From positions 64,128 to 128,127 of the forward strand of contig JAUNHE010000008.1 of the NCBI GenBank assembly GCA_030524105.1: a DNA stretch of 64,000 nt, in the 5' to 3' direction. The position numbers and the translations under genes were made by a program. Each line of letters opens with the position of its first letter. The stretch's first letter is position 1. The DNA is from Rothia sp. (in: high G+C Gram-positive bacteria) (GTDB taxonomy: Bacteria; Actinomycetota; Actinomycetes; Actinomycetales; Micrococcaceae). The notes under the pieces were generated by a model. That model was given only the letters and a program-made list of their open reading frames with translations, was not told the DNA's origin and did no database searches. Below, piece after piece: positions 1-64,000 of this stretch.

Positions 1-407
1 TTGCTTCTATGCGGCTCTGCTCTAATGTTCCAGCCCAGCACGCTATTCAAACGGCTCTGGGCGGCTACCAGTCCATTAATGATTTGATCCTGCCTGGTGG
101 GCGCCTCAAAGAGCAGCGCGATCTTTCTTACCGCATGCTTAACCAGATGGACGGGGTCAGTTGCCAGCAGGCAGACGGCGCCCTCTATCTTTTTCCTAAA
201 ATAGACTGCCAGCGCTTTAATATCCGTGATGATGAGCAGTTTGTTTTGGACTTACTTCAGGAGCAAAAGATTCTTATTAGTCACGGTAGTGCCTTTAACT
301 GGGGGGAGCCGGACCATTTTCGCCTGGTCTTCCTGCCGGATGTCCAAACGCTTAAGTCTGCCTTGGAAAGGTTGGGTAATTTCTTGGCTGACTATCGGCA
401 GAACTAA
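1..407 (+). CDS. C-terminal fragment of a PLP-dependent class I/II aminotransferase (AlaT-like); 5' end outside window
   Basis: Open frame runs from the window edge. The tail ...ILISHGSAFNWGEPDHFRLVFLPD... looks like an aminotransferase C-terminal domain. No start codon lies in the window. Confidence 0.5.
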   Translation, partial: ASMRLCSNVPAQHAIQTALGGYQSINDLILPGGRLKEQRDLSYRMLNQMDGVSCQQADGALYLFPKIDCQRFNIRDDEQFVLDLLQEQKILISHGSAFNWGEPDHFRLVFLPDVQTLKSALERLGNFLADYRQN

Positions 408-430
408 GCAGGATGAGGGGGTGGGCCCTG

Positions 431-721
431 TCAGCGCTGCTCTTGTTCCTCTTGGGCTGCCTGCAGACGTTGGCGGGCTCCGTCGAGCCAGGCCTGGCAG
501 CGGGCAGCTAGCTGCTCTCCACGCTCCCACAGCGCAATTGTTTCTTCTAGGTTGGCAGAACCGGATTCCATGTCTGCTACCACCTGGATGAGCTCTTGGC
601 GGGCCTGCTCATAGGAAAGTTCAGCAACCGGTGGCCGGCTGGTCTCGCTCTTAAAATCAATATTTTCTTGGGCAGCTGCTTTCTGCTGGCTCATGGAGGC
701 CTCTCTTATTTTTCTTGACAT
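431..721 (-). CDS. xseB: Exodeoxyribonuclease VII small subunit
   Basis: ~85-96 aa. Motifs LSYEQARQELIQVV...LEETIALWERGEQLAARCQ match the XseB family. It sits immediately downstream of xseA on the same strand. An alternative start is Met10 at ~694. Confidence 0.85.
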   Translation of the reverse strand: MSRKIREASMSQQKAAAQENIDFKSETSRPPVAELSYEQARQELIQVVADMESGSANLEETIALWERGEQLAARCQAWLDGARQRLQAAQEEQEQR

Positions 722-770
722 CTTAAGAATGCTGGCTTACTAGTTTACCTAATCCCGCTGGGGGCTGCCT

Positions 771-2069
771 TTAGTCCCTAGCCGGTGCCGGGGTCACGGT
801 CTTTACTTCTGCCTGGGCACTGCCCTGAGCAAAGCGGAGCGTGAGGTTCTGGCCGCTACTTAAACTGCTGGCATCACCTACCAGTTGCCCGTCGCTGGTC
901 TGGACTAGGCTATAACCGCGTTCTAACGTTTGCTGGGGGGAGAGGGCCTGTACCCGAGCCTTAAGCTGTTTGATTTCTTGCCCTGAGTTTTTTAGCTGGG
1001 ATTGAACGGCTATTTTGCTGCGTTCCTGTAACCGGTCCAGGTCTTCTTCGCGTTGCAGCAGGGTTGAGTCCGGTGCGGCTAAGGCGGGCCGGCTCAGCAG
1101 CTGGGTTAGGCCCTGTTTTTCCCTGTCTAGCAGCTGGATCAAAGAGCGTTTGAGGCTAGTTTGGGCCTGGCTGATCACAAGTTTTTCTTCTTCCACATCG
1201 GGCACAATGCGTTTGCCGGCATCGGTGGGGGTGGAGGCTCTCAAATCTGCCACATAGTCAAGTAAGGGGCTGTCTGCCTCGTGTCCAATGGCCGAAACAA
1301 CCGGTGTTTTTGCTGCGTAAACGGCTCGGACCAGGGCTTCTTCAGAGAAGGGGAGGAGGTCTTCTAGGGAGCCACCACCGCGGGCAATAACGATGACCTC
1401 TACCTCGGGGTTGCTGTCCAGCTCGGCCAGGGCGGCGCAGACCTGCTTGAGGGCGTGCACACCCTGTACAGCTACTTCACGCACCAAAAAATCTACTGAA
1501 GGCCAACGCTGGCTAGCATTTTTAAGGACGTCTTTTTGGGCGTCTGAATCCCGGCCGGTAATGAGCCCAATACGCCGGGGCAGAAGGGGCAAAGCCTGTT
1601 TATGTTCTTGGCTAAAGAGCCCCTCTGCTGCCAGCTGCTGCCGTAGCTTTTCAATACGTTCTAGCATGCTGCCCAGCCCGACAGGGCGGATTGAGCGTCC
1701 CAGCATAGAGAGCCGGCCAGTTTTGACCCAAAAGTCTGGCTTGACCTGGAGCACAACCCGCTGGCCTCGTTCTAGCTCCTGCTCAAGGCGGGCTGTCTCT
1801 TGGGCAAAAAGGGTGACGGGGACAGAAACTTCTTCTGTTACATCCCGCAGAGTTAGGTAGGTGACTCTGGCCCTCTTGTTAAGCTCTATGATCTGACCTT
1901 CAACCCAGGTAGCCGGGCATTTGCCAAGGTAGTGGTGGAGTTTATGGGAAAGCTGATGGAGGGGCCAGGGGTTATCCGCAGAGGTCTGCGAGGCCTGCTG
2001 GGCAGGTTTAAGGCCCGGGTTGGCTTGGCCGTCTTGATCCAGCAAGGTTGGCTCTAAGGAATCAGTCAT
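771..2069 (-). CDS. xseA: Exodeoxyribonuclease VII large subunit
   Basis: N-terminal OB-fold region (ATWVEGQIIELNKR...YLTLRD) and catalytic core (IGLITGRDSDAQKDVL...VIVIARGGGSLEDLLPFSEE). The track ORF extends to 2204. An internal Met at 2069 (MTDSLEP...) gives a typical ~432 aa product and stops the gene overlapping the divergent neighbour. Confidence 0.85.
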   Translation of the reverse strand: MTDSLEPTLLDQDGQANPGLKPAQQASQTSADNPWPLHQLSHKLHHYLGKCPATWVEGQIIELNKRARVTYLTLRDVTEEVSVPVTLFAQETARLEQELERGQRVVLQVKPDFWVKTGRLSMLGRSIRPVGLGSMLERIEKLRQQLAAEGLFSQEHKQALPLLPRRIGLITGRDSDAQKDVLKNASQRWPSVDFLVREVAVQGVHALKQVCAALAELDSNPEVEVIVIARGGGSLEDLLPFSEEALVRAVYAAKTPVVSAIGHEADSPLLDYVADLRASTPTDAGKRIVPDVEEEKLVISQAQTSLKRSLIQLLDREKQGLTQLLSRPALAAPDSTLLQREEDLDRLQERSKIAVQSQLKNSGQEIKQLKARVQALSPQQTLERGYSLVQTSDGQLVGDASSLSSGQNLTLRFAQGSAQAEVKTVTPAPARD

Positions 2070-2180
2070 AAAAATATGGTGGCATGTTTGGCCAGCTTTT
2101 GGCTTATTATTTTCAAGGTTTATGTAAAAGTGGTCTTGTAGCAGTGGGCAGAACAATTGTTTTCGCGGTAGGTTAATGCC

Positions 2181-3329
2181 ATGCCACACAAAAAACAGCT
2201 TCACTTTCTTGGGGGCAGAGCAGCTTCAGCCCCCCAAAACCGGGCCGGCCTTGACCAAGCTGCCGCTGGCCAAGACCAGAAAGTGAACGGGTCCTGGCAT
2301 AATCAACAGATTGCCCAGCAAAATCAGCAGCTACTGGTGCAGCCGCATACCGCCGCTTACTCCCCGGTGCCCCCTGCCCAGCCTGCGGCGGATGCCGCTA
2401 AACCACTTTTTGCCCCTTTACGCCGCTTCCTTGCCCTTCTTCTGGCCCTTTTGACCCTGCTGCTGGCCGGCTCTGCGGCAGGAGCCTACTGGGCCCAGAG
2501 CAGTATTGTTGACCCTCAAGGTTTTGCTGCAATCAGCATGAACATGGCAGAAAACAAAGATTTTCAGGCAGAACTAGCCCAGGCAGTAACCCAGGATATT
2601 ATGGCCTCTGAGGCCCTTAGCCAATATCTGGGCAACGGCCAGGAGAGCGGGCTCTGGGGCAATGTTCAGAATTGGGCCCGCCAGCAGGTTGAGTCCGGTA
2701 TTTCTACCGCAGCGCAAACGGTGGTTGAAGCGGAATCCTACCCAGACATGTGGAAAGAAGTCATGGCCGATACCCATGACTACAACATGCAGGCCCAAGG
2801 CCAGGGTGCGGCCCTGGATCTTTCTGCCCTCTATAAGGAAATTGGCCAGCAAACCGGGACCGTGCTGGGGGTGGACACCAGCCAGGTGACGGCGGGTGAG
2901 CACCTGCTGCCCCTGGACCCAGCCAACGCTCACCCGCTGGGTCAGGCCCTGCAGGGTGTACAGGCCTATGCTGCCAGCTGGCCAGTTCAGCTTGCTTTAG
3001 CCGGGCTAGGCTTGCTGCTAGGGCTGCTCCTGTGGCCGGGCAACCGCTGCTACTATCTAGCCTTTATGCTGATGCTGGCTGGGGCGGGTTTTTGGCTGCT
3101 CAGTTTAGGTTCTGCCCTGCTGGCATCCTCTCTTGATTCGCTGTCGATTCCTAGCTCAGTGGGCCAGGTTTTTATGGCCCAGCTAGCCAGCGAGTTGGCC
3201 AGCTCCTTTAAGGCCTTCATGCTTACGTGGGTAGCCCCAGCACTGATCGCCGGTGTGCTCTTCTTTTTCCTGGGCCTTGCCCTGCAGTTAACTAAATTCT
3301 CTGTTAGAGCAGTTACAGGGCGTGCATGA
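2181..3329 (+). CDS. Hypothetical integral membrane protein with a Q/P-rich N-terminus and several TM segments
   Basis: Long hydrophobic stretches ([53 protein letters not shown]). It diverges from xseA across an AT-rich 110-bp spacer. Its stop overlaps the ispH start as ATGA at 3326-3329. Confidence 0.5.
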
Positions 3330-4456
3330 GGGTCCGCTCAACACGTAGGATAGGGGGTATGTCTGTAACACAGGTTGATACTTCCGTTCCCTTAGGTTTG
3401 CCCCAGCTGCCCCGCCAGCGTCGCTCCAGGCAGGAGGTGGAGGCCGCAGCCCCGGTTCTTGGGCAGAAAAAGGTCCTCTTAGCCGCACCCCGGGGCTACT
3501 GCGCCGGTGTTGACCGGGCTGTTATTGCGGTGGAAAAAGCCTTGGACCATTACGGGGCACCGGTTTATGTGCGTAAACAGATTGTTCACAACCGCCATGT
3601 GGTAGAGACCCTGGAGGCACAGGGCGCTATTTTTGTTGATGACGTTGATGAGGTTCCGGCCGGTTCGGTCACCGTTTTTTCTGCCCACGGTGTCTCGCCG
3701 GCCGTGGTTGCTGCGGCCCAAGAACGGAACCTTAACACTATTGACGCCACCTGCCCGCTGGTCAATAAGGTGCACCGGGAAGCAGTGCGTTTTGCTAAGC
3801 AGGACTACGATATTCTGCTGATTGGCCACACCGGCCATGAAGAAGTTGAAGGTACCGCCGGTGAAGCCCCGGACCATATTCAAATTGTTAATTCACCCGA
3901 TGAGGTGGATTCGGTGCAGGTGCGTGATCCGCACAAGGTAGTTTGGCTATCCCAGACTACCCTCTCTGTGGACGAAACTTTAGAGACAGTTGCCCGGCTA
4001 CGGCAGCGCTTTCCCTCCTTGCAGGATCCACCCTCAGACGATATCTGTTACGCAACCTCCAACCGGCAAGGGGCCATTAAGGAAATCTCCCCCCAGGCTG
4101 ATTTGGTGATTGTTGTTGGTTCAGCTAATTCTTCTAACTCGGTCCGCCTCAAGGAGGTGGCCTTAGAATACGGGGCTAAACGGGCCGAACGGGTTGATTT
4201 TGCCCACCAGGTGGACGAGGCCTGGTTTGAAGGGGTGGCAACCGTAGGGCTTACCTCGGGTGCTTCTGTGCCCGAAGTTTTGGTGGGCCAGGTTCTGGAG
4301 CTGCTGAGCCAGTACGGATACCAGCTGGTAGAAGAGGTTGAGACAGCTAAAGAGGACATTCTTTTCTCCTTACCCAAGGAACTGCGCAGCGCCTTAAAGA
4401 ACGACCAGGATGCCGGCCGCCAGCTGGGTGGCCGGGGAGCTAAGCCAAACCGTTAA
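3326..4456 (+). CDS. ispH: 4-hydroxy-3-methylbut-2-enyl diphosphate reductase (IspH/LytB)
   Basis: [44 protein letters not shown] and [15 protein letters not shown] are IspH signatures. An actinobacterial-type N-terminal extension is present. An alternative start is MSVTQ at 3359. Confidence 0.9.
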
Positions 4457-4487
4457 GAGCCGGGCCCCGGCAGCAGGCGGCCCTGTT

Positions 4488-5678
4488 TTAGCTGTTTTCT
4501 TGCTGGTCAGCTGCCTGGGTAAATTCCGGTGCGGTCAGCGGCCTGGTTGTGGCTTCGAGGGGTTTGGCTTCTAGGCTGTCCTGTAGTTGGGCGGAGTCTA
4601 GATCGGCTATTTTTCTGGCGGTAACAAGAACCCTGGTTTCTAGGGATCCCACCAGCGTATTGTAGGATTCTACGGTTTTATTAAGGGTGTTGCCCATGTG
4701 CTGCAGGTGGGATCCTGCCGTGCTTAGACGCTGGTAGAGCTGCTTGGAGAGGCTAAAGAGCTCCCGGGCGTTATCGGTTAGGGCGTCCTGGCGCCAGGAG
4801 AAGGAAATAGCCTTAAGCGCTGCTAGCAGGGATACCGGGGAAACTAAAGCAATGTTTTTTGAGGCGGCGTAGTCCAGCAGGCCTGGATCGGCTTTTAGGG
4901 CTGCTGAGAGGGCGGATTCTACCGGTATAAAACAGAGGGTGAGCTCAGGAGCAGCCTTGAAGCCAGACCAGTATTCTTTACCATACAAAATGCCGATGTG
5001 GCTGCGTACGGCTTTTGCGTGCTTGGTGAGCTCGCGCTCGCGTTGGCCTGGTTCTTTGCTTTCTTGTGCTTGGAGGTAGGCCGCTAGGGGGGCTTTGGCG
5101 TCTAGGACGATGCTTTTGTCGCCCGGCAGGTGAATAACCATGTCTGGCCGGATGTTTTTGTTTTTGTCTGAGCCAATGCTTTGGGTGGAGACTTGTTGGG
5201 AGTAGTCTACGTGGTTGGTCATGCCGGCGGCTTCAACTACCCTGTGCAGCTGGGCTTCTCCCCAGGTGCCGCGGGCGGAAGATGAGCGGAGCGCATTGGT
5301 GAGGGTTATGGTGATTTCCTGCAGTTTTTCTTGGCCGCGAGCAGAATTTTTGAGTGCTTCAGAGACGGACCCGTACTGTTGTGAGCGTTGTTGTTCCATG
5401 CTGCGTACCGACTGTTCCATGGTGTTGAGCTGGTTGCGCAGGGGGGCTAGGGCTTGGAGAATGTCGGCGTCGTATTGGGCTCTTTGTTCTAGATCTTCTA
5501 CTCGTTGGGTTAGCAGTTCTTTAGCCTGGTGGGCGGCGGCGTAGTCTGCCTGTAGCTGCGATTTTTCCTGCAGGATGTCTTGGCTGGGGGTTTGTTTGCT
5601 GCGGGCAAGAAACCAGCCGGCTGCGAACCCTAGGCAGAGGGCTAGCAGTATTGCCAGAATGAGTGTTAGTGCGTCCAT
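4488..5678 (-). CDS. rmuC: DNA recombination protein RmuC
   Basis: N-terminal TM helix followed by a long coiled-coil and an RmuC-type C-terminal domain (PDMVIHLPGDKSIVLDAK...LCFIPVESAL). Confidence 0.75.
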   Translation of the reverse strand: MDALTLILAILLALCLGFAAGWFLARSKQTPSQDILQEKSQLQADYAAAHQAKELLTQRVEDLEQRAQYDADILQALAPLRNQLNTMEQSVRSMEQQRSQQYGSVSEALKNSARGQEKLQEITITLTNALRSSSARGTWGEAQLHRVVEAAGMTNHVDYSQQVSTQSIGSDKNKNIRPDMVIHLPGDKSIVLDAKAPLAAYLQAQESKEPGQRERELTKHAKAVRSHIGILYGKEYWSGFKAAPELTLCFIPVESALSAALKADPGLLDYAASKNIALVSPVSLLAALKAISFSWRQDALTDNARELFSLSKQLYQRLSTAGSHLQHMGNTLNKTVESYNTLVGSLETRVLVTARKIADLDSAQLQDSLEAKPLEATTRPLTAPEFTQAADQQENS

Positions 5679-5768
5679 GCTTTAACCTTGCCAGACTGAG
5701 GGGCTAATGCCTTTACGCCGGGCGGTATCTAGCTAAAATACCCCTTATTTTGGGCCGGGTGGGCGGTT

Positions 5769-7079
5769 TTAGAGTAGGTCAAGTAGCTTGTAGATGATGG
5801 CGCTAAAGGCGGTGAGCCCGGCGAGGACAACAAAAATATTGCTGAGTTTACCCCGGTAGGGCTGGAGTACTGCCACCTTGTGGATGGCGTACATGGGCAT
5901 GATAAAGAGAACCAGGGCCATGATGGGCCCTACCAGGGTTTCTATGAGGCTTAGGATGCTGGGGTTAAAGATGGCTGCTAACCAGACGCAGGTAAAGAGG
6001 AAGCCGCTGACGGCCAGGCTGATGCTTTTATCGGAGATGCCACGCTTTTCTGTTTTAAAGTTGCTGCGGATGATTCCGACTGCTCCTTCGTGGGCGCCGA
6101 GCCAGTGGCCAAAGTAGGAGGATGAGATGGCGGTAATGGCAACGATGGGGCCTAGGATGCCGATAAAGGGGGTGTTGAGGTCGTTGGCTAGGTAGGAGAG
6201 GATGGGTAGGTTTGCCTGGCGTGCCCGCTGCATGCCTTCTGGGCCTAGGGCTAGCACACAGGACCAGACAAAGATCATGGTAAAAACTACCAGGATGGTG
6301 GAGGTGGCTCGCAGAATCTGGCTAGCCTTGGCTGCTGACTGGAGGCCGTAGCTCTGGCGCATGGAGACAGAGAACTGTGAGATGGCCGGGGCATGGTAGA
6401 AGCTGAAAATGAGTACAGGGAGCATGAGCCAGAGGGCTAGGGAGAAATCTGCCGGGGAGGGTAGTAGCTTGAAGCCTGCAAAGGACCAGTGGGGGATGAG
6501 GTAGATTGAGACCAGCAGGAGCACCAGGATGAGGGGGTAGACCAAGAAGTTTGTGATGGCTAGCATTACTTTTTGGCTGGCTAGCATGACGGCTGTTAGT
6601 AAACCTACCAGGATGCCTGAGAGCAGCCAGCGCGGTGGGGAGTTGAGGCCTAACTGGTTGGTCAGTAGGGAGTCTACGGTGTTGGTGATGCCGACTCCGT
6701 AGATGAGTAGGACCGGAAAAATAGAGAGAAAGTAGAGGAGGGTAAAGGCTCTGCCGATGCCGGTTCCAAAGTACTGTTCGGTGAGGTTGGTGATGTTGGC
6801 ATCGGGTTTTTGACTGGCGCAGACCATGCGGGATAGGGCCCGGTGGGAGAAGTAGACCATGGGCCAGATAATGAGGGTGGCTAGCAGCAGGGGCCATACT
6901 CCACCGACACCGGCGTTGATGGGTAGAAAGAGGATTCCTGCACCGATGGCTGTGCCGAAGAGGCTGACTGTCCAGCTTGTGTCTTGTGCGTTCCATCGCG
7001 GCGGTTTGGGCGCTTGCGGGTCCATTTCTAGGGAGGCGGTGGAGGTGTTGCTGTATTCTTGAGCCTGCTGGTCAGTCAT
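5769..7079 (-). CDS. Hydroxy/aromatic amino acid permease (HAAAP family; SdaC/TdcC-like serine/threonine transporter)
   Basis: 11 predicted TM helices. The N-terminal motif WTVSLFGTAIGAGILFLPINAG is characteristic of SdaC/TdcC/TyrP. Confidence 0.6.
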   Translation of the reverse strand: MTDQQAQEYSNTSTASLEMDPQAPKPPRWNAQDTSWTVSLFGTAIGAGILFLPINAGVGGVWPLLLATLIIWPMVYFSHRALSRMVCASQKPDANITNLTEQYFGTGIGRAFTLLYFLSIFPVLLIYGVGITNTVDSLLTNQLGLNSPPRWLLSGILVGLLTAVMLASQKVMLAITNFLVYPLILVLLLVSIYLIPHWSFAGFKLLPSPADFSLALWLMLPVLIFSFYHAPAISQFSVSMRQSYGLQSAAKASQILRATSTILVVFTMIFVWSCVLALGPEGMQRARQANLPILSYLANDLNTPFIGILGPIVAITAISSSYFGHWLGAHEGAVGIIRSNFKTEKRGISDKSISLAVSGFLFTCVWLAAIFNPSILSLIETLVGPIMALVLFIMPMYAIHKVAVLQPYRGKLSNIFVVLAGLTAFSAIIYKLLDLL

Positions 7080-7329
7080 AAGTTTCCTTGCCGTGATGGG
7101 TGTGTGGGGCCAGGATGACGGTCCGTGCTGTATGGCCGAACCGTGTATGGTCTGGCACCCAAAGCCTACCTATAGGTTGGGCCTGTTGCGGGTGCTGGCT
7201 GCGGTGAGTCCTATTATTGGTCAAGAAAAGGGGACAGCTGCCCGTTTTTTGCTGGGGATCACGCCATTTTTGCTGGCGGGGCCTTTGCAGGCTGCGCTTT
7301 TGCTGGCTCGGAGCGGGTAAGCTGGATTT

Positions 7330-8433
7330 GTGGCTTTAACTATTGGAATTGTGGGTCTGCCCAATGTTGGTAAATCGACCCTTTTTAATGCTTTGACTAA
7401 GAATACTGTGCTGGCGGCTAATTATCCTTTTGCAACTATTGAACCCAATATTGGTGTGGTTAATTTGCCTGATGCTCGTTTGGACCGGCTGGCGGAGATC
7501 TTTTCTTCGGAGCGTATTGTGCCGGCGACGGTGTCTTTTGTGGATATTGCCGGTATTGTTCGGGGTGCTTCTGAGGGGGAGGGGCTGGGGAACCAGTTTT
7601 TGGCTAATATCCGTGAAGCCCAGGCTATTGCCCAGGTGGTGCGGGCTTTTGCCGATTCAGATGTGGTGCATGTGGACGGTAAGGTGGATCCGGCTTCCGA
7701 TATGGAGACTATTAATACGGAGCTGATTTTAGCGGATTTGCAGACTTTGGAGAAGGCTACTGTCCGCCTGGAGAAGGCTGTTAAGATTAAGAAGGCTGAT
7801 GCTGGGCAGTTGGCGGAGTATCGTAAGGCTCAGGCTATTTTGGAGCAGGGTTCTACTCTTTTTTCTCAGGTTGAGGAGGCCGATCTTGATCTTTCGCTTT
7901 TACGCGATCTTAATCTTTTGACGGCTAAACCTTTTATTTATGTTTTTAATGCTGATGAGCAGGTTTTGGGTTCGCCGCAGCGTCAGCAGCAGCTGCGGGA
8001 GCTGGTTGCGCCGGCCCAGGCTGTTTTTTTGGATGCCAAGCTTGAGGCGGACATGGTGGAGCTGGATGAGCAGGAGGCCCGGGAGATGCTGGAGCTGGCC
8101 GGGCAGGAGGAGTCTGGCTTGGATCAGCTGGCCCGGGTGGGCTTTTCCACTTTGGGTTTGCAAACCTATTTGACGGCCGGGCCTAAGGAGGCTCGGGCTT
8201 GGACTGTAAGTAAGGGTGCTACGGCACCGCAGGCTGCCGGGGTTATTCACAGTGATTTTGAGCGGGGTTTTATTAAGGCTGAAGTTGTTTCTTTTGAGGA
8301 TTTGGACGCTGCCGGTTCTCTGAGTGAGGCTAAGGCTCGCGGCAAGGTCCGCCTTGAAGGCAAGGACTACCTGATGGCTGATGGTGACGTAGTGGAGTTC
8401 CGGAGCGGGCTTGCCTCTGGGGGGAAGAGGTGA
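7330..8433 (+). CDS. ychF: Ribosome-binding ATPase YchF (Obg-family GTPase)
   Basis: P-loop IGIVGLPNVGKSTLFNALT, a TGS-like C-terminus and ~363 aa length. Confidence 0.9.
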   Translation: MALTIGIVGLPNVGKSTLFNALTKNTVLAANYPFATIEPNIGVVNLPDARLDRLAEIFSSERIVPATVSFVDIAGIVRGASEGEGLGNQFLANIREAQAIAQVVRAFADSDVVHVDGKVDPASDMETINTELILADLQTLEKATVRLEKAVKIKKADAGQLAEYRKAQAILEQGSTLFSQVEEADLDLSLLRDLNLLTAKPFIYVFNADEQVLGSPQRQQQLRELVAPAQAVFLDAKLEADMVELDEQEAREMLELAGQEESGLDQLARVGFSTLGLQTYLTAGPKEARAWTVSKGATAPQAAGVIHSDFERGFIKAEVVSFEDLDAAGSLSEAKARGKVRLEGKDYLMADGDVVEFRSGLASGGKR

Positions 8434-8607
8434 CTGCTAGGGGAGAACTATGGCCGAACTTCCTTTGAATCTTGACCAGGCAGCCGAGTGGGATGGCTGG
8501 TGGTGGCATCCGGGGTATTCGCTTTTAACGGCGTGCCGGGTGTCCGCCAGTGAAGCAGTTGTGGGGTTGTGAGGAGGGTAAACTTCAGAAATTCTAATTT
8601 CATGCAA

Positions 8608-8643
8608 AGAAGAGCTGCCCGATCGCTGGGCAGCTCTTCTTTT
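8608..8643 (+). terminator. Intrinsic terminator: 13-bp perfect stem, 7-nt loop, T-run
   Basis: agaagagctgccc-gatcgct-gggcagctcttct followed by ttt. It lies downstream of ychF at the left edge of the low-GC island. Confidence 0.6.
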
Positions 8644-8679
8644 AGCAGATATAGGTAAGCAGGCTTTACTTATATTTTT

Positions 8680-9234
8680 CTACCAGTTGCAAGCACTTGC
8701 GGGGCTTCTCTTAATAAGAGCCGCGGATATTCCACTACGCCAGCCAGGCCAGCTCCTACGGTAGCTCTCTAGGTCAATGTTGATTGTTCCGGGAAGACCT
8801 GCCACATGACATTCCCATTGCTGCGCCATGGTAGCAGAGCTCATTGAGCGAGGATGATGTTCACGTAAGTCTTTTAATCCTTCAGTCATCACATATGAAG
8901 GGTTAAAGGGTTGGTACCACCTTGCTAGCGCGGTAACCTGGAGTCTTACTTCCCAGCCACCTTTAGCCCAGCGCTCCCATACAACAGTATGAATCATTCC
9001 ACGCCTATAGACGGGGTCAGCAACTATAGGATATTGAATATCTGAAGCATCTTTATGAGAGACAACCTGGGTGATTACATTACCTTCAACTTGATAATGA
9101 GTAGGAACTTCATTGCCGTTCGCGTCCAGTGCCCAAGGCGGCGTGAAGCCGCCGATCAGTCCTCCGTCTGCGTCTTCAATTAAAACGCCTCCATGCGTTT
9201 CAAAGATGCGTGCACCTTCAGGAAGACGGAGCAA
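8680..9234 (-). pseudogene. Remnant of an uncharacterised (possibly secreted hydrolase-like) protein gene; low GC
   Basis: The 184-codon frame begins only with TTG, 3 codons after an in-frame stop. There is no signal peptide or credible N-terminus. GC is visibly lower than in flanking core genes. It contains a QQWECHVAGLPG Cys-His pair. Confidence 0.4.
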
Positions 9235-9282
9235 ACTTGGTGTTTACTGGTAGTTATGAGCATACATCGAGATAAGAAATTT

Positions 9283-9450
9283 ATGTTGGTTGTCACTGGA
9301 ATCGCTGTTCTTCTCGTGCTACTCTTTGCAGTATTCGTGTCCGGTGTTCTCGCCTTTTGGCTGGATCCAGAACCCGAACATGACACAAGAATCAGAACAG
9401 AATCTCAGGCAAGCGAAGTCGTGAACACCTCGTTTGGCATAGGCAACTAA
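9283..9450 (+). CDS. Putative 55-aa single-TM small protein (speculative)
   Basis: ATG at 9283 gives MLVVTGIAVLLVLLFAVFVSGVLAFWLDPEPEHDTRIRTESQASEVVNTSFGIGN: one hydrophobic helix plus a charged tail. Low GC and weak RBS. Confidence 0.25.
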   Translation: MLVVTGIAVLLVLLFAVFVSGVLAFWLDPEPEHDTRIRTESQASEVVNTSFGIGN

Positions 9451-9693
9451 CCTCTCCTTAAAGGGTTACCATCCGCCGTACACGCTTCTGGATTCTTGTC
9501 GCAGATGCATTTGTAGACAGTCTTTACCTCACTTGCTGCCCTCACCTAACGCTCTTCTTTCTTCCGGGAGTACTGCTTCTTCTTTTTCCTGGTAGGGAAA
9601 GTTCTGCCCGCATCCCGTCTCTTCCTTATCTTCTCTCTGAAGACTTATCTTCTGATTTTAAGTCTGCTTAATCGGACTTTGCTAACGCTCAGA

Positions 9694-9720
9694 CTCTCTA
9701 TCTCTCTCTCGCTTCTCTCC
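9694..9720. repeat. Imperfect (CT)n dinucleotide tract inside a ~450-bp pyrimidine-rich (+ strand) non-coding stretch
   Basis: ctctctatctctctctcgcttctctcc. The surrounding 9450-9900 has no ORF with coding character and strong CT/AG strand asymmetry. Confidence 0.5.
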
Positions 9721-9946
9721 ATGTGCTTTCCAACTCTCAACTGAGGCTCAGCCTGGTCGGTCAGTCGATTGGCACTGCGTACACAAGGTGCTGTGTCCAG
9801 TGCGTAGATGGCGAGAGGCTCTAATCTCTCACGCGGACGGCATATGCCTCGTAATCTGGTGATGCTGGGTATGCGTAGGTCTGCGACACGCCGGTAAGAC
9901 ATATTATGCACCGGATCACTTCCTTGAGACCAGACTCCTAATAGCA

Positions 9947-10420
9947 GTGGGTGCGGCCGAGGTACTGCATCGCGGCCTGCGCATCGATGAGAAGCCGTTT
10001 CCTGTGGAGAAGTTCACAGAGATGCGCGAAGATGCGCTTAAGCAGGTGCCCGAAGAGTACCGCGCCAAGTTCAAGGGGATGCTCAGAAACGAGCCAACGC
10101 TCCGGAGCCGGCTTTGTGCCCTGGCTAAGCGAGTCGATTCGCAAGAGATTACGGATCTTCTGCCAGATATCGATTATTGGGCGAAGCGGACGACACAAGC
10201 CCGCAATAACCTGGTACACGAGGGTAGGACACCTGAGCAATCCGTGGACGAGCTGCTAGCCATCGTCGAGACCACAACCGCGGTTCTGATACTCAATATC
10301 TTAAAGGAGCTTGGGCTGCCGGCAGGGCGGCAGCGCCGGATTGTGCTATGTATCCCGCAGTTCAGGCAAGCTTCTGAGAGCGCGAATAAGTGGCTACGGC
10401 CTCCAGAAGCCAAGTCCTGA
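9947..10420 (+). CDS. HEPN-motif protein (157 aa, GTG start), probably a minimal HEPN or the surviving C-terminal HEPN of a degraded Abi-like gene
   Basis: R-N-N-L-V-H (R86..H91, nt 10202-10219) fits the Rx4-6H / RNxxxH HEPN nuclease motif. The surrounding context is helical. The frame opens right after a stop with only a GTG start; the first ATG lies further in. Confidence 0.45.
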   Translation: MGAAEVLHRGLRIDEKPFPVEKFTEMREDALKQVPEEYRAKFKGMLRNEPTLRSRLCALAKRVDSQEITDLLPDIDYWAKRTTQARNNLVHEGRTPEQSVDELLAIVETTTAVLILNILKELGLPAGRQRRIVLCIPQFRQASESANKWLRPPEAKS

Positions 10421-10594
10421 ACGGTGCAGACCTTGTGCTTTCCCCAAATGATCCCCGAGCCTTAGCCCAAGGCCCCCGGGCTCTGCCCTGCCTTCAGCCG
10501 GTATGTATGGGGCCTATTCTTGCGGCTAGCCTGTAATATAACTACTAGTCAAAGCGGTATAGGCCCCTTGTAGGGGTTAGTTTGGGGGTAGGAC

Positions 10595-11932
10595 ATGCTC
10601 AAAGATTTGGAACAGATTCAGCACGAGGTTCTTGACCCCCAGTCCCGCCAACTCCTTGCCGAAGTCATGAAATGCTACCAGGCTGGCGCCTACCGGGCAG
10701 CCCTAGTCTGCCTCTGGATTGCGGTAGTAGCCGATCTTACGGGAAAAATCCGTTACCTAGCCGAATCCGGTGACGGGCAAGCTAAAAGCATGATCGACCA
10801 GCTAGACCAAGCACTGGCAGACGGGGCCGTCAAAAAAGTCCAAGACTACGAACGGACAATCCTCGAAAAGGCAGAACAAACCCTAGAAATTCTTCTACCC
10901 CGGGAACGAAAAGAACTCGAACGCCTCAAAGAAGACCGCAACCTGTGTGCCCACCCCGGCTACCTAGACCAAGGCGAACTTTTTATACCCGACGCCGAGG
11001 CCGTCCGAGCCCACATTGTAGCTGTAAGCCGGGCCGTTTTCTCCCAGCGACCCCTAGCAGGTAAGCAGCTTATAAACCTGCTAGAAAAAGAAGTCAAAGG
11101 CCGGTCCTGGCCAGCCGGAGGAGACTACTTTCTGGACAGATTCTTCTGCACAGCCCGCAGCAGCGTCAAAAAAAATATGCTCAAAGTGCTGGTGAAACAC
11201 AGCATACGGCCAGCAGAAGACTGCAACACCCTTGCCCAACGCTCACGCGAAGCCACCCTAGCCGTAGCCCAACAAAACCCGCCCCTCTTTGAGGAAGTTA
11301 TCAGCTCCGTCCTGCACCACTGGGAAGCCAGCGGAGCTCTAGGAGAGGCAGAACTACTGCGTGCCGCCGGCGCCTACGGGGCCCAAACACTCTTCTGGCA
11401 GGTGCTACCCGCCACCGGAAAATCCAGGCTCAAGACACTCCTAGCCCGCTGCGACACAGCAGAACTACTGGACCAGCACTTCTTTGTCTGCGGTGAACCC
11501 AAAGACAAAGAACTTGCCCAGATCTTCACAGACATCGTAGCCAGCCTTACTGACCAAGAGCTTGCTAAAGCCATCGAGCAGTCCAAGAATCGCCGCCCCT
11601 TTGTACAGCAAACAATCAGCCTTGTTGAGTCTTCACCATCCTTCCGTGCAGCAGAAGCAAACCTGCGCCTGGTTGAGCTATGCAGCGAAAACCTCACCGC
11701 CAACCATATAAAACTCTTACGTAAAGCCATCCAGGCCAACAAATACGACCAGGTCAGGCAGGCCATGCATACCGAAGCAATCCTCGTAAACATCTACTCT
11801 GCCAGCTCACCCGACCAGGCAGCGCACCAGCAATGGCAGCAGCTAGCCGACTGGCTCTACCAGCAAAGCAACAACCAAGAAGATAGCCTCCACCCCTACC
11901 AAGGCCTACGTACCCTGATCAGGGCAGACTAG
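10595..11932 (+). CDS. HEPN-domain protein (DUF4145/Swt1-like N-terminal HEPN) fused to a ~300-aa all-alpha domain of unknown function
   Basis: The N-terminus QSRQLLAEVMKCYQAGAYRAALVCLWIAVVADL (typical HEPN helix 1), then EDRNLCAHPG with R115-x4-H120 (nt 10937-10954). The Leu/Ala-rich helical C-terminal part matched nothing I recognise. An RBS-like GGGGGTAGGA precedes the ATG. Confidence 0.55.
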   Translation: MLKDLEQIQHEVLDPQSRQLLAEVMKCYQAGAYRAALVCLWIAVVADLTGKIRYLAESGDGQAKSMIDQLDQALADGAVKKVQDYERTILEKAEQTLEILLPRERKELERLKEDRNLCAHPGYLDQGELFIPDAEAVRAHIVAVSRAVFSQRPLAGKQLINLLEKEVKGRSWPAGGDYFLDRFFCTARSSVKKNMLKVLVKHSIRPAEDCNTLAQRSREATLAVAQQNPPLFEEVISSVLHHWEASGALGEAELLRAAGAYGAQTLFWQVLPATGKSRLKTLLARCDTAELLDQHFFVCGEPKDKELAQIFTDIVASLTDQELAKAIEQSKNRRPFVQQTISLVESSPSFRAAEANLRLVELCSENLTANHIKLLRKAIQANKYDQVRQAMHTEAILVNIYSASSPDQAAHQQWQQLADWLYQQSNNQEDSLHPYQGLRTLIRAD

Positions 11933-11986
11933 CAGCCCAAAAAACTGTGGCCAGCAGCCAGCCGCAGGACAGCAGCTACAAGAGGC

Positions 11987-12328
11987 CTAGTATTCGCAAT
12001 TTTCCTGGAAGCGACGGCAGAGGGCCACCAGCACCCAGGCGCTGCCCATACTGGCAGCAAAAACCTTAACAAAACACTGCGCAGTATGGCGGTGACGGCT
12101 AGCATCGGTCAGCAAAGGACGCTCCGAACCGTACTCAGAACTAAGAATCAGCAGCGTATCGGTCACCGGCTTAGGAAAAAAAATAGGCTTGCCCAACTCA
12201 GGCTGCTGGTTAACATCAAGATCCTGAACCGTAACCTGCCCCGGCACAGAGTCCGCAGCCTGGGCAGGTGTGCCAGCCCAAGCACCTAGCGCAAAAACAA
12301 TAGAAGCCAACGCAATCCTTGCGTGCAT
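11987..12328 (-). CDS. Small secreted hypothetical protein (signal peptide, ~86-aa mature)
   Basis: MHARIALASIVFALGAWAGTPAQA|ADS is a Sec signal with AQA cleavage. The gene is followed upstream by a 330-bp AT-rich spacer. Confidence 0.4.
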   Translation of the reverse strand: MHARIALASIVFALGAWAGTPAQAADSVPGQVTVQDLDVNQQPELGKPIFFPKPVTDTLLILSSEYGSERPLLTDASRHRHTAQCFVKVFAASMGSAWVLVALCRRFQENCEY

Positions 12329-12627
12329 ATTCCCCCCAAATATGTGGCCGTGCTAGAACTAGGTATTTAAATATATTGATTTTTAAAGTCACTTTGGCCA
12401 GCAAATTTGCCGTCCAGGCCGGCAAGAAGAAGGGGAGCCGGGGCAGAAAAAGGGGCATGCAAGGTTAACTGCAGATAAAATCCTTTGTGACTTGGGTAAA
12501 TAAAAGCAAAAGTTGCTTGTGGGCCACTAGGGGGCTTGCTGTACAGAAAATTAGTTTCTTCGTTGAGTAAACGTCATAAAGTAAACAAATCAACAAATCT
12601 ATTAGAAATGTTGGCCGCACCCCTTGG

Positions 12628-12652
12628 CTGCCCAGCCTCACTGGGCAGCCTT
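12628..12652. terminator. GC-rich hairpin (10-bp perfect stem) just past the uvrA-paralog stop; no clear U-tract
   Basis: ggctgcccag-cctca-ctgggcagcc. It shares the core GCTGCCC...GGGCAGC with the hairpin at 8608-8640 on the other flank of the island. Confidence 0.4.
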
Positions 12653-12667
12653 ATCCTGCGCCAGCTC

Positions 12668-15037
12668 CTAGGCCAGGTAATCAGCAAGATACTGGGCGGT
12701 TAGCCCCCGGCCAGAAGCCACTAGCTGGGCGGGGCTGCCGGTAAAGACCACCTGGCCACCCTCTGCGCCGGCTCCTGGACCCAAATCAATAATATGATCC
12801 GCGTGGGCCATAACAGCCAGATGGTGCTCAATAACCACCACCGTTTTGCCAGAATCAACCAGCCTATCTAAAAGTTCCAGAAGCTGGGCAACATCTGCCA
12901 GGTGCAGGCCAACAGTAGGCTCATCCAAAATATAGAGCCCGCCCTGATCAGCCATCTGGCTGGCCAGCTTAAGCCGCTGACGTTCCCCACCGGAGAGACT
13001 GGATAGCTGCTGACCCAAAGTCAGGTAGGACAAACCAACATCAATCAGCCTTTTGAGAATCTTGACCGCCGCCGGTACCGAGCTATCTGCCCTAGCTAAA
13101 AAGTCAGCTGCCTGCTCAACGGACAAATTCAGTAGGTCAACAATGTTTAATCCCCCCAGGGTGTAGGTCAGTACCTGATCATTAAAACGCCTGCCCTCAC
13201 AGGTATGGCAGGGCAGGGAAACCTTGGCCAGCACCCCCAGCTCTGCCTCAAGCGTGCCGCTGCCCTTACAGGTAGGGCAGGCACCGGCTGAATTAGAGGA
13301 AAAAAGAGCTGGCTTAACCCCGTTGGCCTTGGCAAAAGCCTTACGAATACTCTCCAGCATGCCGGTATAGGTGGCCGGGTTAGAGCGGCGAGATCCCCGG
13401 ATAGGTTTTTGGTCAATACTAATAATGTCTTCTCCATCGGCAGTCTTGCCCACCAAATGCTGGTGAATCAGAGAAGACTTACCCGAACCAGCCACCCCGG
13501 TTACCACCGTAAGCTGGCCCAGGGGAATATCAACATCAATATTTTTAAGGTTATTGTTCTGAGCCCCGCGAATAGGGTGCTGGCCCCGAGCCGGACGAAT
13601 AGTCTCCTTCAAGGCAGCTCGGTAATTGAGGTGCTGCGCCGTCAGAGTCTGGGACTGCTTCAACTGGCTGTAGCTGCCCTCAAAAGTAATTTCACCACCC
13701 AGGCTACCGGCGCCCGGCCCAAGGTCAACAATATGATCGGCAATAGCAATCGTTTCGGGTTTATGCTCTACCACCAGGACGGTGTTGCCCTTATCCCGCA
13801 AAGAAAGCAGCAGCTCATTAATGTTTTTCAGATCGTGCGGATGCAGGCCGATGCTGGGTTCATCAAAAATATAGGTGACGTCAGTAAGGGCAGAACCCAG
13901 GTGACGAATCATCTTAGCCCGCTGGGCCTCCCCACCAGAAAGAGTTGCGGCAGGACGATCCAAACTAATATAGCCCAAACCGATAGTGATAAAAGCCTGC
14001 AAAACCTGCTTTAAGCTCTCGATCAGAGGGGCAACCTCGGGAATCTGCAGCTCCTCAAACCAGCTGGCCAAATCACTAACGGGCATAGCGGTGAGTTCGG
14101 CAATATTTTTTCCCTTAATAGTAGAGGCTAAAGCTACCGTATTAAGCCTGCTACCTTTGCAATCGGGACACTGAACAAAAGTAATAGCCCGCTCCACAAA
14201 AGCCCGCACATGCGGCTGCATGGATTCTTTGTCTTTAGCTAGCAGAGACTTCTCAATCCGGGGAACCAAACCCTCATAGGTCATATTAATACCGGCAATT
14301 TTAAGGCGGGTAGGTTCTTTATAAAGAAAATCTTGGAGCTCATCAGCACTAAAAGACTTAATAGGTTGGTTGGCCGGAAAGAGGCCAGACTCCCGGTACA
14401 AACGGGCATTCCAGCCGCCCTGGTTATAACCAGGAATACTAAAAAGATCGTCCTCAAGAGTTAGGTTTTCATCGTAGAGCTCAGAAAGCTCAATATGGTT
14501 GATCCGGCCTAAACCTTCGCAGGCAGGACACATGCCACCCTGCCTGTTAAAGGTAACGGTCTCTGCGCTGCTGCCCTTTTTATGAACGGTACGTGAACCC
14601 TGGGCGCTCACACTGGCAACATTAAAAGAATAGGCATCGGGACCGCCAGCCCTGGGCTCGGCCACCCGGGAGAAAAGAATGCGTAAGAGGGCAGTGACAT
14701 CGGTGGCAGTGCCAATAGTAGAGCGAGGATTGCCGCCCAAACGTTCTTGATCAACCACAATAGCGGTAGTCAGCCCCTCTAAAAGGTCTACTGCAGGGCG
14801 GGGGAGATTGGGCATAAACCCCTGGAGAAAGGCAGGGTAGGTTTCGTTAATCAGCCGCTGGGATTCGGCCGCAATGGTAGCAAAAACCAAGGATGACTTA
14901 CCCGAGCCAGAAACCCCGGTAAAGACGGTCAGCCGCCGCTTGGGCAGGGTAAGGCTAACATTCTTTAAGTTATTCTGCTGGGCCCCTTGAATACTAATGT
15001 TTTTGTGGCCATCGGCCGGGTGAGCTGGACTGGACAT
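12668..15037 (-). CDS. UvrA paralog (short-class excinuclease ABC subunit A-like ABC ATPase, 789 aa)
   Basis: Two ABC ATPase modules ([25 protein letters not shown] signatures) and Zn-finger Cys pairs (CPAC...CPDC, CPTC...CHTC). It is ~150-200 aa shorter than canonical UvrA, consistent with loss of the UvrB-interaction region. Confidence 0.8.
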
Positions 15038-15244
15038 AGTACCTCCTGAAAATGGGGGAGCCCGGGTGCAGTAGCAGGGCAGGAAAGGGGATAAGAACTA
15101 AAACCTTAAAAGCTTACAGGATATTGCAGGAATGGTGTCTATACCGTACCTTACCTTTGTGTCTGCCGGTCCTTTTGTTTCTGGGCTCAACTATTTTCTT
15201 CACTTTTCTTGCCTGTGATCAGGCACTTAGATAAGAATAGAGGC

Positions 15245-15739
15245 ATGTCTGAAACAAAACTTGAAGGAAATCCTGTCAGCCTCAGCGGTCAATTGCCTCA
15301 ACCGGGCACAAAGGCCATAGATTTTAGCCTGGTGGACTCGGAACTTAAGCCCCTTTCCCTGGGAGACTTTGCCGGTCAGCGAGTAATTTTGAATATTTTC
15401 CCCTCCATAGATACCGGAGTATGTGCCCAGTCAGTTCGCACCTTTAATAAAGAAGCTGCCAGCTTAGAAAACACTGCCGTCCTCTGCATTTCCATGGATC
15501 TTCCCTTTGCGGCAGCACGGTTTTGCGCAGCCGAAGGTCTGGATCGAGTGATCACGGCTTCGGCTTTTCGATCCACCTTTGGCCAAGACTACGGCCTGCT
15601 GATGAGCAGCGGCCCCCTGGAAGGGCTTCTAGCTCGGGCAGTCATTGTACTGGACGAATCTGCCCAGGTTATCCACAGCCAACTGGTTCCAGAAATTAGC
15701 CAAGAACCAGACTACAGACAAGCCTTAGCCAGCCTGTAA
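15245..15739 (+). CDS. tpx: Thiol peroxidase (atypical 2-Cys peroxiredoxin Tpx)
   Basis: [15 protein letters not shown]...[35 protein letters not shown] is the Tpx signature with the peroxidatic Cys. The track ORF begins 12 codons earlier. Confidence 0.85.
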
Positions 15740-15757
15740 GGCCTAGCTGCAAGGGGT

Positions 15758-16123
15758 CTAAAAAACCCAATTTGCCAGAAAAACACAAACAACCGTTCCG
15801 CAAATCATGGAGAGAAACATGTTTTTGCGCCACAGATGAACCAGCACGGTCACGGCCGCTCCCGCTAGATAGGGTAGGGCCGTGGCCTGTGAACTGTAGT
15901 CGATATGAAAGAGGACGTAGGCGGCTAGGAGCAGCATAGCCCCCAGCGGTATCCATCTGGCCAGATCCGCCAGCAGAGCAGAATCCTTAAGCTGGTTTTT
16001 GACGGTAAAGGGAATAAGACGCAGAAGAAAAGTAAGGGCTGCTGCACAGAGGACGGCCCCGATCAGGTAGGCTGGCTCAGGCACGAGAGGCCCCCCGGGA
16101 TTTGCCCACACAATGCCGGACAA
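15758..16123 (-). CDS. azlD: Branched-chain amino acid exporter small subunit AzlD
   Basis: ~100-aa, 4-TM protein downstream of azlC. The true start is probably internal, since the track ORF overlaps the azlC end by 47 nt. Confidence 0.6.
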   Translation of the reverse strand: MSGIVWANPGGPLVPEPAYLIGAVLCAAALTFLLRLIPFTVKNQLKDSALLADLARWIPLGAMLLLAAYVLFHIDYSSQATALPYLAGAAVTVLVHLWRKNMFLSMICGTVVCVFLANWVF

Positions 16124-16835
16124 TCAGCAGGCCTAAGTAGATAAGCAGGGCCAGGGTCAGCATGGCTTGCGGAGCTAGCAGCATGGCCAGAATAGCTGCT
16201 ACTGCCGCTAAGAGGCTGGTTAATATGTCTGGGTCACTACGGAAGGCGTCCAGGGCCAGGATAATAAAGAGGGCCGTCATAACAAAGTCAACGCCGCGAA
16301 TATCGCTTAAAAAACTACTAGCGATTACCGCTCCCAGCGTGGACCCTGCCGCCCAGCTGACATGCAGTAAAAAGCAAATCCAGGTGATCCTGGCCGAGCG
16401 AAGCTGCTGGGCCTGGGGTCCAACATTGAGGGCAAAATGCTCATCGCTCAGTGCATAAATATTGTAGAGCTTAGCCCAGCGCCCCTGCACCCGGTTTAAG
16501 GGAAAAGACAGCCCGTACACTAGGTGGCGGGAGTTGACCAGCAGGGTGGTTGTAGCAATAGAAAGCAGGGGAGCACCCGCCGCCAGCATACCCACCAGAA
16601 TAAACTCTGCTGAGCCCGCATAAACGAGTAAGGAGATCAGGGGAGCAAGCCACCAGGGTAGGCCCAGAGAAGCAATAAGGACGCCCAAGCCCAGGCCAAG
16701 GACAACAAAACCGGCAAAGACCACACCGCCCACACGCAGGGCCTCCTGCCAGCCGCTTTCCCCTTGAAAAGTAAGCTGATGGGAGCCGGCCACAGCTTCT
16801 GCCCCGGTGCCACTTTTTTGCTCTTTCTCCTTCAT
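16077..16835 (-). CDS. azlC: AzlC-family branched-chain amino acid exporter large subunit
   Basis: AzlC motifs (LVYAGSAEFILVGMLAAGAPLLSIATTTLLVNSRHLVYGLSF). The start is taken at MKEKEQ (16835). Confidence 0.7.
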   Translation of the reverse strand: MKEKEQKSGTGAEAVAGSHQLTFQGESGWQEALRVGGVVFAGFVVLGLGLGVLIASLGLPWWLAPLISLLVYAGSAEFILVGMLAAGAPLLSIATTTLLVNSRHLVYGLSFPLNRVQGRWAKLYNIYALSDEHFALNVGPQAQQLRSARITWICFLLHVSWAAGSTLGAVIASSFLSDIRGVDFVMTALFIILALDAFRSDPDILTSLLAAVAAILAMLLAPQAMLTLALLIYLGLLIVRHCVGKSRGASRA

Positions 16836-17057
16836 AACAGCAATTTTAGGTGGCAGCAGGCTTAAAGTGTCAAACACTCCCACTGGGCAAGCCCTACAGA
16901 TCTGAGCAGTCGGGGCAAAAGCACTTGTTTTGTACCCTAAAACTCTGGGAGCTTTAGCCTCTTTCCCGCTGAGTTGGCTGCTTTTGTTATGACCAGCAAT
17001 GATAGTCTGAAGCTTAACTTATTGACCATGAGAAAAGCTTAAGATGGGGTGGGGCTA

Positions 17058-18536
17058 ATGTCTGATACTGCAGATAAGAGCGGGGGGCAGTCTTCTCAGC
17101 AGCTTCGGCGCGGGCTTAAGAATCGCCATATGCAGATGATTGCCATCGGTGGAGCTATTGGCACCGGTCTTTTTGTTGCTTCGGGAGCTACGGTTGCCTC
17201 TGCCGGTCCGGGTGGGGCCTTGCTGGCTTATGCCCTGATCGGTTTAATGGTGCTCCTGCTAATGCAGTCCCTGGGAGAGATGTCCGCCCACCTGCCCCTG
17301 CCCGGTTCTTTTCAAGCCTTTGCTAGCAGATTTGTTTCGCCCTCCTTTGGTTTTGCTATTGGCTGGAACTACTGGTTTAACTGGGCCATTACGGTTGCTG
17401 CTGAGCTGGTAGCTGCCGGGATCGTGATGAACTACTGGCTGCCCGGTGTGCCCGGCTGGGTCTGGGCAGGACTCTTTCTCCTTATGCTGTTTAGCCTCAA
17501 CGCACTGTCGGCCCGAGCCTTTGGTGAGGGTGAATTTTGGCTTTCTAGCATCAAGGTAGTGACGGTTATTGTCTTCCTGCTTGCTGGACTCGCCATGATC
17601 CTGGGTATTCTTGGGGGGCAATCACCGGGGTTTAGCAATTGGACCCAGGGCCAGGCTCCCTTTGTAGGGGGTCCTATGTCGGTCATTGCTATTTTTATGA
17701 TCGCCGGATTCTCTTTTCAAGGCACCGAGATGGTGGGGGTTGCCGCCGGCGAGTCCGAAAATCCACGCCGGGATGTTCCCCGCGCTATTAACTCGGTATT
17801 TTGGCGTATTTTGATGTTCTATATTGCTGCTTTTATTGTGATCGGATTTTTAATCCCCTACACAGACCCCAACCTCTTACGCACGGACGCAACCGACATT
17901 GCTTATTCGCCCTTTACCCTGGTCTTTGAAAGGGCCGGCATTGCCTTTGCCGCCTCCTTAATGAATGCTGTTATTCTGACCGCCATCTTATCTGCCGGCA
18001 ACTCTGGCCTGTATGTCTCCTCCCGCATGCTCTATTCGCTGGCTATCGAAGGGAAGGCCCCTCGTATTTTTGCCCGGGTGAGTAGACGGGGTGTGCCCAC
18101 ACCAGCCCTGCTGGCTACAGCAGCAGTTGGCTTATTTGGATTTTTAACCGCGGTGATGGGGCAGGGTGGCGCCTACACCTGGTTGGTCAGTATCTCCGGC
18201 TTATCCGGTTTTATAGCCTGGGTAGGTATAGCTGTTTGCCATTACCGTTTTCGGCGGGCCTACCTAGTTCAGGGAAAATCCCTCAAAGATCTGCCCTACC
18301 TTGCCCCCTTCTTCCCCCTAGGGCCCATGATTGCTTTTGTGATGTGCCTGCTCGTTATCTTAGGTCAGAACTATGAGGCTATTTTTGCCGGCCACATTGT
18401 TGAAGTGGTCAGTGCCTACATTGGCTTACCGGTTTTCTTGGCCGTCTGGCTTATCCATAAGGCAGTGACCAAAGACAAAATCATTCCCTTAGATCAGGTG
18501 GATGTCTCCGGGCTGAGCCTTGGTAGGCAGGAGTAA
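17058..18536 (+). CDS. APC-family amino acid permease, LysP-like
   Basis: LKNRHMQMIAIGGAIGTGLFVASGATVASAGPGGALLAYALIGLMV...GFAIGWNYWFNWAITVA is close to the LysP/AroP consensus. 12 TM helices. ATG at 17058. Confidence 0.8.
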   Translation: MSDTADKSGGQSSQQLRRGLKNRHMQMIAIGGAIGTGLFVASGATVASAGPGGALLAYALIGLMVLLLMQSLGEMSAHLPLPGSFQAFASRFVSPSFGFAIGWNYWFNWAITVAAELVAAGIVMNYWLPGVPGWVWAGLFLLMLFSLNALSARAFGEGEFWLSSIKVVTVIVFLLAGLAMILGILGGQSPGFSNWTQGQAPFVGGPMSVIAIFMIAGFSFQGTEMVGVAAGESENPRRDVPRAINSVFWRILMFYIAAFIVIGFLIPYTDPNLLRTDATDIAYSPFTLVFERAGIAFAASLMNAVILTAILSAGNSGLYVSSRMLYSLAIEGKAPRIFARVSRRGVPTPALLATAAVGLFGFLTAVMGQGGAYTWLVSISGLSGFIAWVGIAVCHYRFRRAYLVQGKSLKDLPYLAPFFPLGPMIAFVMCLLVILGQNYEAIFAGHIVEVVSAYIGLPVFLAVWLIHKAVTKDKIIPLDQVDVSGLSLGRQE

Positions 18537-18539
18537 CCC

Positions 18540-20042
18540 CTACTTCTTGGCCCTGCCCTGCCTTATTTTACTGCGCAGGGTGACTAAGAGGGTTAGGGCA
18601 AGTAGAGCGTAGATAGTGATGACAATTGGTCCCTGAAACAGGATAGCCGGGTCTCCCTTAGAGGCAATCAGTCCATCACGGAGATTGGTTTCGGCCAGAG
18701 GCCCCAAGACCATACCGATAATAAGGGGAGCCAAAGGGTAGTCGCTGAGACGCATCAGAAAACCCAGGCAACCTATCAGCAGCACCAAAAGCAGGTCAAA
18801 GGTTGAATTGGAGGTTGCGTAGATGCCTAAGGCGCAGAAAACCGTAATGCCGGCATAGAGGTAGGCAGAGGGAATAAGAAGCAGCTTAGCCCAGAGGGTC
18901 GCAAAGGGAAGATTAATAAGCAGCAGGACAACCATAGCCACAAAAAAGCTGGCCAGCAAGGCCCACACTAAATCTGCGGAGCGCTCAAACAAGAGCGGCC
19001 CGGGCTGGAGACCGTACTGTTTGAAGGCCGCCAGCATAATAGCTGAGGTGGCAGAAATGGGCAGACCTAAGGCCAGTAAGGCTCCCATAGACATGCCGGT
19101 GGTGGCGTTCCCGGCGGCCTCGGGTGCTGCTAAGCCCCGTATGGCACCTTGGCCAAATTGGGGTTGCTGCCGGCGTCGATCCAGTTTCCGCTCCAGGCCA
19201 TAGGCTAAAAAGGTGGGGATGTCGGCACCACCGGCGGGGATTACCCCGAAGGGCAGGCCAATGGCCGTGCCCCGTAGCCAGGCTGGAGACGCTTCTTTAA
19301 ATTCTGCTGCAGAAAGATAGCTGCCCTTTTTGGGCCGAATCATACGAGCTCCTCCCAAACCGGAACCCCGGTAAACCTGATAAAAGACTTCACCCAAGGC
19401 CAGTACCGCAACGGTGACGGTTACCAGGGAGATGCCGTCAAAAAGTTCGGCAGATCCAGCCGTAAAACGGGGTATGCCGGTTACACCGTCAATACCGACA
19501 ACAGCAAGCCCCAACCCGAGCAGGAGGGAGAGCAAGCCCTTAATGGCCGAGTCTGTTACGACGGAAGAGGTGGCAACAAAAGCAAAAATTGCTAAGGCAA
19601 AAAACTCTGCCGGTCCAAACTGACTACTTAAATCGGCAAGCAGAGGGGCTAAAAAGACCACCAGAACAGAAGAAATAAAACCGCCAATAAAGGCACCGAT
19701 AGCCGCAATTGCCAGGGCTTGGGCAGCCCGACCATTTTTAGCCATAGCGTGCCCCTCAAAGGTTGAGGCAATGGCAGAGGCCTGCCCGGGAGTATTCATT
19801 AAAATACCCATGGTGGAGTCGCCAAAAAGACCGCCAAAATAGACACCGGCAAACATAATAAAGGCGGCAGTTGGTTCTAAGGCAAAGGTGACTGGCAGCA
19901 GTAGGGCAACGGCCATGGAAGAGCCTAGTCCGGGCAGAACACCCACGGCAGTGCCCAAAAAACAGCCGGCAAAAACCCAAAGCAGGTTTTCTAAGGTCAG
20001 GGCGTGGCTAAAACCTTGAGCTAGCAGGGCTAAAGAATCCAT
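18540..20042 (-). CDS. tctA: Tripartite tricarboxylate transporter permease TctA
   Basis: ~500-aa polytopic TctA-family protein. It lies in a tctC-tctB-tctA operon with 4-nt and 1-nt junctions. Confidence 0.8.
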
Positions 20043-20588
20043 TTAGAGAAGACCTCCCAGAAAACCGTTAGGAAGTACCAGCCCAAGGCCTAAGCCAAAA
20101 ATAAGATAGGTCAGCGAGCTGAGGGTCAGGCCCGTAAGGAGGGCCCGCAGGTAGCTTTTGGCAGAAAAGCCAATAGCCACCGCCCAAAAAAGTAGTCCAG
20201 CAGCTAGAATCCAACCCAAAAAATTTAAGGTCAGAATAAAAAAGATAAAGCCAGCTATACACCAGCTAAGGCCCCGGAGGGAACTATCCTGGTGGGCTTT
20301 GGCTGCTTGCCCGGCTGGCTTTTCTGGTTCAGCAGGCGCTATTCGGCACCTTCGCAAACTTGCTACTATGTCCAAGCCCGCCAGCAGAAAGAGGCCGGCT
20401 GTGATCAGGGCAGGGAAAAAGCGTGGCCCCGGAAAATCTACGGAAGCCGGAACGTCCATGAGCAGCATAGAAGCCAGCAGGTAGCCGGCAAAAGCCAGCA
20501 GCAGAAGGGGAAGCGTCAATGTTTTAATGAAGGCTAAAGATGACCGCTGCTTGAGCGGAGCGGGGGCAGAAGGCAGGCTGGTACTCAC
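20043..20588 (-). CDS. tctB: Tripartite tricarboxylate transporter small subunit TctB
   Basis: Small 4-TM protein between tctC and tctA; the start overlaps the tctC stop. Confidence 0.65.
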   Translation of the reverse strand: MSTSLPSAPAPLKQRSSLAFIKTLTLPLLLLAFAGYLLASMLLMDVPASVDFPGPRFFPALITAGLFLLAGLDIVASLRRCRIAPAEPEKPAGQAAKAHQDSSLRGLSWCIAGFIFFILTLNFLGWILAAGLLFWAVAIGFSAKSYLRALLTGLTLSSLTYLIFGLGLGLVLPNGFLGGLL

Positions 20589-21661
20589 AGGCCCATCTCC
20601 TGGTATAGGTTTCTAATGGTCGCAGTTTCTTGATCTAAAAACTTTTCTAGCTCTTGGCCCATGATCAGGTTCTCGTTCCAATGGTAGTTCTGCACCGCCT
20701 TCTTCCATTCGGCAGTGGCTACGGTTTCTGTAATGATGGACTCCAGCTCTTCTTTCTCCTGCTGGCTAATACCTCCGGGCGCCAGCAAGATACGCCAGTT
20801 GGCTAAGGTAACCTGGTAACCCTGTTCTACGGTGGTGGGAATATCCACTCCCGGAATAGGGTTTTGGGCTACTAAAGCCAGTGGACGCAGCTTGCCCGCC
20901 TGGATTTGATCAATGGTGTCTCCATAGCCGCTAGCAGAAACATCGGCGGTTCCGTTGAGCAGGGCCTGGGTAGCTTCACCGCCTCCATCGGAGTTGACGT
21001 AGACCATGTCCTGGGGCGAAAGGTTGGCAGAAACAGCAAGGTTACTGGCAACAAGCCGGTCAAAAGAGCCGCCACCGGTCCAGACCAGGGCTGAGGGATT
21101 TTTGCTCCAGTCCTGCATCAGCTCTTTGAGATTGTGGTAGGGAGAATCTGCCGGAACCACAATAACGTCGTACTCTTCAACCGTGATGGCTAGGGCAGTG
21201 ACGTCCCGGTAGCTAGTGGCCGTATCGTACTGGATTGTGGCAGCTAGCTGCCCGGTTCCGCCTACCATCAGATTGTTGGCTTTTCCGGCTAGCATGTTCA
21301 GATTCTCTAAAGCAATGGTTCCCCCTGCGCCGGGGATATTAAGCACCTGGGTGTTATTGGTGATGCCCTGGGCCCGTTGGGCCTGTTGCATTTGCCGGGC
21401 AACGGTATCCCAGCCGCCGCCGGCAGCAGCCGGTGCAATGATGGTCAGCGCCGAGCGCAGGTTGTTCTCTTCCTGCGCTCCCGAGGCAGAAATAAGAAGA
21501 GCGCTGCCAATAACCAGGGCTGAAAAAATTCCAGCAAGGATGTGCAGTAGTCGAGACTGCGGTTTGCTGATGTGAATGCCCTGGGTGTAGGGAGAGGTTG
21601 TCTCCACGGGGCTGGGTTGGCTTTGCAAGGACTCCACTCCAAAATGTGTGTGACAAGTCAT
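20585..21661 (-). CDS. tctC: Tripartite tricarboxylate transporter substrate-binding protein TctC (Bug family)
   Basis: N-terminal signal/anchor, then the Bug-family fold (IIAPAAAGGGWDTVARQMQQ...NIPGAGGTIALENL). Confidence 0.75.
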   Translation of the reverse strand: MTCHTHFGVESLQSQPSPVETTSPYTQGIHISKPQSRLLHILAGIFSALVIGSALLISASGAQEENNLRSALTIIAPAAAGGGWDTVARQMQQAQRAQGITNNTQVLNIPGAGGTIALENLNMLAGKANNLMVGGTGQLAATIQYDTATSYRDVTALAITVEEYDVIVVPADSPYHNLKELMQDWSKNPSALVWTGGGSFDRLVASNLAVSANLSPQDMVYVNSDGGGEATQALLNGTADVSASGYGDTIDQIQAGKLRPLALVAQNPIPGVDIPTTVEQGYQVTLANWRILLAPGGISQQEKEELESIITETVATAEWKKAVQNYHWNENLIMGQELEKFLDQETATIRNLYQEMGL

Positions 21662-21757
21662 AACAGTGTTTGACTCAGATTACAGTATTGGGAGCTTTAA
21701 GTCTTCTTAAGCAGCAAAAAAATGACCAGATTTTACGAAAGTGAGCCCTAGCGCCGC

Positions 21758-23095
21758 CTACAGTGCATACTGAATAGGAAGTTTTCCCTTGTGAATGGCT
21801 TCTTGCAGTCTGAGGTAATCCTGGGTGCAGATGCCTGCATAGGCGTGGGCCCAGCTGCCCATTAATTCGTCAAAAACTTTGTCGGCTTCGCAGTAGACGG
21901 CAATATCGTCAATATGTCTGGATTGGGCATGGGCTCGTGCCAGCAGTGAAGCACAGACCTTAGCCGTTTGTTTAAGACCATCCCTATCCAAGGCAGAGAG
22001 GTTGATGGAACCTTTCATATCCCTGAACTGGCGCAGATAGTAGTCGGCGCTGCCGCCCTGACCGGTAGGAACTCCCTCGATCCAGCCTAAAAAGGGATCC
22101 GATTGTGACTGCATGACTCGCTGACCCGCTACCACCCTGAAGCCGTTACCCATAGGGCGGTCGGGAAAGCCCAAAGATTCCGAGGTCTGCTCAATTTTTC
22201 CGTAGGTATGGATGACCGTATCCTGGGCTTCTTTAACTTGAATAAAGAGGGGGTTATGCAGCCGATCCTGCAGGAGGGTAATAAAGCAGCGGGTTCCCAC
22301 TGAGCCTACCCCCACTACCCTGAGGACGTGATCTTTGATGCTGAAGTTCTGGAGAAGGTAGCGGATGTCTGGCCGGGCCGTATAAAGATACTGCTGCCAG
22401 AGTTCCTTCATGGCCGCTGCACTCATTTCATGGCTGTGCATTGTTAAGGGGGGCTGCTCAACAATGCGGGTTCTGCCCGCCTGATCGGTGACCGTTAGCT
22501 TGCGTAGGGCCTGCTGGGAATTGCGGGTTCGGGCCTTTTGCTCAAATTTATTAAAGAGGGGCTGGTATTCGGCCTTAACCAGCTCTTCGAAGGTGTCGGT
22601 GTTAACCCTGCTGTAGTAGCGATCTAGGGCGCTTTGCTCATTCATGCGCAGGATGGTTCGCCGGTAGTATTTTGAGGTTTTTTCTGCCAAGACCGTTGCG
22701 GTAGCCTCAGACTCACCGTTGTCCGTTGCTGCCAGATAGACAGAAGCTGCCAGGCGTTTTAGATCCCACTCCCAGGGGCCGCGGCCGGCCTCATCAAAGT
22801 CATTAAGATCAAAGAGCAGGTTACGTTCAGGGGAAGCAAAATAACCAAAGTTTCCAATGTGGGCGTCTCCGCAGATGATGGGTTTGACACCGGAATGTGG
22901 CCTGGTTGCCAGGTCTGCTGCCATGGGCCCGGCGGTACCGCGATAGTAGGTGAAAGGGGATTCAGACATACGTCCAATGCGTACCGGTACTAACTCGGTA
23001 AGTCTGGATTTGTTCTGCTCAATGATGATGTCTAAGGGGTCGGTATCTCGCGCCGGCGGAGCGGTGAGAGCTTCGAGATCAGAACGGGGAATCAT
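21758..23095 (-). CDS. DUF2252-family protein
   Basis: ESPFTYYRGTAGPMAADLA...IICGDAHIGNFGYFASPERNLLFDLNDFDE matches the conserved DUF2252 N-terminal region. Confidence 0.55.
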   Translation of the reverse strand: MIPRSDLEALTAPPARDTDPLDIIIEQNKSRLTELVPVRIGRMSESPFTYYRGTAGPMAADLATRPHSGVKPIICGDAHIGNFGYFASPERNLLFDLNDFDEAGRGPWEWDLKRLAASVYLAATDNGESEATATVLAEKTSKYYRRTILRMNEQSALDRYYSRVNTDTFEELVKAEYQPLFNKFEQKARTRNSQQALRKLTVTDQAGRTRIVEQPPLTMHSHEMSAAAMKELWQQYLYTARPDIRYLLQNFSIKDHVLRVVGVGSVGTRCFITLLQDRLHNPLFIQVKEAQDTVIHTYGKIEQTSESLGFPDRPMGNGFRVVAGQRVMQSQSDPFLGWIEGVPTGQGGSADYYLRQFRDMKGSINLSALDRDGLKQTAKVCASLLARAHAQSRHIDDIAVYCEADKVFDELMGSWAHAYAGICTQDYLRLQEAIHKGKLPIQYAL

Positions 23096-23263
23096 GGGTA
23101 AGAAAAACCTTTAGTGTATGCTTAGGGTGCTCATCTCAAGTATAGAGTGGGCTTTTTACAGATGAGAGAATGGTTCATTTGTGATTTTGGCATGTTACGG
23201 CCTGCTCCAGTTAGAATTGCAGCGTAGCTCTGACCATATTTCCCCACGGTAAAGGCTGATTGA

Positions 23264-23884
23264 GTGGCTAAACTTTATTTTCGTTACGGTGCCATGAACT
23301 CCGGTAAGTCAACTGCTTTGCTGCAGGCTGCCTATAACTATGAGGAACGGGGGCAGCGGGTACTGCTAGCTAAGCCCCGGGTTGATACAAAAGGTGACCG
23401 CAGCGTGATCTCGCGTTTGGGAGTTACTCGGCAGGTTGATTTTTTGATTGCTGCTCATGATTCGGTGCGTCAGCTGTTTAGAGCTGCTAGTCAGCAGGGC
23501 GAGGAGGGATCCGGGCACGGTCATCTACCGGTTTCTTGCCTGCTGATTGACGAAGCTCAGTTTCTTTCTGCTGAGCAGGTAGACGATCTGATGCGTATTG
23601 CCATTTTGGACGGGGTGCCCGTCTTAACCTACGGTATCCGCACGGATTTTCAAACCCACGCTTTTGCCGGTTCTGCCCGGCTTCTGGAAATTGCCCACAG
23701 CATTGAGGAGCTAAAAACGATTTGCCGTTGCGGAAAGAAGGCTCTTTTTAACCCTAGGCTCCTTGACGGTGCTTTTGTATTTTCTGGTTCTCAGGTGGCC
23801 ATTGACGGGAGCGAGGTTAGTTATGAATCTCTGTGTGCTGCCTGTTATTTGGCAGAGTCCGGGGGAACGCTGGGTAGTTTTTAA
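23264..23884 (+). CDS. tdk: Thymidine kinase
   Basis: P-loop GAMNSGKSTALLQ and C-terminal Zn-binding CxxC...CxxC (CRCGKKA...CAACY). Confidence 0.9.
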   Translation: MAKLYFRYGAMNSGKSTALLQAAYNYEERGQRVLLAKPRVDTKGDRSVISRLGVTRQVDFLIAAHDSVRQLFRAASQQGEEGSGHGHLPVSCLLIDEAQFLSAEQVDDLMRIAILDGVPVLTYGIRTDFQTHAFAGSARLLEIAHSIEELKTICRCGKKALFNPRLLDGAFVFSGSQVAIDGSEVSYESLCAACYLAESGGTLGSF

Positions 23885-23967
23885 AGAGAAGCTGGCCCCG
23901 AGAGCACTTATCGGAGCCAGCAGCTAGAGGGAGATAGCTTAGTTCTACTAGGAGTTAGTGCTTTTAT

Positions 23968-24477
23968 TTATGCAAGGCACTTTTTTGCAACATCTTTGAA
24001 GCCTAGAACGCCACCAATAAATTTGGCTGCTTCAGCACCAATTTCTTTGATAGCCTTGCCACTCTTGATAGCGTTCCAGATTTCCTTGACGCTGCCCCAG
24101 ATTTCCTTGGCCTTACGCAGCCAGCCGAGGATCTTGATCAGCGGGTGCTTAAACTCTTTGACCAGGCCGATGAGGGCAATACCGCAACCGATAAAATCGA
24201 AAGATGCGTTAACGCCGCGGGGAGCTGAAGTAATCGTGGTTGTATTACCCAGATACTTTGCGATTTCAGCCTGATAGTTGGGGTAGGATTTAGGATCAGC
24301 ATTTTTTAGGCGTGCCGGAACTGAATCAAGTTTTTTGATAATGAGGCTGTACTGCTGCTCAGCAGACATTTTGGACTGAGGTACCTGCAGTGCAGTTGCC
24401 GGTGTTGCAGTAAGGGCAGTAAATGCCAGTAGCGATGCTGATGCACCTGCACAGGTTAAAACGGAACGGCGATCCAT
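23968..24477 (-). CDS. Tat-signal secreted protein with cationic, Trp/Lys-rich amphipathic C-terminal region (bacteriocin-like); low GC
   Basis: MDRRSVLTCAGASASLLAFTALTATPATA|LQ has a twin-arginine signal and AxA site. The C-terminal 65 aa GWLRKAKEIWGSVKEIWNAIKSGKAIKEIGAEAAKFIGGVLGFKDVAKKCLA resemble leaderless class II bacteriocins. GC is clearly below the neighbours. Confidence 0.45.
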   Translation of the reverse strand: MDRRSVLTCAGASASLLAFTALTATPATALQVPQSKMSAEQQYSLIIKKLDSVPARLKNADPKSYPNYQAEIAKYLGNTTTITSAPRGVNASFDFIGCGIALIGLVKEFKHPLIKILGWLRKAKEIWGSVKEIWNAIKSGKAIKEIGAEAAKFIGGVLGFKDVAKKCLA

Positions 24478-24894
24478 AGGACAGCAACCCCTTCTTCCTT
24501 GAAGACTTATTTTTCTTTTGAGGTCTTTGCGACCCGTTCAGTAATTTAGCAATTGGCAGAAAGCCCTACAAGGTAATTTTTTACCTAAATATTTAAGCTA
24601 CTAGCCAGCTTAGTATTAATATTTTTTTGTAATATTTTGTAGTGAATATTCTGTGCAGAAAAACGTCAAATACCGGGCTGGATGACGGTTTTCTTTGCTA
24701 AAAGAAAATAAATAAGTACTGTTCTGTAGGTATTTAGTAGGAAACCTCGGCTGATCTGCCGGATCATGCAATTGCCTACCGGAGCTAGGGGTCTTTTCTT
24801 GGTGGGACTAGGAAAGTGATTCCCGGCTTAGTTAACTGTCGTTAAATTTAAACTTTTTTTAAAATTCTTTTTAATTTAATGTGATTAATCAAGT

Positions 24895-24942
24895 AAAAAG
24901 AAATACCCGGATCGTGAAAACCTAGGTTCACACGATCCGGGT
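24895..24942 (-). terminator. Intrinsic terminator of icd
   Basis: A 12-bp inverted repeat acccggatcgtg...cacgatccgggt; on the minus strand it is followed by a T-rich run (atttcttttt). Confidence 0.6.
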
Positions 24943-24956
24943 CAAAAGACTTGCTT

Positions 24957-27173
24957 CTAGAGAGCGTCAATAATGCTATTAAAAGCTGCGCTAGGGCGCA
25001 TGACCTTGCTAGCTAGCTCAGGGTCTGGCCTGTAGTAACCGCCCAGATCGACGGCAGAACCCTGCACGGCAAGTAACTGCTCAAGAATAGTCTGCTCCTG
25101 CTGGTCCATAGCAGCAGCTACCGGGGCAAACTTCTGGGCCAGGGCTGGATCAAGCTCCTGGGTAGCTAGCTCTTGGGCCCAGTACTTTGCCAGGTAGAAA
25201 TGAGAACCCCTGTTATCCAGTTCGCCCACCTTACGGGAGGGAGACTTATTTTCATTGAGAAAGCGACCGGTTGCAGCATCCAAGGTATCCGCTAGCACCT
25301 GGGCAGCCCGATTCTGCTCAGTCTTGGCTAAGTGCTCAAAAGAGGCGGCTAAAGCCAAGAACTCACCCAGCGAATCCCAGCGTAGGTGGTTTTCTTGCAC
25401 AAGCTGCTGCACATGCTTAGGGGCAGAACCCCCGGCACCGGTCTCAAAAAGCCCTCCACCGTTAATAAGCGGAACAATCGAGAGCATCTTGGCGGAGGTC
25501 CCCAACTCCAGGATAGGAAAGAGGTCTGTTAGGTAGTCCCTCAGCACATTGCCGGTTACAGAAATCGTATCCTGGCCTTGCCTAATGCGATCAATAGAGA
25601 ACTGCGTTGCCTCTACCGGGCTCATAATACGAAGATCAAGGCCTTCAGTGTCGTGCTCAGGCAAATATTGTTCTACTTTGGCAATAAGGTTGCGGTCATG
25701 GGCTCGGTTTTTATCCAACCAAAAAACAGCTGGGCTCCCAGACTCACGAGCCCTGCTGACGGCCAGCTTGATCCAGTCCCGTACCGGAATATCCTTGGTT
25801 TGGCAGGCCCGCCAAATATCTCCGGCTTCAACCTTGTGTTCTAGCAGAACCTGGCCGCTAGAAGAAAGAACCTGCACCAGGCCGGGGCTGGCAATTTCAA
25901 AGGTCTTATCGTGGGAACCGTACTCTTCGGCTTTTTGCGCCATCAGTCCCACGTTAGGGACGCTACCCATACTGGTGGGGTCAAAGGCACCATTCTTTTT
26001 ACAGTCTTCAATAACAACCTGGTAGACCCCGGCATAGGAGGAGTCGGGTAGAACAGCCAGGGTATCCTCCTGGGCATCGTCCTTATTCCACATGTGCCCG
26101 GAGTTGCGAATCATAGCCGGCATGGAGGCATCAACAATAACGTCAGAAGGCACGTGCAGATTGCTAATGCCCTTGGCCGAGTTGACCATGGCCAAGGCCG
26201 GTCCTTGCTCAAAGCCTCGAGCGATTTCCTGCCGGATGGCTTCCTGGACTTCTGCCGGGAACTCCTCAATTCCTGCCAGGATAGCGCCCAGGCCATTGTT
26301 GCCGTTAAGGCCGGCTTCCTGTAGTTGCTGACCGTACTTTTCAAACAGTGCCGGAAAGAAGGCGCGAACAACATGCCCAAAAATAATGGGATCCGAGACC
26401 TTCATCATGGTTGCCTTTAAGTGCACTGAAAAGAGAAGGTTTTCTTCTTTGGCAGCGGCCACCTGCTCAGCTAAGAAACGATCCAGAGCCGCCACCTTCA
26501 GGTAGGTTGCGTCAACAATTTCTCCGGCAAGCACCGGCAGGGAATCCTTAAGGACAGTGACCTTGCCTTCAGTATCAAGATGCTGAATTGTTAGGACGTC
26601 ATCAGCCTCCATAATGATTGACTTCTCATTGCTGCAAAAGTCGTCCTGACCCATGGTGGCAACCCGCGTCTTGGAGTCGGGGCTCCAGCTGCCCATGCTA
26701 TGCGGGTTGTGCCGGGCATAATTTTTAACGGATTGGGGGGCGCGCCGGTCTGAGTTTCCCTCGCGCAGGACGGGATTAACCGCTGACCCCTTGACCCGGT
26801 CGTAGCGGGCACGTATTTCTGCCTGTTTGCTGTCGCTTACTTCTTCTGGGTAATCCGGGATAGCGTAGCCGGCCTCTTGGAGTTCGGCAATAGCGGCCAG
26901 TAGCTGCGGGACGGAGGCAGAAATATTGGGCAGTTTAATGATGTTTGCTTCTGGCTGCTTTGCCAGTTCACCTAGCTCAGTTAAGGCATCAGCCTCTTGC
27001 TGCTGATCGGTGAGGTAGTCGGGAAACTGGGCTAGGATACGCCCGGCCAGGGAAATATCCCGAGTTTCAAGCTCCACTCCAGCGCTGGCAGCAAAGGCCT
27101 GCACAATGGGTTTAAAGGAGTAGGTTGCCAGTAGAGGGGCTTCGTCGGTATGGGTATAGATAATCTTTGCCAT
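24957..27173 (-). CDS. icd: Monomeric NADP-dependent isocitrate dehydrogenase
   Basis: 738 aa. The [20 protein letters not shown]-terminus is typical of the monomeric IDH family found in Corynebacterium and Azotobacter. Confidence 0.9.
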
Positions 27174-27298
27174 AGAACAGTACTCTCCCGAGTTGTTTCT
27201 GGATCAGTGTCCCCTATAGAATACCCTGATGTGCTGGTCAGCACAGAATACTGGCCCCTCTGTCAAGCTGAACTTCTGTAAATATGACAGGATGAGCG

Positions 27299-27757
27299 TC
27301 AGCTTTGCCCGTTACGGAAGCGCCGTAGCAGCGAGAGGGCCGGACCCAGATGGAGCAGTAACCAGGCCGGTGCCAGGTAGGCCAGCAGCATATAGAGGGT
27401 GCGAAAAAGGGAACTGACCTGGTCTTGCCCCGTTTCAACCACCCTGCCCATCCACAGGGTTAAGGCAAGAAGCCCTAGGCTGCTGCCACAACAATAGAGC
27501 ATGCCCCAGTAGAATTCACTGCGGCTAGCCTGCCCTTTAGTCAGCCAGTACTGGCCGTAGAGTCGGCCAATAGCCTGCGGAGCAGAAGCACCGGGTAGAG
27601 CCTGCGCGGCGGGCCTTTCTTCTGCTAAGAGTTCCGCTTCGTCGTCTAAAAAACCACCGGGGCGCAGGGCCTCGGGTGTGTCCTGACGGGGAGCTTCAAT
27701 GGGGCTTGGGCTGCTAAGGCCCGACGGGTCTAACTGCTTGTTTGGCCTGGATGACAT
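27299..27757 (-). CDS. DUF805-family small membrane protein
   Basis: The GQASRSEFYWGML motif plus 2-3 TM segments and a P/A-rich N-terminus. Confidence 0.4.
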   Translation of the reverse strand: MSSRPNKQLDPSGLSSPSPIEAPRQDTPEALRPGGFLDDEAELLAEERPAAQALPGASAPQAIGRLYGQYWLTKGQASRSEFYWGMLYCCGSSLGLLALTLWMGRVVETGQDQVSSLFRTLYMLLAYLAPAWLLLHLGPALSLLRRFRNGQS

Positions 27758-27803
27758 GCCCTTAACCTTACAGAAGTCCGCTGGGCGTGAGCTAGTGCCT
27801 TCG

Positions 27804-29489
27804 CTATGATGCTGGTTTACGCTGCTTTAGATAAAACTCAATCAGGGCTTTGGTGGAGCCGTCTTGACGCTCTAAGACCTGCCGGTCTCCGGCAACAGCC
27901 GGAGCAAGCTCTAAGGCTAGCTGCTTGCCTAATTCCACACCCCACTGGTCAAAGGAGTCAATGCCCCAGATAGCACCCTGGGTAAAAGTAATGTGTTCGT
28001 AGAGGGCAATGAGCTGGCCCAAAACAGCGGGAGTGAGCTGGGCTGCCATGATGGATGTGGTTGGTCGGTTACCGGTAAAAACTCGGGCAGGCACAATAGC
28101 CTCGGGAGTACCTTCGGCCCGAACCTGGGCTGCGCTCTTGCCAAAGGCTAGGGCTTTGGTTTGGGCAAAAAAGTTTGCCAAAAAGAGCTCGTGGACGTCC
28201 TGCTGGCCGTCGCGGCTAGGGTGGACGGGGTTTGCAAAGGCAATAAAATCTGCCGGGATAATTCTGGTTCCCTGGTGGATGAGCTGGTAAAAGGCATGCT
28301 GGCCGTTGGTGCCCGGTTCGCCCCAAAAGATCTCTCCGGTGTCGTAGGTAACCGCAGTGCCCTCTGCCGTAACTCCTTTACCGTTGGATTCCATGGTCAG
28401 TTGCTGCAAATAGGCTGGAAAGCGGTGCAGGTACTGGTCGTAGGGGAGCACTGCGTGCGTTTCTGCCCCTAAAAAGTTAACGTTCCAGATGTTAAGTAAG
28501 CCCATAAGAACGGGGAGGTTCTGCTCTAGGGCGCTTGTGCGAAAATGCTCGTCCATGGCGTGGAAGCCGGCCAAAAATTCTTCAAAAACTTTTGGTCCAA
28601 AGACCAGGGCTAGGCTAGTACCGATAGCGGAGTCTACCGAATAACGCCCACCAACCCAGTTCCAAAAGCCAAAGGCATTTTTGGGATCGATGCCAAAGTC
28701 GGCCACCTTATCTAAGGCTGTAGAGACGGCCACAAAGTGCTGGGCTACCGCTTGTGCCTCCTGCTGGCCGCCTAAGGCACCGGAGGTGGTCAGAGCCTCT
28801 AGCAGCCAGGCGCGGCATACTCTGGCGTTGGTGAGGGTTTCTAGGGTGGTAAAGGTCTTTGAAGCGACAATAAAAAGGGTTGTTTCCGGATCGAGATCCG
28901 AGACGGTTTCGGCAGCGTCGGTGGGGTCAATATTAGAGATAAAGCGAGCTTCAAGGCCAGCTTGTGCGTAAGGTTTCAGGGCCTCGTAGACCATAACCGG
29001 GCCCAGGTCTGAACCGCCAATACCGATGTTAACAACGGTTTTAATCTTTTTACCGCTGATTCCACGCCATTGGCCAGAGCGAACCCGGTTCGCAAAGTCG
29101 TAGATTTTATCCAGCACTTGCTGCACATCCTGATCCACCTGCTGGCCGTCTACAACCAGGGCAGGGCTGCTATTTTTGGGCCGACGCAGGGCTGTGTGCA
29201 GGACAGCCCGATCTTCGGTGACGTTGATGTGCTCGCCGGCAAACATGGCCTGCCGGCGTTCTGTAAGGCCAACTTCTTGCGCTAGCTTAAGCAGGGCGGC
29301 CAGGATATCCTCGGTGATTAAGTTTTTGGATAAATCTGCCACAAGGTCTGCGGCGGAAAAAGTTAACTTTTGGGCACGCTGGGGGTCATCCTTAAACCAG
29401 CCGGCCAGATCGGGCTGGAAGCTATCCTTGAGTGCTGCTAATTCTTGCCAGGCTGCTGTTGTGGTGGGATCTGTTATTTTTTGACTCAT
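27804..29489 (-). CDS. pgi: Glucose-6-phosphate isomerase
   Basis: ~560 aa. PGI motifs [18 protein letters not shown] and sugar-isomerase signature regions. Confidence 0.9.
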
Positions 29490-29640
29490 AGCTCTTATTC
29501 TCCCCTTGCTGGCTGGTCAACACCAGTGCCTAGGACAAGAAGCTGGCTTTAGTGGCAGCCGACACAGTTCCTGCCGGCTCCTGCTGCCGGGTCGCATCGG
29601 CAACCTAGTCATAAAGTTGAGCATTTTATCTTTAATAAAC

Positions 29641-29658
29641 TAGTTTGTCTAGACACTA
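29641..29658. promoter_or_regulatory. Imperfect 18-bp palindrome in the pgi / BCCT-transporter divergent region
   Basis: TAGTTTGTC|TAGACACTA: centre GTCTAGAC is perfect, arms match 8/9. Confidence 0.3.
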
Positions 29659-29787
29659 TCTGATGATTTCTGCTAAGCAATCTTAGCGTCAATAGGCTAG
29701 AATAAGCCTGTGAATCGTTCAACACGAGCGCGTTAGATAAACACACATTCGGCAGTCGAAACTTAAAAGGTCTAGATATTTAGGTAT

Positions 29788-31770
29788 TTGAATATGGCAA
29801 AAACGCAAGCAGTTCTACCCGAAGATGCGCCCGATCTTCGTAAGGGGGACGTGAGTAAAGCAACCAAAGAAGATATACGTGAGGGAAAGTTATCGCCACG
29901 TGTTTTTTGGCCGGCAGCCAGCATCATGGCTCTTTTTGTTGGCCTGACCTTGGTTTTTCCAGCGAAGGCTAAATCAATTTTTGATGCTCTTCAGGCGGAT
30001 GTCATCAACTACTTTGGCTGGTATTACGTTGCCATAGTTGCCTTCTTTGTTATTTTTGCACTCTATCTTGGGTTTTCCCGTATGGGGGATATCAAACTCG
30101 GCTCTGATGACGATGAACCTGCCTATTCTTTTGGAACCTGGTTTGCCTTTCTTTTTGCTGCAGGTATGGGCATTGGCTTGGTCTTTTATGGGGCAACGGA
30201 ACCCCTGTCGCACTATGTAGACCCGCGTCCAGGAGTTGAGAGCGGCACTAGCGAGCAAATTGCTCAAGCAGCCATGAGCCAGGCCTTTTTGCACTGGGGT
30301 CTGCACCCCTGGGCTATTTACGTGATTGTAGGCTTAGCCATCGCCTATTCGGCCCACCGGCTTAAGCTGCCCCTGTCCATTCGTTATTCTCTTAAACCCT
30401 TGCTGGGAGACAGGGTTAAAGGCAGCTGGGGGGATGTCATTGATATTGTTGCCCTCATTGGCACCCTCTTTGGTGTGGCAACCTCACTGGGGCTGGGGGT
30501 TATGCAAATTGCTGGTGGTCTGGGTTATCTCAATATCCCGGCTAGCGGTAACTGGTGGCTGACCGGAATCATTATTGTGCTAATGGGCATTACTCTTTTT
30601 TCTGTGGTAACTGGCCTAGAAAAGGGGATGAAATGGCTCTCTAACACCAACCTTATTTTGGCCGGTCTGGTCTGTCTTTTTGTGCTTTTTGTAGGGCCAA
30701 CCCTCTTTTTGCTGCGGGAGTTTATTGGTTCTTTGGGGCATTACCTGCAAAACGTTGTTTCTATGACCTTTGAGACTTTAGCCCTCTACGGTGTTGAAGG
30801 GGAGCAGTTCCAGGCTGCCTGGACCACCTTCTACTGGGGCTGGTGGATTTCCTGGTCGCCCTTTGTTGGCATGTTTATTGCTAGGGTCTCTCGGGGTAGG
30901 TCGGTTCGGGAATTTGTGACCGGTGTTCTGCTGGTTCCGGCCCTGACCTCTTTCTTCTGGTTTTCGGTTTTGGGTGGCACTGCCCTGCACCAGGAACTTT
31001 TTGAGAACCGTACCCTTCTTTCTGCTGATGGCACGGTTTCTGCCCAGCATGCTCTCTTTCAGATGTTTGAGAATCTGCCAGCAGGTTCTGCCTTGACGGT
31101 AGGGGCAGTTGTTCTGATTACTATTTTCTTCGTTACCTCAGCTGACTCGGGCGCCTTGGTCTTGGGCATGCTCTCAACCAACGGATCACCGGAGCCTAAA
31201 ACGTGGATCCGCGTTTTCTGGGTGTTTATTGCTGCTACCACCGCAATTTCTTTGATTTGGGCCGGAGGTACAGACTCCTTAGCGGCTATCCAGACCATTG
31301 CTATTTTGACTGCAGTACCCTTCTCTGTGGTGATTCTGCTGATGTGTGTTTCGCTGTATAAGGCTCTGAGCTATGAGCACCGCCTCTTTGTGAAGGCACA
31401 ACGGCGTAATGCCCGCGAAGAGATTGCCGAGGAGCTTAAGGAACAAATTGGCCAGCGGGTGGACAAGATGGTTGCCTCCGGGGTAGAAAAACAGGTTGCC
31501 ACTGCGGTGGATCAAGCCCTTGACGAGGCTGTTGAAGCTCAGGTAGAGGCCAAGGTGGGAGCGGCCATTGGTGAGGCAGTTGACGAGGCCGTTGCCTCAG
31601 CTGTAGACGATGTTAGCCTGCAGATTGAGGCCAACACCGCCGCCATCAAGAAAATAAGCGATACCCAGGCCCTGCAGGCTCTTAAAGCCAGCCAGGTGGA
31701 GGCCGATCAGAAGATCAAAAAGGAGAGCCAGGAAGGGCTACCCTGGGACCAAAAAGAGAAAGAAAGCTAA
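29788..31770 (+). CDS. BCCT-family transporter (glycine betaine/choline/carnitine, BetP-like) with a long acidic coiled-coil C-terminal tail
   Basis: BCCT core (FGWYYVAIVAFFVIFALYLGFSRMGDIKLG; WTTFYWGWWISWSPFVGMFIARVSRGRSVREF). The C-terminal ~130 aa are repetitive (AVDQALDEAVEAQVEAKVGAAIGEAVDEAVASAVDD). Confidence 0.8.
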   Translation: MNMAKTQAVLPEDAPDLRKGDVSKATKEDIREGKLSPRVFWPAASIMALFVGLTLVFPAKAKSIFDALQADVINYFGWYYVAIVAFFVIFALYLGFSRMGDIKLGSDDDEPAYSFGTWFAFLFAAGMGIGLVFYGATEPLSHYVDPRPGVESGTSEQIAQAAMSQAFLHWGLHPWAIYVIVGLAIAYSAHRLKLPLSIRYSLKPLLGDRVKGSWGDVIDIVALIGTLFGVATSLGLGVMQIAGGLGYLNIPASGNWWLTGIIIVLMGITLFSVVTGLEKGMKWLSNTNLILAGLVCLFVLFVGPTLFLLREFIGSLGHYLQNVVSMTFETLALYGVEGEQFQAAWTTFYWGWWISWSPFVGMFIARVSRGRSVREFVTGVLLVPALTSFFWFSVLGGTALHQELFENRTLLSADGTVSAQHALFQMFENLPAGSALTVGAVVLITIFFVTSADSGALVLGMLSTNGSPEPKTWIRVFWVFIAATTAISLIWAGGTDSLAAIQTIAILTAVPFSVVILLMCVSLYKALSYEHRLFVKAQRRNAREEIAEELKEQIGQRVDKMVASGVEKQVATAVDQALDEAVEAQVEAKVGAAIGEAVDEAVASAVDDVSLQIEANTAAIKKISDTQALQALKASQVEADQKIKKESQEGLPWDQKEKES

Positions 31771-31806
31771 CTTTTACAGGGAGTTTGATCACCTGCTGGC
31801 AGTATT

Positions 31807-31860
31807 GGTGGGCTGAGGCGAGTATGATGGCACTAAGCCCACCCCGGCGGGTGTCTTTTG
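31807..31860 (+). terminator. Terminator region after the BCCT gene
   Basis: An 8-bp stem ggtgggct...agcccacc, then a small hairpin caccc-cggc-gggtg, followed by tcttttg. Confidence 0.45.
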
Positions 31861-31933
31861 TGGTGCGGTAGCATCCTTGCGGCAGGTCCGGGGTATTTTC
31901 TATTCCCTAAAGATTAAAGCGAGATCTACACGT

Positions 31934-33841
31934 ATGTCTAAAAATACCGCTTCACGCAGCGATTTGCGTAACGTAGCAATTGTTGCCCATGTTGATCACG
32001 GAAAAACAACAATTGTTGACGCAATGCTCCGGCAGACCCACGCTTTTTCTGCCCACGCCGCTGTTGAAGATAGGGTAATGGATTCTGGTGACCTTGAGAA
32101 AGAAAAAGGTATTACCATCCTGGCTAAAAACACTACTGTTTTTTATGACGGCCCTGCCGCTGCCGGCCAAACCGTTACCATCAATGTCATCGATACCCCG
32201 GGTCACGCTGATTTTGGCGGTGAGGTAGAGCGGGGCTTATCCATGGTTGATGGGGTAGTTTTGCTGGTGGATGCCTCTGAGGGGCCGCTGCCGCAGACCC
32301 GTTTTGTGCTGCGTAAGGCTCTTGCTGCTAAGCTGCCCGTTATTCTGGTGGTTAATAAGGTAGATCGGCCCGATGCCCGCATTGATGAGGTTGTTTCTGA
32401 GTCTATGGATCTTCTGCTGGGGTTGGGCTCTGACCTGGCTGAAGAACTTCCTGATCTTGATGTTGACGCCTTGCTGGATGTACCGGTGGTCTACGCTTCG
32501 GGTAAGGCTGGGGCAGCCTCACTACAGCAGCCGGCCGACGGTTCTTTACCGGATAACGACAACCTTGAGCCTCTTTTTGAGACCATTTTGAACCGGGTGC
32601 CGGCCCCTAGCTACGATCCGGATGAGGTTCTTCAGGCACACGTTACTAACCTGGATTCTTCCCCCTTCTTGGGCCGGCTTGCTTTACTGCGCATTTTTAA
32701 TGGCAGGCTTAAAAAGGGCCAGACGGTAGCCTGGGCCCGCCAGGACGGCACCATTAAAAATGTGCGAATTTCTGAGCTTCTGGCCACCAAGGCCCTAGAA
32801 CGTGTTCCCGCTGAGTCTGCCGGGCCCGGGGAAATTGTGGCGGTTGCCGGCATCGAAGATATCACTATTGGAGAAACTCTGACCGATCCGGAGCAGCCTA
32901 AGCCGCTACCCTTAATTACGGTTGACGCCCCCGCTATCTCTATGACCATTGGTATTAATACGTCGCCCTTAGCTGGACGGGTCAAAGGCGCTAAGGTTAC
33001 TGCACGGCAGGTAAAAGACCGGCTTGATAAGGAACTGATCGGCAACGTCTCCCTTAAGGTTTTGCCTACCGAGCGACCCGATGCCTGGGAGGTGCAGGGC
33101 CGTGGTGAGCTGGCACTGGCTATTCTGGTGGAGCAGATGCGCCGAGAAGGCTTTGAATTGACGGTTGGAAAACCGCAGGTTGTTACCCAGACTATTGATG
33201 GCAAACTTCATGAGCCCATGGAACATATGATTATTGATGTACCAGAGGAGTTTTTGGGTGCGGTAACTCAGCTAATGGCCGCCCGTAAAGGCCGCATGGA
33301 AAACATGGCCAACAACGGTACCGGCTGGGTGCGGATGGAATTTAAAGTGCCCGCTAGAGGTCTTATTGGTTTTAGAACCCAGTTCCTGACCGAAACGCGC
33401 GGTGCCGGTATTTCTTCTTCCTATGCGGTGGGGTATGAGCCCTGGTGCGGCGAGATTGAGTACCGCACAAACGGCTCCATGATTTCGGACCGGGCCGGTG
33501 TTGTGACCCCCTATGCCATTATTAATTTGCAGGAGCGGGGCACTATTTTTGTTGAACCTACGGCTGAGGTTTATGAAGGAATGATTATCGGTGAGAACTC
33601 CCGGTCTGATGATATGGAAGTTAACATCACTAAAGAGAAGAAACTAACCAATATGCGCTCTTCTACAGCCGATAATTTTGAGAATATGACCCCTCCCAAA
33701 AAGCTAACTTTAGAGGAGTCTTTGGAGTGGGCCCGGGAGGATGAATGCGTTGAAGTAACTCCCGAAGCCGTCCGCATTCGAAAAGTGATTTTAGACTCTC
33801 ATGAGCGTGTACGCGAGTTTAGGCGCCGCTCACGTGCATAA
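31934..33841 (+). CDS. typA: Translational GTPase TypA/BipA
   Basis: [21 protein letters not shown]1 motif, [14 protein letters not shown], and an EF-G-like domain layout. ATG at 31934 (MSKNTAS). Confidence 0.9.
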
Positions 33842-33890
33842 TTTAAATAATTTATAAAAGACAGTGGGGAGTCTTTGCTGATGAAAGCTA

Positions 33891-33925
33891 AGGGGTTACC
33901 TGTCGGTAACCCCTTGAAGTTTCTC
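33891..33925 (+). terminator. Intrinsic terminator of typA
   Basis: A 10-bp perfect stem aggggttacc-tgtc-ggtaacccct followed by a T-rich tgaagtttctc. Confidence 0.6.
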
Positions 33926-33948
33926 AAACTTAAAGTGAGGGAATTGCG

Positions 33949-34842
33949 GTGCCAAAAAAGAATAAACCCTATTATCCGGACCAGGGGTCTTATATTAGTA
34001 ATACAGCTCAGTTCAGTCTGCTGCCGGCGGACCTAGCCCCTGAGCGGGCAAAATTACTTTTTATTCATGCTCACCCGGATGATGAGTCCACCAGTACCGG
34101 GGCAACCATGGCTGAATATGCCAGCCGAGGTGCCCAAGTGGATTTGCTGACCCTGACCCGGGGGGAGCGCGGCGAGGTTATTCCCGATATTTTTGCTCAT
34201 TTAGCGGCAGGGCATCGGGACTGTTTTGACCGCGGTCACGGCTTGGGCCAGCTGCGGGAATTAGAGCTGGCTGAGGCTTTAGAACACCTGGGGGTTAGCC
34301 ATCATCTCTATTTGGGGCAGGGCGTTTCTGCCGTTCCGGGAGCCCCGGCCCAATACCGGGATTCGGGTATGGTCTGGGATAAGCAGGGGCGGGCCCAGGC
34401 TCACCCGGATAAAGACCCGGATAGTCTCCTGGCCCAGGACATAGAGCGGCAGGCAGCGGGCATTGCTGCCTTTATTAAGTACTTGGGCTCTGACGTGGTG
34501 GTTACCTATGATCACGGTGGTGGTTACGGGCATCCGGATCACGTGCGCACCTATGAGGCTACTTTATTGGCGGTACAGACCTGTGCGCAAACCAGCTGGG
34601 AACCGCGCCTTGTATGGGGGCTAGAGGGGGAGAGCAGCAGTTCTGATTCCAGGCCTCAGGCCGTTATTGATGGTCCGCTTACCCTTAAACGGGACGCTAT
34701 GTCTGCCCACGTCTCCCAAATTATGATTACGGGTGAGGATACTTTTCACTATTCCAACGGGGTGAGTCAAAAAATTTCGGCGCGGGAAACCTACCGTCTT
34801 TTGTGGGCGGCAGAAGAGAAGGTGCAGGACAGGGCAGCATGA
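33949..34842 (+). CDS. mshB: PIG-L family deacetylase, MshB-like (GlcNAc-Ins deacetylase of mycothiol biosynthesis)
   Basis: LLFIHAHPDDESTSTGATMA (HxHPDDE zinc motif) plus HGGGYGHPDHV. GTG start. typA-mshB-fdxA-dapC mirrors the M. tuberculosis Rv1165/Rv1170/Rv1177/Rv1178 neighbourhood. Confidence 0.7.
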   Translation: MPKKNKPYYPDQGSYISNTAQFSLLPADLAPERAKLLFIHAHPDDESTSTGATMAEYASRGAQVDLLTLTRGERGEVIPDIFAHLAAGHRDCFDRGHGLGQLRELELAEALEHLGVSHHLYLGQGVSAVPGAPAQYRDSGMVWDKQGRAQAHPDKDPDSLLAQDIERQAAGIAAFIKYLGSDVVVTYDHGGGYGHPDHVRTYEATLLAVQTCAQTSWEPRLVWGLEGESSSSDSRPQAVIDGPLTLKRDAMSAHVSQIMITGEDTFHYSNGVSQKISARETYRLLWAAEEKVQDRAA

Positions 34843-35261
34843 CCGGGCAAAACCAAGCTAATGTGCGGATTGGGCCGATAAATTCGCTGGTGCGCTCTAT
34901 ATGTCTGGGGCTGCTTGCCGGTTTTTCTGGCAGCATGTACCACGTTTATATCTGGTATGTTTCGGATAGTTTTTTTCTGCCCTGGGGGGCTTTGCTGGCC
35001 ATGGGCTTGGTTTTTTGTGCAGCTTCCTGGTCTTCGCTGCGGGCTGGCAAAACCTGGGCTGGAACTCTTGTGGGGCTGCTGGCCTTTTTACTTGTTGCGT
35101 TTTTTAGTTTTGCTAAGTCTGGTTCGGTGCTGGTACTGCCCAACCCAACGGTTCCGGTGGGCCTGGCTGGGACGATCTGGCTTTTGGGTACTCTAGCGGC
35201 AACGGTTGTTTCTAACGTAACAGTAGGCCGTTATCTGGCTAAACATCCGCCAGGTCTTTAG
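34839..35261 (+). CDS. Small membrane protein (4 TM), translationally coupled to mshB
   Basis: ATGA overlap at 34839-34842 (start MTGQNQ). Hydrophobic helices follow (LVRSICLGLLAGFSGSMY..., WGALLAMGLVFCAASW...). Confidence 0.5.
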   Translation: MTGQNQANVRIGPINSLVRSICLGLLAGFSGSMYHVYIWYVSDSFFLPWGALLAMGLVFCAASWSSLRAGKTWAGTLVGLLAFLLVAFFSFAKSGSVLVLPNPTVPVGLAGTIWLLGTLAATVVSNVTVGRYLAKHPPGL

Positions 35262-35468
35262 CCCCTAGCAGCAGTTTTGCCGGCCAGGTCAGCCTGGCGA
35301 TACCGGCAGGAAGTTATTTTCTATTTCAACTAAAGATCCTAGCTGACTCCGCGTAAGCTAGCCCACTAAAGTACTCTTATGCCGGCTACTACCGCTACCA
35401 TAGAGGAAGACTTTTTAGAATTCGCACCAAGCATGTGCAACCCATAGTGCCCCAGAAAGGCTCCTTGC

Positions 35469-35798
35469 ATGACCTACGTTATTGCCCAGCCTTGCGTGGA
35501 TGTTAAAGACCGCGCTTGTGTTGAAGAATGCCCGGTAGACTGCATCTACGAGGGGGAGAGAACACTCTATATTCATCCCGATGAGTGTGTGGACTGCGGA
35601 GCCTGCGAGCCTGTTTGCCCGGTTGAGGCCATCTACTATGAGGACGATGTGCCCGAGGAATGGGCTGAATACACCCAGGCTAATGTGGATTTTTTTGACG
35701 ATTTAGGTTCGCCCGGCGGGGCGGCCCGTCTGGGGGCTACCGGAAGCGATGTTGACTGGATTAGTCAGTTACCCCCGCAAAATCAAGACAAAAGCTAG
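35469..35798 (+). CDS. fdxA: 7Fe ferredoxin ([3Fe-4S][4Fe-4S])
   Basis: [29 protein letters not shown]...[17 protein letters not shown] is the classic Cys pattern. Confidence 0.9.
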
Positions 35799-35820
35799 TC
35801 TGCGCTGAAAGGAGCTGGCT

Positions 35821-36954
35821 GTGAAAGAATTTGGTCTTGACCTGCCTGACTACCCCTGGGACCGTTTGCTGCCTTACCGTCAGAAGGCCCAGCAGCACCC
35901 GGATGGCTTGATTGATCTTTCCATCGGCACGCCGGTTGACCCTACACCGGCCTTTATTCAAGAGGCACTGGCTGCTGCGGCAGATGCCCACTCCTACCCC
36001 ACAACGCAGGGTAGTCTGAGTTTACGTCAGGCTATTGTCGGCTGGTTTGAGCGTCGCCGCGGTGTTCCGGGCTTGAGCCCGCAGCAGGTTTTGCCTACCG
36101 TTGGCTCCAAAGAGATGGTGGCCTGGCTGCCCTTTTTCTTGGGTTTGGGACCGGGAGATGTGGTTGTTCGGCCCCGTATTGCCTATCCCACCTACGATAT
36201 TGGCGCCCGCCTAGCCGGTGCCGAGGTTATTGCAGCAGACAGTCTGCAGGAGCTGGAGGGGCAGGTTCGGCAGCGGGTAAAGCTGGTTTGGGTTAATTCA
36301 CCCAGTAATCCCACCGGTATTGTTCGGGATAAAACCTATTTGCGCCAGCTGGTAGAGGATGCCCGGCAGTTGGGGGCTGTGCTTGCTTCTGATGAGTGTT
36401 ATGCAGAATTGGGCTGGGGCCAGTGGGATGTTCAGGCCGGTGGACAGCCTGTGCCCTCCCTGCTAGATCCGCAGGTGAGCGGGGGTTCTAGTGAGCAACT
36501 TTTTGTACTCTACTCCCTGTCTAAGCAGTCTAATCTTGCCGGTTATCGAGCAGCTTTTATGGCTGGTGATGAGCTGCTGCTGCCTAGAATTCTTAATGCG
36601 CGTAAGCATGCTGGCATGATTGTTCCCGGGCCGGTACAGGCAGCTATGGAGCTTGCCTTGGGCGACGATGAGCATGTCAGCACCCAGAAGAGCCTTTATC
36701 GTAGGCGGCGCCAGCGTCTGTTTGCTGCCCTGCAGGCTGCCGGTTTTGTGGTTGAGGGCTCTCAGGCCGGTCTTTATCTGTGGACCCGTGGGCAGGAAGA
36801 TACCTGGGCCAGCCTGGACCGTTTTGCCCGGTTGGGCATTTTGGTTGGGCCGGGTGTTTTTTATGGTCGGGAAGGTGCCGGCTATCTTCGGCTAGCTTTA
36901 ACGGGTAGTGATGAGCATATTGAGGCTGCGGCTAGGCGGCTTTTGTCGTCATAA
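35821..36954 (+). CDS. dapC: N-succinyldiaminopimelate aminotransferase (DapC-type class I aminotransferase)
   Basis: GTG start 10 nt after a GAAAGGAG RBS. Aminotransferase fold with the PLP Lys region YSLSKQSNLAGYRAAF. Its position after fdxA matches Rv1178. Confidence 0.7.
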   Translation: MKEFGLDLPDYPWDRLLPYRQKAQQHPDGLIDLSIGTPVDPTPAFIQEALAAAADAHSYPTTQGSLSLRQAIVGWFERRRGVPGLSPQQVLPTVGSKEMVAWLPFFLGLGPGDVVVRPRIAYPTYDIGARLAGAEVIAADSLQELEGQVRQRVKLVWVNSPSNPTGIVRDKTYLRQLVEDARQLGAVLASDECYAELGWGQWDVQAGGQPVPSLLDPQVSGGSSEQLFVLYSLSKQSNLAGYRAAFMAGDELLLPRILNARKHAGMIVPGPVQAAMELALGDDEHVSTQKSLYRRRRQRLFAALQAAGFVVEGSQAGLYLWTRGQEDTWASLDRFARLGILVGPGVFYGREGAGYLRLALTGSDEHIEAAARRLLSS

Positions 36955-37141
36955 AGTCTTTTCCACCCGAAATATCTGGGACAAGGGCCCGCTGGATGTG
37001 ACCAAGCGCATGCAGAAGCGATAGGGTATACAGGAAGCTAACTGTCCATTCCTGGAACTGCACTGAGCAGGGCCGCACTAGTGGTTTGGTGAGGCCCAGG
37101 TAGACTTGAGGACGTGCAGCTGCAGAACGACGGAGGATTTA

Positions 37142-38422
37142 ATGTCTGATTACACTGATGCTGTGTTAAGGTACGCAGACACCGCTCTTGACCTTAAATA
37201 TATTGAGTCAACGGCGGGCAACGGTGCCTTCTCTACAGCCGGTCTATTAAAAGAAACCGGTCACGTTGCCTATGATCCCGGTTTTATGAATACCGCCAAT
37301 GCTAAATCATCCATCACCTATATTGATGGAGAGCAGGGGATTTTACGTTACCGGGGTTATCCGATTGAGGAGCTGGCAGAAAAATCTAGTTTTCTGGAAA
37401 CGGCTTTTCTTCTCATTTACGGGGAGCTGCCAACTGCTGATCAGTACCAAGAGTTTGATCAGATGGTGCGTAAGCACACCATGGTACACGAAGATATGAA
37501 GGTTTTTTTCTCGGGTTTTCCATCGGATGCGCACCCTATGGCGGTGCTGGCCGCCTCTGTCTCTGCCATGTCAACTTTTTATGGGGATTCCTTAGATCCT
37601 TTTGATAGTCACCAGGTAGAGGTTTCTACTTTCCGGCTGCTCTGTAAGGTGCCTACCCTGGCCGCTTATGCCTATAAGAAGTCTAAGGGTGAGCCTCTCA
37701 TGTATCCGCAGAATAAGCTCAACTATACTGAGAACTTTTTGCAGATGTGTTTTGGTTTTCCAACGGAGGACTATGAGCCTGATCCGGTCATGTCTAAGGC
37801 CTTGGACACTCTGCTGCTGCTGCACGCTGATCATGAGCAGAATTGCTCTACTTCAACGGTGCGTATGGTTGGTTCGGCCCATGCCAATATGTTTGCTTCG
37901 GTTTCAGCCGGTATTAATGCCCTCTATGGGCCTTTGCACGGTGGGGCGAATGAGGCTGTTCTTAATATGTTGCGCCGGATTCAGGCTGAGGGCATGAGCC
38001 CGGAAGACTTTATGGAGAAGGTTAAGAATAAAGAAGCGGGCGTGCGGCTGATGGGCTTTGGCCACCGGGTTTATAAGAACTATGATCCTCGGGCCCGTAT
38101 TGTTAAAAAGACGGCGGATGAGGTCTTAGAGAAACTGGACGGTAAGGATGAGCTGCTGGATATCGCCCGCCGCTTAGAAGAGAAGGCCTTGGCCGATGAC
38201 TACTTTATTGAGCGTAAGCTTTACCCCAATGTGGACTTTTACACGGGGCTGATTTATAAGGCTATGGGTTTTCCAGAAAAGATGTTTACCGTCCTTTTTG
38301 CCTTGGGTAGGTTGCCGGGCTGGATCGCCCAGTGGCGGGAGCTGATTGCAGATCCGGAGACTAAGATCGGACGGCCTCGCCAGGTTTATACCGGTCCGGG
38401 AGAAAGACACTATCCGGCTTAA
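37142..38422 (+). CDS. gltA: Citrate synthase
   Basis: ~427 aa. Motifs LRYRGYPIEELAE, MGFGHRVYKNYDPRA and GRLPGWIAQWRE. ATG at 37142 after GGAGGA. Confidence 0.9.
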   Translation: MSDYTDAVLRYADTALDLKYIESTAGNGAFSTAGLLKETGHVAYDPGFMNTANAKSSITYIDGEQGILRYRGYPIEELAEKSSFLETAFLLIYGELPTADQYQEFDQMVRKHTMVHEDMKVFFSGFPSDAHPMAVLAASVSAMSTFYGDSLDPFDSHQVEVSTFRLLCKVPTLAAYAYKKSKGEPLMYPQNKLNYTENFLQMCFGFPTEDYEPDPVMSKALDTLLLLHADHEQNCSTSTVRMVGSAHANMFASVSAGINALYGPLHGGANEAVLNMLRRIQAEGMSPEDFMEKVKNKEAGVRLMGFGHRVYKNYDPRARIVKKTADEVLEKLDGKDELLDIARRLEEKALADDYFIERKLYPNVDFYTGLIYKAMGFPEKMFTVLFALGRLPGWIAQWRELIADPETKIGRPRQVYTGPGERHYPA

Positions 38423-38462
38423 GGAATTACTTTAGCTGCATTGCTGCCTAGGCCAGCTCTTA

Positions 38463-38500
38463 AAAGAGGTTTCCTGCTACTAGCTAGGGGCCTCTTTTGG
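38463..38500 (+). terminator. Putative gltA terminator
   Basis: aaaagagg...cctctttt forms an 8-bp stem enclosing a 20-nt loop, followed by ttttgg. Confidence 0.4.
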
Positions 38501-38638
38501 CTTATGGCATGCTCAAATACTGCCAGTAAACCCTGGATGCCGTTATAGTGGTTTCTAGCACATGCTGGCCTGGGAGCTATCTGCCAGCGTGAATCGACTG
38601 AGGAATTTTAGGTAGGCCTCTAAGAAGAGGGAGAAGGT

Positions 38639-38818
38639 ATGAAAAGTCAGTTTAAAACCGGGGTGCTTATTGCTATCCTTGCATCGCTCCTGGGGGGGGG
38701 AATCAATTACCTTATAGAAGGTGATCCTGCCCGCGCCTTATTTGTGGTGCTTATTGGGTTTGCCCTTGCCCTGATCATTATGGCACTCTTTGCTTTTTCC
38801 GGAAAGCAGAAAAGGTAG
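38639..38818 (+). CDS. Unannotated 59-aa two-TM small membrane protein containing a G9 homopolymer tract
   Basis: A strong RBS GGGAGAAGG lies 5 nt before the ATG. The product is MKSQFKTGVLIAILASLLGGGINYLIEGDPARALFVVLIGFALALIIMALFAFSGKQKR. Nine consecutive G at ~38692-38700 encode the Gly3. The gene sits 65 bp upstream of the ABC ATPase. It is absent from the ORF track, which reports only ORFs of 60 aa or longer. Confidence 0.5.
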   Translation: MKSQFKTGVLIAILASLLGGGINYLIEGDPARALFVVLIGFALALIIMALFAFSGKQKR

Positions 38819-38882
38819 GCGCACTTTGTACCCGATCCTTACCTCAGCCAGTGACGCCGCTGTACCTGGCTGACGGGTAGTA

Positions 38883-39842
38883 GTGATGAATATATTGACT
38901 GTCTCCCAGCTTGGCATGGCCTACGCTGGTAGCAGCGTCTTGCAGGATATAACTTTTGCTATCCCTGCCGGACAGATCCTGGGAGTACTTGGCCCCAACG
39001 GTGCCGGAAAATCGACCTTAACTAAGCTTATTAGCGGGCTTATTCAACCCACCAGTGGGCAGATTAGCATTCTGGGGCAGAGCCCCGCTAAGCGCTCTAG
39101 CAAACAGGTGCTGGGGCTTGTACCGCAAGAGACCAAGCTGCCGGAGGATTTAACCCCCTTAGAGTTAGCTCAGTTTGTGTCCTCGCAGTTTCCGGCAGGG
39201 CCGCTGGCCGCCAGGACGACCAGCAGGTCCTACTGTTTAGAACACCTAGCTAGCTGGGAGATCGACTTTGCCCACAAGCCCCTGCGTAGCTTGTCGGGAG
39301 GGCAAAAACATCGGGTCAGCCTGGCCCTAGCCTATCTGGGTCAACCCAGGCTGATCCTGCTGGACGAGCCCACAACCGGCCTAGATACGGCTTCACGCCG
39401 GCTGATCTGGCAGACTATCAAGAAACATTCCCAGCAGGGAGTTGCCACCTTGCTGACCTCTCATTACCTTGATGAGGTTGAACTGCTGGCGGACCAGATT
39501 CTCCTTCTTGACCGGGGACGCAATAAAGGTTACCTGCCCAAGGAAGACTTTCTACGAGTTTCCCAGTCCACGGTTGTTGAGTGCACCGTTGACCAGCCCC
39601 ACCTGGTGGAAAATCTACCGAGCGTTAGCAGCGTCCACCACGATGTGTCTGCTCAAGCAGACGGCCAGGTCAAGGTCACGGTCAGTGATATTGCCGCCTT
39701 TTTAAGGGAACTGGTTGCCAGCTCAGTAAAAATCACTGCCTTTCAGGCGCAGGCTATGTCTCTTGAACAGGCTATGGAAACTCGGCTACAAGAAAAGAAG
39801 ACCCCGCAGACCACCGCCAGCAGGGAGGCTAAAAATGACTGA
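38883..39842 (+). CDS. ABC transporter ATP-binding protein (ABC-2 exporter type) with C-terminal accessory domain
   Basis: Walker A GPNGAGKST, signature LSGGQKHR and Walker B LILLDEPTTGLD. Confidence 0.85.
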   Translation: MMNILTVSQLGMAYAGSSVLQDITFAIPAGQILGVLGPNGAGKSTLTKLISGLIQPTSGQISILGQSPAKRSSKQVLGLVPQETKLPEDLTPLELAQFVSSQFPAGPLAARTTSRSYCLEHLASWEIDFAHKPLRSLSGGQKHRVSLALAYLGQPRLILLDEPTTGLDTASRRLIWQTIKKHSQQGVATLLTSHYLDEVELLADQILLLDRGRNKGYLPKEDFLRVSQSTVVECTVDQPHLVENLPSVSSVHHDVSAQADGQVKVTVSDIAAFLRELVASSVKITAFQAQAMSLEQAMETRLQEKKTPQTTASREAKND

Positions 39843-40572
39843 AACTTTAGGGGCCTATCTTGGGCACCTGCGGGTTGTTGTGCTAGAAACCCTGCGAGAT
39901 TTTATGGCCTTGGTAGGAAATATTATTATCCCCCTCCTGTGCTTTGTCTTTTTTGTACTACCCAATTCTGCACTCACCGCAAACAGCGAACTAGCTACGG
40001 AAAGTACCCTGCAGTTAGCGGCCATGATCTCTATGTCTACCTGCTTGTTTGGCTTTAGCACCGCAATCGCCCAAGATCAGCAAACCGGCTTTGCTAGTTA
40101 TGCCAAAACTTTGCCCTACGGTATGTTGCCGCGCTATCTTGCGCATATTGTTACCGTAAGCATTGTTATGGCAGCAGGAATCCTGCTACTTTTTATTTGC
40201 GCTTTCTTTACCACGGAATTTGAGTTTACCCGGCAGCTTTTTTCTGTCTGCCTTGGGCTTTTCTTTTCCACCCTCATGTTTGGCCTGCTAGGCAGTCTTA
40301 TGGGGCGGCTGCTGAGTACAAAGTCCGTGGTGACCGTAGCGCAGCTACTCTTTTTAACCCTATCCTTTGCTGGCGGGATGCTGGTTTCTCCGTCCATCAT
40401 GCCCGAGCGTTTAAACGACCTGAGCCTACTGCTACCCTCCCGGGCAGCCCGAGACCTTATCTGCGATCTGGGCTTAGGCCTTGAGCTAGCGCCGGCCAGC
40501 CTGATTGGTATAGGAGCCTGGACGCTAGCTTTTCTGCTGGCTAACCTAACGCTACGGTTTACTCAGAAGTAA
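39835..40572 (+). CDS. ABC-2 family transporter permease
   Basis: 6-TM permease. The start MTETLGAYLGHL overlaps the ATPase stop (ATGACTGA). Confidence 0.7.
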   Translation: MTETLGAYLGHLRVVVLETLRDFMALVGNIIIPLLCFVFFVLPNSALTANSELATESTLQLAAMISMSTCLFGFSTAIAQDQQTGFASYAKTLPYGMLPRYLAHIVTVSIVMAAGILLLFICAFFTTEFEFTRQLFSVCLGLFFSTLMFGLLGSLMGRLLSTKSVVTVAQLLFLTLSFAGGMLVSPSIMPERLNDLSLLLPSRAARDLICDLGLGLELAPASLIGIGAWTLAFLLANLTLRFTQK

Positions 40573-40674
40573 GCTCTTGGGCTCTGCTAGCTCCCTTGTA
40601 GGCCCTGCAAAGTGAGGCATAGGGGGCAGTGTGCTGAGAAGTCATAATACTGCACTTTCTTTCTGGTGGAAAAC

Positions 40675-41364
40675 TTAGAGGTAGGAGCTAGAGATGGCTT
40701 GAGCTTGGTCTGTAAGAGTCTTACAGATAGCTGAACTCAGTGATTGAGCTGAGGAGCTGGGAGTGGCAACAGCTAAGACAGCAGAAATAGCTAAATCCAA
40801 GACCTGGGCAAGGTTATGTTTATGGCCTAAGGTTTGGGTGACAAAGTGTGAGGACTCAGTAAAGAAGCCCAAAAGTAGCATCTCCAGGCTTAACTGCTGC
40901 TCCTGCTCTGTCCAGTTGGCTTTAATAACGCCGTGCTGCCGCCAGATAGGCAGCAAACGACTAATAATGGCCCGCATATTGTTCTCCTGGAAGAGCTGGC
41001 GAACCGTGGGGTTATCAAAGAGGGCCCCCAGGCTTTCTTCATCGGCTGTTTGTAGGGCTCGGACGATAGATTTCTTCAGCCAGGCTTCTGCCAAGAGAGG
41101 CAGCAGCCGGTTGGGCATAGCCAGACTAGCATCTTCCTTAAGCTGTTCGGCAACCTTGCTTAAAGTCTCTTGAAGGTGCCGTGCCACTAGCTCAAGAAAA
41201 AGCTCTTCTTTGCTCCTCCAATACAGGTAGGCGGTTCCCTTGCCAACGTGTGCCCGCTGGGCAATGGTTGACATGGTGACCCCTCTAAAGCCCTGTTTGC
41301 TAAAAAGATCATCCGCTGCGGCAAGAATTTTAGCGGCCTTGCTGACGGCCTTCGCTGTGCTCAT
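40675..41364 (-). CDS. TetR-family transcriptional regulator
   Basis: An N-terminal HTH (FRGVTMSTIAQRAHVGKGTAYLYWRSKEELF) and a helical ligand-binding domain. Confidence 0.8.
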   Translation of the reverse strand: MSTAKAVSKAAKILAAADDLFSKQGFRGVTMSTIAQRAHVGKGTAYLYWRSKEELFLELVARHLQETLSKVAEQLKEDASLAMPNRLLPLLAEAWLKKSIVRALQTADEESLGALFDNPTVRQLFQENNMRAIISRLLPIWRQHGVIKANWTEQEQQLSLEMLLLGFFTESSHFVTQTLGHKHNLAQVLDLAISAVLAVATPSSSAQSLSSAICKTLTDQAQAISSSYL

Positions 41365-41413
41365 CTATGTCCCTTACAGGTAGGTTGCTAGCTTCTGCGT
41401 TAAGCATATTACA

Positions 41414-41443
41414 AACTGACCAGATTAACAATTTTGGTCAGTT
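41414..41443. promoter_or_regulatory. Inverted repeat (9-bp arms) in the TetR / monooxygenase divergent spacer; candidate TetR operator
   Basis: AACTGACCA-(12 nt)-TGGTCAGTT. Confidence 0.4.
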
Positions 41444-41460
41444 GGTCATATCTTTAATGC

Positions 41461-42717
41461 ATGACTACTTCGCATAATGTACAAAAAACCAGCAGCCGGT
41501 CCCAGGCCCTCGTTGTTGGGTTAGGAATCAGTGGAATCTCTTCTGCTATTGCCCTCTATCAGTCGGGCTGGCAGGTAACTATCGTGGAAAGGTCCCAGGC
41601 CCGTCGTCGAGGCGGTTATTTTATGGGTCTTGCGGAGATGGGCCGGCATGCAGCTAAAAGATTGGGTGCTCTTGAGGGGCTGCACAACCGAGCTAGCACT
41701 GAGCCCCAGGCAGCAAATTTTGCTATTAACCGAGAAGGCATCACCGAAAAATCGATTGGTTTTGCAGATTTGCCTGCCTCTGTTGCCCCCTGGATGGTTC
41801 TGCGTGGAGACGTCGAAAGAGCCTGCTTTGAGGCTCTGCCCGCTGAGGTAGAGATCCGCTACGACACCCGGCCCGTCACGATCAGTCAGACGGCCACAGA
41901 AGTGACGGTAACTCTAGAAAAAATAAGTAGCCAGGAAAGAAAGGAAGAAAAATTTGACCTACTGGTAGGGGCAGACGGTATTCATTCGCAGACACGCAGC
42001 CTAGTTTTTGGAGAAGAAAGCCAGTACTCACACCAACTGGGTACTATGATCTGCGCCTTTGAGCTGGCAGAAAACCCACCCGGCCTAGAGCCCGGGCAGG
42101 GCCTCATCCTGACCGAGGTAGGAAAATCCTTTTGGTTGTTCCCCTTTAAAGATCACCCGGCTACAGTACTCTTTACCTACGCTACAGAAGATCCCGCAGC
42201 CGAGCGTAAGCTTGACCCTAAGAAAAGACTCCGAGAGGTTTATGGAGACAAACCCTACGGTGATTTCATGGAATATGCGCTGGACCAGCTGGATCAGGCA
42301 GATGAATTCCTGTTTGATAGCACAGCACAAATCCGGATGGACTCCTGGCACCAGGGCAGGGTAGTGCTCGTGGGTGACTCCGCCTGGTGCCCTTCCCTCT
42401 ATTCAGGGATGGGGGCTACTCTAGGAATCGCTGGGGCAGACCTGCTGGGAGCCGCTGTTCGTAAATATCCGCACGATATAGCTCAAGCCTTACAGGAATG
42501 GGAGGCAATTCTAGGCCCCAAAGTAAAGGCGGCCCATAAACAGGGTAGGGGGTCAGGCCGCAAAAATTTTGTTTGCCTCACAGCCAAAGAATTAACCCAG
42601 CGTGAGAAAAGCATTAAAGGGCGCAGGGCCCTGCTGGGTAACCCGCTCCTTAACTTGCTCCTACCGCATACTCCATTTGCCAAAAACCGCAGTGCCGATT
42701 TAGTTCAGCTTTTGTAA
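41461..42717 (+). CDS. FAD-dependent aromatic-ring hydroxylase-type monooxygenase (UbiH/TetX-like fold)
   Basis: An N-terminal dinucleotide-binding motif VVGLGISGISSAIAL, GADGIHS and GDSAW motifs. Divergent from the TetR gene. Confidence 0.7.
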   Translation: MTTSHNVQKTSSRSQALVVGLGISGISSAIALYQSGWQVTIVERSQARRRGGYFMGLAEMGRHAAKRLGALEGLHNRASTEPQAANFAINREGITEKSIGFADLPASVAPWMVLRGDVERACFEALPAEVEIRYDTRPVTISQTATEVTVTLEKISSQERKEEKFDLLVGADGIHSQTRSLVFGEESQYSHQLGTMICAFELAENPPGLEPGQGLILTEVGKSFWLFPFKDHPATVLFTYATEDPAAERKLDPKKRLREVYGDKPYGDFMEYALDQLDQADEFLFDSTAQIRMDSWHQGRVVLVGDSAWCPSLYSGMGATLGIAGADLLGAAVRKYPHDIAQALQEWEAILGPKVKAAHKQGRGSGRKNFVCLTAKELTQREKSIKGRRALLGNPLLNLLLPHTPFAKNRSADLVQLL

Positions 42718-42770
42718 CACACCCTGTGCTGGGGGCAGAGCTAAAGGATGGCCTCTGCCCCCACCTGCGC

Positions 42771-43787
42771 TTAGGAGGCCTGGTAGCCCTCTGGGTTGTT
42801 TTTCTGCCAGTTCCAGTGGTCGCGAACCATGGTGTCAATATCACGCTGGGCGGACCACCCTAAATCTGCTAAGGCCGAGGACGGATCAGCAAAAGATACC
42901 GCAACATCACCGGGGCGCCGGTCGACAATCTTATAGGCCAACTCCTTCTGGCAAGCCTTTTCAAAGGCGTGGAGCACCTCAAGCACCGAATAACCATTAC
43001 CGGTACCCAAATTCCAGGTGTGTAAACCACCGTGACGGCAAATGTAGTCCAAGGCCTTCAAGTGGCCGTCAGCTAGGTCTACCACGTGGATGTAGTCCCG
43101 AACACCGGTACCGTCCACCGTGGGATAGTCGTTACCGAACACATTAAGATGCTCCCGCCGGCCTACCGCAACCTGGGCAATAAAGGGAACCAGATTATTA
43201 GGAATCCCGGCAGGGTCTTCTCCAATTAAGCCAGACTCGTGGGCACCCACCGGGTTAAAGTAACGCAGGAGGGCAATATTCCAGGAGGAGTCTGCAGCAG
43301 CTAGGTCCCGGAGCATATCCTCAATATGCTCCTTAGTGCGGCCATAGCAGGACTGGGCATCCATGTTAATTTTTTCGGTCAGCGGCATCTGCTCTGGTTC
43401 ACCATAGACCGTAGCTGAGGAGGAGAAGACAATAGACTTACAGCCGGCTTCTTCCATGGCATAGAGTAAATTCAGAGTTCCAGAAACGTTGGTTTGGTAA
43501 TACCACAGGGGCTTTTGCGCCGATTCACCCACCGCCTTGAGACCGGCAAAGTGAATAACAGCCTCCGGCTTAACCTGGTTAAACAGGGAGCGCATAGCCT
43601 CTAAATCCAGCAGATCAACCCGATGGAACTGGGCCTGCTTGCCGGTAATCTGCCCAACTCGACGTAGAGACTCCTCCGACGAATTGGAAAGATTGTCCAT
43701 GACCACTACCTCATGGCCAGCTTTAAGCAGTTCTAAGACGGTGTGGGATCCGATGTAACCGGCGCCGCCGGTAACCAAAATTTTCAT
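42771..43787 (-). CDS. galE: UDP-glucose 4-epimerase
   Basis: MKILVTGGAGYIGSH, a YGRTK catalytic motif and 338 aa length. Confidence 0.9.
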   Translation of the reverse strand: MKILVTGGAGYIGSHTVLELLKAGHEVVVMDNLSNSSEESLRRVGQITGKQAQFHRVDLLDLEAMRSLFNQVKPEAVIHFAGLKAVGESAQKPLWYYQTNVSGTLNLLYAMEEAGCKSIVFSSSATVYGEPEQMPLTEKINMDAQSCYGRTKEHIEDMLRDLAAADSSWNIALLRYFNPVGAHESGLIGEDPAGIPNNLVPFIAQVAVGRREHLNVFGNDYPTVDGTGVRDYIHVVDLADGHLKALDYICRHGGLHTWNLGTGNGYSVLEVLHAFEKACQKELAYKIVDRRPGDVAVSFADPSSALADLGWSAQRDIDTMVRDHWNWQKNNPEGYQAS

Positions 43788-43896
43788 TTTGTCTCCTTCT
43801 AAGCCTGTAAATGAGCGGGGATCTTCCTACAACTTTACCGGCATATTGCCAGATAAACACCCACAAACTTCCGGCACAAAGACCTACAAATGCCTG

Positions 43897-44853
43897 TTAG
43901 TTGCGGTGGAGGGCAGCATTAAGCTCTACCGTGTTCTTAGCCCGGGGCAGAACTTCAATGCCACCCGAAAGGGAATTGCGGCGGAAGAGCAGGTTTGCTA
44001 CCCCAGAAAGACTGGCAGCTTTAACAATCTTGGTCTCCTGGCCCTCCTGGATCACGCTGACAGGTGAACCGGCGGTGACGTAGAGGCCGGCTTCTACAAC
44101 ACAATCGTCCCCCAGGGCAATACCGATGCCCGCCTCAGCACCCAGTAAACAGCGCTGGCCGAGGGAAACACGCTGGCTCCCACCGCCAGAGAGTGTGCCC
44201 ATGGTGGAGGCGCCGCCGCCAATATCAGAACCATCACCGACCACAACACCCTGCGAAATCCGGCCCTCCACCATCGAGGTTCCCAGGGTACCGGCATTAA
44301 AGTTAACAAAACCTTCGTGCATGACCGTTGTTCCCGGGGCTAGGTGCGCTCCCAGGCGCACCCTATCGGCGTCTCCAATACGCACTCCCTCAGGGATCAC
44401 ATAGTCCAGCATGCGGGGAAACTTATCAACATGGCTGATGCTGACCTGACCGCGCCTACGCAGCTTGGGCAGCAAACGCCCGGCTTCACTAGCCAGGATA
44501 GGGCCAAAATTGGTCCAGGCAACATTGGCTAGTTTGCCAAAAAGCCCCTCAAGATTAATGCTGTTAGGTTGGACCAGGCAGTGGGAGAGCAAATGCAGGC
44601 GCAGATAGGCATCGGCGGTATCTGCCGGGGGCTCAGAAACATTAATCTGTAGCTCAACCAGGTCTAGGTAAACATTACGATCGGGGTCTTGCCCTAGCAG
44701 GTCCGTTAGTTCAGCCCGAACTTCCTCTACAGGCTGAGCAGATAAGGACGGCTGTGGAAACCAGACATCCAGAACGGTTCCCCGGTTGCTGCCCTGCTGG
44801 ACGATGGTCGCCAAACCTATACCGGAAGCTAATGAAGCAGTATTTTCAGTCAT
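43897..44853 (-). CDS. dapD: 2,3,4,5-tetrahydropyridine-2,6-dicarboxylate N-succinyltransferase (actinobacterial long DapD)
   Basis: Left-handed beta-helix hexapeptide repeats (GAHLAPGTTVMHEGFVNFNAGTLG...). Divergent from dapE as in Corynebacterium. The start is taken at MTENTAS. Confidence 0.7.
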   Translation of the reverse strand: MTENTASLASGIGLATIVQQGSNRGTVLDVWFPQPSLSAQPVEEVRAELTDLLGQDPDRNVYLDLVELQINVSEPPADTADAYLRLHLLSHCLVQPNSINLEGLFGKLANVAWTNFGPILASEAGRLLPKLRRRGQVSISHVDKFPRMLDYVIPEGVRIGDADRVRLGAHLAPGTTVMHEGFVNFNAGTLGTSMVEGRISQGVVVGDGSDIGGGASTMGTLSGGGSQRVSLGQRCLLGAEAGIGIALGDDCVVEAGLYVTAGSPVSVIQEGQETKIVKAASLSGVANLLFRRNSLSGGIEVLPRAKNTVELNAALHRN

Positions 44854-44958
44854 AGCCTTTAGTTTAGTGGCTGAAGAAGCCGATCGCATAGTCACGCCGG
44901 TTTCTCAAGGCAGACTTATGGGATAGGTCTGTCGGCTTTGCTCTAGTAGAGTGGAGCC

Positions 44959-46107
44959 ATGACTGAGCTAGACGCTAAAGATATCCAGCAGCTAAAAAAA
45001 CACGCTCCGCAAGCCTTGGACCTTAACGGGGATCTAGGCACCCTAACCGAAGACCTCATTAATACCTATTCCGTCTCTGGCTCTGAGAAAGAGCTGGCAG
45101 ACCTCATAACGGCTGCACTGAGCCAGCACAAACAGCTGGAGCTTACCCGCGACGGTAATGCTCTGATTGCCCGCACCAACTGGGCTAAAGCAGAACGAAT
45201 TATTTTGGCCGGACATCTTGATACGGTACCCCTGCCTGACCAAGCTGGCTCCCTAGGTACCTTACCGGCCAGCTGGCAAGAGGAAGAAGGCCAGCAGCTC
45301 CTCTACGGTCGAGGAGCAGTGGACATGAAAGGTGGACTTGCCGTTCAGCTGGCTTTAGCTGCTGCCCTAACCGATGCCGCCTATGACATCACCTTTGTTT
45401 TTTACGATCAGGAAGAAGTCGCCTCCAACCTCTCTGGTCTAGGCAGGCTCATGCGAAGGCGGCAAGAGCTGCTCACCGACGCAGCCTTTGCCGTACTGCT
45501 AGAGCCCACCTTAGGAAAAATTGAAGGTGGCTGTAACGGCAGCCTGCGATTTTGGATCCACACCACCGGCTTAAGGGCCCATAGTGGACGGTCCTGGGTG
45601 GGAAAAAACGCCATCCATGCCCTCCAACCCCTGCTCCAGATACTGGGGGACTACCAGCCAGCTACCTATGAGGTGGAAGGTTTAGCTTATAGGGAAGGGC
45701 TCAACGCTGTGCAGATTGCCGGAGGTGTTGCTGGTAACGTTATTCCCGACCGGGCATCGCTACACATCAACTATCGGTTTGCCCCCAATAAGAGCCTAGA
45801 TCAGGCTATTGCCCACATGCAGGAGGTTTTTAGTGGCTATAGCCTGGATCTTGTGGATCAGTCCGCTGCCGCCAGGCCCGGCCTAGACAGCCCGATAGCC
45901 CAGTCCCTGCTCCAGGCGGTTGGGCAGCAGGCACTGCCCAAATACGGGTGGACAGATGTTGCCCGCTTCTCTCAAGTGGGTATTCCTGCAGTTAACTTTG
46001 GGCCGGGGGACGCCTTGCTGGCCCACGCCGACATGGAGCACCTTAGCCTGGATAACCTCCAAGCCTGCTACCGCAGCCTCAAGAATTGGCTGCAAACCGG
46101 CCTCTAA
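44959..46107 (+). CDS. dapE: Succinyl-diaminopimelate desuccinylase (M20 peptidase)
   Basis: M20 family motifs (ILAGHLDTVP, GRGAVDMKGG, a dimerisation domain); 382 aa. Confidence 0.75.
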   Translation: MTELDAKDIQQLKKHAPQALDLNGDLGTLTEDLINTYSVSGSEKELADLITAALSQHKQLELTRDGNALIARTNWAKAERIILAGHLDTVPLPDQAGSLGTLPASWQEEEGQQLLYGRGAVDMKGGLAVQLALAAALTDAAYDITFVFYDQEEVASNLSGLGRLMRRRQELLTDAAFAVLLEPTLGKIEGGCNGSLRFWIHTTGLRAHSGRSWVGKNAIHALQPLLQILGDYQPATYEVEGLAYREGLNAVQIAGGVAGNVIPDRASLHINYRFAPNKSLDQAIAHMQEVFSGYSLDLVDQSAAARPGLDSPIAQSLLQAVGQQALPKYGWTDVARFSQVGIPAVNFGPGDALLAHADMEHLSLDNLQACYRSLKNWLQTGL

Positions 46108-46136
46108 GCCTTGAAGACTGGGCCGGCTTGTAGCCC

Positions 46137-47039
46137 CTAGGCCTTGGGCAGTTTAAACATTTGTATGGTTGCCGGGTTGGGGTTATCAACCTCACCCGGA
46201 ATACCATCGGCCTTTTTAATACCGCTGGAAGAGCGAGACTTTAAGAAGCCCGAGAGCCAGGTGGCCAAAGAAGTCAAAGCAAAGTTAATAACAACAAAAA
46301 GCAAGGCAGCCAAAAGCAGGGTTTGCAGAATATTACCTTCTCCAGACCCAAAACGACGGGCAGCAGCCAGGAGCTCTGGGTAGGAAATAATATAGCCCAG
46401 AGCAGTATCCTTAAGAATCACCACAAACTGGGAAACCAAAGACGGAAGCATGGTCATCATAGCCTGGGGCATCAAAATAGTACGCAGTACCTGGCCTGGG
46501 CCCAGACCAATGGCTAGGCCGGCCTCACCCTGCCCCTTAGGAAGCTGCTTAACGCCGGAGCGCAGCAGTTCAGCAATAACAGAGCCGTTATAGAGAGTCA
46601 AACCCAGGATGACTGCAATAAAGGGGAGCTCCTGGGGGGAAAAGACAGAAAATTTTCCCAAAAAGAGCCAGAAAAAGATCATCATAATCAGCACTGGCAC
46701 GGCCCTAAAAAATTCCACAATAACAGTGGCAACTGAGCGAGCTAACCGGCTAGTCATCAGCCTCATATAACCAAAGACCATGCCAAAAACCAGGGAAGTT
46801 AACACAGAAATCAGAGCAGCCCTGAGGGTCGACACAATTCCGGGAATAAAATAGTATTCCCAGGCCCGGACCGTAAAGAGGGCCGTCCATTTTTCTGCCT
46901 CAAGCTGGCCCTGCCGCTGCATCACCAGCAAAATATAGGCCACAAAAATCAGCAGCAGGACAATAGCCACACCGTTAAAAATGCTAGTTAGCCGTCTGCC
47001 GCGGGGGCCGGGGGTATCAAATAAAACCGATGCGCTCAT
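46137..47039 (-). CDS. gluD: Glutamate ABC transporter permease GluD
   Basis: Polar amino-acid ABC permease with the EAA loop (GLGPGQVLRTILMPQA). The start overlaps the gluC stop by 4 nt. Confidence 0.75.
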   Translation of the reverse strand: MSASVLFDTPGPRGRRLTSIFNGVAIVLLLIFVAYILLVMQRQGQLEAEKWTALFTVRAWEYYFIPGIVSTLRAALISVLTSLVFGMVFGYMRLMTSRLARSVATVIVEFFRAVPVLIMMIFFWLFLGKFSVFSPQELPFIAVILGLTLYNGSVIAELLRSGVKQLPKGQGEAGLAIGLGPGQVLRTILMPQAMMTMLPSLVSQFVVILKDTALGYIISYPELLAAARRFGSGEGNILQTLLLAALLFVVINFALTSLATWLSGFLKSRSSSGIKKADGIPGEVDNPNPATIQMFKLPKA

Positions 47040-47719
47040 CGTTTCACCGCCAATCTACGGGAAGCCCACGTGGTTAGGATGCCAATGGGGACAACAATAA
47101 TGACAAACCCCATAGCAAAAACAAAAAAGATTAAAAAGATCAGGTCTGAATCAAACTCGATCATAGATTTCATCATGCCCGAGGCTTCTGCGACCGAGGC
47201 AACCGTAGCAACGGTTGTATTTTTGGCCAAGGCAATGAGGGTATTGCCCATAGGGGTAATAGAACCCCGCAAAGCCTGGGGAAAAATAATATGCCGGGCC
47301 GCTGGAAAAAACCCAAGGCCAATAGCGCGAGCTGCCTCTGCCTGGCCAACCGGAACCGTATTAACCCCCGATCGAATGGCCTCACAAATAAAGGCTGCAT
47401 GGTAGATTGCCAACACGATCACGGCATAGATAAAGAAATTTGCTTTAAAATCTGAGACCAGCTGCAACTGAAACTGGGTCCATACGCCCAAAATAGCCAG
47501 CGTCATAAGAATAGTGAGCGGCGTATTACGAAACAAATGCACGTAGGCAGCGCCGGCAAACCGGAGGGAGGGCACCGGGCTGATTCGCATCAGCGCCAAG
47601 ATAGAGCCCAGGACAAAGGAACCTAGGCCAGCCCAAAAGGTTAGCTGAACATTGACCCAAAACGCTTCAAAAACATTGTAGGTTTCAAAGAGCGTGGAGA
47701 GCTGTTGACCGAAATTCAC
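47036..47719 (-). CDS. gluC: Glutamate ABC transporter permease GluC
   Basis: HisM/GlnP-type permease with an EAARAIGLGFFPAARHIIFPQA EAA motif. Confidence 0.75.
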   Translation of the reverse strand: MNFGQQLSTLFETYNVFEAFWVNVQLTFWAGLGSFVLGSILALMRISPVPSLRFAGAAYVHLFRNTPLTILMTLAILGVWTQFQLQLVSDFKANFFIYAVIVLAIYHAAFICEAIRSGVNTVPVGQAEAARAIGLGFFPAARHIIFPQALRGSITPMGNTLIALAKNTTVATVASVAEASGMMKSMIEFDSDLIFLIFFVFAMGFVIIVVPIGILTTWASRRLAVKR

Positions 47720-47755
47720 GGGAGTCTCCGTTTCTAAAAAAAGGGTAGGGATAAA

Positions 47756-48610
47756 TTACTTGTCAGTGGACGGGGTAGCACAGCTAGAACCCGGATGAGG
47801 TGGATTAAGCGTGGAATTATAGTGAAAGCCCGATTGCCCAACATTTTTTTCTAAGGCTTTAAGCCATTCACCGCTGCTGACCATCTTATTAATAGCTGCA
47901 TTAATAGCCTGGCAGCGATCGGAGCCCTTGGGCAGGCCCACCCCGTACCGTTCTTCGGTAAAGGTATTGCCAACCAGCTTGAGCTTACCCTTATTGGCCT
48001 TGGTAGCACCCAGGCCAGCCAAGATAATATCGTCGGTGGTCACTGCATCTACCATGCCGGCGTTGAGGGCAACAACACAGTCAGAGTAAGAATTTTGCTG
48101 CACCAACTGAACATTGGAGGCAAATTTATCCTGAATTTTCTTAGCTGAGGTGGAGCCAGTAACAGAGCAGAGATCTTTTCCGTTCAGAGATTCTGGCCCA
48201 CTAATATCGGTGTTATCCGCTTTAACCAGCAGGTCCTGACCGGCAATAAAATAAGGGCCGGCAAAATCTATGGTTTTAAGGCGGGTATCGCTAATAGAGT
48301 AGGTGGCAAGAATCATGTCTACCTGGCCATTGGCCAGCATATTCTCTCGGTTAGACGAAGGGGACTCTACCCATTCAATCTCTTCTTCACTGTAGCCAAG
48401 CTCCTGGGCTATATAGCGGGCGACATCGGTATCAAAACCGGTGTATTCTTTGCCGTCCTGATAACCCAGCCCGGGTTGATCGTATTTGATGCCAATCCGG
48501 ATTTTATCTGTGCCAGAATCGCTGGAACAGCCGCTAAGGCTTAGACAAGCCACTGCCAGCAAGGCAGCGCAAACCCGCATTTTTTTGAGTAAGGTTTTTT
48601 TCAGTGTCAT
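47756..48610 (-). CDS. gluB: Glutamate-binding lipoprotein GluB
   Basis: Lipobox LSGCSS and a family-3 solute-binding fold. Confidence 0.75.
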   Translation of the reverse strand: MTLKKTLLKKMRVCAALLAVACLSLSGCSSDSGTDKIRIGIKYDQPGLGYQDGKEYTGFDTDVARYIAQELGYSEEEIEWVESPSSNRENMLANGQVDMILATYSISDTRLKTIDFAGPYFIAGQDLLVKADNTDISGPESLNGKDLCSVTGSTSAKKIQDKFASNVQLVQQNSYSDCVVALNAGMVDAVTTDDIILAGLGATKANKGKLKLVGNTFTEERYGVGLPKGSDRCQAINAAINKMVSSGEWLKALEKNVGQSGFHYNSTLNPPHPGSSCATPSTDK

Positions 48611-48621
48611 GCTTGTCCCTC

Positions 48622-49362
48622 CTAGTGATTAAGGATCTTGGAGAGGAAGTCCCGAGCGCGCTCGCTCTTGGGATTGTTAAAGAATTCTTGGGGGCTAGCC
48701 TGCTCAACAATTTCTCCGTCGGCCAAGAAGACAATGCGGTCTGCTGCCTTACGGGCAAATCCCATTTCGTGAGTGACCACGATCATGGTCATGCCTTCTT
48801 TAGCTAAGGAGACCATGGTGTCTAAGACCTCGTTGACCATCTCTGGGTCCAGGGCAGACGTGGGTTCGTCAAAAAGCATAACTTTAGGTTTCATGGCCAA
48901 GGCCCGGGCAATGGCAACACGCTGCTGCTGGCCGCCGGACAGCTGGGCAGGCATTTTATGAGCCTGGGATTCTACTCCCACCTTGGTGAGCAGGTCCATG
49001 GCTACTTTTTCGGCCTCATCCTTGGATAGGCCGCGTACCTTACGCGGCCCTAAAGTGACGTTATCCAGAATTGATTTATGGGCAAAAAGATTAAAAGCCT
49101 GAAAAACCATACCCACTTCAGCTCTGAGGCTGGCTAGGGCTTTTCCTTCTTCGGGTAGTTCTTTACCATCAATATAGATTGTTCCCGAGTCAATAGTTTC
49201 CAAGCGGTTAATAGTTCTACAGAGTGTGGATTTTCCCGAACCTGAAGGCCCCAAAAGGATGATTACTTCTCCCTTGGCTACCTCTAGGTTAATATCTTTG
49301 AGCACATGGAGCTCGCCGTAATGTTTATTGACGGCTTTAAGCTGAACCAGCGAATCGCTCAT
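48622..49362 (-). CDS. gluA: Glutamate ABC transporter ATP-binding protein GluA
   Basis: [26 protein letters not shown] and [10 protein letters not shown] motifs. The start is taken at MSDSLVQ (the track ORF is 16 codons longer). Confidence 0.85.
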
Positions 49363-49454
49363 TTGCTTTCTCCTTGCAGAATGTGTGCTGACCTTTGACG
49401 GATAGGGCAAGGGTAAGAGACCAGGCCTTGGCCACCATCGGGCAGGTGATTATT

Positions 49455-49500
49455 GTGTGATTCACAGAATACACTTTTTTGTAGGCGGGTGTTACCTGCC
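49455..49500. promoter_or_regulatory. Nested inverted repeats in the gluA promoter region
   Basis: An inner dyad GTGTGATTCACAGAATACAC (contains the TGTGAtTCACA palindrome) enclosed by outer arms ggcaggtga...ttacctgcc; a T6 run follows the inner dyad. Confidence 0.35.
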
Positions 49501-49676
49501 ACCTGCGCCAAGACCTAAATGGGTTAATGTGCTGCAATATATGGGTTGATGTCGGTAGATTAGCAGGTAGGATTGGCCGGGTGGGCCGGCTTAAAGTTTT
49601 TGTCTTGCTGCGGTCTATCAGCTTTGAGGGGCCCTAACCTGTAAGAAATTACCAGGGGCATAATGAGGGGATAGGG

Positions 49677-49982
49677 ATGAATTATCTTTTAGTAGCTTTT
49701 ACTTTTCTCATGCTAACGGCCAGCATGGCGGGCTTAGCCATGCTGGGTACAGATCGTCTTTTTCCAGGCCGGAAGGCTATTGGCTATTTTAGCCAGGACG
49801 GTATTGAGCTAGAGCCCGGCCAGCAGCCGCCCCTGCTGATCTCTTCTACCCTAGACTCCGAGTCCCTCACTAAGCTATCTTTTTCTACAGCCCTTCTTGG
49901 CTACAACAAAGACGAGGTGGACCAGCTCTTGACCCGCCTGATTCAAGAGAACGAAAGATTACGGCAGCAAGAGAAGGTTTAG
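49677..49982 (+). CDS. DivIVA-domain small membrane protein
   Basis: An N-terminal TM helix, then FSTALLGYNKDEVDQLLTRLIQENERLRQQ, which matches the DivIVA N-terminal motif (RGYdxxEVDxFL). Confidence 0.45.
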   Translation: MNYLLVAFTFLMLTASMAGLAMLGTDRLFPGRKAIGYFSQDGIELEPGQQPPLLISSTLDSESLTKLSFSTALLGYNKDEVDQLLTRLIQENERLRQQEKV

Positions 49983-50073
49983 GCTCATTATTCCAGCACA
50001 GTTTTCTATTAGCGCTTACCTTTACCGGGTTTACCTTTCCTTCCGGCATCGCTTTAGCTACCTGCCTTCCTGG

Positions 50074-51321
50074 TTGCAGGTCTTCTTTATCTACGCCCTG
50101 AGCCGCCTGTGGGCTCTTGTTCTCTTTATGCTGATTGCCCGCCAGCAGCAGGTTAACCCCTGGGGGGAGCAAGCGCCCAGCTATCTAGACTTCATTAGTT
50201 TTTGGGATTCTGGCTGGTATAAGCAGATTAGCCATAGCGGTTACCCTAGGGAATTACCTCAAGATCAGAACGGAACCGTCCTGGAGAACCCCTGGGCCTT
50301 TTACCCGCTTTTTCCCATGCTGGTTAGTATTTTTTATACCGGCTTGGGCCTTAGTTATCAGCCGGTAGCTGCCCTCCTAGCAACCGCCAGCGGTTTTGTG
50401 GCAGCCTACCTTATCTACCGTTTGTTTCTGCTGTCCTTAAAGATGCTGGAGCCGGCAGAAGAAGAAAGCTCCGCTAGCTGGCTGGCTGAAAGTAAAGAGT
50501 CTCTGGCCCTGTGGGCTCTTGCAGCCTTTGCCTTTTTACCGGTTTCTCCTATTTTGCAGGTTCCCTATGCCGAGTCTCTAAACCTTATTTTTTTGACGGG
50601 AACCCTCCTCCTTTTAATGCGTGCCCGCTGGTGGGCGGCAGCGGGGCTGGCAGTTTTTGCCTGTCTATCGCGTCCGGTAGGAGTTCCGCTAGGGGCAACC
50701 GCCGGTATCTACTGGCTGTTTGCTTATTGCCGGCTGTATAGGCAGTATCGGGCAGAGCAGGCAGAAGATAAAAGTTTAGCTGGCTTAGCAGCTAACCTCC
50801 TGCGAGCCTTAGGGTCCAGCTGGCAGCAGCTGGTTTCTGCCTTGCTCATCTGCGCCTGGGCCCTGCTCTGGCCCCTTTTTGCCTGGCTGCGTACCGGGCG
50901 AATAGACGCCTATACCGCAACAGAAACAGCCTGGCGGGCCAGCAGTTTAGAACCTGTCTTACCCTGGCTGCTGCAGGCAGAAAAATATTTTGGCGCCTTT
51001 GGTCTTCCGGTTCTTATTCTTCTGCTGCTTGCCTTTGTACTCCTCTTGCGCTCGCGCCTGCTGGCCCGCTACCTGCACCCGCTCTTGATTAGCTGGTGCG
51101 CCCTCTACGGTTTGTACCTATTTTTGTTTTTAAATCCGCAGAGTTCCCTCTTTCGTCTGCTGCTTCCTCTTTTTCCGCTCTGCCTGGCGCTTGTGGCCAT
51201 TTCTACCTCTCGTGCCTATAGGGTTTTGCTTGTGCTGACCGGTGCTGTGCTACAGTTTGGCTGGTTAGGCTGGCTTTGGCACTGGAAACCCTTACCCGGT
51301 GGCGGGGACTACCCGCCTTAA
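50074..51321 (+). CDS. Polytopic membrane protein, GT-C-type glycosyltransferase-like (DUF2029/GT87 mannosyltransferase-like)
   Basis: ~11 TM helices with a periplasmic-loop motif ISFWDSGWYKQISHSGYPRE...NPWAFYPLFP. The track start is TTG, so the true start is uncertain. Confidence 0.4.
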   Translation: MQVFFIYALSRLWALVLFMLIARQQQVNPWGEQAPSYLDFISFWDSGWYKQISHSGYPRELPQDQNGTVLENPWAFYPLFPMLVSIFYTGLGLSYQPVAALLATASGFVAAYLIYRLFLLSLKMLEPAEEESSASWLAESKESLALWALAAFAFLPVSPILQVPYAESLNLIFLTGTLLLLMRARWWAAAGLAVFACLSRPVGVPLGATAGIYWLFAYCRLYRQYRAEQAEDKSLAGLAANLLRALGSSWQQLVSALLICAWALLWPLFAWLRTGRIDAYTATETAWRASSLEPVLPWLLQAEKYFGAFGLPVLILLLLAFVLLLRSRLLARYLHPLLISWCALYGLYLFLFLNPQSSLFRLLLPLFPLCLALVAISTSRAYRVLLVLTGAVLQFGWLGWLWHWKPLPGGGDYPP

Positions 51322-51503
51322 GGTCCCTGGCAAAAGCCGGCAAAGCAGAATAGAATAGTTGACGAACACTTATCTATTTAGGTGAGCCAACGACAGCACA
51401 CATAAAGACTCGCGGACTTACTTAACCTTATCGCGGTGGAGCCGGCAAACGAGCTTCTGGCCCAGCGCAGAAAGGCAGGGGCCGCTGGCAAAGGAGAAAT
51501 AAG

Positions 51504-51665
51504 ATGGCGGCGCAGAAACCACGTACCGGTGACGGTCCCCTGGAGATTGTCGCGGAGGGTCGTAGTACCATCATGCGGATTCCCCTTGAAGGGGGAGGGC
51601 GCCTGGTCTTAGAAATTTCTTCTGAAGAGATTGAAGCTCTTAAGGCTTGCCTGGAAAATTTTTAG
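51504..51665 (+). CDS. Conserved actinobacterial small protein, DUF3117-like (53 aa)
   Basis: AAGGAG RBS 7 nt upstream. MAAQKPRTGDGPLEIVAEGRSTIMRIPLEGGGRLVLEISSEEIEALKACLENF follows the PRTGDGPLE...PLEGGGRLV pattern I recall for DUF3117. Absent from the ORF track (60-aa minimum). Confidence 0.45.
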   Translation: MAAQKPRTGDGPLEIVAEGRSTIMRIPLEGGGRLVLEISSEEIEALKACLENF

Positions 51666-51741
51666 AAGCCCGCTGAACCGGTTAGCCAGCACCGGTGATG
51701 GACCCTATGCCAGCTAAAGATCCGGCTTCTGGCCGGCCCAG

Positions 51742-52395
51742 CTAACGTTTATAAACCAGGTAGAGACCCTGCCTGGCATGGAGTAGGCTGACAAAAACAT
51801 CGTCGCGGCATTCCTGGACATCCTGTAAAACCCTGCGGTGGGCGGCGGTGACAGGATCCCGCTGGGCAGGGTTGGCCACCGCTCCAGCATTAAGGGCGTC
51901 GTTGACGATGAGTAGCCCACCCTGATGCAGCAGGGCTAGGGCCTGATAGACACAGAACTCGGTTAATTCCGGCACCAGATCAAGGAAAATAAGGTCATAG
52001 GACTGGGATGAAAGCCGGGGCAGTACTCGTTGGGCGGCACCAACAATAGTACGAATACGTCGATTACCCTCCCAGCCCGAACGCTGGACCAACTCCCTGG
52101 CCTTTTGGCTGCGGGAACTATCAATGTCCAGGGTGGTCAGGGCGGCCTGTGCTGTTAAACCTTGGAGGAGGGCCAGGGTAGACACTCCGGTTCCGGTGCC
52201 GATTTCTAGGACATTCTCTGCCCGGCTACTGGCACACAGCAGGGTTAGCAGGGAAGCGGTGTGGGCGCTGACCGGTTGGGCACCCAGTATTTCCGCAGCC
52301 TCACGGGCAGTGTGTATGATAGCGGGTTCACAGGGAAAGGACTCTGTGTAAGACCAGACCAAGGTTCTATCAGTCTTATGTGCTGGAGTTTCCAA
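51742..52395 (-). CDS. Class I SAM-dependent O-methyltransferase (CCoAOMT-like)
   Basis: SAM motif VLEIGTGTGVSTLAL and acidic motif LIFLDL. Confidence 0.7.
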   Translation of the reverse strand: METPAHKTDRTLVWSYTESFPCEPAIIHTAREAAEILGAQPVSAHTASLLTLLCASSRAENVLEIGTGTGVSTLALLQGLTAQAALTTLDIDSSRSQKARELVQRSGWEGNRRIRTIVGAAQRVLPRLSSQSYDLIFLDLVPELTEFCVYQALALLHQGGLLIVNDALNAGAVANPAQRDPVTAAHRRVLQDVQECRDDVFVSLLHARQGLYLVYKR

Positions 52396-52515
52396 AATAT
52401 TGCCTCATACGTTGTCGCCTACCAAAAAAGCATCGCTCCGAACATCATATAGAACTCTAGCCAAGGTCGCTTATCTTTCAGGTTTTCAAGAGGTAAAACT
52501 GGTAACCTTCCTAAT

Positions 52516-52893
52516 GTGTTCGGTATCAATGGTATGGAATTTATTATCATCATCATTCTGGCTTTTGTTGTCATTGGCCCAGAACGTATGCCCGAGTACG
52601 CCCAAAAACTTAAAGAGGGCGTCAAATGGGCCCGAGGTGTAGCTTTTTCTGCCCGGGATGATCTTAAAGAAACGCTGGGGGATTCTCCCCTGGGAGATTT
52701 TGACTGGCGTCAATACGATCCCCGCCAGTATGACCCGCGCACCATTGTGCGTGAAGCCCTGGCAGAAGACGACGCTGAACGGGCCGCAGCCTTGGAAGCT
52801 GAACAAGCAGAACTGGACGCTGCGCCCAGCGCAGCGAGGCTGAAAAGACTCCCTCCCGGGGCCTACGCCCCCTTTGACGTAGAAGCTACCTAG
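52516..52893 (+). CDS. tatB: Sec-independent protein translocase TatB (TatA/B/E family)
   Basis: GTG start. MFGINGMEFIIIIILAFVVIGPERMPEY is a TM helix plus the GPERMP hinge motif, followed by an amphipathic helix. 125 aa. Confidence 0.7.
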   Translation: MFGINGMEFIIIIILAFVVIGPERMPEYAQKLKEGVKWARGVAFSARDDLKETLGDSPLGDFDWRQYDPRQYDPRTIVREALAEDDAERAAALEAEQAELDAAPSAARLKRLPPGAYAPFDVEAT

Positions 52894-54049
52894 AGGAAAA
52901 ATGCAGGGGAAGCTGCCTGCCCGATAAATTCCGGCTGCGGTGAGCTAAGCCCTCTGCTATCTGATCAATAACCCGTGCTGCCGCAGAGTCCGGATACTGC
53001 CAGAGGAGGGGACCGCCGGCATCGCCAGCCTGCCTGAGCTGCATATCAAGCGGAACCGAACCGAGGAGGGGAACCGGATAACCCAGTGAGTCTGTCAGCC
53101 GCTGGGCCAGTAGCTCACCTCCACCGCTGCCAAAGATATCTAGAACGCTACCGTCGGCAAGCTTTAAGCCAGCCATATTTTCAATAACCCCAACTACTTT
53201 TTGCTTGGTCTGCATGCTCAGGGTCCCGGCCCTCTCTGCCACCTCAACAGCTGCCTGCTGCGGGGTAGAAACCAGCAGGAGTCCGGCCTGCGGTAAAAGC
53301 TGAGCCATGGAGATGGCAATATCACCGGTGCCCGGGGGCAAATCCAGCAGCAAGATATCCAGGGCCCCAAAGTGAACGTCGGTTAAAAACTGTTCCAAGG
53401 CCCTGTGCAGCATGGGACCACGCCAGGCAACCGGCTGGTTGCTGGCCAAAAACATGCCAATTGAAATGACCTTAATGCAGCCAGCCGCTTGGCGGCCCCC
53501 CTGATCCTGGACTTGGCCTGCTTCAAGAACCGGTGGCAGGATCATCTCATCCATGCGGGTGGGCCCCTGGTCAAGGCCCAGTATGCCGGGAATAGAAAAG
53601 CCGTGTATGTCGGCATCAATAAGGCCAACAGTCAGGCCACGATTGGCTAGGGCAGCAGCTAGGTTGGCTGTCATGGAGGACTTGCCCACTCCGCCTTTAC
53701 CGGAAACTACAGCGTAAACCTGGGTGAGTGAATCTGGCCGGGTAAAAGGATTTTCCCGCCGGTAACCCAGCTTCTGCCTGAGCTGTTCCCGCTGCTGGGC
53801 GTTCATATAGTCGATCTCAAGCTCAACTGCCTCAACGTCCTTAAGGCTCAGAGCTGCAGCGCGCACCTGCTCCTCAATACGTGCCCGTAAGGGGCAGCCC
53901 TCAACGGTCAGCAAAATAGTTACATAGGCGGTGCCCTGCTCCACTACAGCCAGATCAACCATACCCAGTTCTGTGATCGGCTGGCGGAGCTCCGGGTCAT
54001 AGACCGTAGCCAGGGCCTGGCGAAGTGTATGGGTAGAGCTAGACATCAT
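52886..54049 (-). CDS. mrp: Mrp/ApbC Fe-S cluster carrier ATPase with N-terminal DUF59 domain
   Basis: DUF59 region (LATVYDPELRQPITELGMV), a deviant Walker A GKGGVGKSS and a CxxC region. Convergent 8-bp overlap with tatB. Confidence 0.85.
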   Translation of the reverse strand: MMSSSTHTLRQALATVYDPELRQPITELGMVDLAVVEQGTAYVTILLTVEGCPLRARIEEQVRAAALSLKDVEAVELEIDYMNAQQREQLRQKLGYRRENPFTRPDSLTQVYAVVSGKGGVGKSSMTANLAAALANRGLTVGLIDADIHGFSIPGILGLDQGPTRMDEMILPPVLEAGQVQDQGGRQAAGCIKVISIGMFLASNQPVAWRGPMLHRALEQFLTDVHFGALDILLLDLPPGTGDIAISMAQLLPQAGLLLVSTPQQAAVEVAERAGTLSMQTKQKVVGVIENMAGLKLADGSVLDIFGSGGGELLAQRLTDSLGYPVPLLGSVPLDMQLRQAGDAGGPLLWQYPDSAAARVIDQIAEGLAHRSRNLSGRQLPLHFSSR

Positions 54050-54062
54050 CTTCCTTACAATC

Positions 54063-54716
54063 TTAGGTGTCGCTAGAGTCTGTCATACTCTGCTCAACGT
54101 CCTTGACCTTAACCTTCTTAATCTTCTTTTTAGACTTTGCCTCATCGCCAAGAATACTGATGGCACCGGTTTTAGGGTCGGTTATTTCCTGCGGCTGGCC
54201 CGTCAGGCCTGCACGGGACTCAATCTCCTCCAGCTTTTCCATCAGATCACGCAGCTCACCGCGGACATAGTCTCGGGTTGCTACCTCCCGCAGGGCAATG
54301 CGCAGGGCAGCAATTTCTCGGGTTAAATACTGGGTTTCTTCCAGGTTTTGCTGGTCACGCTGCCTATCCTGAGAGGCGATTACTCGATCCCTGTCATCTT
54401 GGCGGTTTTGGGCCAGCAGCAGCAAGGGAGCAGCGTAGGAGGCCTGCAAGGAGAGGGCTAGGGTGAGCAGGGTAAAGTTGAGAGCACGCGGATCAAACTG
54501 CCAGCTTTCCGGAGCCAGTGTATTCCAGCCCAGCCAGCAGGCACAAAAAATGGTCATCCACAAAATAAACTGGGGGGTACCCATAAAACGGGCGATGGCC
54601 TCGGTCGCCCGGCCAAAACGATCCGGGTTTGCGTGGGCTAAGACTCGCCGGCGAGATTCCTGCGGCGTTGAGAGCCGTTCATCGTAGGAGGATCGATCCC
54701 GGTTCTTATCACTCAA
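54063..54716 (-). CDS. DUF1003 membrane protein
   Basis: A conserved GTPQFILWMTIFCACWLGWN...QNRQDDRDR block; 2 TM helices. Confidence 0.6.
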   Translation of the reverse strand: MSDKNRDRSSYDERLSTPQESRRRVLAHANPDRFGRATEAIARFMGTPQFILWMTIFCACWLGWNTLAPESWQFDPRALNFTLLTLALSLQASYAAPLLLLAQNRQDDRDRVIASQDRQRDQQNLEETQYLTREIAALRIALREVATRDYVRGELRDLMEKLEEIESRAGLTGQPQEITDPKTGAISILGDEAKSKKKIKKVKVKDVEQSMTDSSDT

Positions 54717-56028
54717 AGCGTCGCCCTACCTTTCGAATCGGTGTGCCGTCGTCATAGGTCCGCCAGTTTTCTGGCAGGATAGCGTCAAGAACGTCGTCAA
54801 TGGTTACGGCCCCAACTAACCGGTTAAGCTCATTGATCACCGGAATAATGGTGAGGTCGTAGGTTGCCAAAATACGAGCTAGCTCCTCCAAGCTGGTCAT
54901 ATCGGCAACGGGCTCAATAGAAGAGTCAATGAGGTTACCCACCTGCTCACTGGGCGGGTAGCGCAGTAACTGCTGCATATGTACCATACCCAAGTATTTA
55001 CCGGTAGGTGTCTCTAACGGTGGGCGGGTGATGAGGACCGCAGCAGCCATAGCCGGGGCAATTTCTTCTTGACGAATATGGGCCAGGGCTTCGGCTACGC
55101 TGGCTTCAGGCGAGAGGATAATAGGAACCGGGTTCATCAAAGACCCGGCAGTACCTTCCTCATATTCAAGGAGGCGGCGTACGTCCTCTGCCTCATCACT
55201 TTCCATCAGATGCAGCAGCTGCTCACGCTGGATATCCGAAAGCTCGTTGAGCAAGTCTGCCGCGTCGTCAGGTTCCATCTCTTCCAGAATTTGGGCGGCA
55301 CGCTCAACATCCAAGTGTGAGAGGATCTCAACCTGGTCCTCTTCAGGCAGTTCCTGCATGACGTCGGCTAGGCGTTCGTCCTGTAGTTCGTGGGCAATTT
55401 CTACCATGCGTTTGTCATTCATTTCATGGATGGCGTCGGCCAGGTCCGCCGGGTTAGCATCTTCATGGTTAGCCACAAAAGCTGTTGCTGCCTGTGGTTC
55501 CAAGTCTGTTGAGAGGATGGCCTCAGACCAGTCGACAATGAGTGTGTCCTTGCGCCTGCGCAGCAGGGAAGCACCGTCCTGCACCCGGGAAACAAAGAGT
55601 TCGGAAAGAAACCAGTCACCGTTACGGCGCTGTTCCATTGCTACATCTTCTATCATGGCCTGGCCAGCATGCTGGGCTAACCGTACCTGCCGGTCAAAAA
55701 TTTCGCCGACAACAAGAGCCTCAGAGCCACGTTGCTCAAAACGCCGTAAATTAACCAGGCCGGTGCAGATAATCTGGCTGGGTTCAATGGAGGTAATTCT
55801 GGTCATGGGAACAAAGATTCGTTTTTTACCCAGAACCTCGATAACGATACCAACCACAACCGGTTCTTTACCTTTTTGGCCACCGGAGCCGGTCAGGGCG
55901 GCTAGGGGCCCAAAACTTCTTTTGAGCACTACAACATCACGCAGGCGTCCTAGACGATCACCCACAGGGTCAAATACGTCCAGGCCCAAAAGCCGGGCAA
56001 TAAAAATTTTGTTTGGTGTAGTACTCAC
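54709..56028 (-). CDS. MgtE-like cytoplasmic protein (MgtE N-terminal domain plus CBS pair) without a transmembrane domain
   Basis: PRC-like N-terminus, an MgtE_N helical region (acidic EEDQVEILSHLDVERAAQILEEMEPDDAADLLNELSD) and CBS pairs. No hydrophobic C-terminal segment. Overlaps the DUF1003 gene by 8 nt. Confidence 0.55.
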   Translation of the reverse strand: MSTTPNKIFIARLLGLDVFDPVGDRLGRLRDVVVLKRSFGPLAALTGSGGQKGKEPVVVGIVIEVLGKKRIFVPMTRITSIEPSQIICTGLVNLRRFEQRGSEALVVGEIFDRQVRLAQHAGQAMIEDVAMEQRRNGDWFLSELFVSRVQDGASLLRRRKDTLIVDWSEAILSTDLEPQAATAFVANHEDANPADLADAIHEMNDKRMVEIAHELQDERLADVMQELPEEDQVEILSHLDVERAAQILEEMEPDDAADLLNELSDIQREQLLHLMESDEAEDVRRLLEYEEGTAGSLMNPVPIILSPEASVAEALAHIRQEEIAPAMAAAVLITRPPLETPTGKYLGMVHMQQLLRYPPSEQVGNLIDSSIEPVADMTSLEELARILATYDLTIIPVINELNRLVGAVTIDDVLDAILPENWRTYDDGTPIRKVGRRFE

Positions 56029-56154
56029 CTTTCTAGGGTACGTGCTAGCGGCTTAGAATGACACATGTATCTGCATAAAGTTGCTGATTTCGCCTGCTGC
56101 GATACTAGCTCTTCTACTCAGCCAACCCCCAAAATGATCAGTGAAAATAGAGGT

Positions 56155-57036
56155 ATGGACGCAAACCAATACCCAGCAATCATTAGACAGGCAGAACCCG
56201 ATAAAGTGCCAGAGGGGGAGCTTGTTGCTTATTTCCAGGACCGCCAGCAGCTCCAAGAAGCTCTGACGCGTTTGCTTGCTGCTAACTTTCCTATGCAAAC
56301 CCTCTTTATTGTGGGGCGAAACATTACCCAGGTAGAGTACTTTGGCGGCAAGTTAACCTATCCGCGTGTCATTCTTAGCTCAGCAGCCAGCGGTGCCTTT
56401 TTTGGGGCCCTTATTGGTTTGGTGACCGCCCTCTTTACCGGCACACAAGTCCTGCCCCACCTCATTACTTCTGTGCCGTTAGGTATTGCTATTTGGGTTC
56501 TCACCGGTTTATTTGGCTTTGCCCGGGCACAAAATCGCAATGGTACGGCGCTGACCATGCGGGGGCAAACAATTCCCGGCAGCCTGGAATTGCGGGCCCA
56601 CCAGCAGACTGCCTCACAGGCCAGGAATATTCTGGGGGTTGGTCCCGAGTCCTCCCGAATACCGGCCCACCTACCGGGGCCATCCGCTGCAGGTCAGGCC
56701 CCGGACTGGGATAAGAGCGATCCTGGCAAATTTGTCGGCCCAGAATACAACCGGGACGGCTCCAAGGCTGGCGGCAAATTTGGCCTACGGATCACAGATC
56801 CACAAGAATACGCCCAGGCCCTGCGTCCTGAGCCCGCTCCGGCTAGTAACAACGAGCGGATTGAGGCTATTCGAGCAGAACAAAAACAGGGCCGTTACGG
56901 GCTTAAGGTAGAGGACCCAGAAGAATTTGAGGCCAGCCTGCGTAAGCCGCCAGCCAGTGAGGCAGAACCTTCTACTAGCCAGCAGCCTGATTCTGCCCAG
57001 CAGCCAGAGCAGCCATCCAAGCCTCAAGATCACTAA
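56155..57036 (+). CDS. Membrane protein, general-stress-protein-17M-like (Rv1234-like), with a repeated C-terminal motif
   Basis: ATG at 56155 after GAAAATAGAGG. Two TM helices (VILSSAASGAFFGALIGLVTALF, VPLGIAIWVLTGLFGF). The C-terminus repeats G(K/R)(F/Y)GL(R/K)(I/V)xDP(Q/E)E(Y/F)xxxLR(P/K)(E/P)P twice. Confidence 0.5.
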   Translation: MDANQYPAIIRQAEPDKVPEGELVAYFQDRQQLQEALTRLLAANFPMQTLFIVGRNITQVEYFGGKLTYPRVILSSAASGAFFGALIGLVTALFTGTQVLPHLITSVPLGIAIWVLTGLFGFARAQNRNGTALTMRGQTIPGSLELRAHQQTASQARNILGVGPESSRIPAHLPGPSAAGQAPDWDKSDPGKFVGPEYNRDGSKAGGKFGLRITDPQEYAQALRPEPAPASNNERIEAIRAEQKQGRYGLKVEDPEEFEASLRKPPASEAEPSTSQQPDSAQQPEQPSKPQDH

Positions 57037-58549
57037 TGGTTCGTGGCAACCCGGCCGACAAATTCTCGTTGCCGCTGGGGGTAATGAGCACGTCGTCTTC
57101 AATCCGGATGCCAATACCGCGCAGCTGCGGATCAATAGCCATATCTTCCTCCTTAAAATAGAGGCCCGGCTCAATGGTAAAGACCATGCCCGGTTCTAGA
57201 ACACCGTCCAGATAGAGCTCCCGTTTAGCCTGGGCACAGTCGTGTACGTCTAGCCCTAGATGGTGGCTGGTTCCGTGGGGCATCCAACGCCGATGCTGGC
57301 CCCCCTGATCCGAGAGGGAAACCGAGGCCGAGACAGGCAGCAGCCCCCAGTCTGCTAGCCGCTCTGCCAGCACCTGCATAGCGGCCTCATGCACCTCCCT
57401 AAATTTACGGCCAGGCAGGGCAACAGCAAAAGCTGCATCGGCTGCATCCAGGACAGCTTGATAGACCCGGGCCTGAACCTCACTAAAACGACCGTTAACC
57501 GGGAAAGTACGGGTGATATCGGCCGTATAGAGGGTCTCATCTTCGACTCCGGCGTCCAGGAGAATGAGCTTACCGTCCTGGACAGGGCCGTTATTCCTAA
57601 TCCAATGTAAAATCGTGGCATTGTTACCGCAGGCAGCAATGGTGTCATAACCCAGGTCGTTGCCTTCCTGGCGTGCTTTTGCAAAAAATGCACCTTCAAC
57701 CACCCTCTCGCCGCGGGCATGGGCACGAGCCTGCGGCAGGGCCCGCACAACCTCTTCAAAACCAGCGATGGTGTGGGCTATGGAACGCCGTATATTGTGG
57801 ATTTCCAGTTCATCCTTGATCAGTCGAGCCTCCGAGAGAGCCTCAGCCAGCAGGCCATCCTCCTGATCGGCTGCTTCTAAATCAACTCCGGTATTGTAGC
57901 GGCAGGTATCTACCAGAGCATCCACGGCAGGGTCAACATTACGTACCAGCCTAATCTGCACCCCACCAAGGCCGGCATGACCAGCGTTTTTGCTAATAGC
58001 TACCTCTAGCTCAGCAAGGTCTTTGCAGACGATCCCATACTGGGCTTCAAGGGCCGCCAGCGAGGGCCTAGGCCCTACCCAGAATTCCCCGTAACGGGGA
58101 TTGGCATAAAAATCTTTGCTATCGCGGCCCTGAAGGGGACGAAAATACAGGGTTACTTCGTGGTCGGAGCCGGCATCACCCTGCCCGGGCTCAACGGGTT
58201 CAAAAACCAAGACTGCATCCGGCTCGTGGTCAGTGCCCAGGCCAGTCTGGTGGGCAAAGGCCGAGTGGGGCCGAAAGCGGTAATCGGTGTCGTTAGAACG
58301 GACTTTTAAGGGGCCGGCCGGCAGAACCAGCCGCTGGCCAGAGAACTTTTTTGAAATTGCCTGCCGCCGTTTAAGGGCGTAGTCGGCCACCTGGGCCCGG
58401 GCCGGTAGGTCTTGTGATGCTGCTGCCCACTGAGAAGCCATAAAGTCCATAAAAGCCTGCGAGGCCGGTGGCTGAGAACGGTTATTGACCCGCTCTTCTA
58501 GGGGCTGCTGCTCTGAAGGGTAATCTGATGCGGAAACGGAAGTAGTCAT
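56975..58549 (-). CDS. pepP: Xaa-Pro aminopeptidase (M24B, PepP/PepQ-like)
   Basis: A creatinase-like N-domain plus M24 metal ligands (DAGVEDETLYTADITRT, HGTSHHLGLDVHD, IEPG, IRIEDD). The true start may be internal. Confidence 0.8.
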   Translation of the reverse strand: MTTSVSASDYPSEQQPLEERVNNRSQPPASQAFMDFMASQWAAASQDLPARAQVADYALKRRQAISKKFSGQRLVLPAGPLKVRSNDTDYRFRPHSAFAHQTGLGTDHEPDAVLVFEPVEPGQGDAGSDHEVTLYFRPLQGRDSKDFYANPRYGEFWVGPRPSLAALEAQYGIVCKDLAELEVAISKNAGHAGLGGVQIRLVRNVDPAVDALVDTCRYNTGVDLEAADQEDGLLAEALSEARLIKDELEIHNIRRSIAHTIAGFEEVVRALPQARAHARGERVVEGAFFAKARQEGNDLGYDTIAACGNNATILHWIRNNGPVQDGKLILLDAGVEDETLYTADITRTFPVNGRFSEVQARVYQAVLDAADAAFAVALPGRKFREVHEAAMQVLAERLADWGLLPVSASVSLSDQGGQHRRWMPHGTSHHLGLDVHDCAQAKRELYLDGVLEPGMVFTIEPGLYFKEEDMAIDPQLRGIGIRIEDDVLITPSGNENLSAGLPRTISDLEAWMAALAAGQNQAAG

Positions 58550-58571
58550 AATAATTAACCCTAAACCCTCT

Positions 58572-59420
58572 ATGATGATTGGTATGGCTTATGATCTCCA
58601 TACACATTCAAAAATATCGGATGGTACGCAGACCGTTGCTGAACTCGTCAGGCAAGTTGCACAGACCAAACTGACCGGTTTTGCCCTCACTGACCACGAC
58701 ACCAGCGCCGGCTGGGCCCAAGCCGCCCAAGAAGCTGAAGCACAAGGCCTGGACTTTGTGCCCGGTATGGAGATCTCCTGTACCCAGCAAGGCCTGAGCA
58801 TTCATCTGCTCAGTTACTTTCACGATCCCAACTACCAGCCGCTGCTCAAAGAAATCCAGCAAGCCCGGCAGGCCCGGCTGGACCGGGCCCACAGGATGGT
58901 TGATTTAATAAGCCGGGATTACCCCATTAGCTGGGAGCAGGTGCAGAAGCAAGCCGGGCCCGGAGCTACCTTAGGAAGACCCCACATTGCTGATGCCTTG
59001 CTGGCTGCCGGGCTAGTGGCCGACCGTAGCCAGGCTTTTGCTACTATTCTTGCCGCAGATTCACCCTATTACCTGCCCTATGAGGCGCTAAACCCCAGCA
59101 GGGCCGTAGAGTTGGTTCGGGCAGCTGGGGGAGTGCCAGTGCTAGCCCACCCCAAGGCAGCAAACCGCGGCGCTGCCATACCCAGCCAGCTCATTAGAGA
59201 GATGATCCAAGCCGGTCTGCTGGGTTTAGAAGTCTACCACCGGGACAACGGGCCCCAGCACCGGCTGGAACTTAGCCGGCTGGCAGAGCAGCATCACCTA
59301 CTGATAACGGGCTCCTCCGACTACCACGGAGCCGGTAAACCCAACCAGCTGGGCGAACATACCACCAGTGACCAGACCTTAGCCAGGATCCGCCAGCTAG
59401 CAGGCCAGCCTGAGAGCTAA
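58572..59420 (+). CDS. PHP-domain phosphoesterase (TrpH/YciV-like)
   Basis: YDLHTHSKISDGT and ALTDHDT motifs of the PHP family. Confidence 0.7.
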   Translation: MMIGMAYDLHTHSKISDGTQTVAELVRQVAQTKLTGFALTDHDTSAGWAQAAQEAEAQGLDFVPGMEISCTQQGLSIHLLSYFHDPNYQPLLKEIQQARQARLDRAHRMVDLISRDYPISWEQVQKQAGPGATLGRPHIADALLAAGLVADRSQAFATILAADSPYYLPYEALNPSRAVELVRAAGGVPVLAHPKAANRGAAIPSQLIREMIQAGLLGLEVYHRDNGPQHRLELSRLAEQHHLLITGSSDYHGAGKPNQLGEHTTSDQTLARIRQLAGQPES

Positions 59421-59459
59421 CGGTTTAAGAAACCGTGCCTCTATTCAAGGGGGCCTCTT

Positions 59460-60938
59460 CTACTGCGTGTCGGTCTTGCGTCTTCTGCGGCGCCGGCGGC
59501 CGTTCTCTCTGGTTTCCACTGACTTTTCGCGATGAGCCCGCGGGGCCGCCTCTTCTTTCTTCTTGTTCCCGGCCCTTGTGGGATTAGCCTGGGAGCGGGG
59601 TCGGCCCCGTCTCTTAGCCGATTTGCCGGCTGTTGAGCCCCTCCGGCGGCCAGCTGGCCGATCCAGCTTGCTTTCACCACGCTGGTCAAGTCCAGCCTTA
59701 ACCCGTTGCTCTTGAGGGAGCTTACCGCGTGAACCGGGCGGAATATCGAGGTCAGTAAAAAGATGCTCCGAAGAGGAATAGGTTTCTACCGGCTCGGGAA
59801 CACCCAGATCCAAGGCTGCATTAATAAAGGACCAACGCTGCACGTCCTCCCAGTCCACCAAGGTAACTGCTGTGCCACTATTGCCGGCCCGGCCAGTGCG
59901 TCCCACCCGGTGCACATAGGTTTTTTCGTCCTCCGGACACTGAAAATTAATGACGTGCGTAACGTCGTCAACATCAATACCGCGGGCAGCAACATCGGTG
60001 GCAACAAGAACATCCACCTGGTTATTACGAAAGGCAGTCAGAGCCTGCTCTCTGGCAGCCTGGTTAAGGTAGCCGTGTAAGGCTCCGGCAGCAAAACCGC
60101 GCTGTTGCAGTTCTTCGGCAAGCTTGGCAGCGGACCGTTTTGTTTTGGTAAAGATAATAGTCCTGCCCCGGTTGTTGGCCCGTAGGATCCTGCCCACCAG
60201 TTCATCCTTATCCAGGGGATGAGCCCGGTAGATAAGTTGGCGGGTAGCAGCATTGGTGAGGGTTTCATCATCAGGGGTGCTGGCCTGAATATGCATGGGT
60301 TTGCTCATATAACGCCGGGCCATGGTCAGCACCGGCCCGGGCATAGTGGCCGAAAAAAGCATAGTTTGGCGGGATTCGGGCAAGGCAGCCAGGAGCTTTT
60401 CAACGTCGGGTAAAAAGCCTAAATCCAGCATCTCATCGGCTTCATCAAGCACCACAATAGCCACCTGCGAGAGGTCCAGCTTTTTCTGGCGGTGCAGATC
60501 AATCAGGCGTCCCGGCGTGCCTACAATAACCTCGGTTCCCTGAGCCAGCATCTTAACCTGAGGCTCGTAGGCAACACCACCGTAGAGAGTGGCAATACGT
60601 ACCCTGCCTTGCTGGGCAGCAGCCTCCAAATTAGAGCCCACCTGAATAGCTAATTCGCGAGTGGGCACAATAATAAGAGCCTGGGGTGCACCCTGCTTGC
60701 TCTGCTGATCCCACTTGTCGTGGTCTCTGCCCACAACCCGCTGGATGGTGGGTAAACCAAAACCTAAGGTTTTGCCAGTACCGGTTTTAGCCTGGCCAAT
60801 AATGTCGTGCCCCTCAAGGGCAACCGGTAGGGTCAGGGCCTGGATCGGAAAAGGCTCTGTGATGCCTTGCTGAGCAAGGGCCTGGCAAATATCTGGACGA
60901 ACGCCATAGTCAGCGAAGGTCTTTTTTTCTTCTGTCAC
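59460..60938 (-). CDS. DEAD-box ATP-dependent RNA helicase with an Arg-rich C-terminal tail
   Basis: Q-motif, AKTGTGKT, PTRELA, DEAD, SAT and HRVGRTGRAG motifs, ending in an RRRRRRR tail. Confidence 0.9.
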   Translation of the reverse strand: MTEEKKTFADYGVRPDICQALAQQGITEPFPIQALTLPVALEGHDIIGQAKTGTGKTLGFGLPTIQRVVGRDHDKWDQQSKQGAPQALIIVPTRELAIQVGSNLEAAAQQGRVRIATLYGGVAYEPQVKMLAQGTEVIVGTPGRLIDLHRQKKLDLSQVAIVVLDEADEMLDLGFLPDVEKLLAALPESRQTMLFSATMPGPVLTMARRYMSKPMHIQASTPDDETLTNAATRQLIYRAHPLDKDELVGRILRANNRGRTIIFTKTKRSAAKLAEELQQRGFAAGALHGYLNQAAREQALTAFRNNQVDVLVATDVAARGIDVDDVTHVINFQCPEDEKTYVHRVGRTGRAGNSGTAVTLVDWEDVQRWSFINAALDLGVPEPVETYSSSEHLFTDLDIPPGSRGKLPQEQRVKAGLDQRGESKLDRPAGRRRGSTAGKSAKRRGRPRSQANPTRAGNKKKEEAAPRAHREKSVETRENGRRRRRRRKTDTQ

Positions 60939-61140
60939 GGAAGTTTCCTTGAATTATATGTGGCGCTAATGCGAAAGGGCGCCTGCGGGGGAGCCGGTAT
61001 GCAGAGGTGATGTGCTACAGAGAATGCAGGCCTTCACGACGGCTGGACCGATCGGGCAACCAATATAACGTGTTTAGTCTACCAAAAGCTATAAAAAAGC
61101 GGTGGAATAGTTTTGCCTACTCCACCGCCAAGAACGCACA

Positions 61141-61368
61141 TTACTCGGTAAAACCAAAACCGATGCGACGCTTGGTCTCGGCGCCGAGTTCTACATAACC
61201 AAGCTGGGATCCTGGAACCAGAACAAGGTTACCTTTTGAGTCAACCAATTCTAGCGGGGAGCCGTCGGCCAAAGCCTCTTTAATTTTGGATTTAACGGTC
61301 TCAGCGGTTTCTTCAGTCTCTACAACAATCTCCCTTTGGATATGTTGAACGCCAACCTTTATTTCCAT
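61141..61368 (-). CDS. DUF3107 protein (conserved partner of the actinobacterial DEAD-box helicase)
   Basis: MEIKVGVQHIQREIVVETEETAETVKSKIKEALADGSPLELVD...; about 75 aa. Confidence 0.55.
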   Translation of the reverse strand: MEIKVGVQHIQREIVVETEETAETVKSKIKEALADGSPLELVDSKGNLVLVPGSQLGYVELGAETKRRIGFGFTE

Positions 61369-61508
61369 AAACACTCCTTGAATACAGCCCTCGACAAAGA
61401 TTGAGTACCTAGCAGTTAATTGTAGAACCAAGCGGCAGGCTGTAAGACCAATATCACTCTAAGCGCACAAAGATGGCCAGCAGAAGCTGCCTATTGCTAA
61501 GAATTAGT

Positions 61509-62195
61509 CTACTTCCAGTCCTCATCAATAATAGAAATACCGCCCCAAGCTAACCGAAAGATCAACCTTTCAACCCTGTCGAGCTCTTGGGCATTGGCTC
61601 CGTGCTGGACGGCATGTTCAGCCGCAGAAACAACCATCCCGGTCAGGCTCCGGGAGAGCAAAATAGCCTCTTCCTTTTCTAAACCCGCGTTAGGGCCCAA
61701 AATTCCAGCAATATGGCTGGCAATGGTATTGTATAGATTGTCAAGACGTTCCTGTACAGCTAGGTCGCCCTGGATATCTGATTCAAAGATTAGCCGATAA
61801 CCCTGCGGATTCGTACGGGTGAAATCAAAAAAGGCAGCCAGAATAAGCTCTACACGCTTACGGTTAATGTCCGTCTGATACAGCGGCTCAACAATACGTA
61901 TAATAAGGTTCTCAATTTGCTCATCCAACACTGCCAAGTAGAGTTCACGCTTAGATTTAAAGTGCTGGTAAAGCACTGGCTTGGTAACGTCCGAAGCTGA
62001 AGCAATGTGATTCATGGTTGTCACGTGGTATCCCTGCGAAGAAAATACGCGCAGGGCGCTAAAAACCAGTTGCTGGCGGCGTAACTCTTTGGGGAGTCTA
62101 ATACCACCAACTGGCTCATCGTGTGATGACAAATCTACGGAAGTAGCGCTCAAATTCTTATCCCTGATACCTATGCCAATAAATAAGGACTCCAA
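61509..62195 (-). CDS. TetR-family transcriptional regulator
   Basis: HTH region RRQQLVFSALRVFSSQGYHVTTMNHIASASDVTKPVLYQHFKSKRELY. Confidence 0.75.
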   Translation of the reverse strand: MESLFIGIGIRDKNLSATSVDLSSHDEPVGGIRLPKELRRQQLVFSALRVFSSQGYHVTTMNHIASASDVTKPVLYQHFKSKRELYLAVLDEQIENLIIRIVEPLYQTDINRKRVELILAAFFDFTRTNPQGYRLIFESDIQGDLAVQERLDNLYNTIASHIAGILGPNAGLEKEEAILLSRSLTGMVVSAAEHAVQHGANAQELDRVERLIFRLAWGGISIIDEDWK

Positions 62196-62233
62196 AGCAT
62201 AGCAGGTGCAAGGGCTGCTAGCCCCCTCTGTCC

Positions 62234-63586
62234 TTAGGAGGCGTCCGCCTGCCTGAAATCATCCGGCTCTTTCTCAGAAGCCTCTGACGATTCCACCTCT
62301 ATGCCGTAGAGTGCTTCAAGCGCCGAGACGTACTCGGCTTCACGGCCTTCTTGTGCAAGTGTTCGTGCTCGAACCGTGGGGGTATGAAGCAGAGACTTAA
62401 CCATGCGACGCATAGCTAGCTCAACCTGGTCCGCGGCAGCACCGCAACCATATTGATGACGAACCTTCTCAAGCTCGGAATCTAGCACCGACAAGGTATG
62501 TTCTCGTAGTGCCACAATAGCAGTATCGATATGCCGAACCTTGGCTTTTATGGCAAATTCTGCGGAAGCTTTATCCACAATTATACGGGCAAGTTTAATA
62601 GAATCATCCGTTTCACTAGGCGCAGCAAGGCGAACGGACTCAAGTGTGATCAAATCAACATCGGGTAGATCGGCTACTTCTGTTGAAAAATCTCGAGAAA
62701 GAGCCAAGTCTAAAATAACCCGACGACCCTCCGGAATCTCTGCCGGTTGGAGGGGCCTTGAACTACCCGAACAGCCAACCACTACATCAGCAGCTGCAAA
62801 GGCTTGCTCAAAATCTGCAGGTGCTACGGGGGTGATAGCGCGTTTGTCGGCAAAAGTGTTGGCGCGACCCGACCTGGAATAAACAGAAATATTACTGCAA
62901 CCGCGCTCGCGTAGGGCGGCTACCGTTGCACCGGCGTAGGCCCCGCTGCCAAAGATAAGAACTCGCCGCTGCGGCCAGCTCTGCTCTGCAAGCTCGTCCG
63001 CTAGGTCTAAGGCTACCGAGACAACAGAACGCCCCCGAGAACCCAGCAGGGTTTGCTGGCCTACCTGCCGTGCTGTCTGTGAGGCATGATCAAAAAGCCG
63101 AACCAAGTTACCACTAGCCTGGCCAGCCTCTTGGGCCTGACCAATTGCCCGCCGAACCTGGCCGGTTATCTCCCGTTCCCCAACGACAGCCGACTCTAAG
63201 CCGGTAGCTACCGTAAAGAGATGCTGGGCGGCTTCCTGATTGGTAAAGACCTCAAAACTTTGAGCTACTACCTCGTAGCTTAGGGCTGATTGCTGGGCCA
63301 GGAGCCTAAAAATAGCCTGAGCGGCCCGGTCAACCTCGGCCTGAAGAGCCTGCTGGTCAAGACCGGCCAGCCAGCGCAACTCGCCGTAGATTTCTAGTCT
63401 ATTGCAGGTGGATAAGAGTACTAAACCCTTGAGATTGAGAGCCAGGCGGTGTTGGGGCAAGCCACTAGCACCGTTGGCCAAATGAGCAACGGTGCCTAGA
63501 TCAACCTTTTTGTGTGATGCAACGAGCGAAAAGATAGTCACGACTGAATTATCATAATCTTTTCTAGCCTTACTTGGCGAATGCAT
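62234..63586 (-). CDS. hemA: Glutamyl-tRNA reductase
   Basis: [11 protein letters not shown] active-site motif and an NADPH-binding GSGAYAG. A possible GTG start at 63541 gives a conventional N-terminus [12 protein letters not shown]. Confidence 0.85.
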
Positions 63587-63689
63587 TCAAAATATTTTCT
63601 GTGGGTTATGCGACGAGTCAGCCGGGTTTATGCTGCATACTGACACCGTGTCGGTAAAAGATGGATCTTTTCTTGGCACAATAGTGACT

Positions 63690-64000
63690 ATGACCGACCT
63701 GAAACAAAGAGAACTTTTGACGGGCCAGCAGCTAGCTCACCTGCCCCAAAAGCATCCCCTGAGAGCAGGTGGCGTGGCTCAGTCCCCTATGCTTCAGGCC
63801 CTCACCGGCAAGCCGGCCAGTCACAGGCCAGTTTGGTATATGCGTCAGGCGGGCCGCTCCCTACCCGAGTATCAAAAAGCCCGGCAGGGTATCCCCATGC
63901 TCGCTGCCTGCCTTAACCCCGAACTGGTTGCAGAAATTACCCTACAGCCAGTACGTCGGCACGGGGTTGATGCAGCAATTTTCTTTTCTGACATTGTACT
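63690..64000 (+). CDS. hemE: Uroporphyrinogen decarboxylase, N-terminal part (continues beyond window)
   Basis: ATG at 63690, then MTDLKQ...[20 protein letters not shown], which is the UroD signature. The frame is open to the window end. Confidence 0.8.

Follow-up and report, generated by a model that had tools for sequence, protein, structure and literature searches.

Organization of the region downstream of ychF

The region described here lies within a 64,000-nucleotide stretch of Rothia sp. DNA (the window), to which coordinates refer unless noted otherwise. Its left border is ychF (7330-8433, + strand), which codes for a ribosome-associated ATPase and forms the conserved left anchor of a variable defence hotspot. 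The encoded protein matches the Pfam families YchF-GTPase_C (E 2.4e-36) and MMR_HSR1, and shares 84% identity with YchF of Rothia sp. P4278. Within the species, the right flank is formed by the gene for a 789-aa, class II-like UvrA paralogue (12668-15037, − strand). This flank had been named in a preliminary description of the locus made from the DNA letters alone, and it agrees with a TIGR00630 (NCBIfam) match of 680 bits, which is below the cutoff of 729.8 and whose best-scoring stretch begins at profile position 265. An orthologue of this paralogue is absent between ychF and tpx in other Rothia species (L005, L007 and L012).

Between these flanks, both of the + strand ORFs noticed previously are present: ORF1 (9947-10420, 157 aa) and ORF2 (10595-11932, 445 aa). 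Each carries an R-N-x3-H motif (RNNLVH at nt 10202-10219 and RNLCAH at nt 10937-10954), with the R and H codons exactly where they had been placed. Profile searches assign neither ORF to a family outside HEPN, with ORF1 matching Pfam HEPN_Apea (E 8.2e-21) and ORF2 matching PD-T7-3/DARNA. The arrangement had been thought to resemble nothing that could be named. Instead, ORF2 is PD-T7-3/DARNA and ORF1 is the tail of a disrupted PDC-S58 gene, and the two represent different, already described single-gene defence families.

The preliminary description also regarded the locus as a low-GC island of 4.2 kb. This view does not hold for the locus as a whole, which is 52.6% GC compared with 53.3% for the window (standard deviation of 3.45 points for 500-nt windows). 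Only two parts are therefore low in GC, namely a replacement segment at 8513-9868 (48.8%) and the spacer at 12329-12667 (45.7%); ORF1 (56.5%) and ORF2 (54.9%) are core-like or higher. A comparison of strains had been suggested to see whether the island is present or absent; positions 8419-10331 are the only segment seen to differ within the species. The proposed small secreted protein corresponds to a 113-aa ORF (11987-12328, − strand), whose signal-peptide-like N-terminus was read by eye from the translation. This ORF is 95-100% identical in strains L001-L004, has dN/dS values of 0.26-0.94, and lacks any family match. Other genera show no linkage between this ORF and DARNA, with no match at E up to 1e-4 in the DARNA loci searched (L012; L085-L095).

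A split ApeA-like gene with a lower-GC replacement segment

ORF1 is the 3′ third of a split ApeA-like gene of ~490 aa, of the architecture ApeA_NTD1 plus HEPN_Apea (PADLOC candidate class PDC-S58). The 5′ relic of this gene begins 17 nt past the ychF stop codon and comprises its first 21 codons (8450-8512, + strand; MAELPLNLDQAAEWDGWWWHP), which match residues 1-21 of the 495-aa relative P0067 with 67% identity (tblastn, E 4.9e-5). In an HMM constructed from 43 full-length relatives, positions 1-21 match this head (E 2.5e-4) and positions 323-490 of 492 match the tail, or 3′ relic (9869-10420, + strand; E 8.6e-73). Positions 22-322 have no match in any frame between head and tail, where all E values are above 1. 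Full-length relatives are 437-521 aa long, with the ORF1-like part at approximately residues 330-490. The closest of these is P0067 (62% identical), which carries ApeA_NTD1 (residues 13-306) and HEPN_Apea (residues 336-466) and matches PDC-S58 from end to end. By comparison, ORF1 matches only model positions 306-434 of 461. Homology in the tail starts 14-26 codons 5′ of the first possible start codon of ORF1; the point at which it starts has no start codon, and a Shine-Dalgarno sequence was not evident on reading the DNA.

ApeA is a known system, reportedly from work by Gao et al. in 2020. As in ApeA/PDC-S58 proteins, the tail bears a complete HEPN_Apea domain with an Rx4H motif (R86-x4-H91 of ORF1). 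However, the gene is split here, with ~300 codons replaced and only the 21 N-terminal codons and the C-terminal third left. A ring-shaped oligomer has been described for ApeA (Juozapaitis et al. 2026, 10.64898/2026.01.26.701840), and the N-terminal domain is required for both its ligand pocket and its oligomer contacts (10.64898/2026.01.26.701840). The relic cannot form either structure. PADLOC scans yielded matches to PDC-S58 and Cas13-ApeA, and no plain ApeA model was among the matches.

Comparison of strains reveals different patterns of change in the two ORFs. Between the window and strain L002, the relic carries 27.5 nonsynonymous and 4.5 synonymous differences (dN/dS about 2.0), whereas ORF2 carries 5 and 14 (Fisher's exact test, p about 2e-5 to 6e-5). 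Strain L004 of the same species has ORF2 but retains only the last 28 codons of ORF1. The relic has 157 codons free of stops in each of two diverged alleles, the 12-nt indel that distinguishes these alleles is in frame, and the R and H are kept. From its sequence, the relic may therefore still have some residual function. We infer that it is not expressed.

The segment between the two relics (8513-9868) is 1.36 kb in length, takes the place of approximately codons 22-320 of that gene, and falls at the 4th percentile of GC content among equal-size windows. Strains L001-L003 carry it with 99.7-100% identity and L004 lacks it; homology with L004 stops at 8418 and picks up again at 10332. Within the window, the segment has no further match apart from its own hairpin (8606-8642), an inverted repeat with 15-nt arms that are 100% complementary, forming a perfect 15-bp stem with a 7-nt loop. 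This hairpin is probably a terminator imported along with the adjacent gene fragment. The fragment (8680-9234, − strand) had correctly been recognized as a gene remnant and is the 3′ part of an unrelated gene, encoding the C-terminal 184 aa of a hypothetical-protein family of 242-322 aa seen in Microbacterium. Its homologues share 60-70% identity with it, and each alignment begins within residues 61-139 of the homologue and runs through to the end. A weak, DUF2599-like Pfam match (E 0.013) is below threshold.

A 55-aa hydrophobic ORF noted earlier (9283-9450, + strand) is likewise predicted by the gene caller, and is called in L001 at that contig's positions 547-714. It has no Pfam or other significant family match, and its status as a real gene is uncertain. 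The right-hand part of the segment is a non-coding tract (9451-9868) without an Rfam match or a tRNA gene; its reported pyrimidine richness amounts to 62% on the + strand (9451-9870).

ORF2 is a divergent member of the PD-T7-3/DARNA family

ORF2 belongs to the PD-T7-3/DARNA family, of which it is a divergent actinobacterial member of full length. This family was found to be anti-phage experimentally and comprises an E. coli single-gene abortive-infection system (Vassallo et al. 2022, PMC9519451; Puteikiene et al. 2026, 10.64898/2026.02.22.705581), characterised as DARNA in a 2026 preprint in which the E. coli version functions as a single gene (10.64898/2026.02.22.705581). The PADLOC PD-T7-3 model matches ORF2 over positions 5-409 of 432 (E 5.7e-33). 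ORF2 also matches PDB entry 9wxf, "Dandelion" (460 aa, 12 chains; phmmer, E 9.2e-13), and a profile of 34 family members aligns its positions 6-390 with residues 12-409 of that chain (E 3e-42). Seven residues from the DARNA preprint (N33, R98, R117, H122, E347, F368 and D372) are all found in the 9wxf chain at position +5, and Dandelion is thus DARNA or a very close relative. Dandelion is also represented by entries 9wx2 and 9wwz. A Foldseek search of its PDB copy with the ORF2 model did not recover the Dandelion entry, and hence there is no direct structure-to-structure match for ORF2.

ORF2 and DARNA share several features. Both are stand-alone genes of similar product length (445 versus about 456 aa), and the family HMM and profile matches span both domains. 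The N-terminal HEPN RNase domain (approximately aa 1-155) has its Rx4H motif in a near-identical position (R115 and H120, encoded from nt 10937 and nt 10952, compared with R117/H122 in DARNA), and both residues are invariant across the family. The helical solenoid that follows (approximately aa 160-445) is, as in DARNA, a C-terminal domain of about 290 aa that is all-helical and HEAT-like. What had been described as a large unknown domain equates to the ssDNA-sensing solenoid of DARNA. Its most conserved motif in the family, SxSFRxAE, is represented in ORF2 by SFRAAE (aa 349-354, nt 11639-11656) and aligns with F368 and D372, residues through which DARNA contacts ssDNA and whose counterparts in ORF2 are F350 and E354. 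The AlphaFold2 model (pLDDT 90) is all-helical, with a predicted fold of a HEPN domain plus helical solenoid.

The differences are also considerable. Over its first 210 residues, the N-terminal half, ORF2 shares only about 24% identity with the solved protein, and its gene is chromosomal, at the 3′ flank of ychF in an actinobacterium. Three functionally tested DARNA residues are not kept: the interface residue N33 is A30, the RNA-contact residue R98 is T96, and E347 is Q329. Moreover, the W406/N408 region of DARNA falls outside the confident alignment. Because of these differences, the trigger, RNA target, and oligomer size of ORF2 could differ from those of DARNA.

ORF2 is under purifying selection, with dN/dS values of 0.11-0.18, the same as for the UvrA paralogue (0.11). 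The spacer before it (10421-10594, + strand) is conserved with strain L004 and has a Shine-Dalgarno-like motif (GGGGGTAGGA) just before the ATG. Presumably, the promoter of ORF2 lies within this spacer, although a consensus promoter scan found none there.

A defence hotspot at the 3′ side of ychF

Defence hotspots anchored at conserved core genes are a general concept. The present locus has the corresponding conserved flanks, with ychF on one side and tpx/azlCD on the other, and its defence cargo, interspersed with gene relics, varies from strain to strain and from species to species. In the actinobacterial DARNA clade, the gene lies 3′ of ychF in six of seven contexts. In L012, the DARNA allele in the same position is only 37% identical. 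Elsewhere, the slot holds a different 3-kb cassette together with the tail of a type I restriction-enzyme R subunit (HsdR) in L004, or an OLD/GajA-like ATPase immediately 3′ of ychF in L007. No integrase, tRNA gene, or flanking repeats were found within the window. Short of a dedicated literature search, we found no description of ychF as a hotspot anchor.

There is no indication that DARNA and ApeA form a pair. Homologues of neither gene adjoin the other gene in 10 other contexts: no ApeA neighbours the DARNA homologues in Citricoccus, Cutibacterium, Microbacterium, Vogesella, and Pyxidicoccus, and no DARNA neighbours the ApeA-like relatives. In agreement with the preliminary description, no MNT partner was found either, as none of the scanned neighbouring ORFs has a nucleotidyltransferase family match. 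The locus differs in this regard from HEPN-MNT (HepT/MntA) modules, and also because ORF1 and ORF2 come from families of much larger, sensor-fused HEPN proteins. Given an intact DARNA-family gene and a broken ApeA-like gene, the DNA 3′ of ychF represents a defence hotspot of the ordinary kind rather than a novel two-protein system.

Alternative explanations

The preliminary description had offered a degraded Abi locus, which is correct for ORF1, or a novel two-component HEPN system. We regard the latter, in which the short protein might for example regulate or heterodimerise with the longer one, as extremely unlikely. The ORFs do lie on the same strand only 174 nt apart, occur together in three of four strain contigs (L001-L003), and both keep Rx4H, and the short one is open with an in-frame indel between alleles. 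However, it is the tail of a split 490-aa gene that lacks a start codon where homology begins as well as a Shine-Dalgarno sequence, and its dN/dS of about 2 is unlike the 0.11 of its supposed partner. In addition, L004 has ORF2 with the short ORF nearly gone, the two genes are not mutual neighbours in the 10 other contexts, and E. coli DARNA acts as a single gene. It is also decidedly improbable that the tail is a functional, stand-alone mini-HEPN under diversifying selection (a toxin, decoy, or anti-anti-defence factor) that is independent of ORF2. Its dN/dS of 2.0, the clustering of nonsynonymous changes at 9981-10100 and 10300-10400, the in-frame 12-nt indel, the conserved catalytic R and H and core helices, and the existence of short ApeA-type HEPN models in PADLOC (Cas13-ApeA, 175-187 aa) all point towards such a role. 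Nevertheless, dN/dS does not exceed 1 significantly (binomial p 0.08-0.17), and neutral drift thus explains the value. The tail is approximately 40-50 residues short even of the Cas13-ApeA models, aligning only from model positions 51-57. Furthermore, the ORF has no RBS, is almost missing from L004, and lacks the N-terminal domain that ApeA requires for ligand binding and oligomerisation.

A different possibility is that ORF2, instead of being a defence gene, works with YchF in a housekeeping process such as translation quality control, which would account for its position beside ychF in several actinobacterial genera. Homologues are indeed found on the same strand directly 3′ of ychF or one gene off in several lineages (Rothia sp. 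CCM 9419, Citricoccus muralis, Cutibacterium granulosum, Microbacterium maritypicum, and the P0008 lineage), and both proteins may be related to translation. This role is very unlikely, however, because an ORF2 homologue occurs in only one of 80 ychF loci from other species, and its divergence does not follow that of ychF (37% versus 83% identity with the sister Rothia alleles, but 57% versus 66% with Cutibacterium). Moreover, the same slot carries an OLD-like ATPase, a type I restriction remnant, and an ApeA-like gene, more remote homologues reside in mobile elements or other core operons, and the family is experimentally anti-phage.

Proposed history and function of the locus

Very probably, the ychF-3′ hotspot once held two independent, tandem, single-gene HEPN abortive-infection systems, of which the DARNA-family ORF2 is intact and the ApeA-like gene survives as a split relic. 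Recombination would have swapped approximately 300 central codons of the latter for 1.36 kb of foreign, lower-GC DNA, leaving a 21-codon head and a HEPN-only tail. Without the domains that build the ApeA ligand pocket and oligomer interface, this tail would be drifting as a pseudogene. ORF1 and ORF2 are thus adjacent because they share a hotspot rather than a joint function.

By analogy, ORF2 most likely acts by DARNA-like steps; we infer its RNase activity, tRNA target, ssDNA/SSB trigger, and oligomeric state from homology with E. coli DARNA. The protein would assemble into a higher-order oligomer and remain silent until its C-terminal domains bind ssDNA exposed by a phage SSB. It would then cleave host tRNAs in the anticodon loop, such that translation stops and the infection is aborted.

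Layout and base composition of the region downstream of ychF

The region at 8440-12660 is bounded by ychF (7330-8433, + strand) and a gene for a UvrA paralogue (12668-15037, − strand). The host belongs to the Micrococcaceae and resembles Rothia, with ychF being 84% identical to that of Rothia sp. P4278, the best among the matches listed. Two open reading frames on the same strand carry an R-N-x3-H motif, as the preliminary description had noted, and the motifs begin where it placed them. ORF1 (9947-10420, + strand, 157 aa) contains RNNLVH from nt 10202 (residues 86-91), and ORF2 (10595-11932, + strand, 445 aa) contains RNLCAH from nt 10937. The novelty claimed for this HEPN module was overstated, as one known family is present in intact form together with the remains of a second known family. 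We conclude that the region holds an intact member of the DARNA family beside a pseudogenised representative of another known HEPN family, and that both lie inside a variable defence hotspot.

The region had also been portrayed as an island of low GC content. This description suits only two of its parts, which are the segment at 8513-9868 (48.8% GC, the 4th percentile among windows of equal size) and the spacer at 12329-12667 (45.7%). For the region as a whole it is ruled out by the GC content of 52.6%, compared with 53.3% for the window, where the standard deviation is 3.45 points in 500-nt windows. The values for ORF1 and ORF2 are 56.5% and 54.9%, respectively. The GC minimum of the window is located at 24250-25000 (37-41% in 500-nt windows), between ORFs at 23968-24477 (− strand) and 24957-27173 (− strand). 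This minimum is much deeper than any in the region examined here.

ORF2 as a member of the PD-T7-3/DARNA family

PD-T7-3 is a single-gene HEPN anti-phage family that was discovered in E. coli through functional selection (PMC9519451) and was renamed DARNA in a 2026 preprint (10.64898/2026.02.22.705581). According to the same preprint, the protein combines an N-terminal HEPN RNase domain carrying R117x4H122 with a C-terminal Pds5/HEAT-like domain, is active as a dodecamer, cuts the anticodon loops of tRNA upon activation by ssDNA/SSB, and acts by abortive infection (10.64898/2026.02.22.705581).

Judged from its sequence, ORF2 is an intact, selected member of this known single-gene defence family. 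It matches the PADLOC model PDLC04108 (PD-T7-3) with an E-value of 5.7e-33, with residues 4-398 aligned to positions 5-409 of 432, and it matches the sequence of the solved protein named Dandelion (PDB 9wxf, 460 aa, 12 chains) with an E-value of 9.2e-13. A profile built from 34 homologues aligns with 9wxf_A at E = 3e-42 from profile position 6 to 390 and chain position 12 to 409, and the match thus takes in both domains. The literature search on Dandelion in the context of HEPN proteins and phage returned nothing relevant. All seven of the residues N33, R98, R117, H122, E347, F368 and D372 named in the DARNA preprint are found in the Dandelion chain at an offset of +5, which indicates that Dandelion is DARNA itself or a very close relative.

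Two structural features mark DARNA proteins: a HEPN domain at the N-terminus, whose catalytic Rx4H lies near residues 117-122, and an all-helical C-terminal sensor domain of ~290-300 aa (Pds5/HEAT-like). ORF2 has both. R115 and H120 of ORF2 occupy invariant columns of the family alignment. The most conserved C-terminal motif of the family is SxSFRxAE, where F368 of DARNA corresponds to F350 of ORF2 and D372 to E354. In DARNA these two residues contact the bases of ssDNA, as do W406 and N408. The alignment is no longer confident in the region of W406 and N408, where extending it without gaps gives Q and M. The AlphaFold2 model of ORF2 is confident (pLDDT 90) and all-helical, and a Foldseek search of the tool's PDB copy with this model yielded only weak solenoid matches and did not recover 9wxf.

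Divergence from Dandelion is large (~24% identity across the first 210 residues). ORF2 lacks the DARNA residues N33 and E347 of the dodecamer interface and R98 of RNA contact, which are replaced by A30, Q329 and T96, respectively, and the region of F6, a further interface residue, does not align. These four residues are unconserved across the family alignment as well, and are features of the E. coli protein rather than of the family. Between strains, ORF2 is under purifying selection (dN/dS 0.11-0.18, compared with 0.11 for the UvrA paralogue). The single-gene status of DARNA is supported by the flanking genes, which differ and are unrelated from context to context. A local Pfam-A search gave no significant match for ORF2, and its sole Pfam label is a precomputed assignment to PF27235 ("AF_1680") that is marked as weak.

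ORF1 is the remnant of an ApeA-like gene

ORF1 matches the Pfam family HEPN_Apea (PF18739) with an E-value of 8.2e-21 across profile positions 6-134 of 136, with the Rx4H motif present. Its match to the PADLOC model PDC-S58 is confined to positions 306-434 of 461, and a search of PDB sequences gave only spurious matches to protein A repeats. In an exhaustive search, most relatives proved to be 437-521 aa in length, with the part resembling ORF1 at ~330-490. The best full-length relative, P0067 (495 aa, 62% identity), contains ApeA_NTD1 (residues 13-306) followed by HEPN_Apea (336-466) and matches PDC-S58 from end to end.

A tblastn search with P0067 placed its residues 325-486 at 9905-10390 and, unexpectedly, its residues 1-21 at 8450-8512 (67% identity, E = 4.9e-5), beginning 17 nt past the ychF stop codon. 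An HMM of 43 full-length ApeA-like relatives (492 positions) likewise recovered positions 1-21 (E = 2.5e-4) and 323-490 (E = 8.6e-73), and positions 22-322 were unmatched in any frame of 8513-9868. Since the head and the tail of the gene are present and the middle is unmatched, ~300 codons have been swapped for 1.36 kb of unrelated DNA. The relic consequently lacks ApeA_NTD1 (~300 aa), which comprises the N-terminal and middle domains. The N-terminal domain of ApeA is required for its ligand pocket and ring assembly (10.64898/2026.01.26.701840), and a HEPN-only tail would therefore be unable to act as ApeA does.

The tail also lacks the usual features of a gene start. Its frame is open from 9863, after a TGA stop at 9860-62, and contains no ATG, GTG or TTG before the GTG at 9947, yet the homology begins at 9869-9905. 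No Shine-Dalgarno motif precedes this GTG. Comparison of the window with L002, a contig from another strain of the same species, gives 27.5 nonsynonymous against 4.5 synonymous differences in the tail (dN/dS 2.0), with a dS equal to that of neighbouring genes. This pattern of substitution differs from that of ORF2 (Fisher p ~2e-5 to 6e-5), and the dN/dS does not differ significantly from neutrality. We conclude that ORF1 is the pseudogenised remains of an ApeA-like gene, rather than an intact, selected coding sequence.

Nearly all strain differences in the tail (window compared with L002 and L003, two contigs of the same species) fall into two clusters, at 9981-10100 and 10300-10400. Most of them alter charge, and one is a 12-nt indel that preserves the frame. 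The neighbouring 9200-9899 shows zero differences. This clustering could stem from drift, from a tract of gene conversion or from diversifying selection. Many of the closest ApeA-like relatives, found in Streptomyces, Lentzea and metagenomes, likewise reach no more than 157-274 aa in length (P0054, P0057, P0058, P0060, P0061 and P0064), and their number suggests that HEPN-only or N-terminally shortened ApeA-like ORFs are common. Some may be relics resembling ORF1, or a genuine short form.

The replacement segment at 8513-9868 includes a perfect 15-bp hairpin (8606-8642) detected by repeat search, a pyrimidine-rich tract, and a doubtful hydrophobic ORF of 55 aa. The gene remnant recognized earlier at 8680-9234 is borne out. 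It lies on the − strand and corresponds to the final 184 aa of an unrelated family of hypothetical proteins of 242-322 aa. We found no flanking direct or inverted repeats that would delimit an element and no tRNA genes in the window, and a scan for promoters and terminators gave no more matches than shuffled sequence. The AT-rich spacer ahead of the UvrA paralogue gene contains the one match obtained with Rfam on 8000-13000, a sub-threshold hit to CyaR/RyeE at 12576-12656 (27.5 bits, where the gathering score is 47; E = 0.061), which is probably due to chance.

The two HEPN genes are not a pair

The proximity of the two genes had led to the proposal of a two-component HEPN system. This proposal does not stand, because the partner is missing from 10 other homologue contexts. 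No ApeA-like neighbour accompanies the DARNA homologues of Rothia sp. CCM 9419, Citricoccus muralis, Cutibacterium granulosum and Microbacterium maritypicum, nor those of the P0008 and P0024 lineages, Vogesella and Pyxidicoccus, and neither of the two ApeA-like relatives examined has a DARNA neighbour. Moreover, ORF1 is absent from a contig of the same species (L004), in which ychF is 100% identical across 363 of 367 residues and ORF2 is 98% identical. There, the sequence equivalent to 8419-10331 of the window has been swapped for an unrelated 3-kb segment of 59% GC, and of the ApeA tail just the final 28 codons are left. The ORF1 relic and ORF2 are not a pair.

Other partners were considered. 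HEPN-MNT toxin-antitoxin systems are distinguished by an adjacent gene for a minimal nucleotidyltransferase, and the earlier observation that none is present holds, as the ORFs scanned in 8440-12660 match no nucleotidyltransferase family in Pfam, NCBIfam or PADLOC. A 113-aa ORF with a signal-peptide-like N-terminus (11987-12328, − strand) was ruled out as a DARNA accessory gene, since it is missing from the DARNA loci of other genera.

Variable cargo at the ychF 3′ flank

Among Rothia species, ychF and tpx/azlCD are conserved and the intervening 6-10 kb are variable. We interpret the ychF 3′ flank as a common hotspot of integration and recombination. A second DARNA allele, that of Rothia sp. 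CCM 9419, is located immediately 3′ of ychF (L012:11223-12569; PADLOC PD-T7-3, E = 1.7e-36). This allele is 37% identical to ORF2, compared with 83% for ychF, which indicates that very divergent alleles occupy one slot. Among 80 ychF loci from other species, one has a DARNA homologue and none has an ApeA-like gene.

Other cargo is found at the same site. The cassette of the L004 strain (GCA_041837335.1; L004:2425-5390) holds tandem genes on the minus strand for proteins of 309 aa and 169 aa, the latter hydrophobic and probably membrane-located. Neither protein is matched in Pfam or PADLOC, and the two genes together may be a candidate defence system that has yet to be described. A 58-aa remnant of the C-terminus of HsdR, the R subunit of a type I restriction enzyme, also lies in the cassette (PF11867, 2.8e-11). 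A MAG of an uncultured Rothia has a 602-aa AAA_15/OLD-family ATPase immediately 3′ of ychF (L007:11235-13043), the best PADLOC matches of which are NsnB, AriA, Old and GajA. The UvrA paralogue (12668-15037), which scores below the equivalog cutoff, is kept within the species, but three other Rothia species have no copy of it between ychF and tpx, and it thus also forms part of the genus-level variable region.

Beyond the genus, the ychF flank of Citricoccus muralis is a larger defence island, with an IS110 transposase, a DUF4411 and HTH/Peptidase_M78 gene pair, and a HEPN_AbiV gene located 3′ of ychF-DARNA (L085:7932-12426). In Microbacterium maritypicum, a 516-aa gene lies between ychF and the DARNA homologue (L092:4289-5839), in the position of the ApeA-like gene in the window. 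It exhibits only weak similarity to AAA_16/AAA_22 and is unmatched in PADLOC.

Association of DARNA with ychF

The actinobacterial DARNA clade is located immediately 3′ of ychF or one gene off in six of seven contexts, which span Micrococcales and Propionibacteriales. This raises the question of whether more than a passive hotspot is involved and the clade is specifically tied to the ychF 3′ end. We consider such a reading unlikely. A tie of this kind might come about if the ychF terminus were used by a mechanism of targeting or recombination, or if the tRNA-cleaving defence nuclease were functionally coupled to YchF, a ribosome-associated ATPase, for instance through co-transcription by read-through. 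The sequence divergence of the DARNA clade is out of step with that of ychF, and a DNA alignment of the seven contexts revealed no shared motif upstream of DARNA besides the ychF 3′ end. Retention of a HEPN-only ApeA tail under diversifying selection is a smaller possibility.

In the P0008 lineage of DARNA homologues (L093:5700-6000, L094 vs L095:2-49), one contig has intact ychF sequence up to DARNA. In two others, only the last ~10 codons of ychF precede DARNA, behind a gene for a 419-aa integrase (rve)-family protein. This arrangement reflects either the arrival of an insertion sequence within ychF or joint movement of the cassette and the ychF terminus. More distant DARNA homologues occupy other settings. 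That of Vogesella indigofera (L098:5001-6377) is inserted on its own between scpB and scpA, within a core operon neighbourhood, and that of Pyxidicoccus lies in a mobile element.

Implications

ORF2 and the ORF1 relic leave the current understanding of how DARNA and ApeA systems work unchanged. ORF1 documents the loss of a defence gene, in which a replacement hollowed out an ApeA-like gene and left a HEPN-only tail. Such a tail is a trap, as an annotator or a motif-based reader would see a small HEPN protein. The ychF 3′ flank is a place to search for defence cargo in Actinobacteria. PD-T7-3/DARNA, previously studied in E. coli, has a well-conserved actinobacterial clade, among whose hosts are human and animal commensals of Cutibacterium and the Rothia-like group. 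Because this clade keeps the catalytic motif and the motif aligned with the ssDNA contacts F368 and D372 and differs in the oligomer-interface residues, it offers a useful comparison for telling the general parts of the DARNA mechanism from the others.
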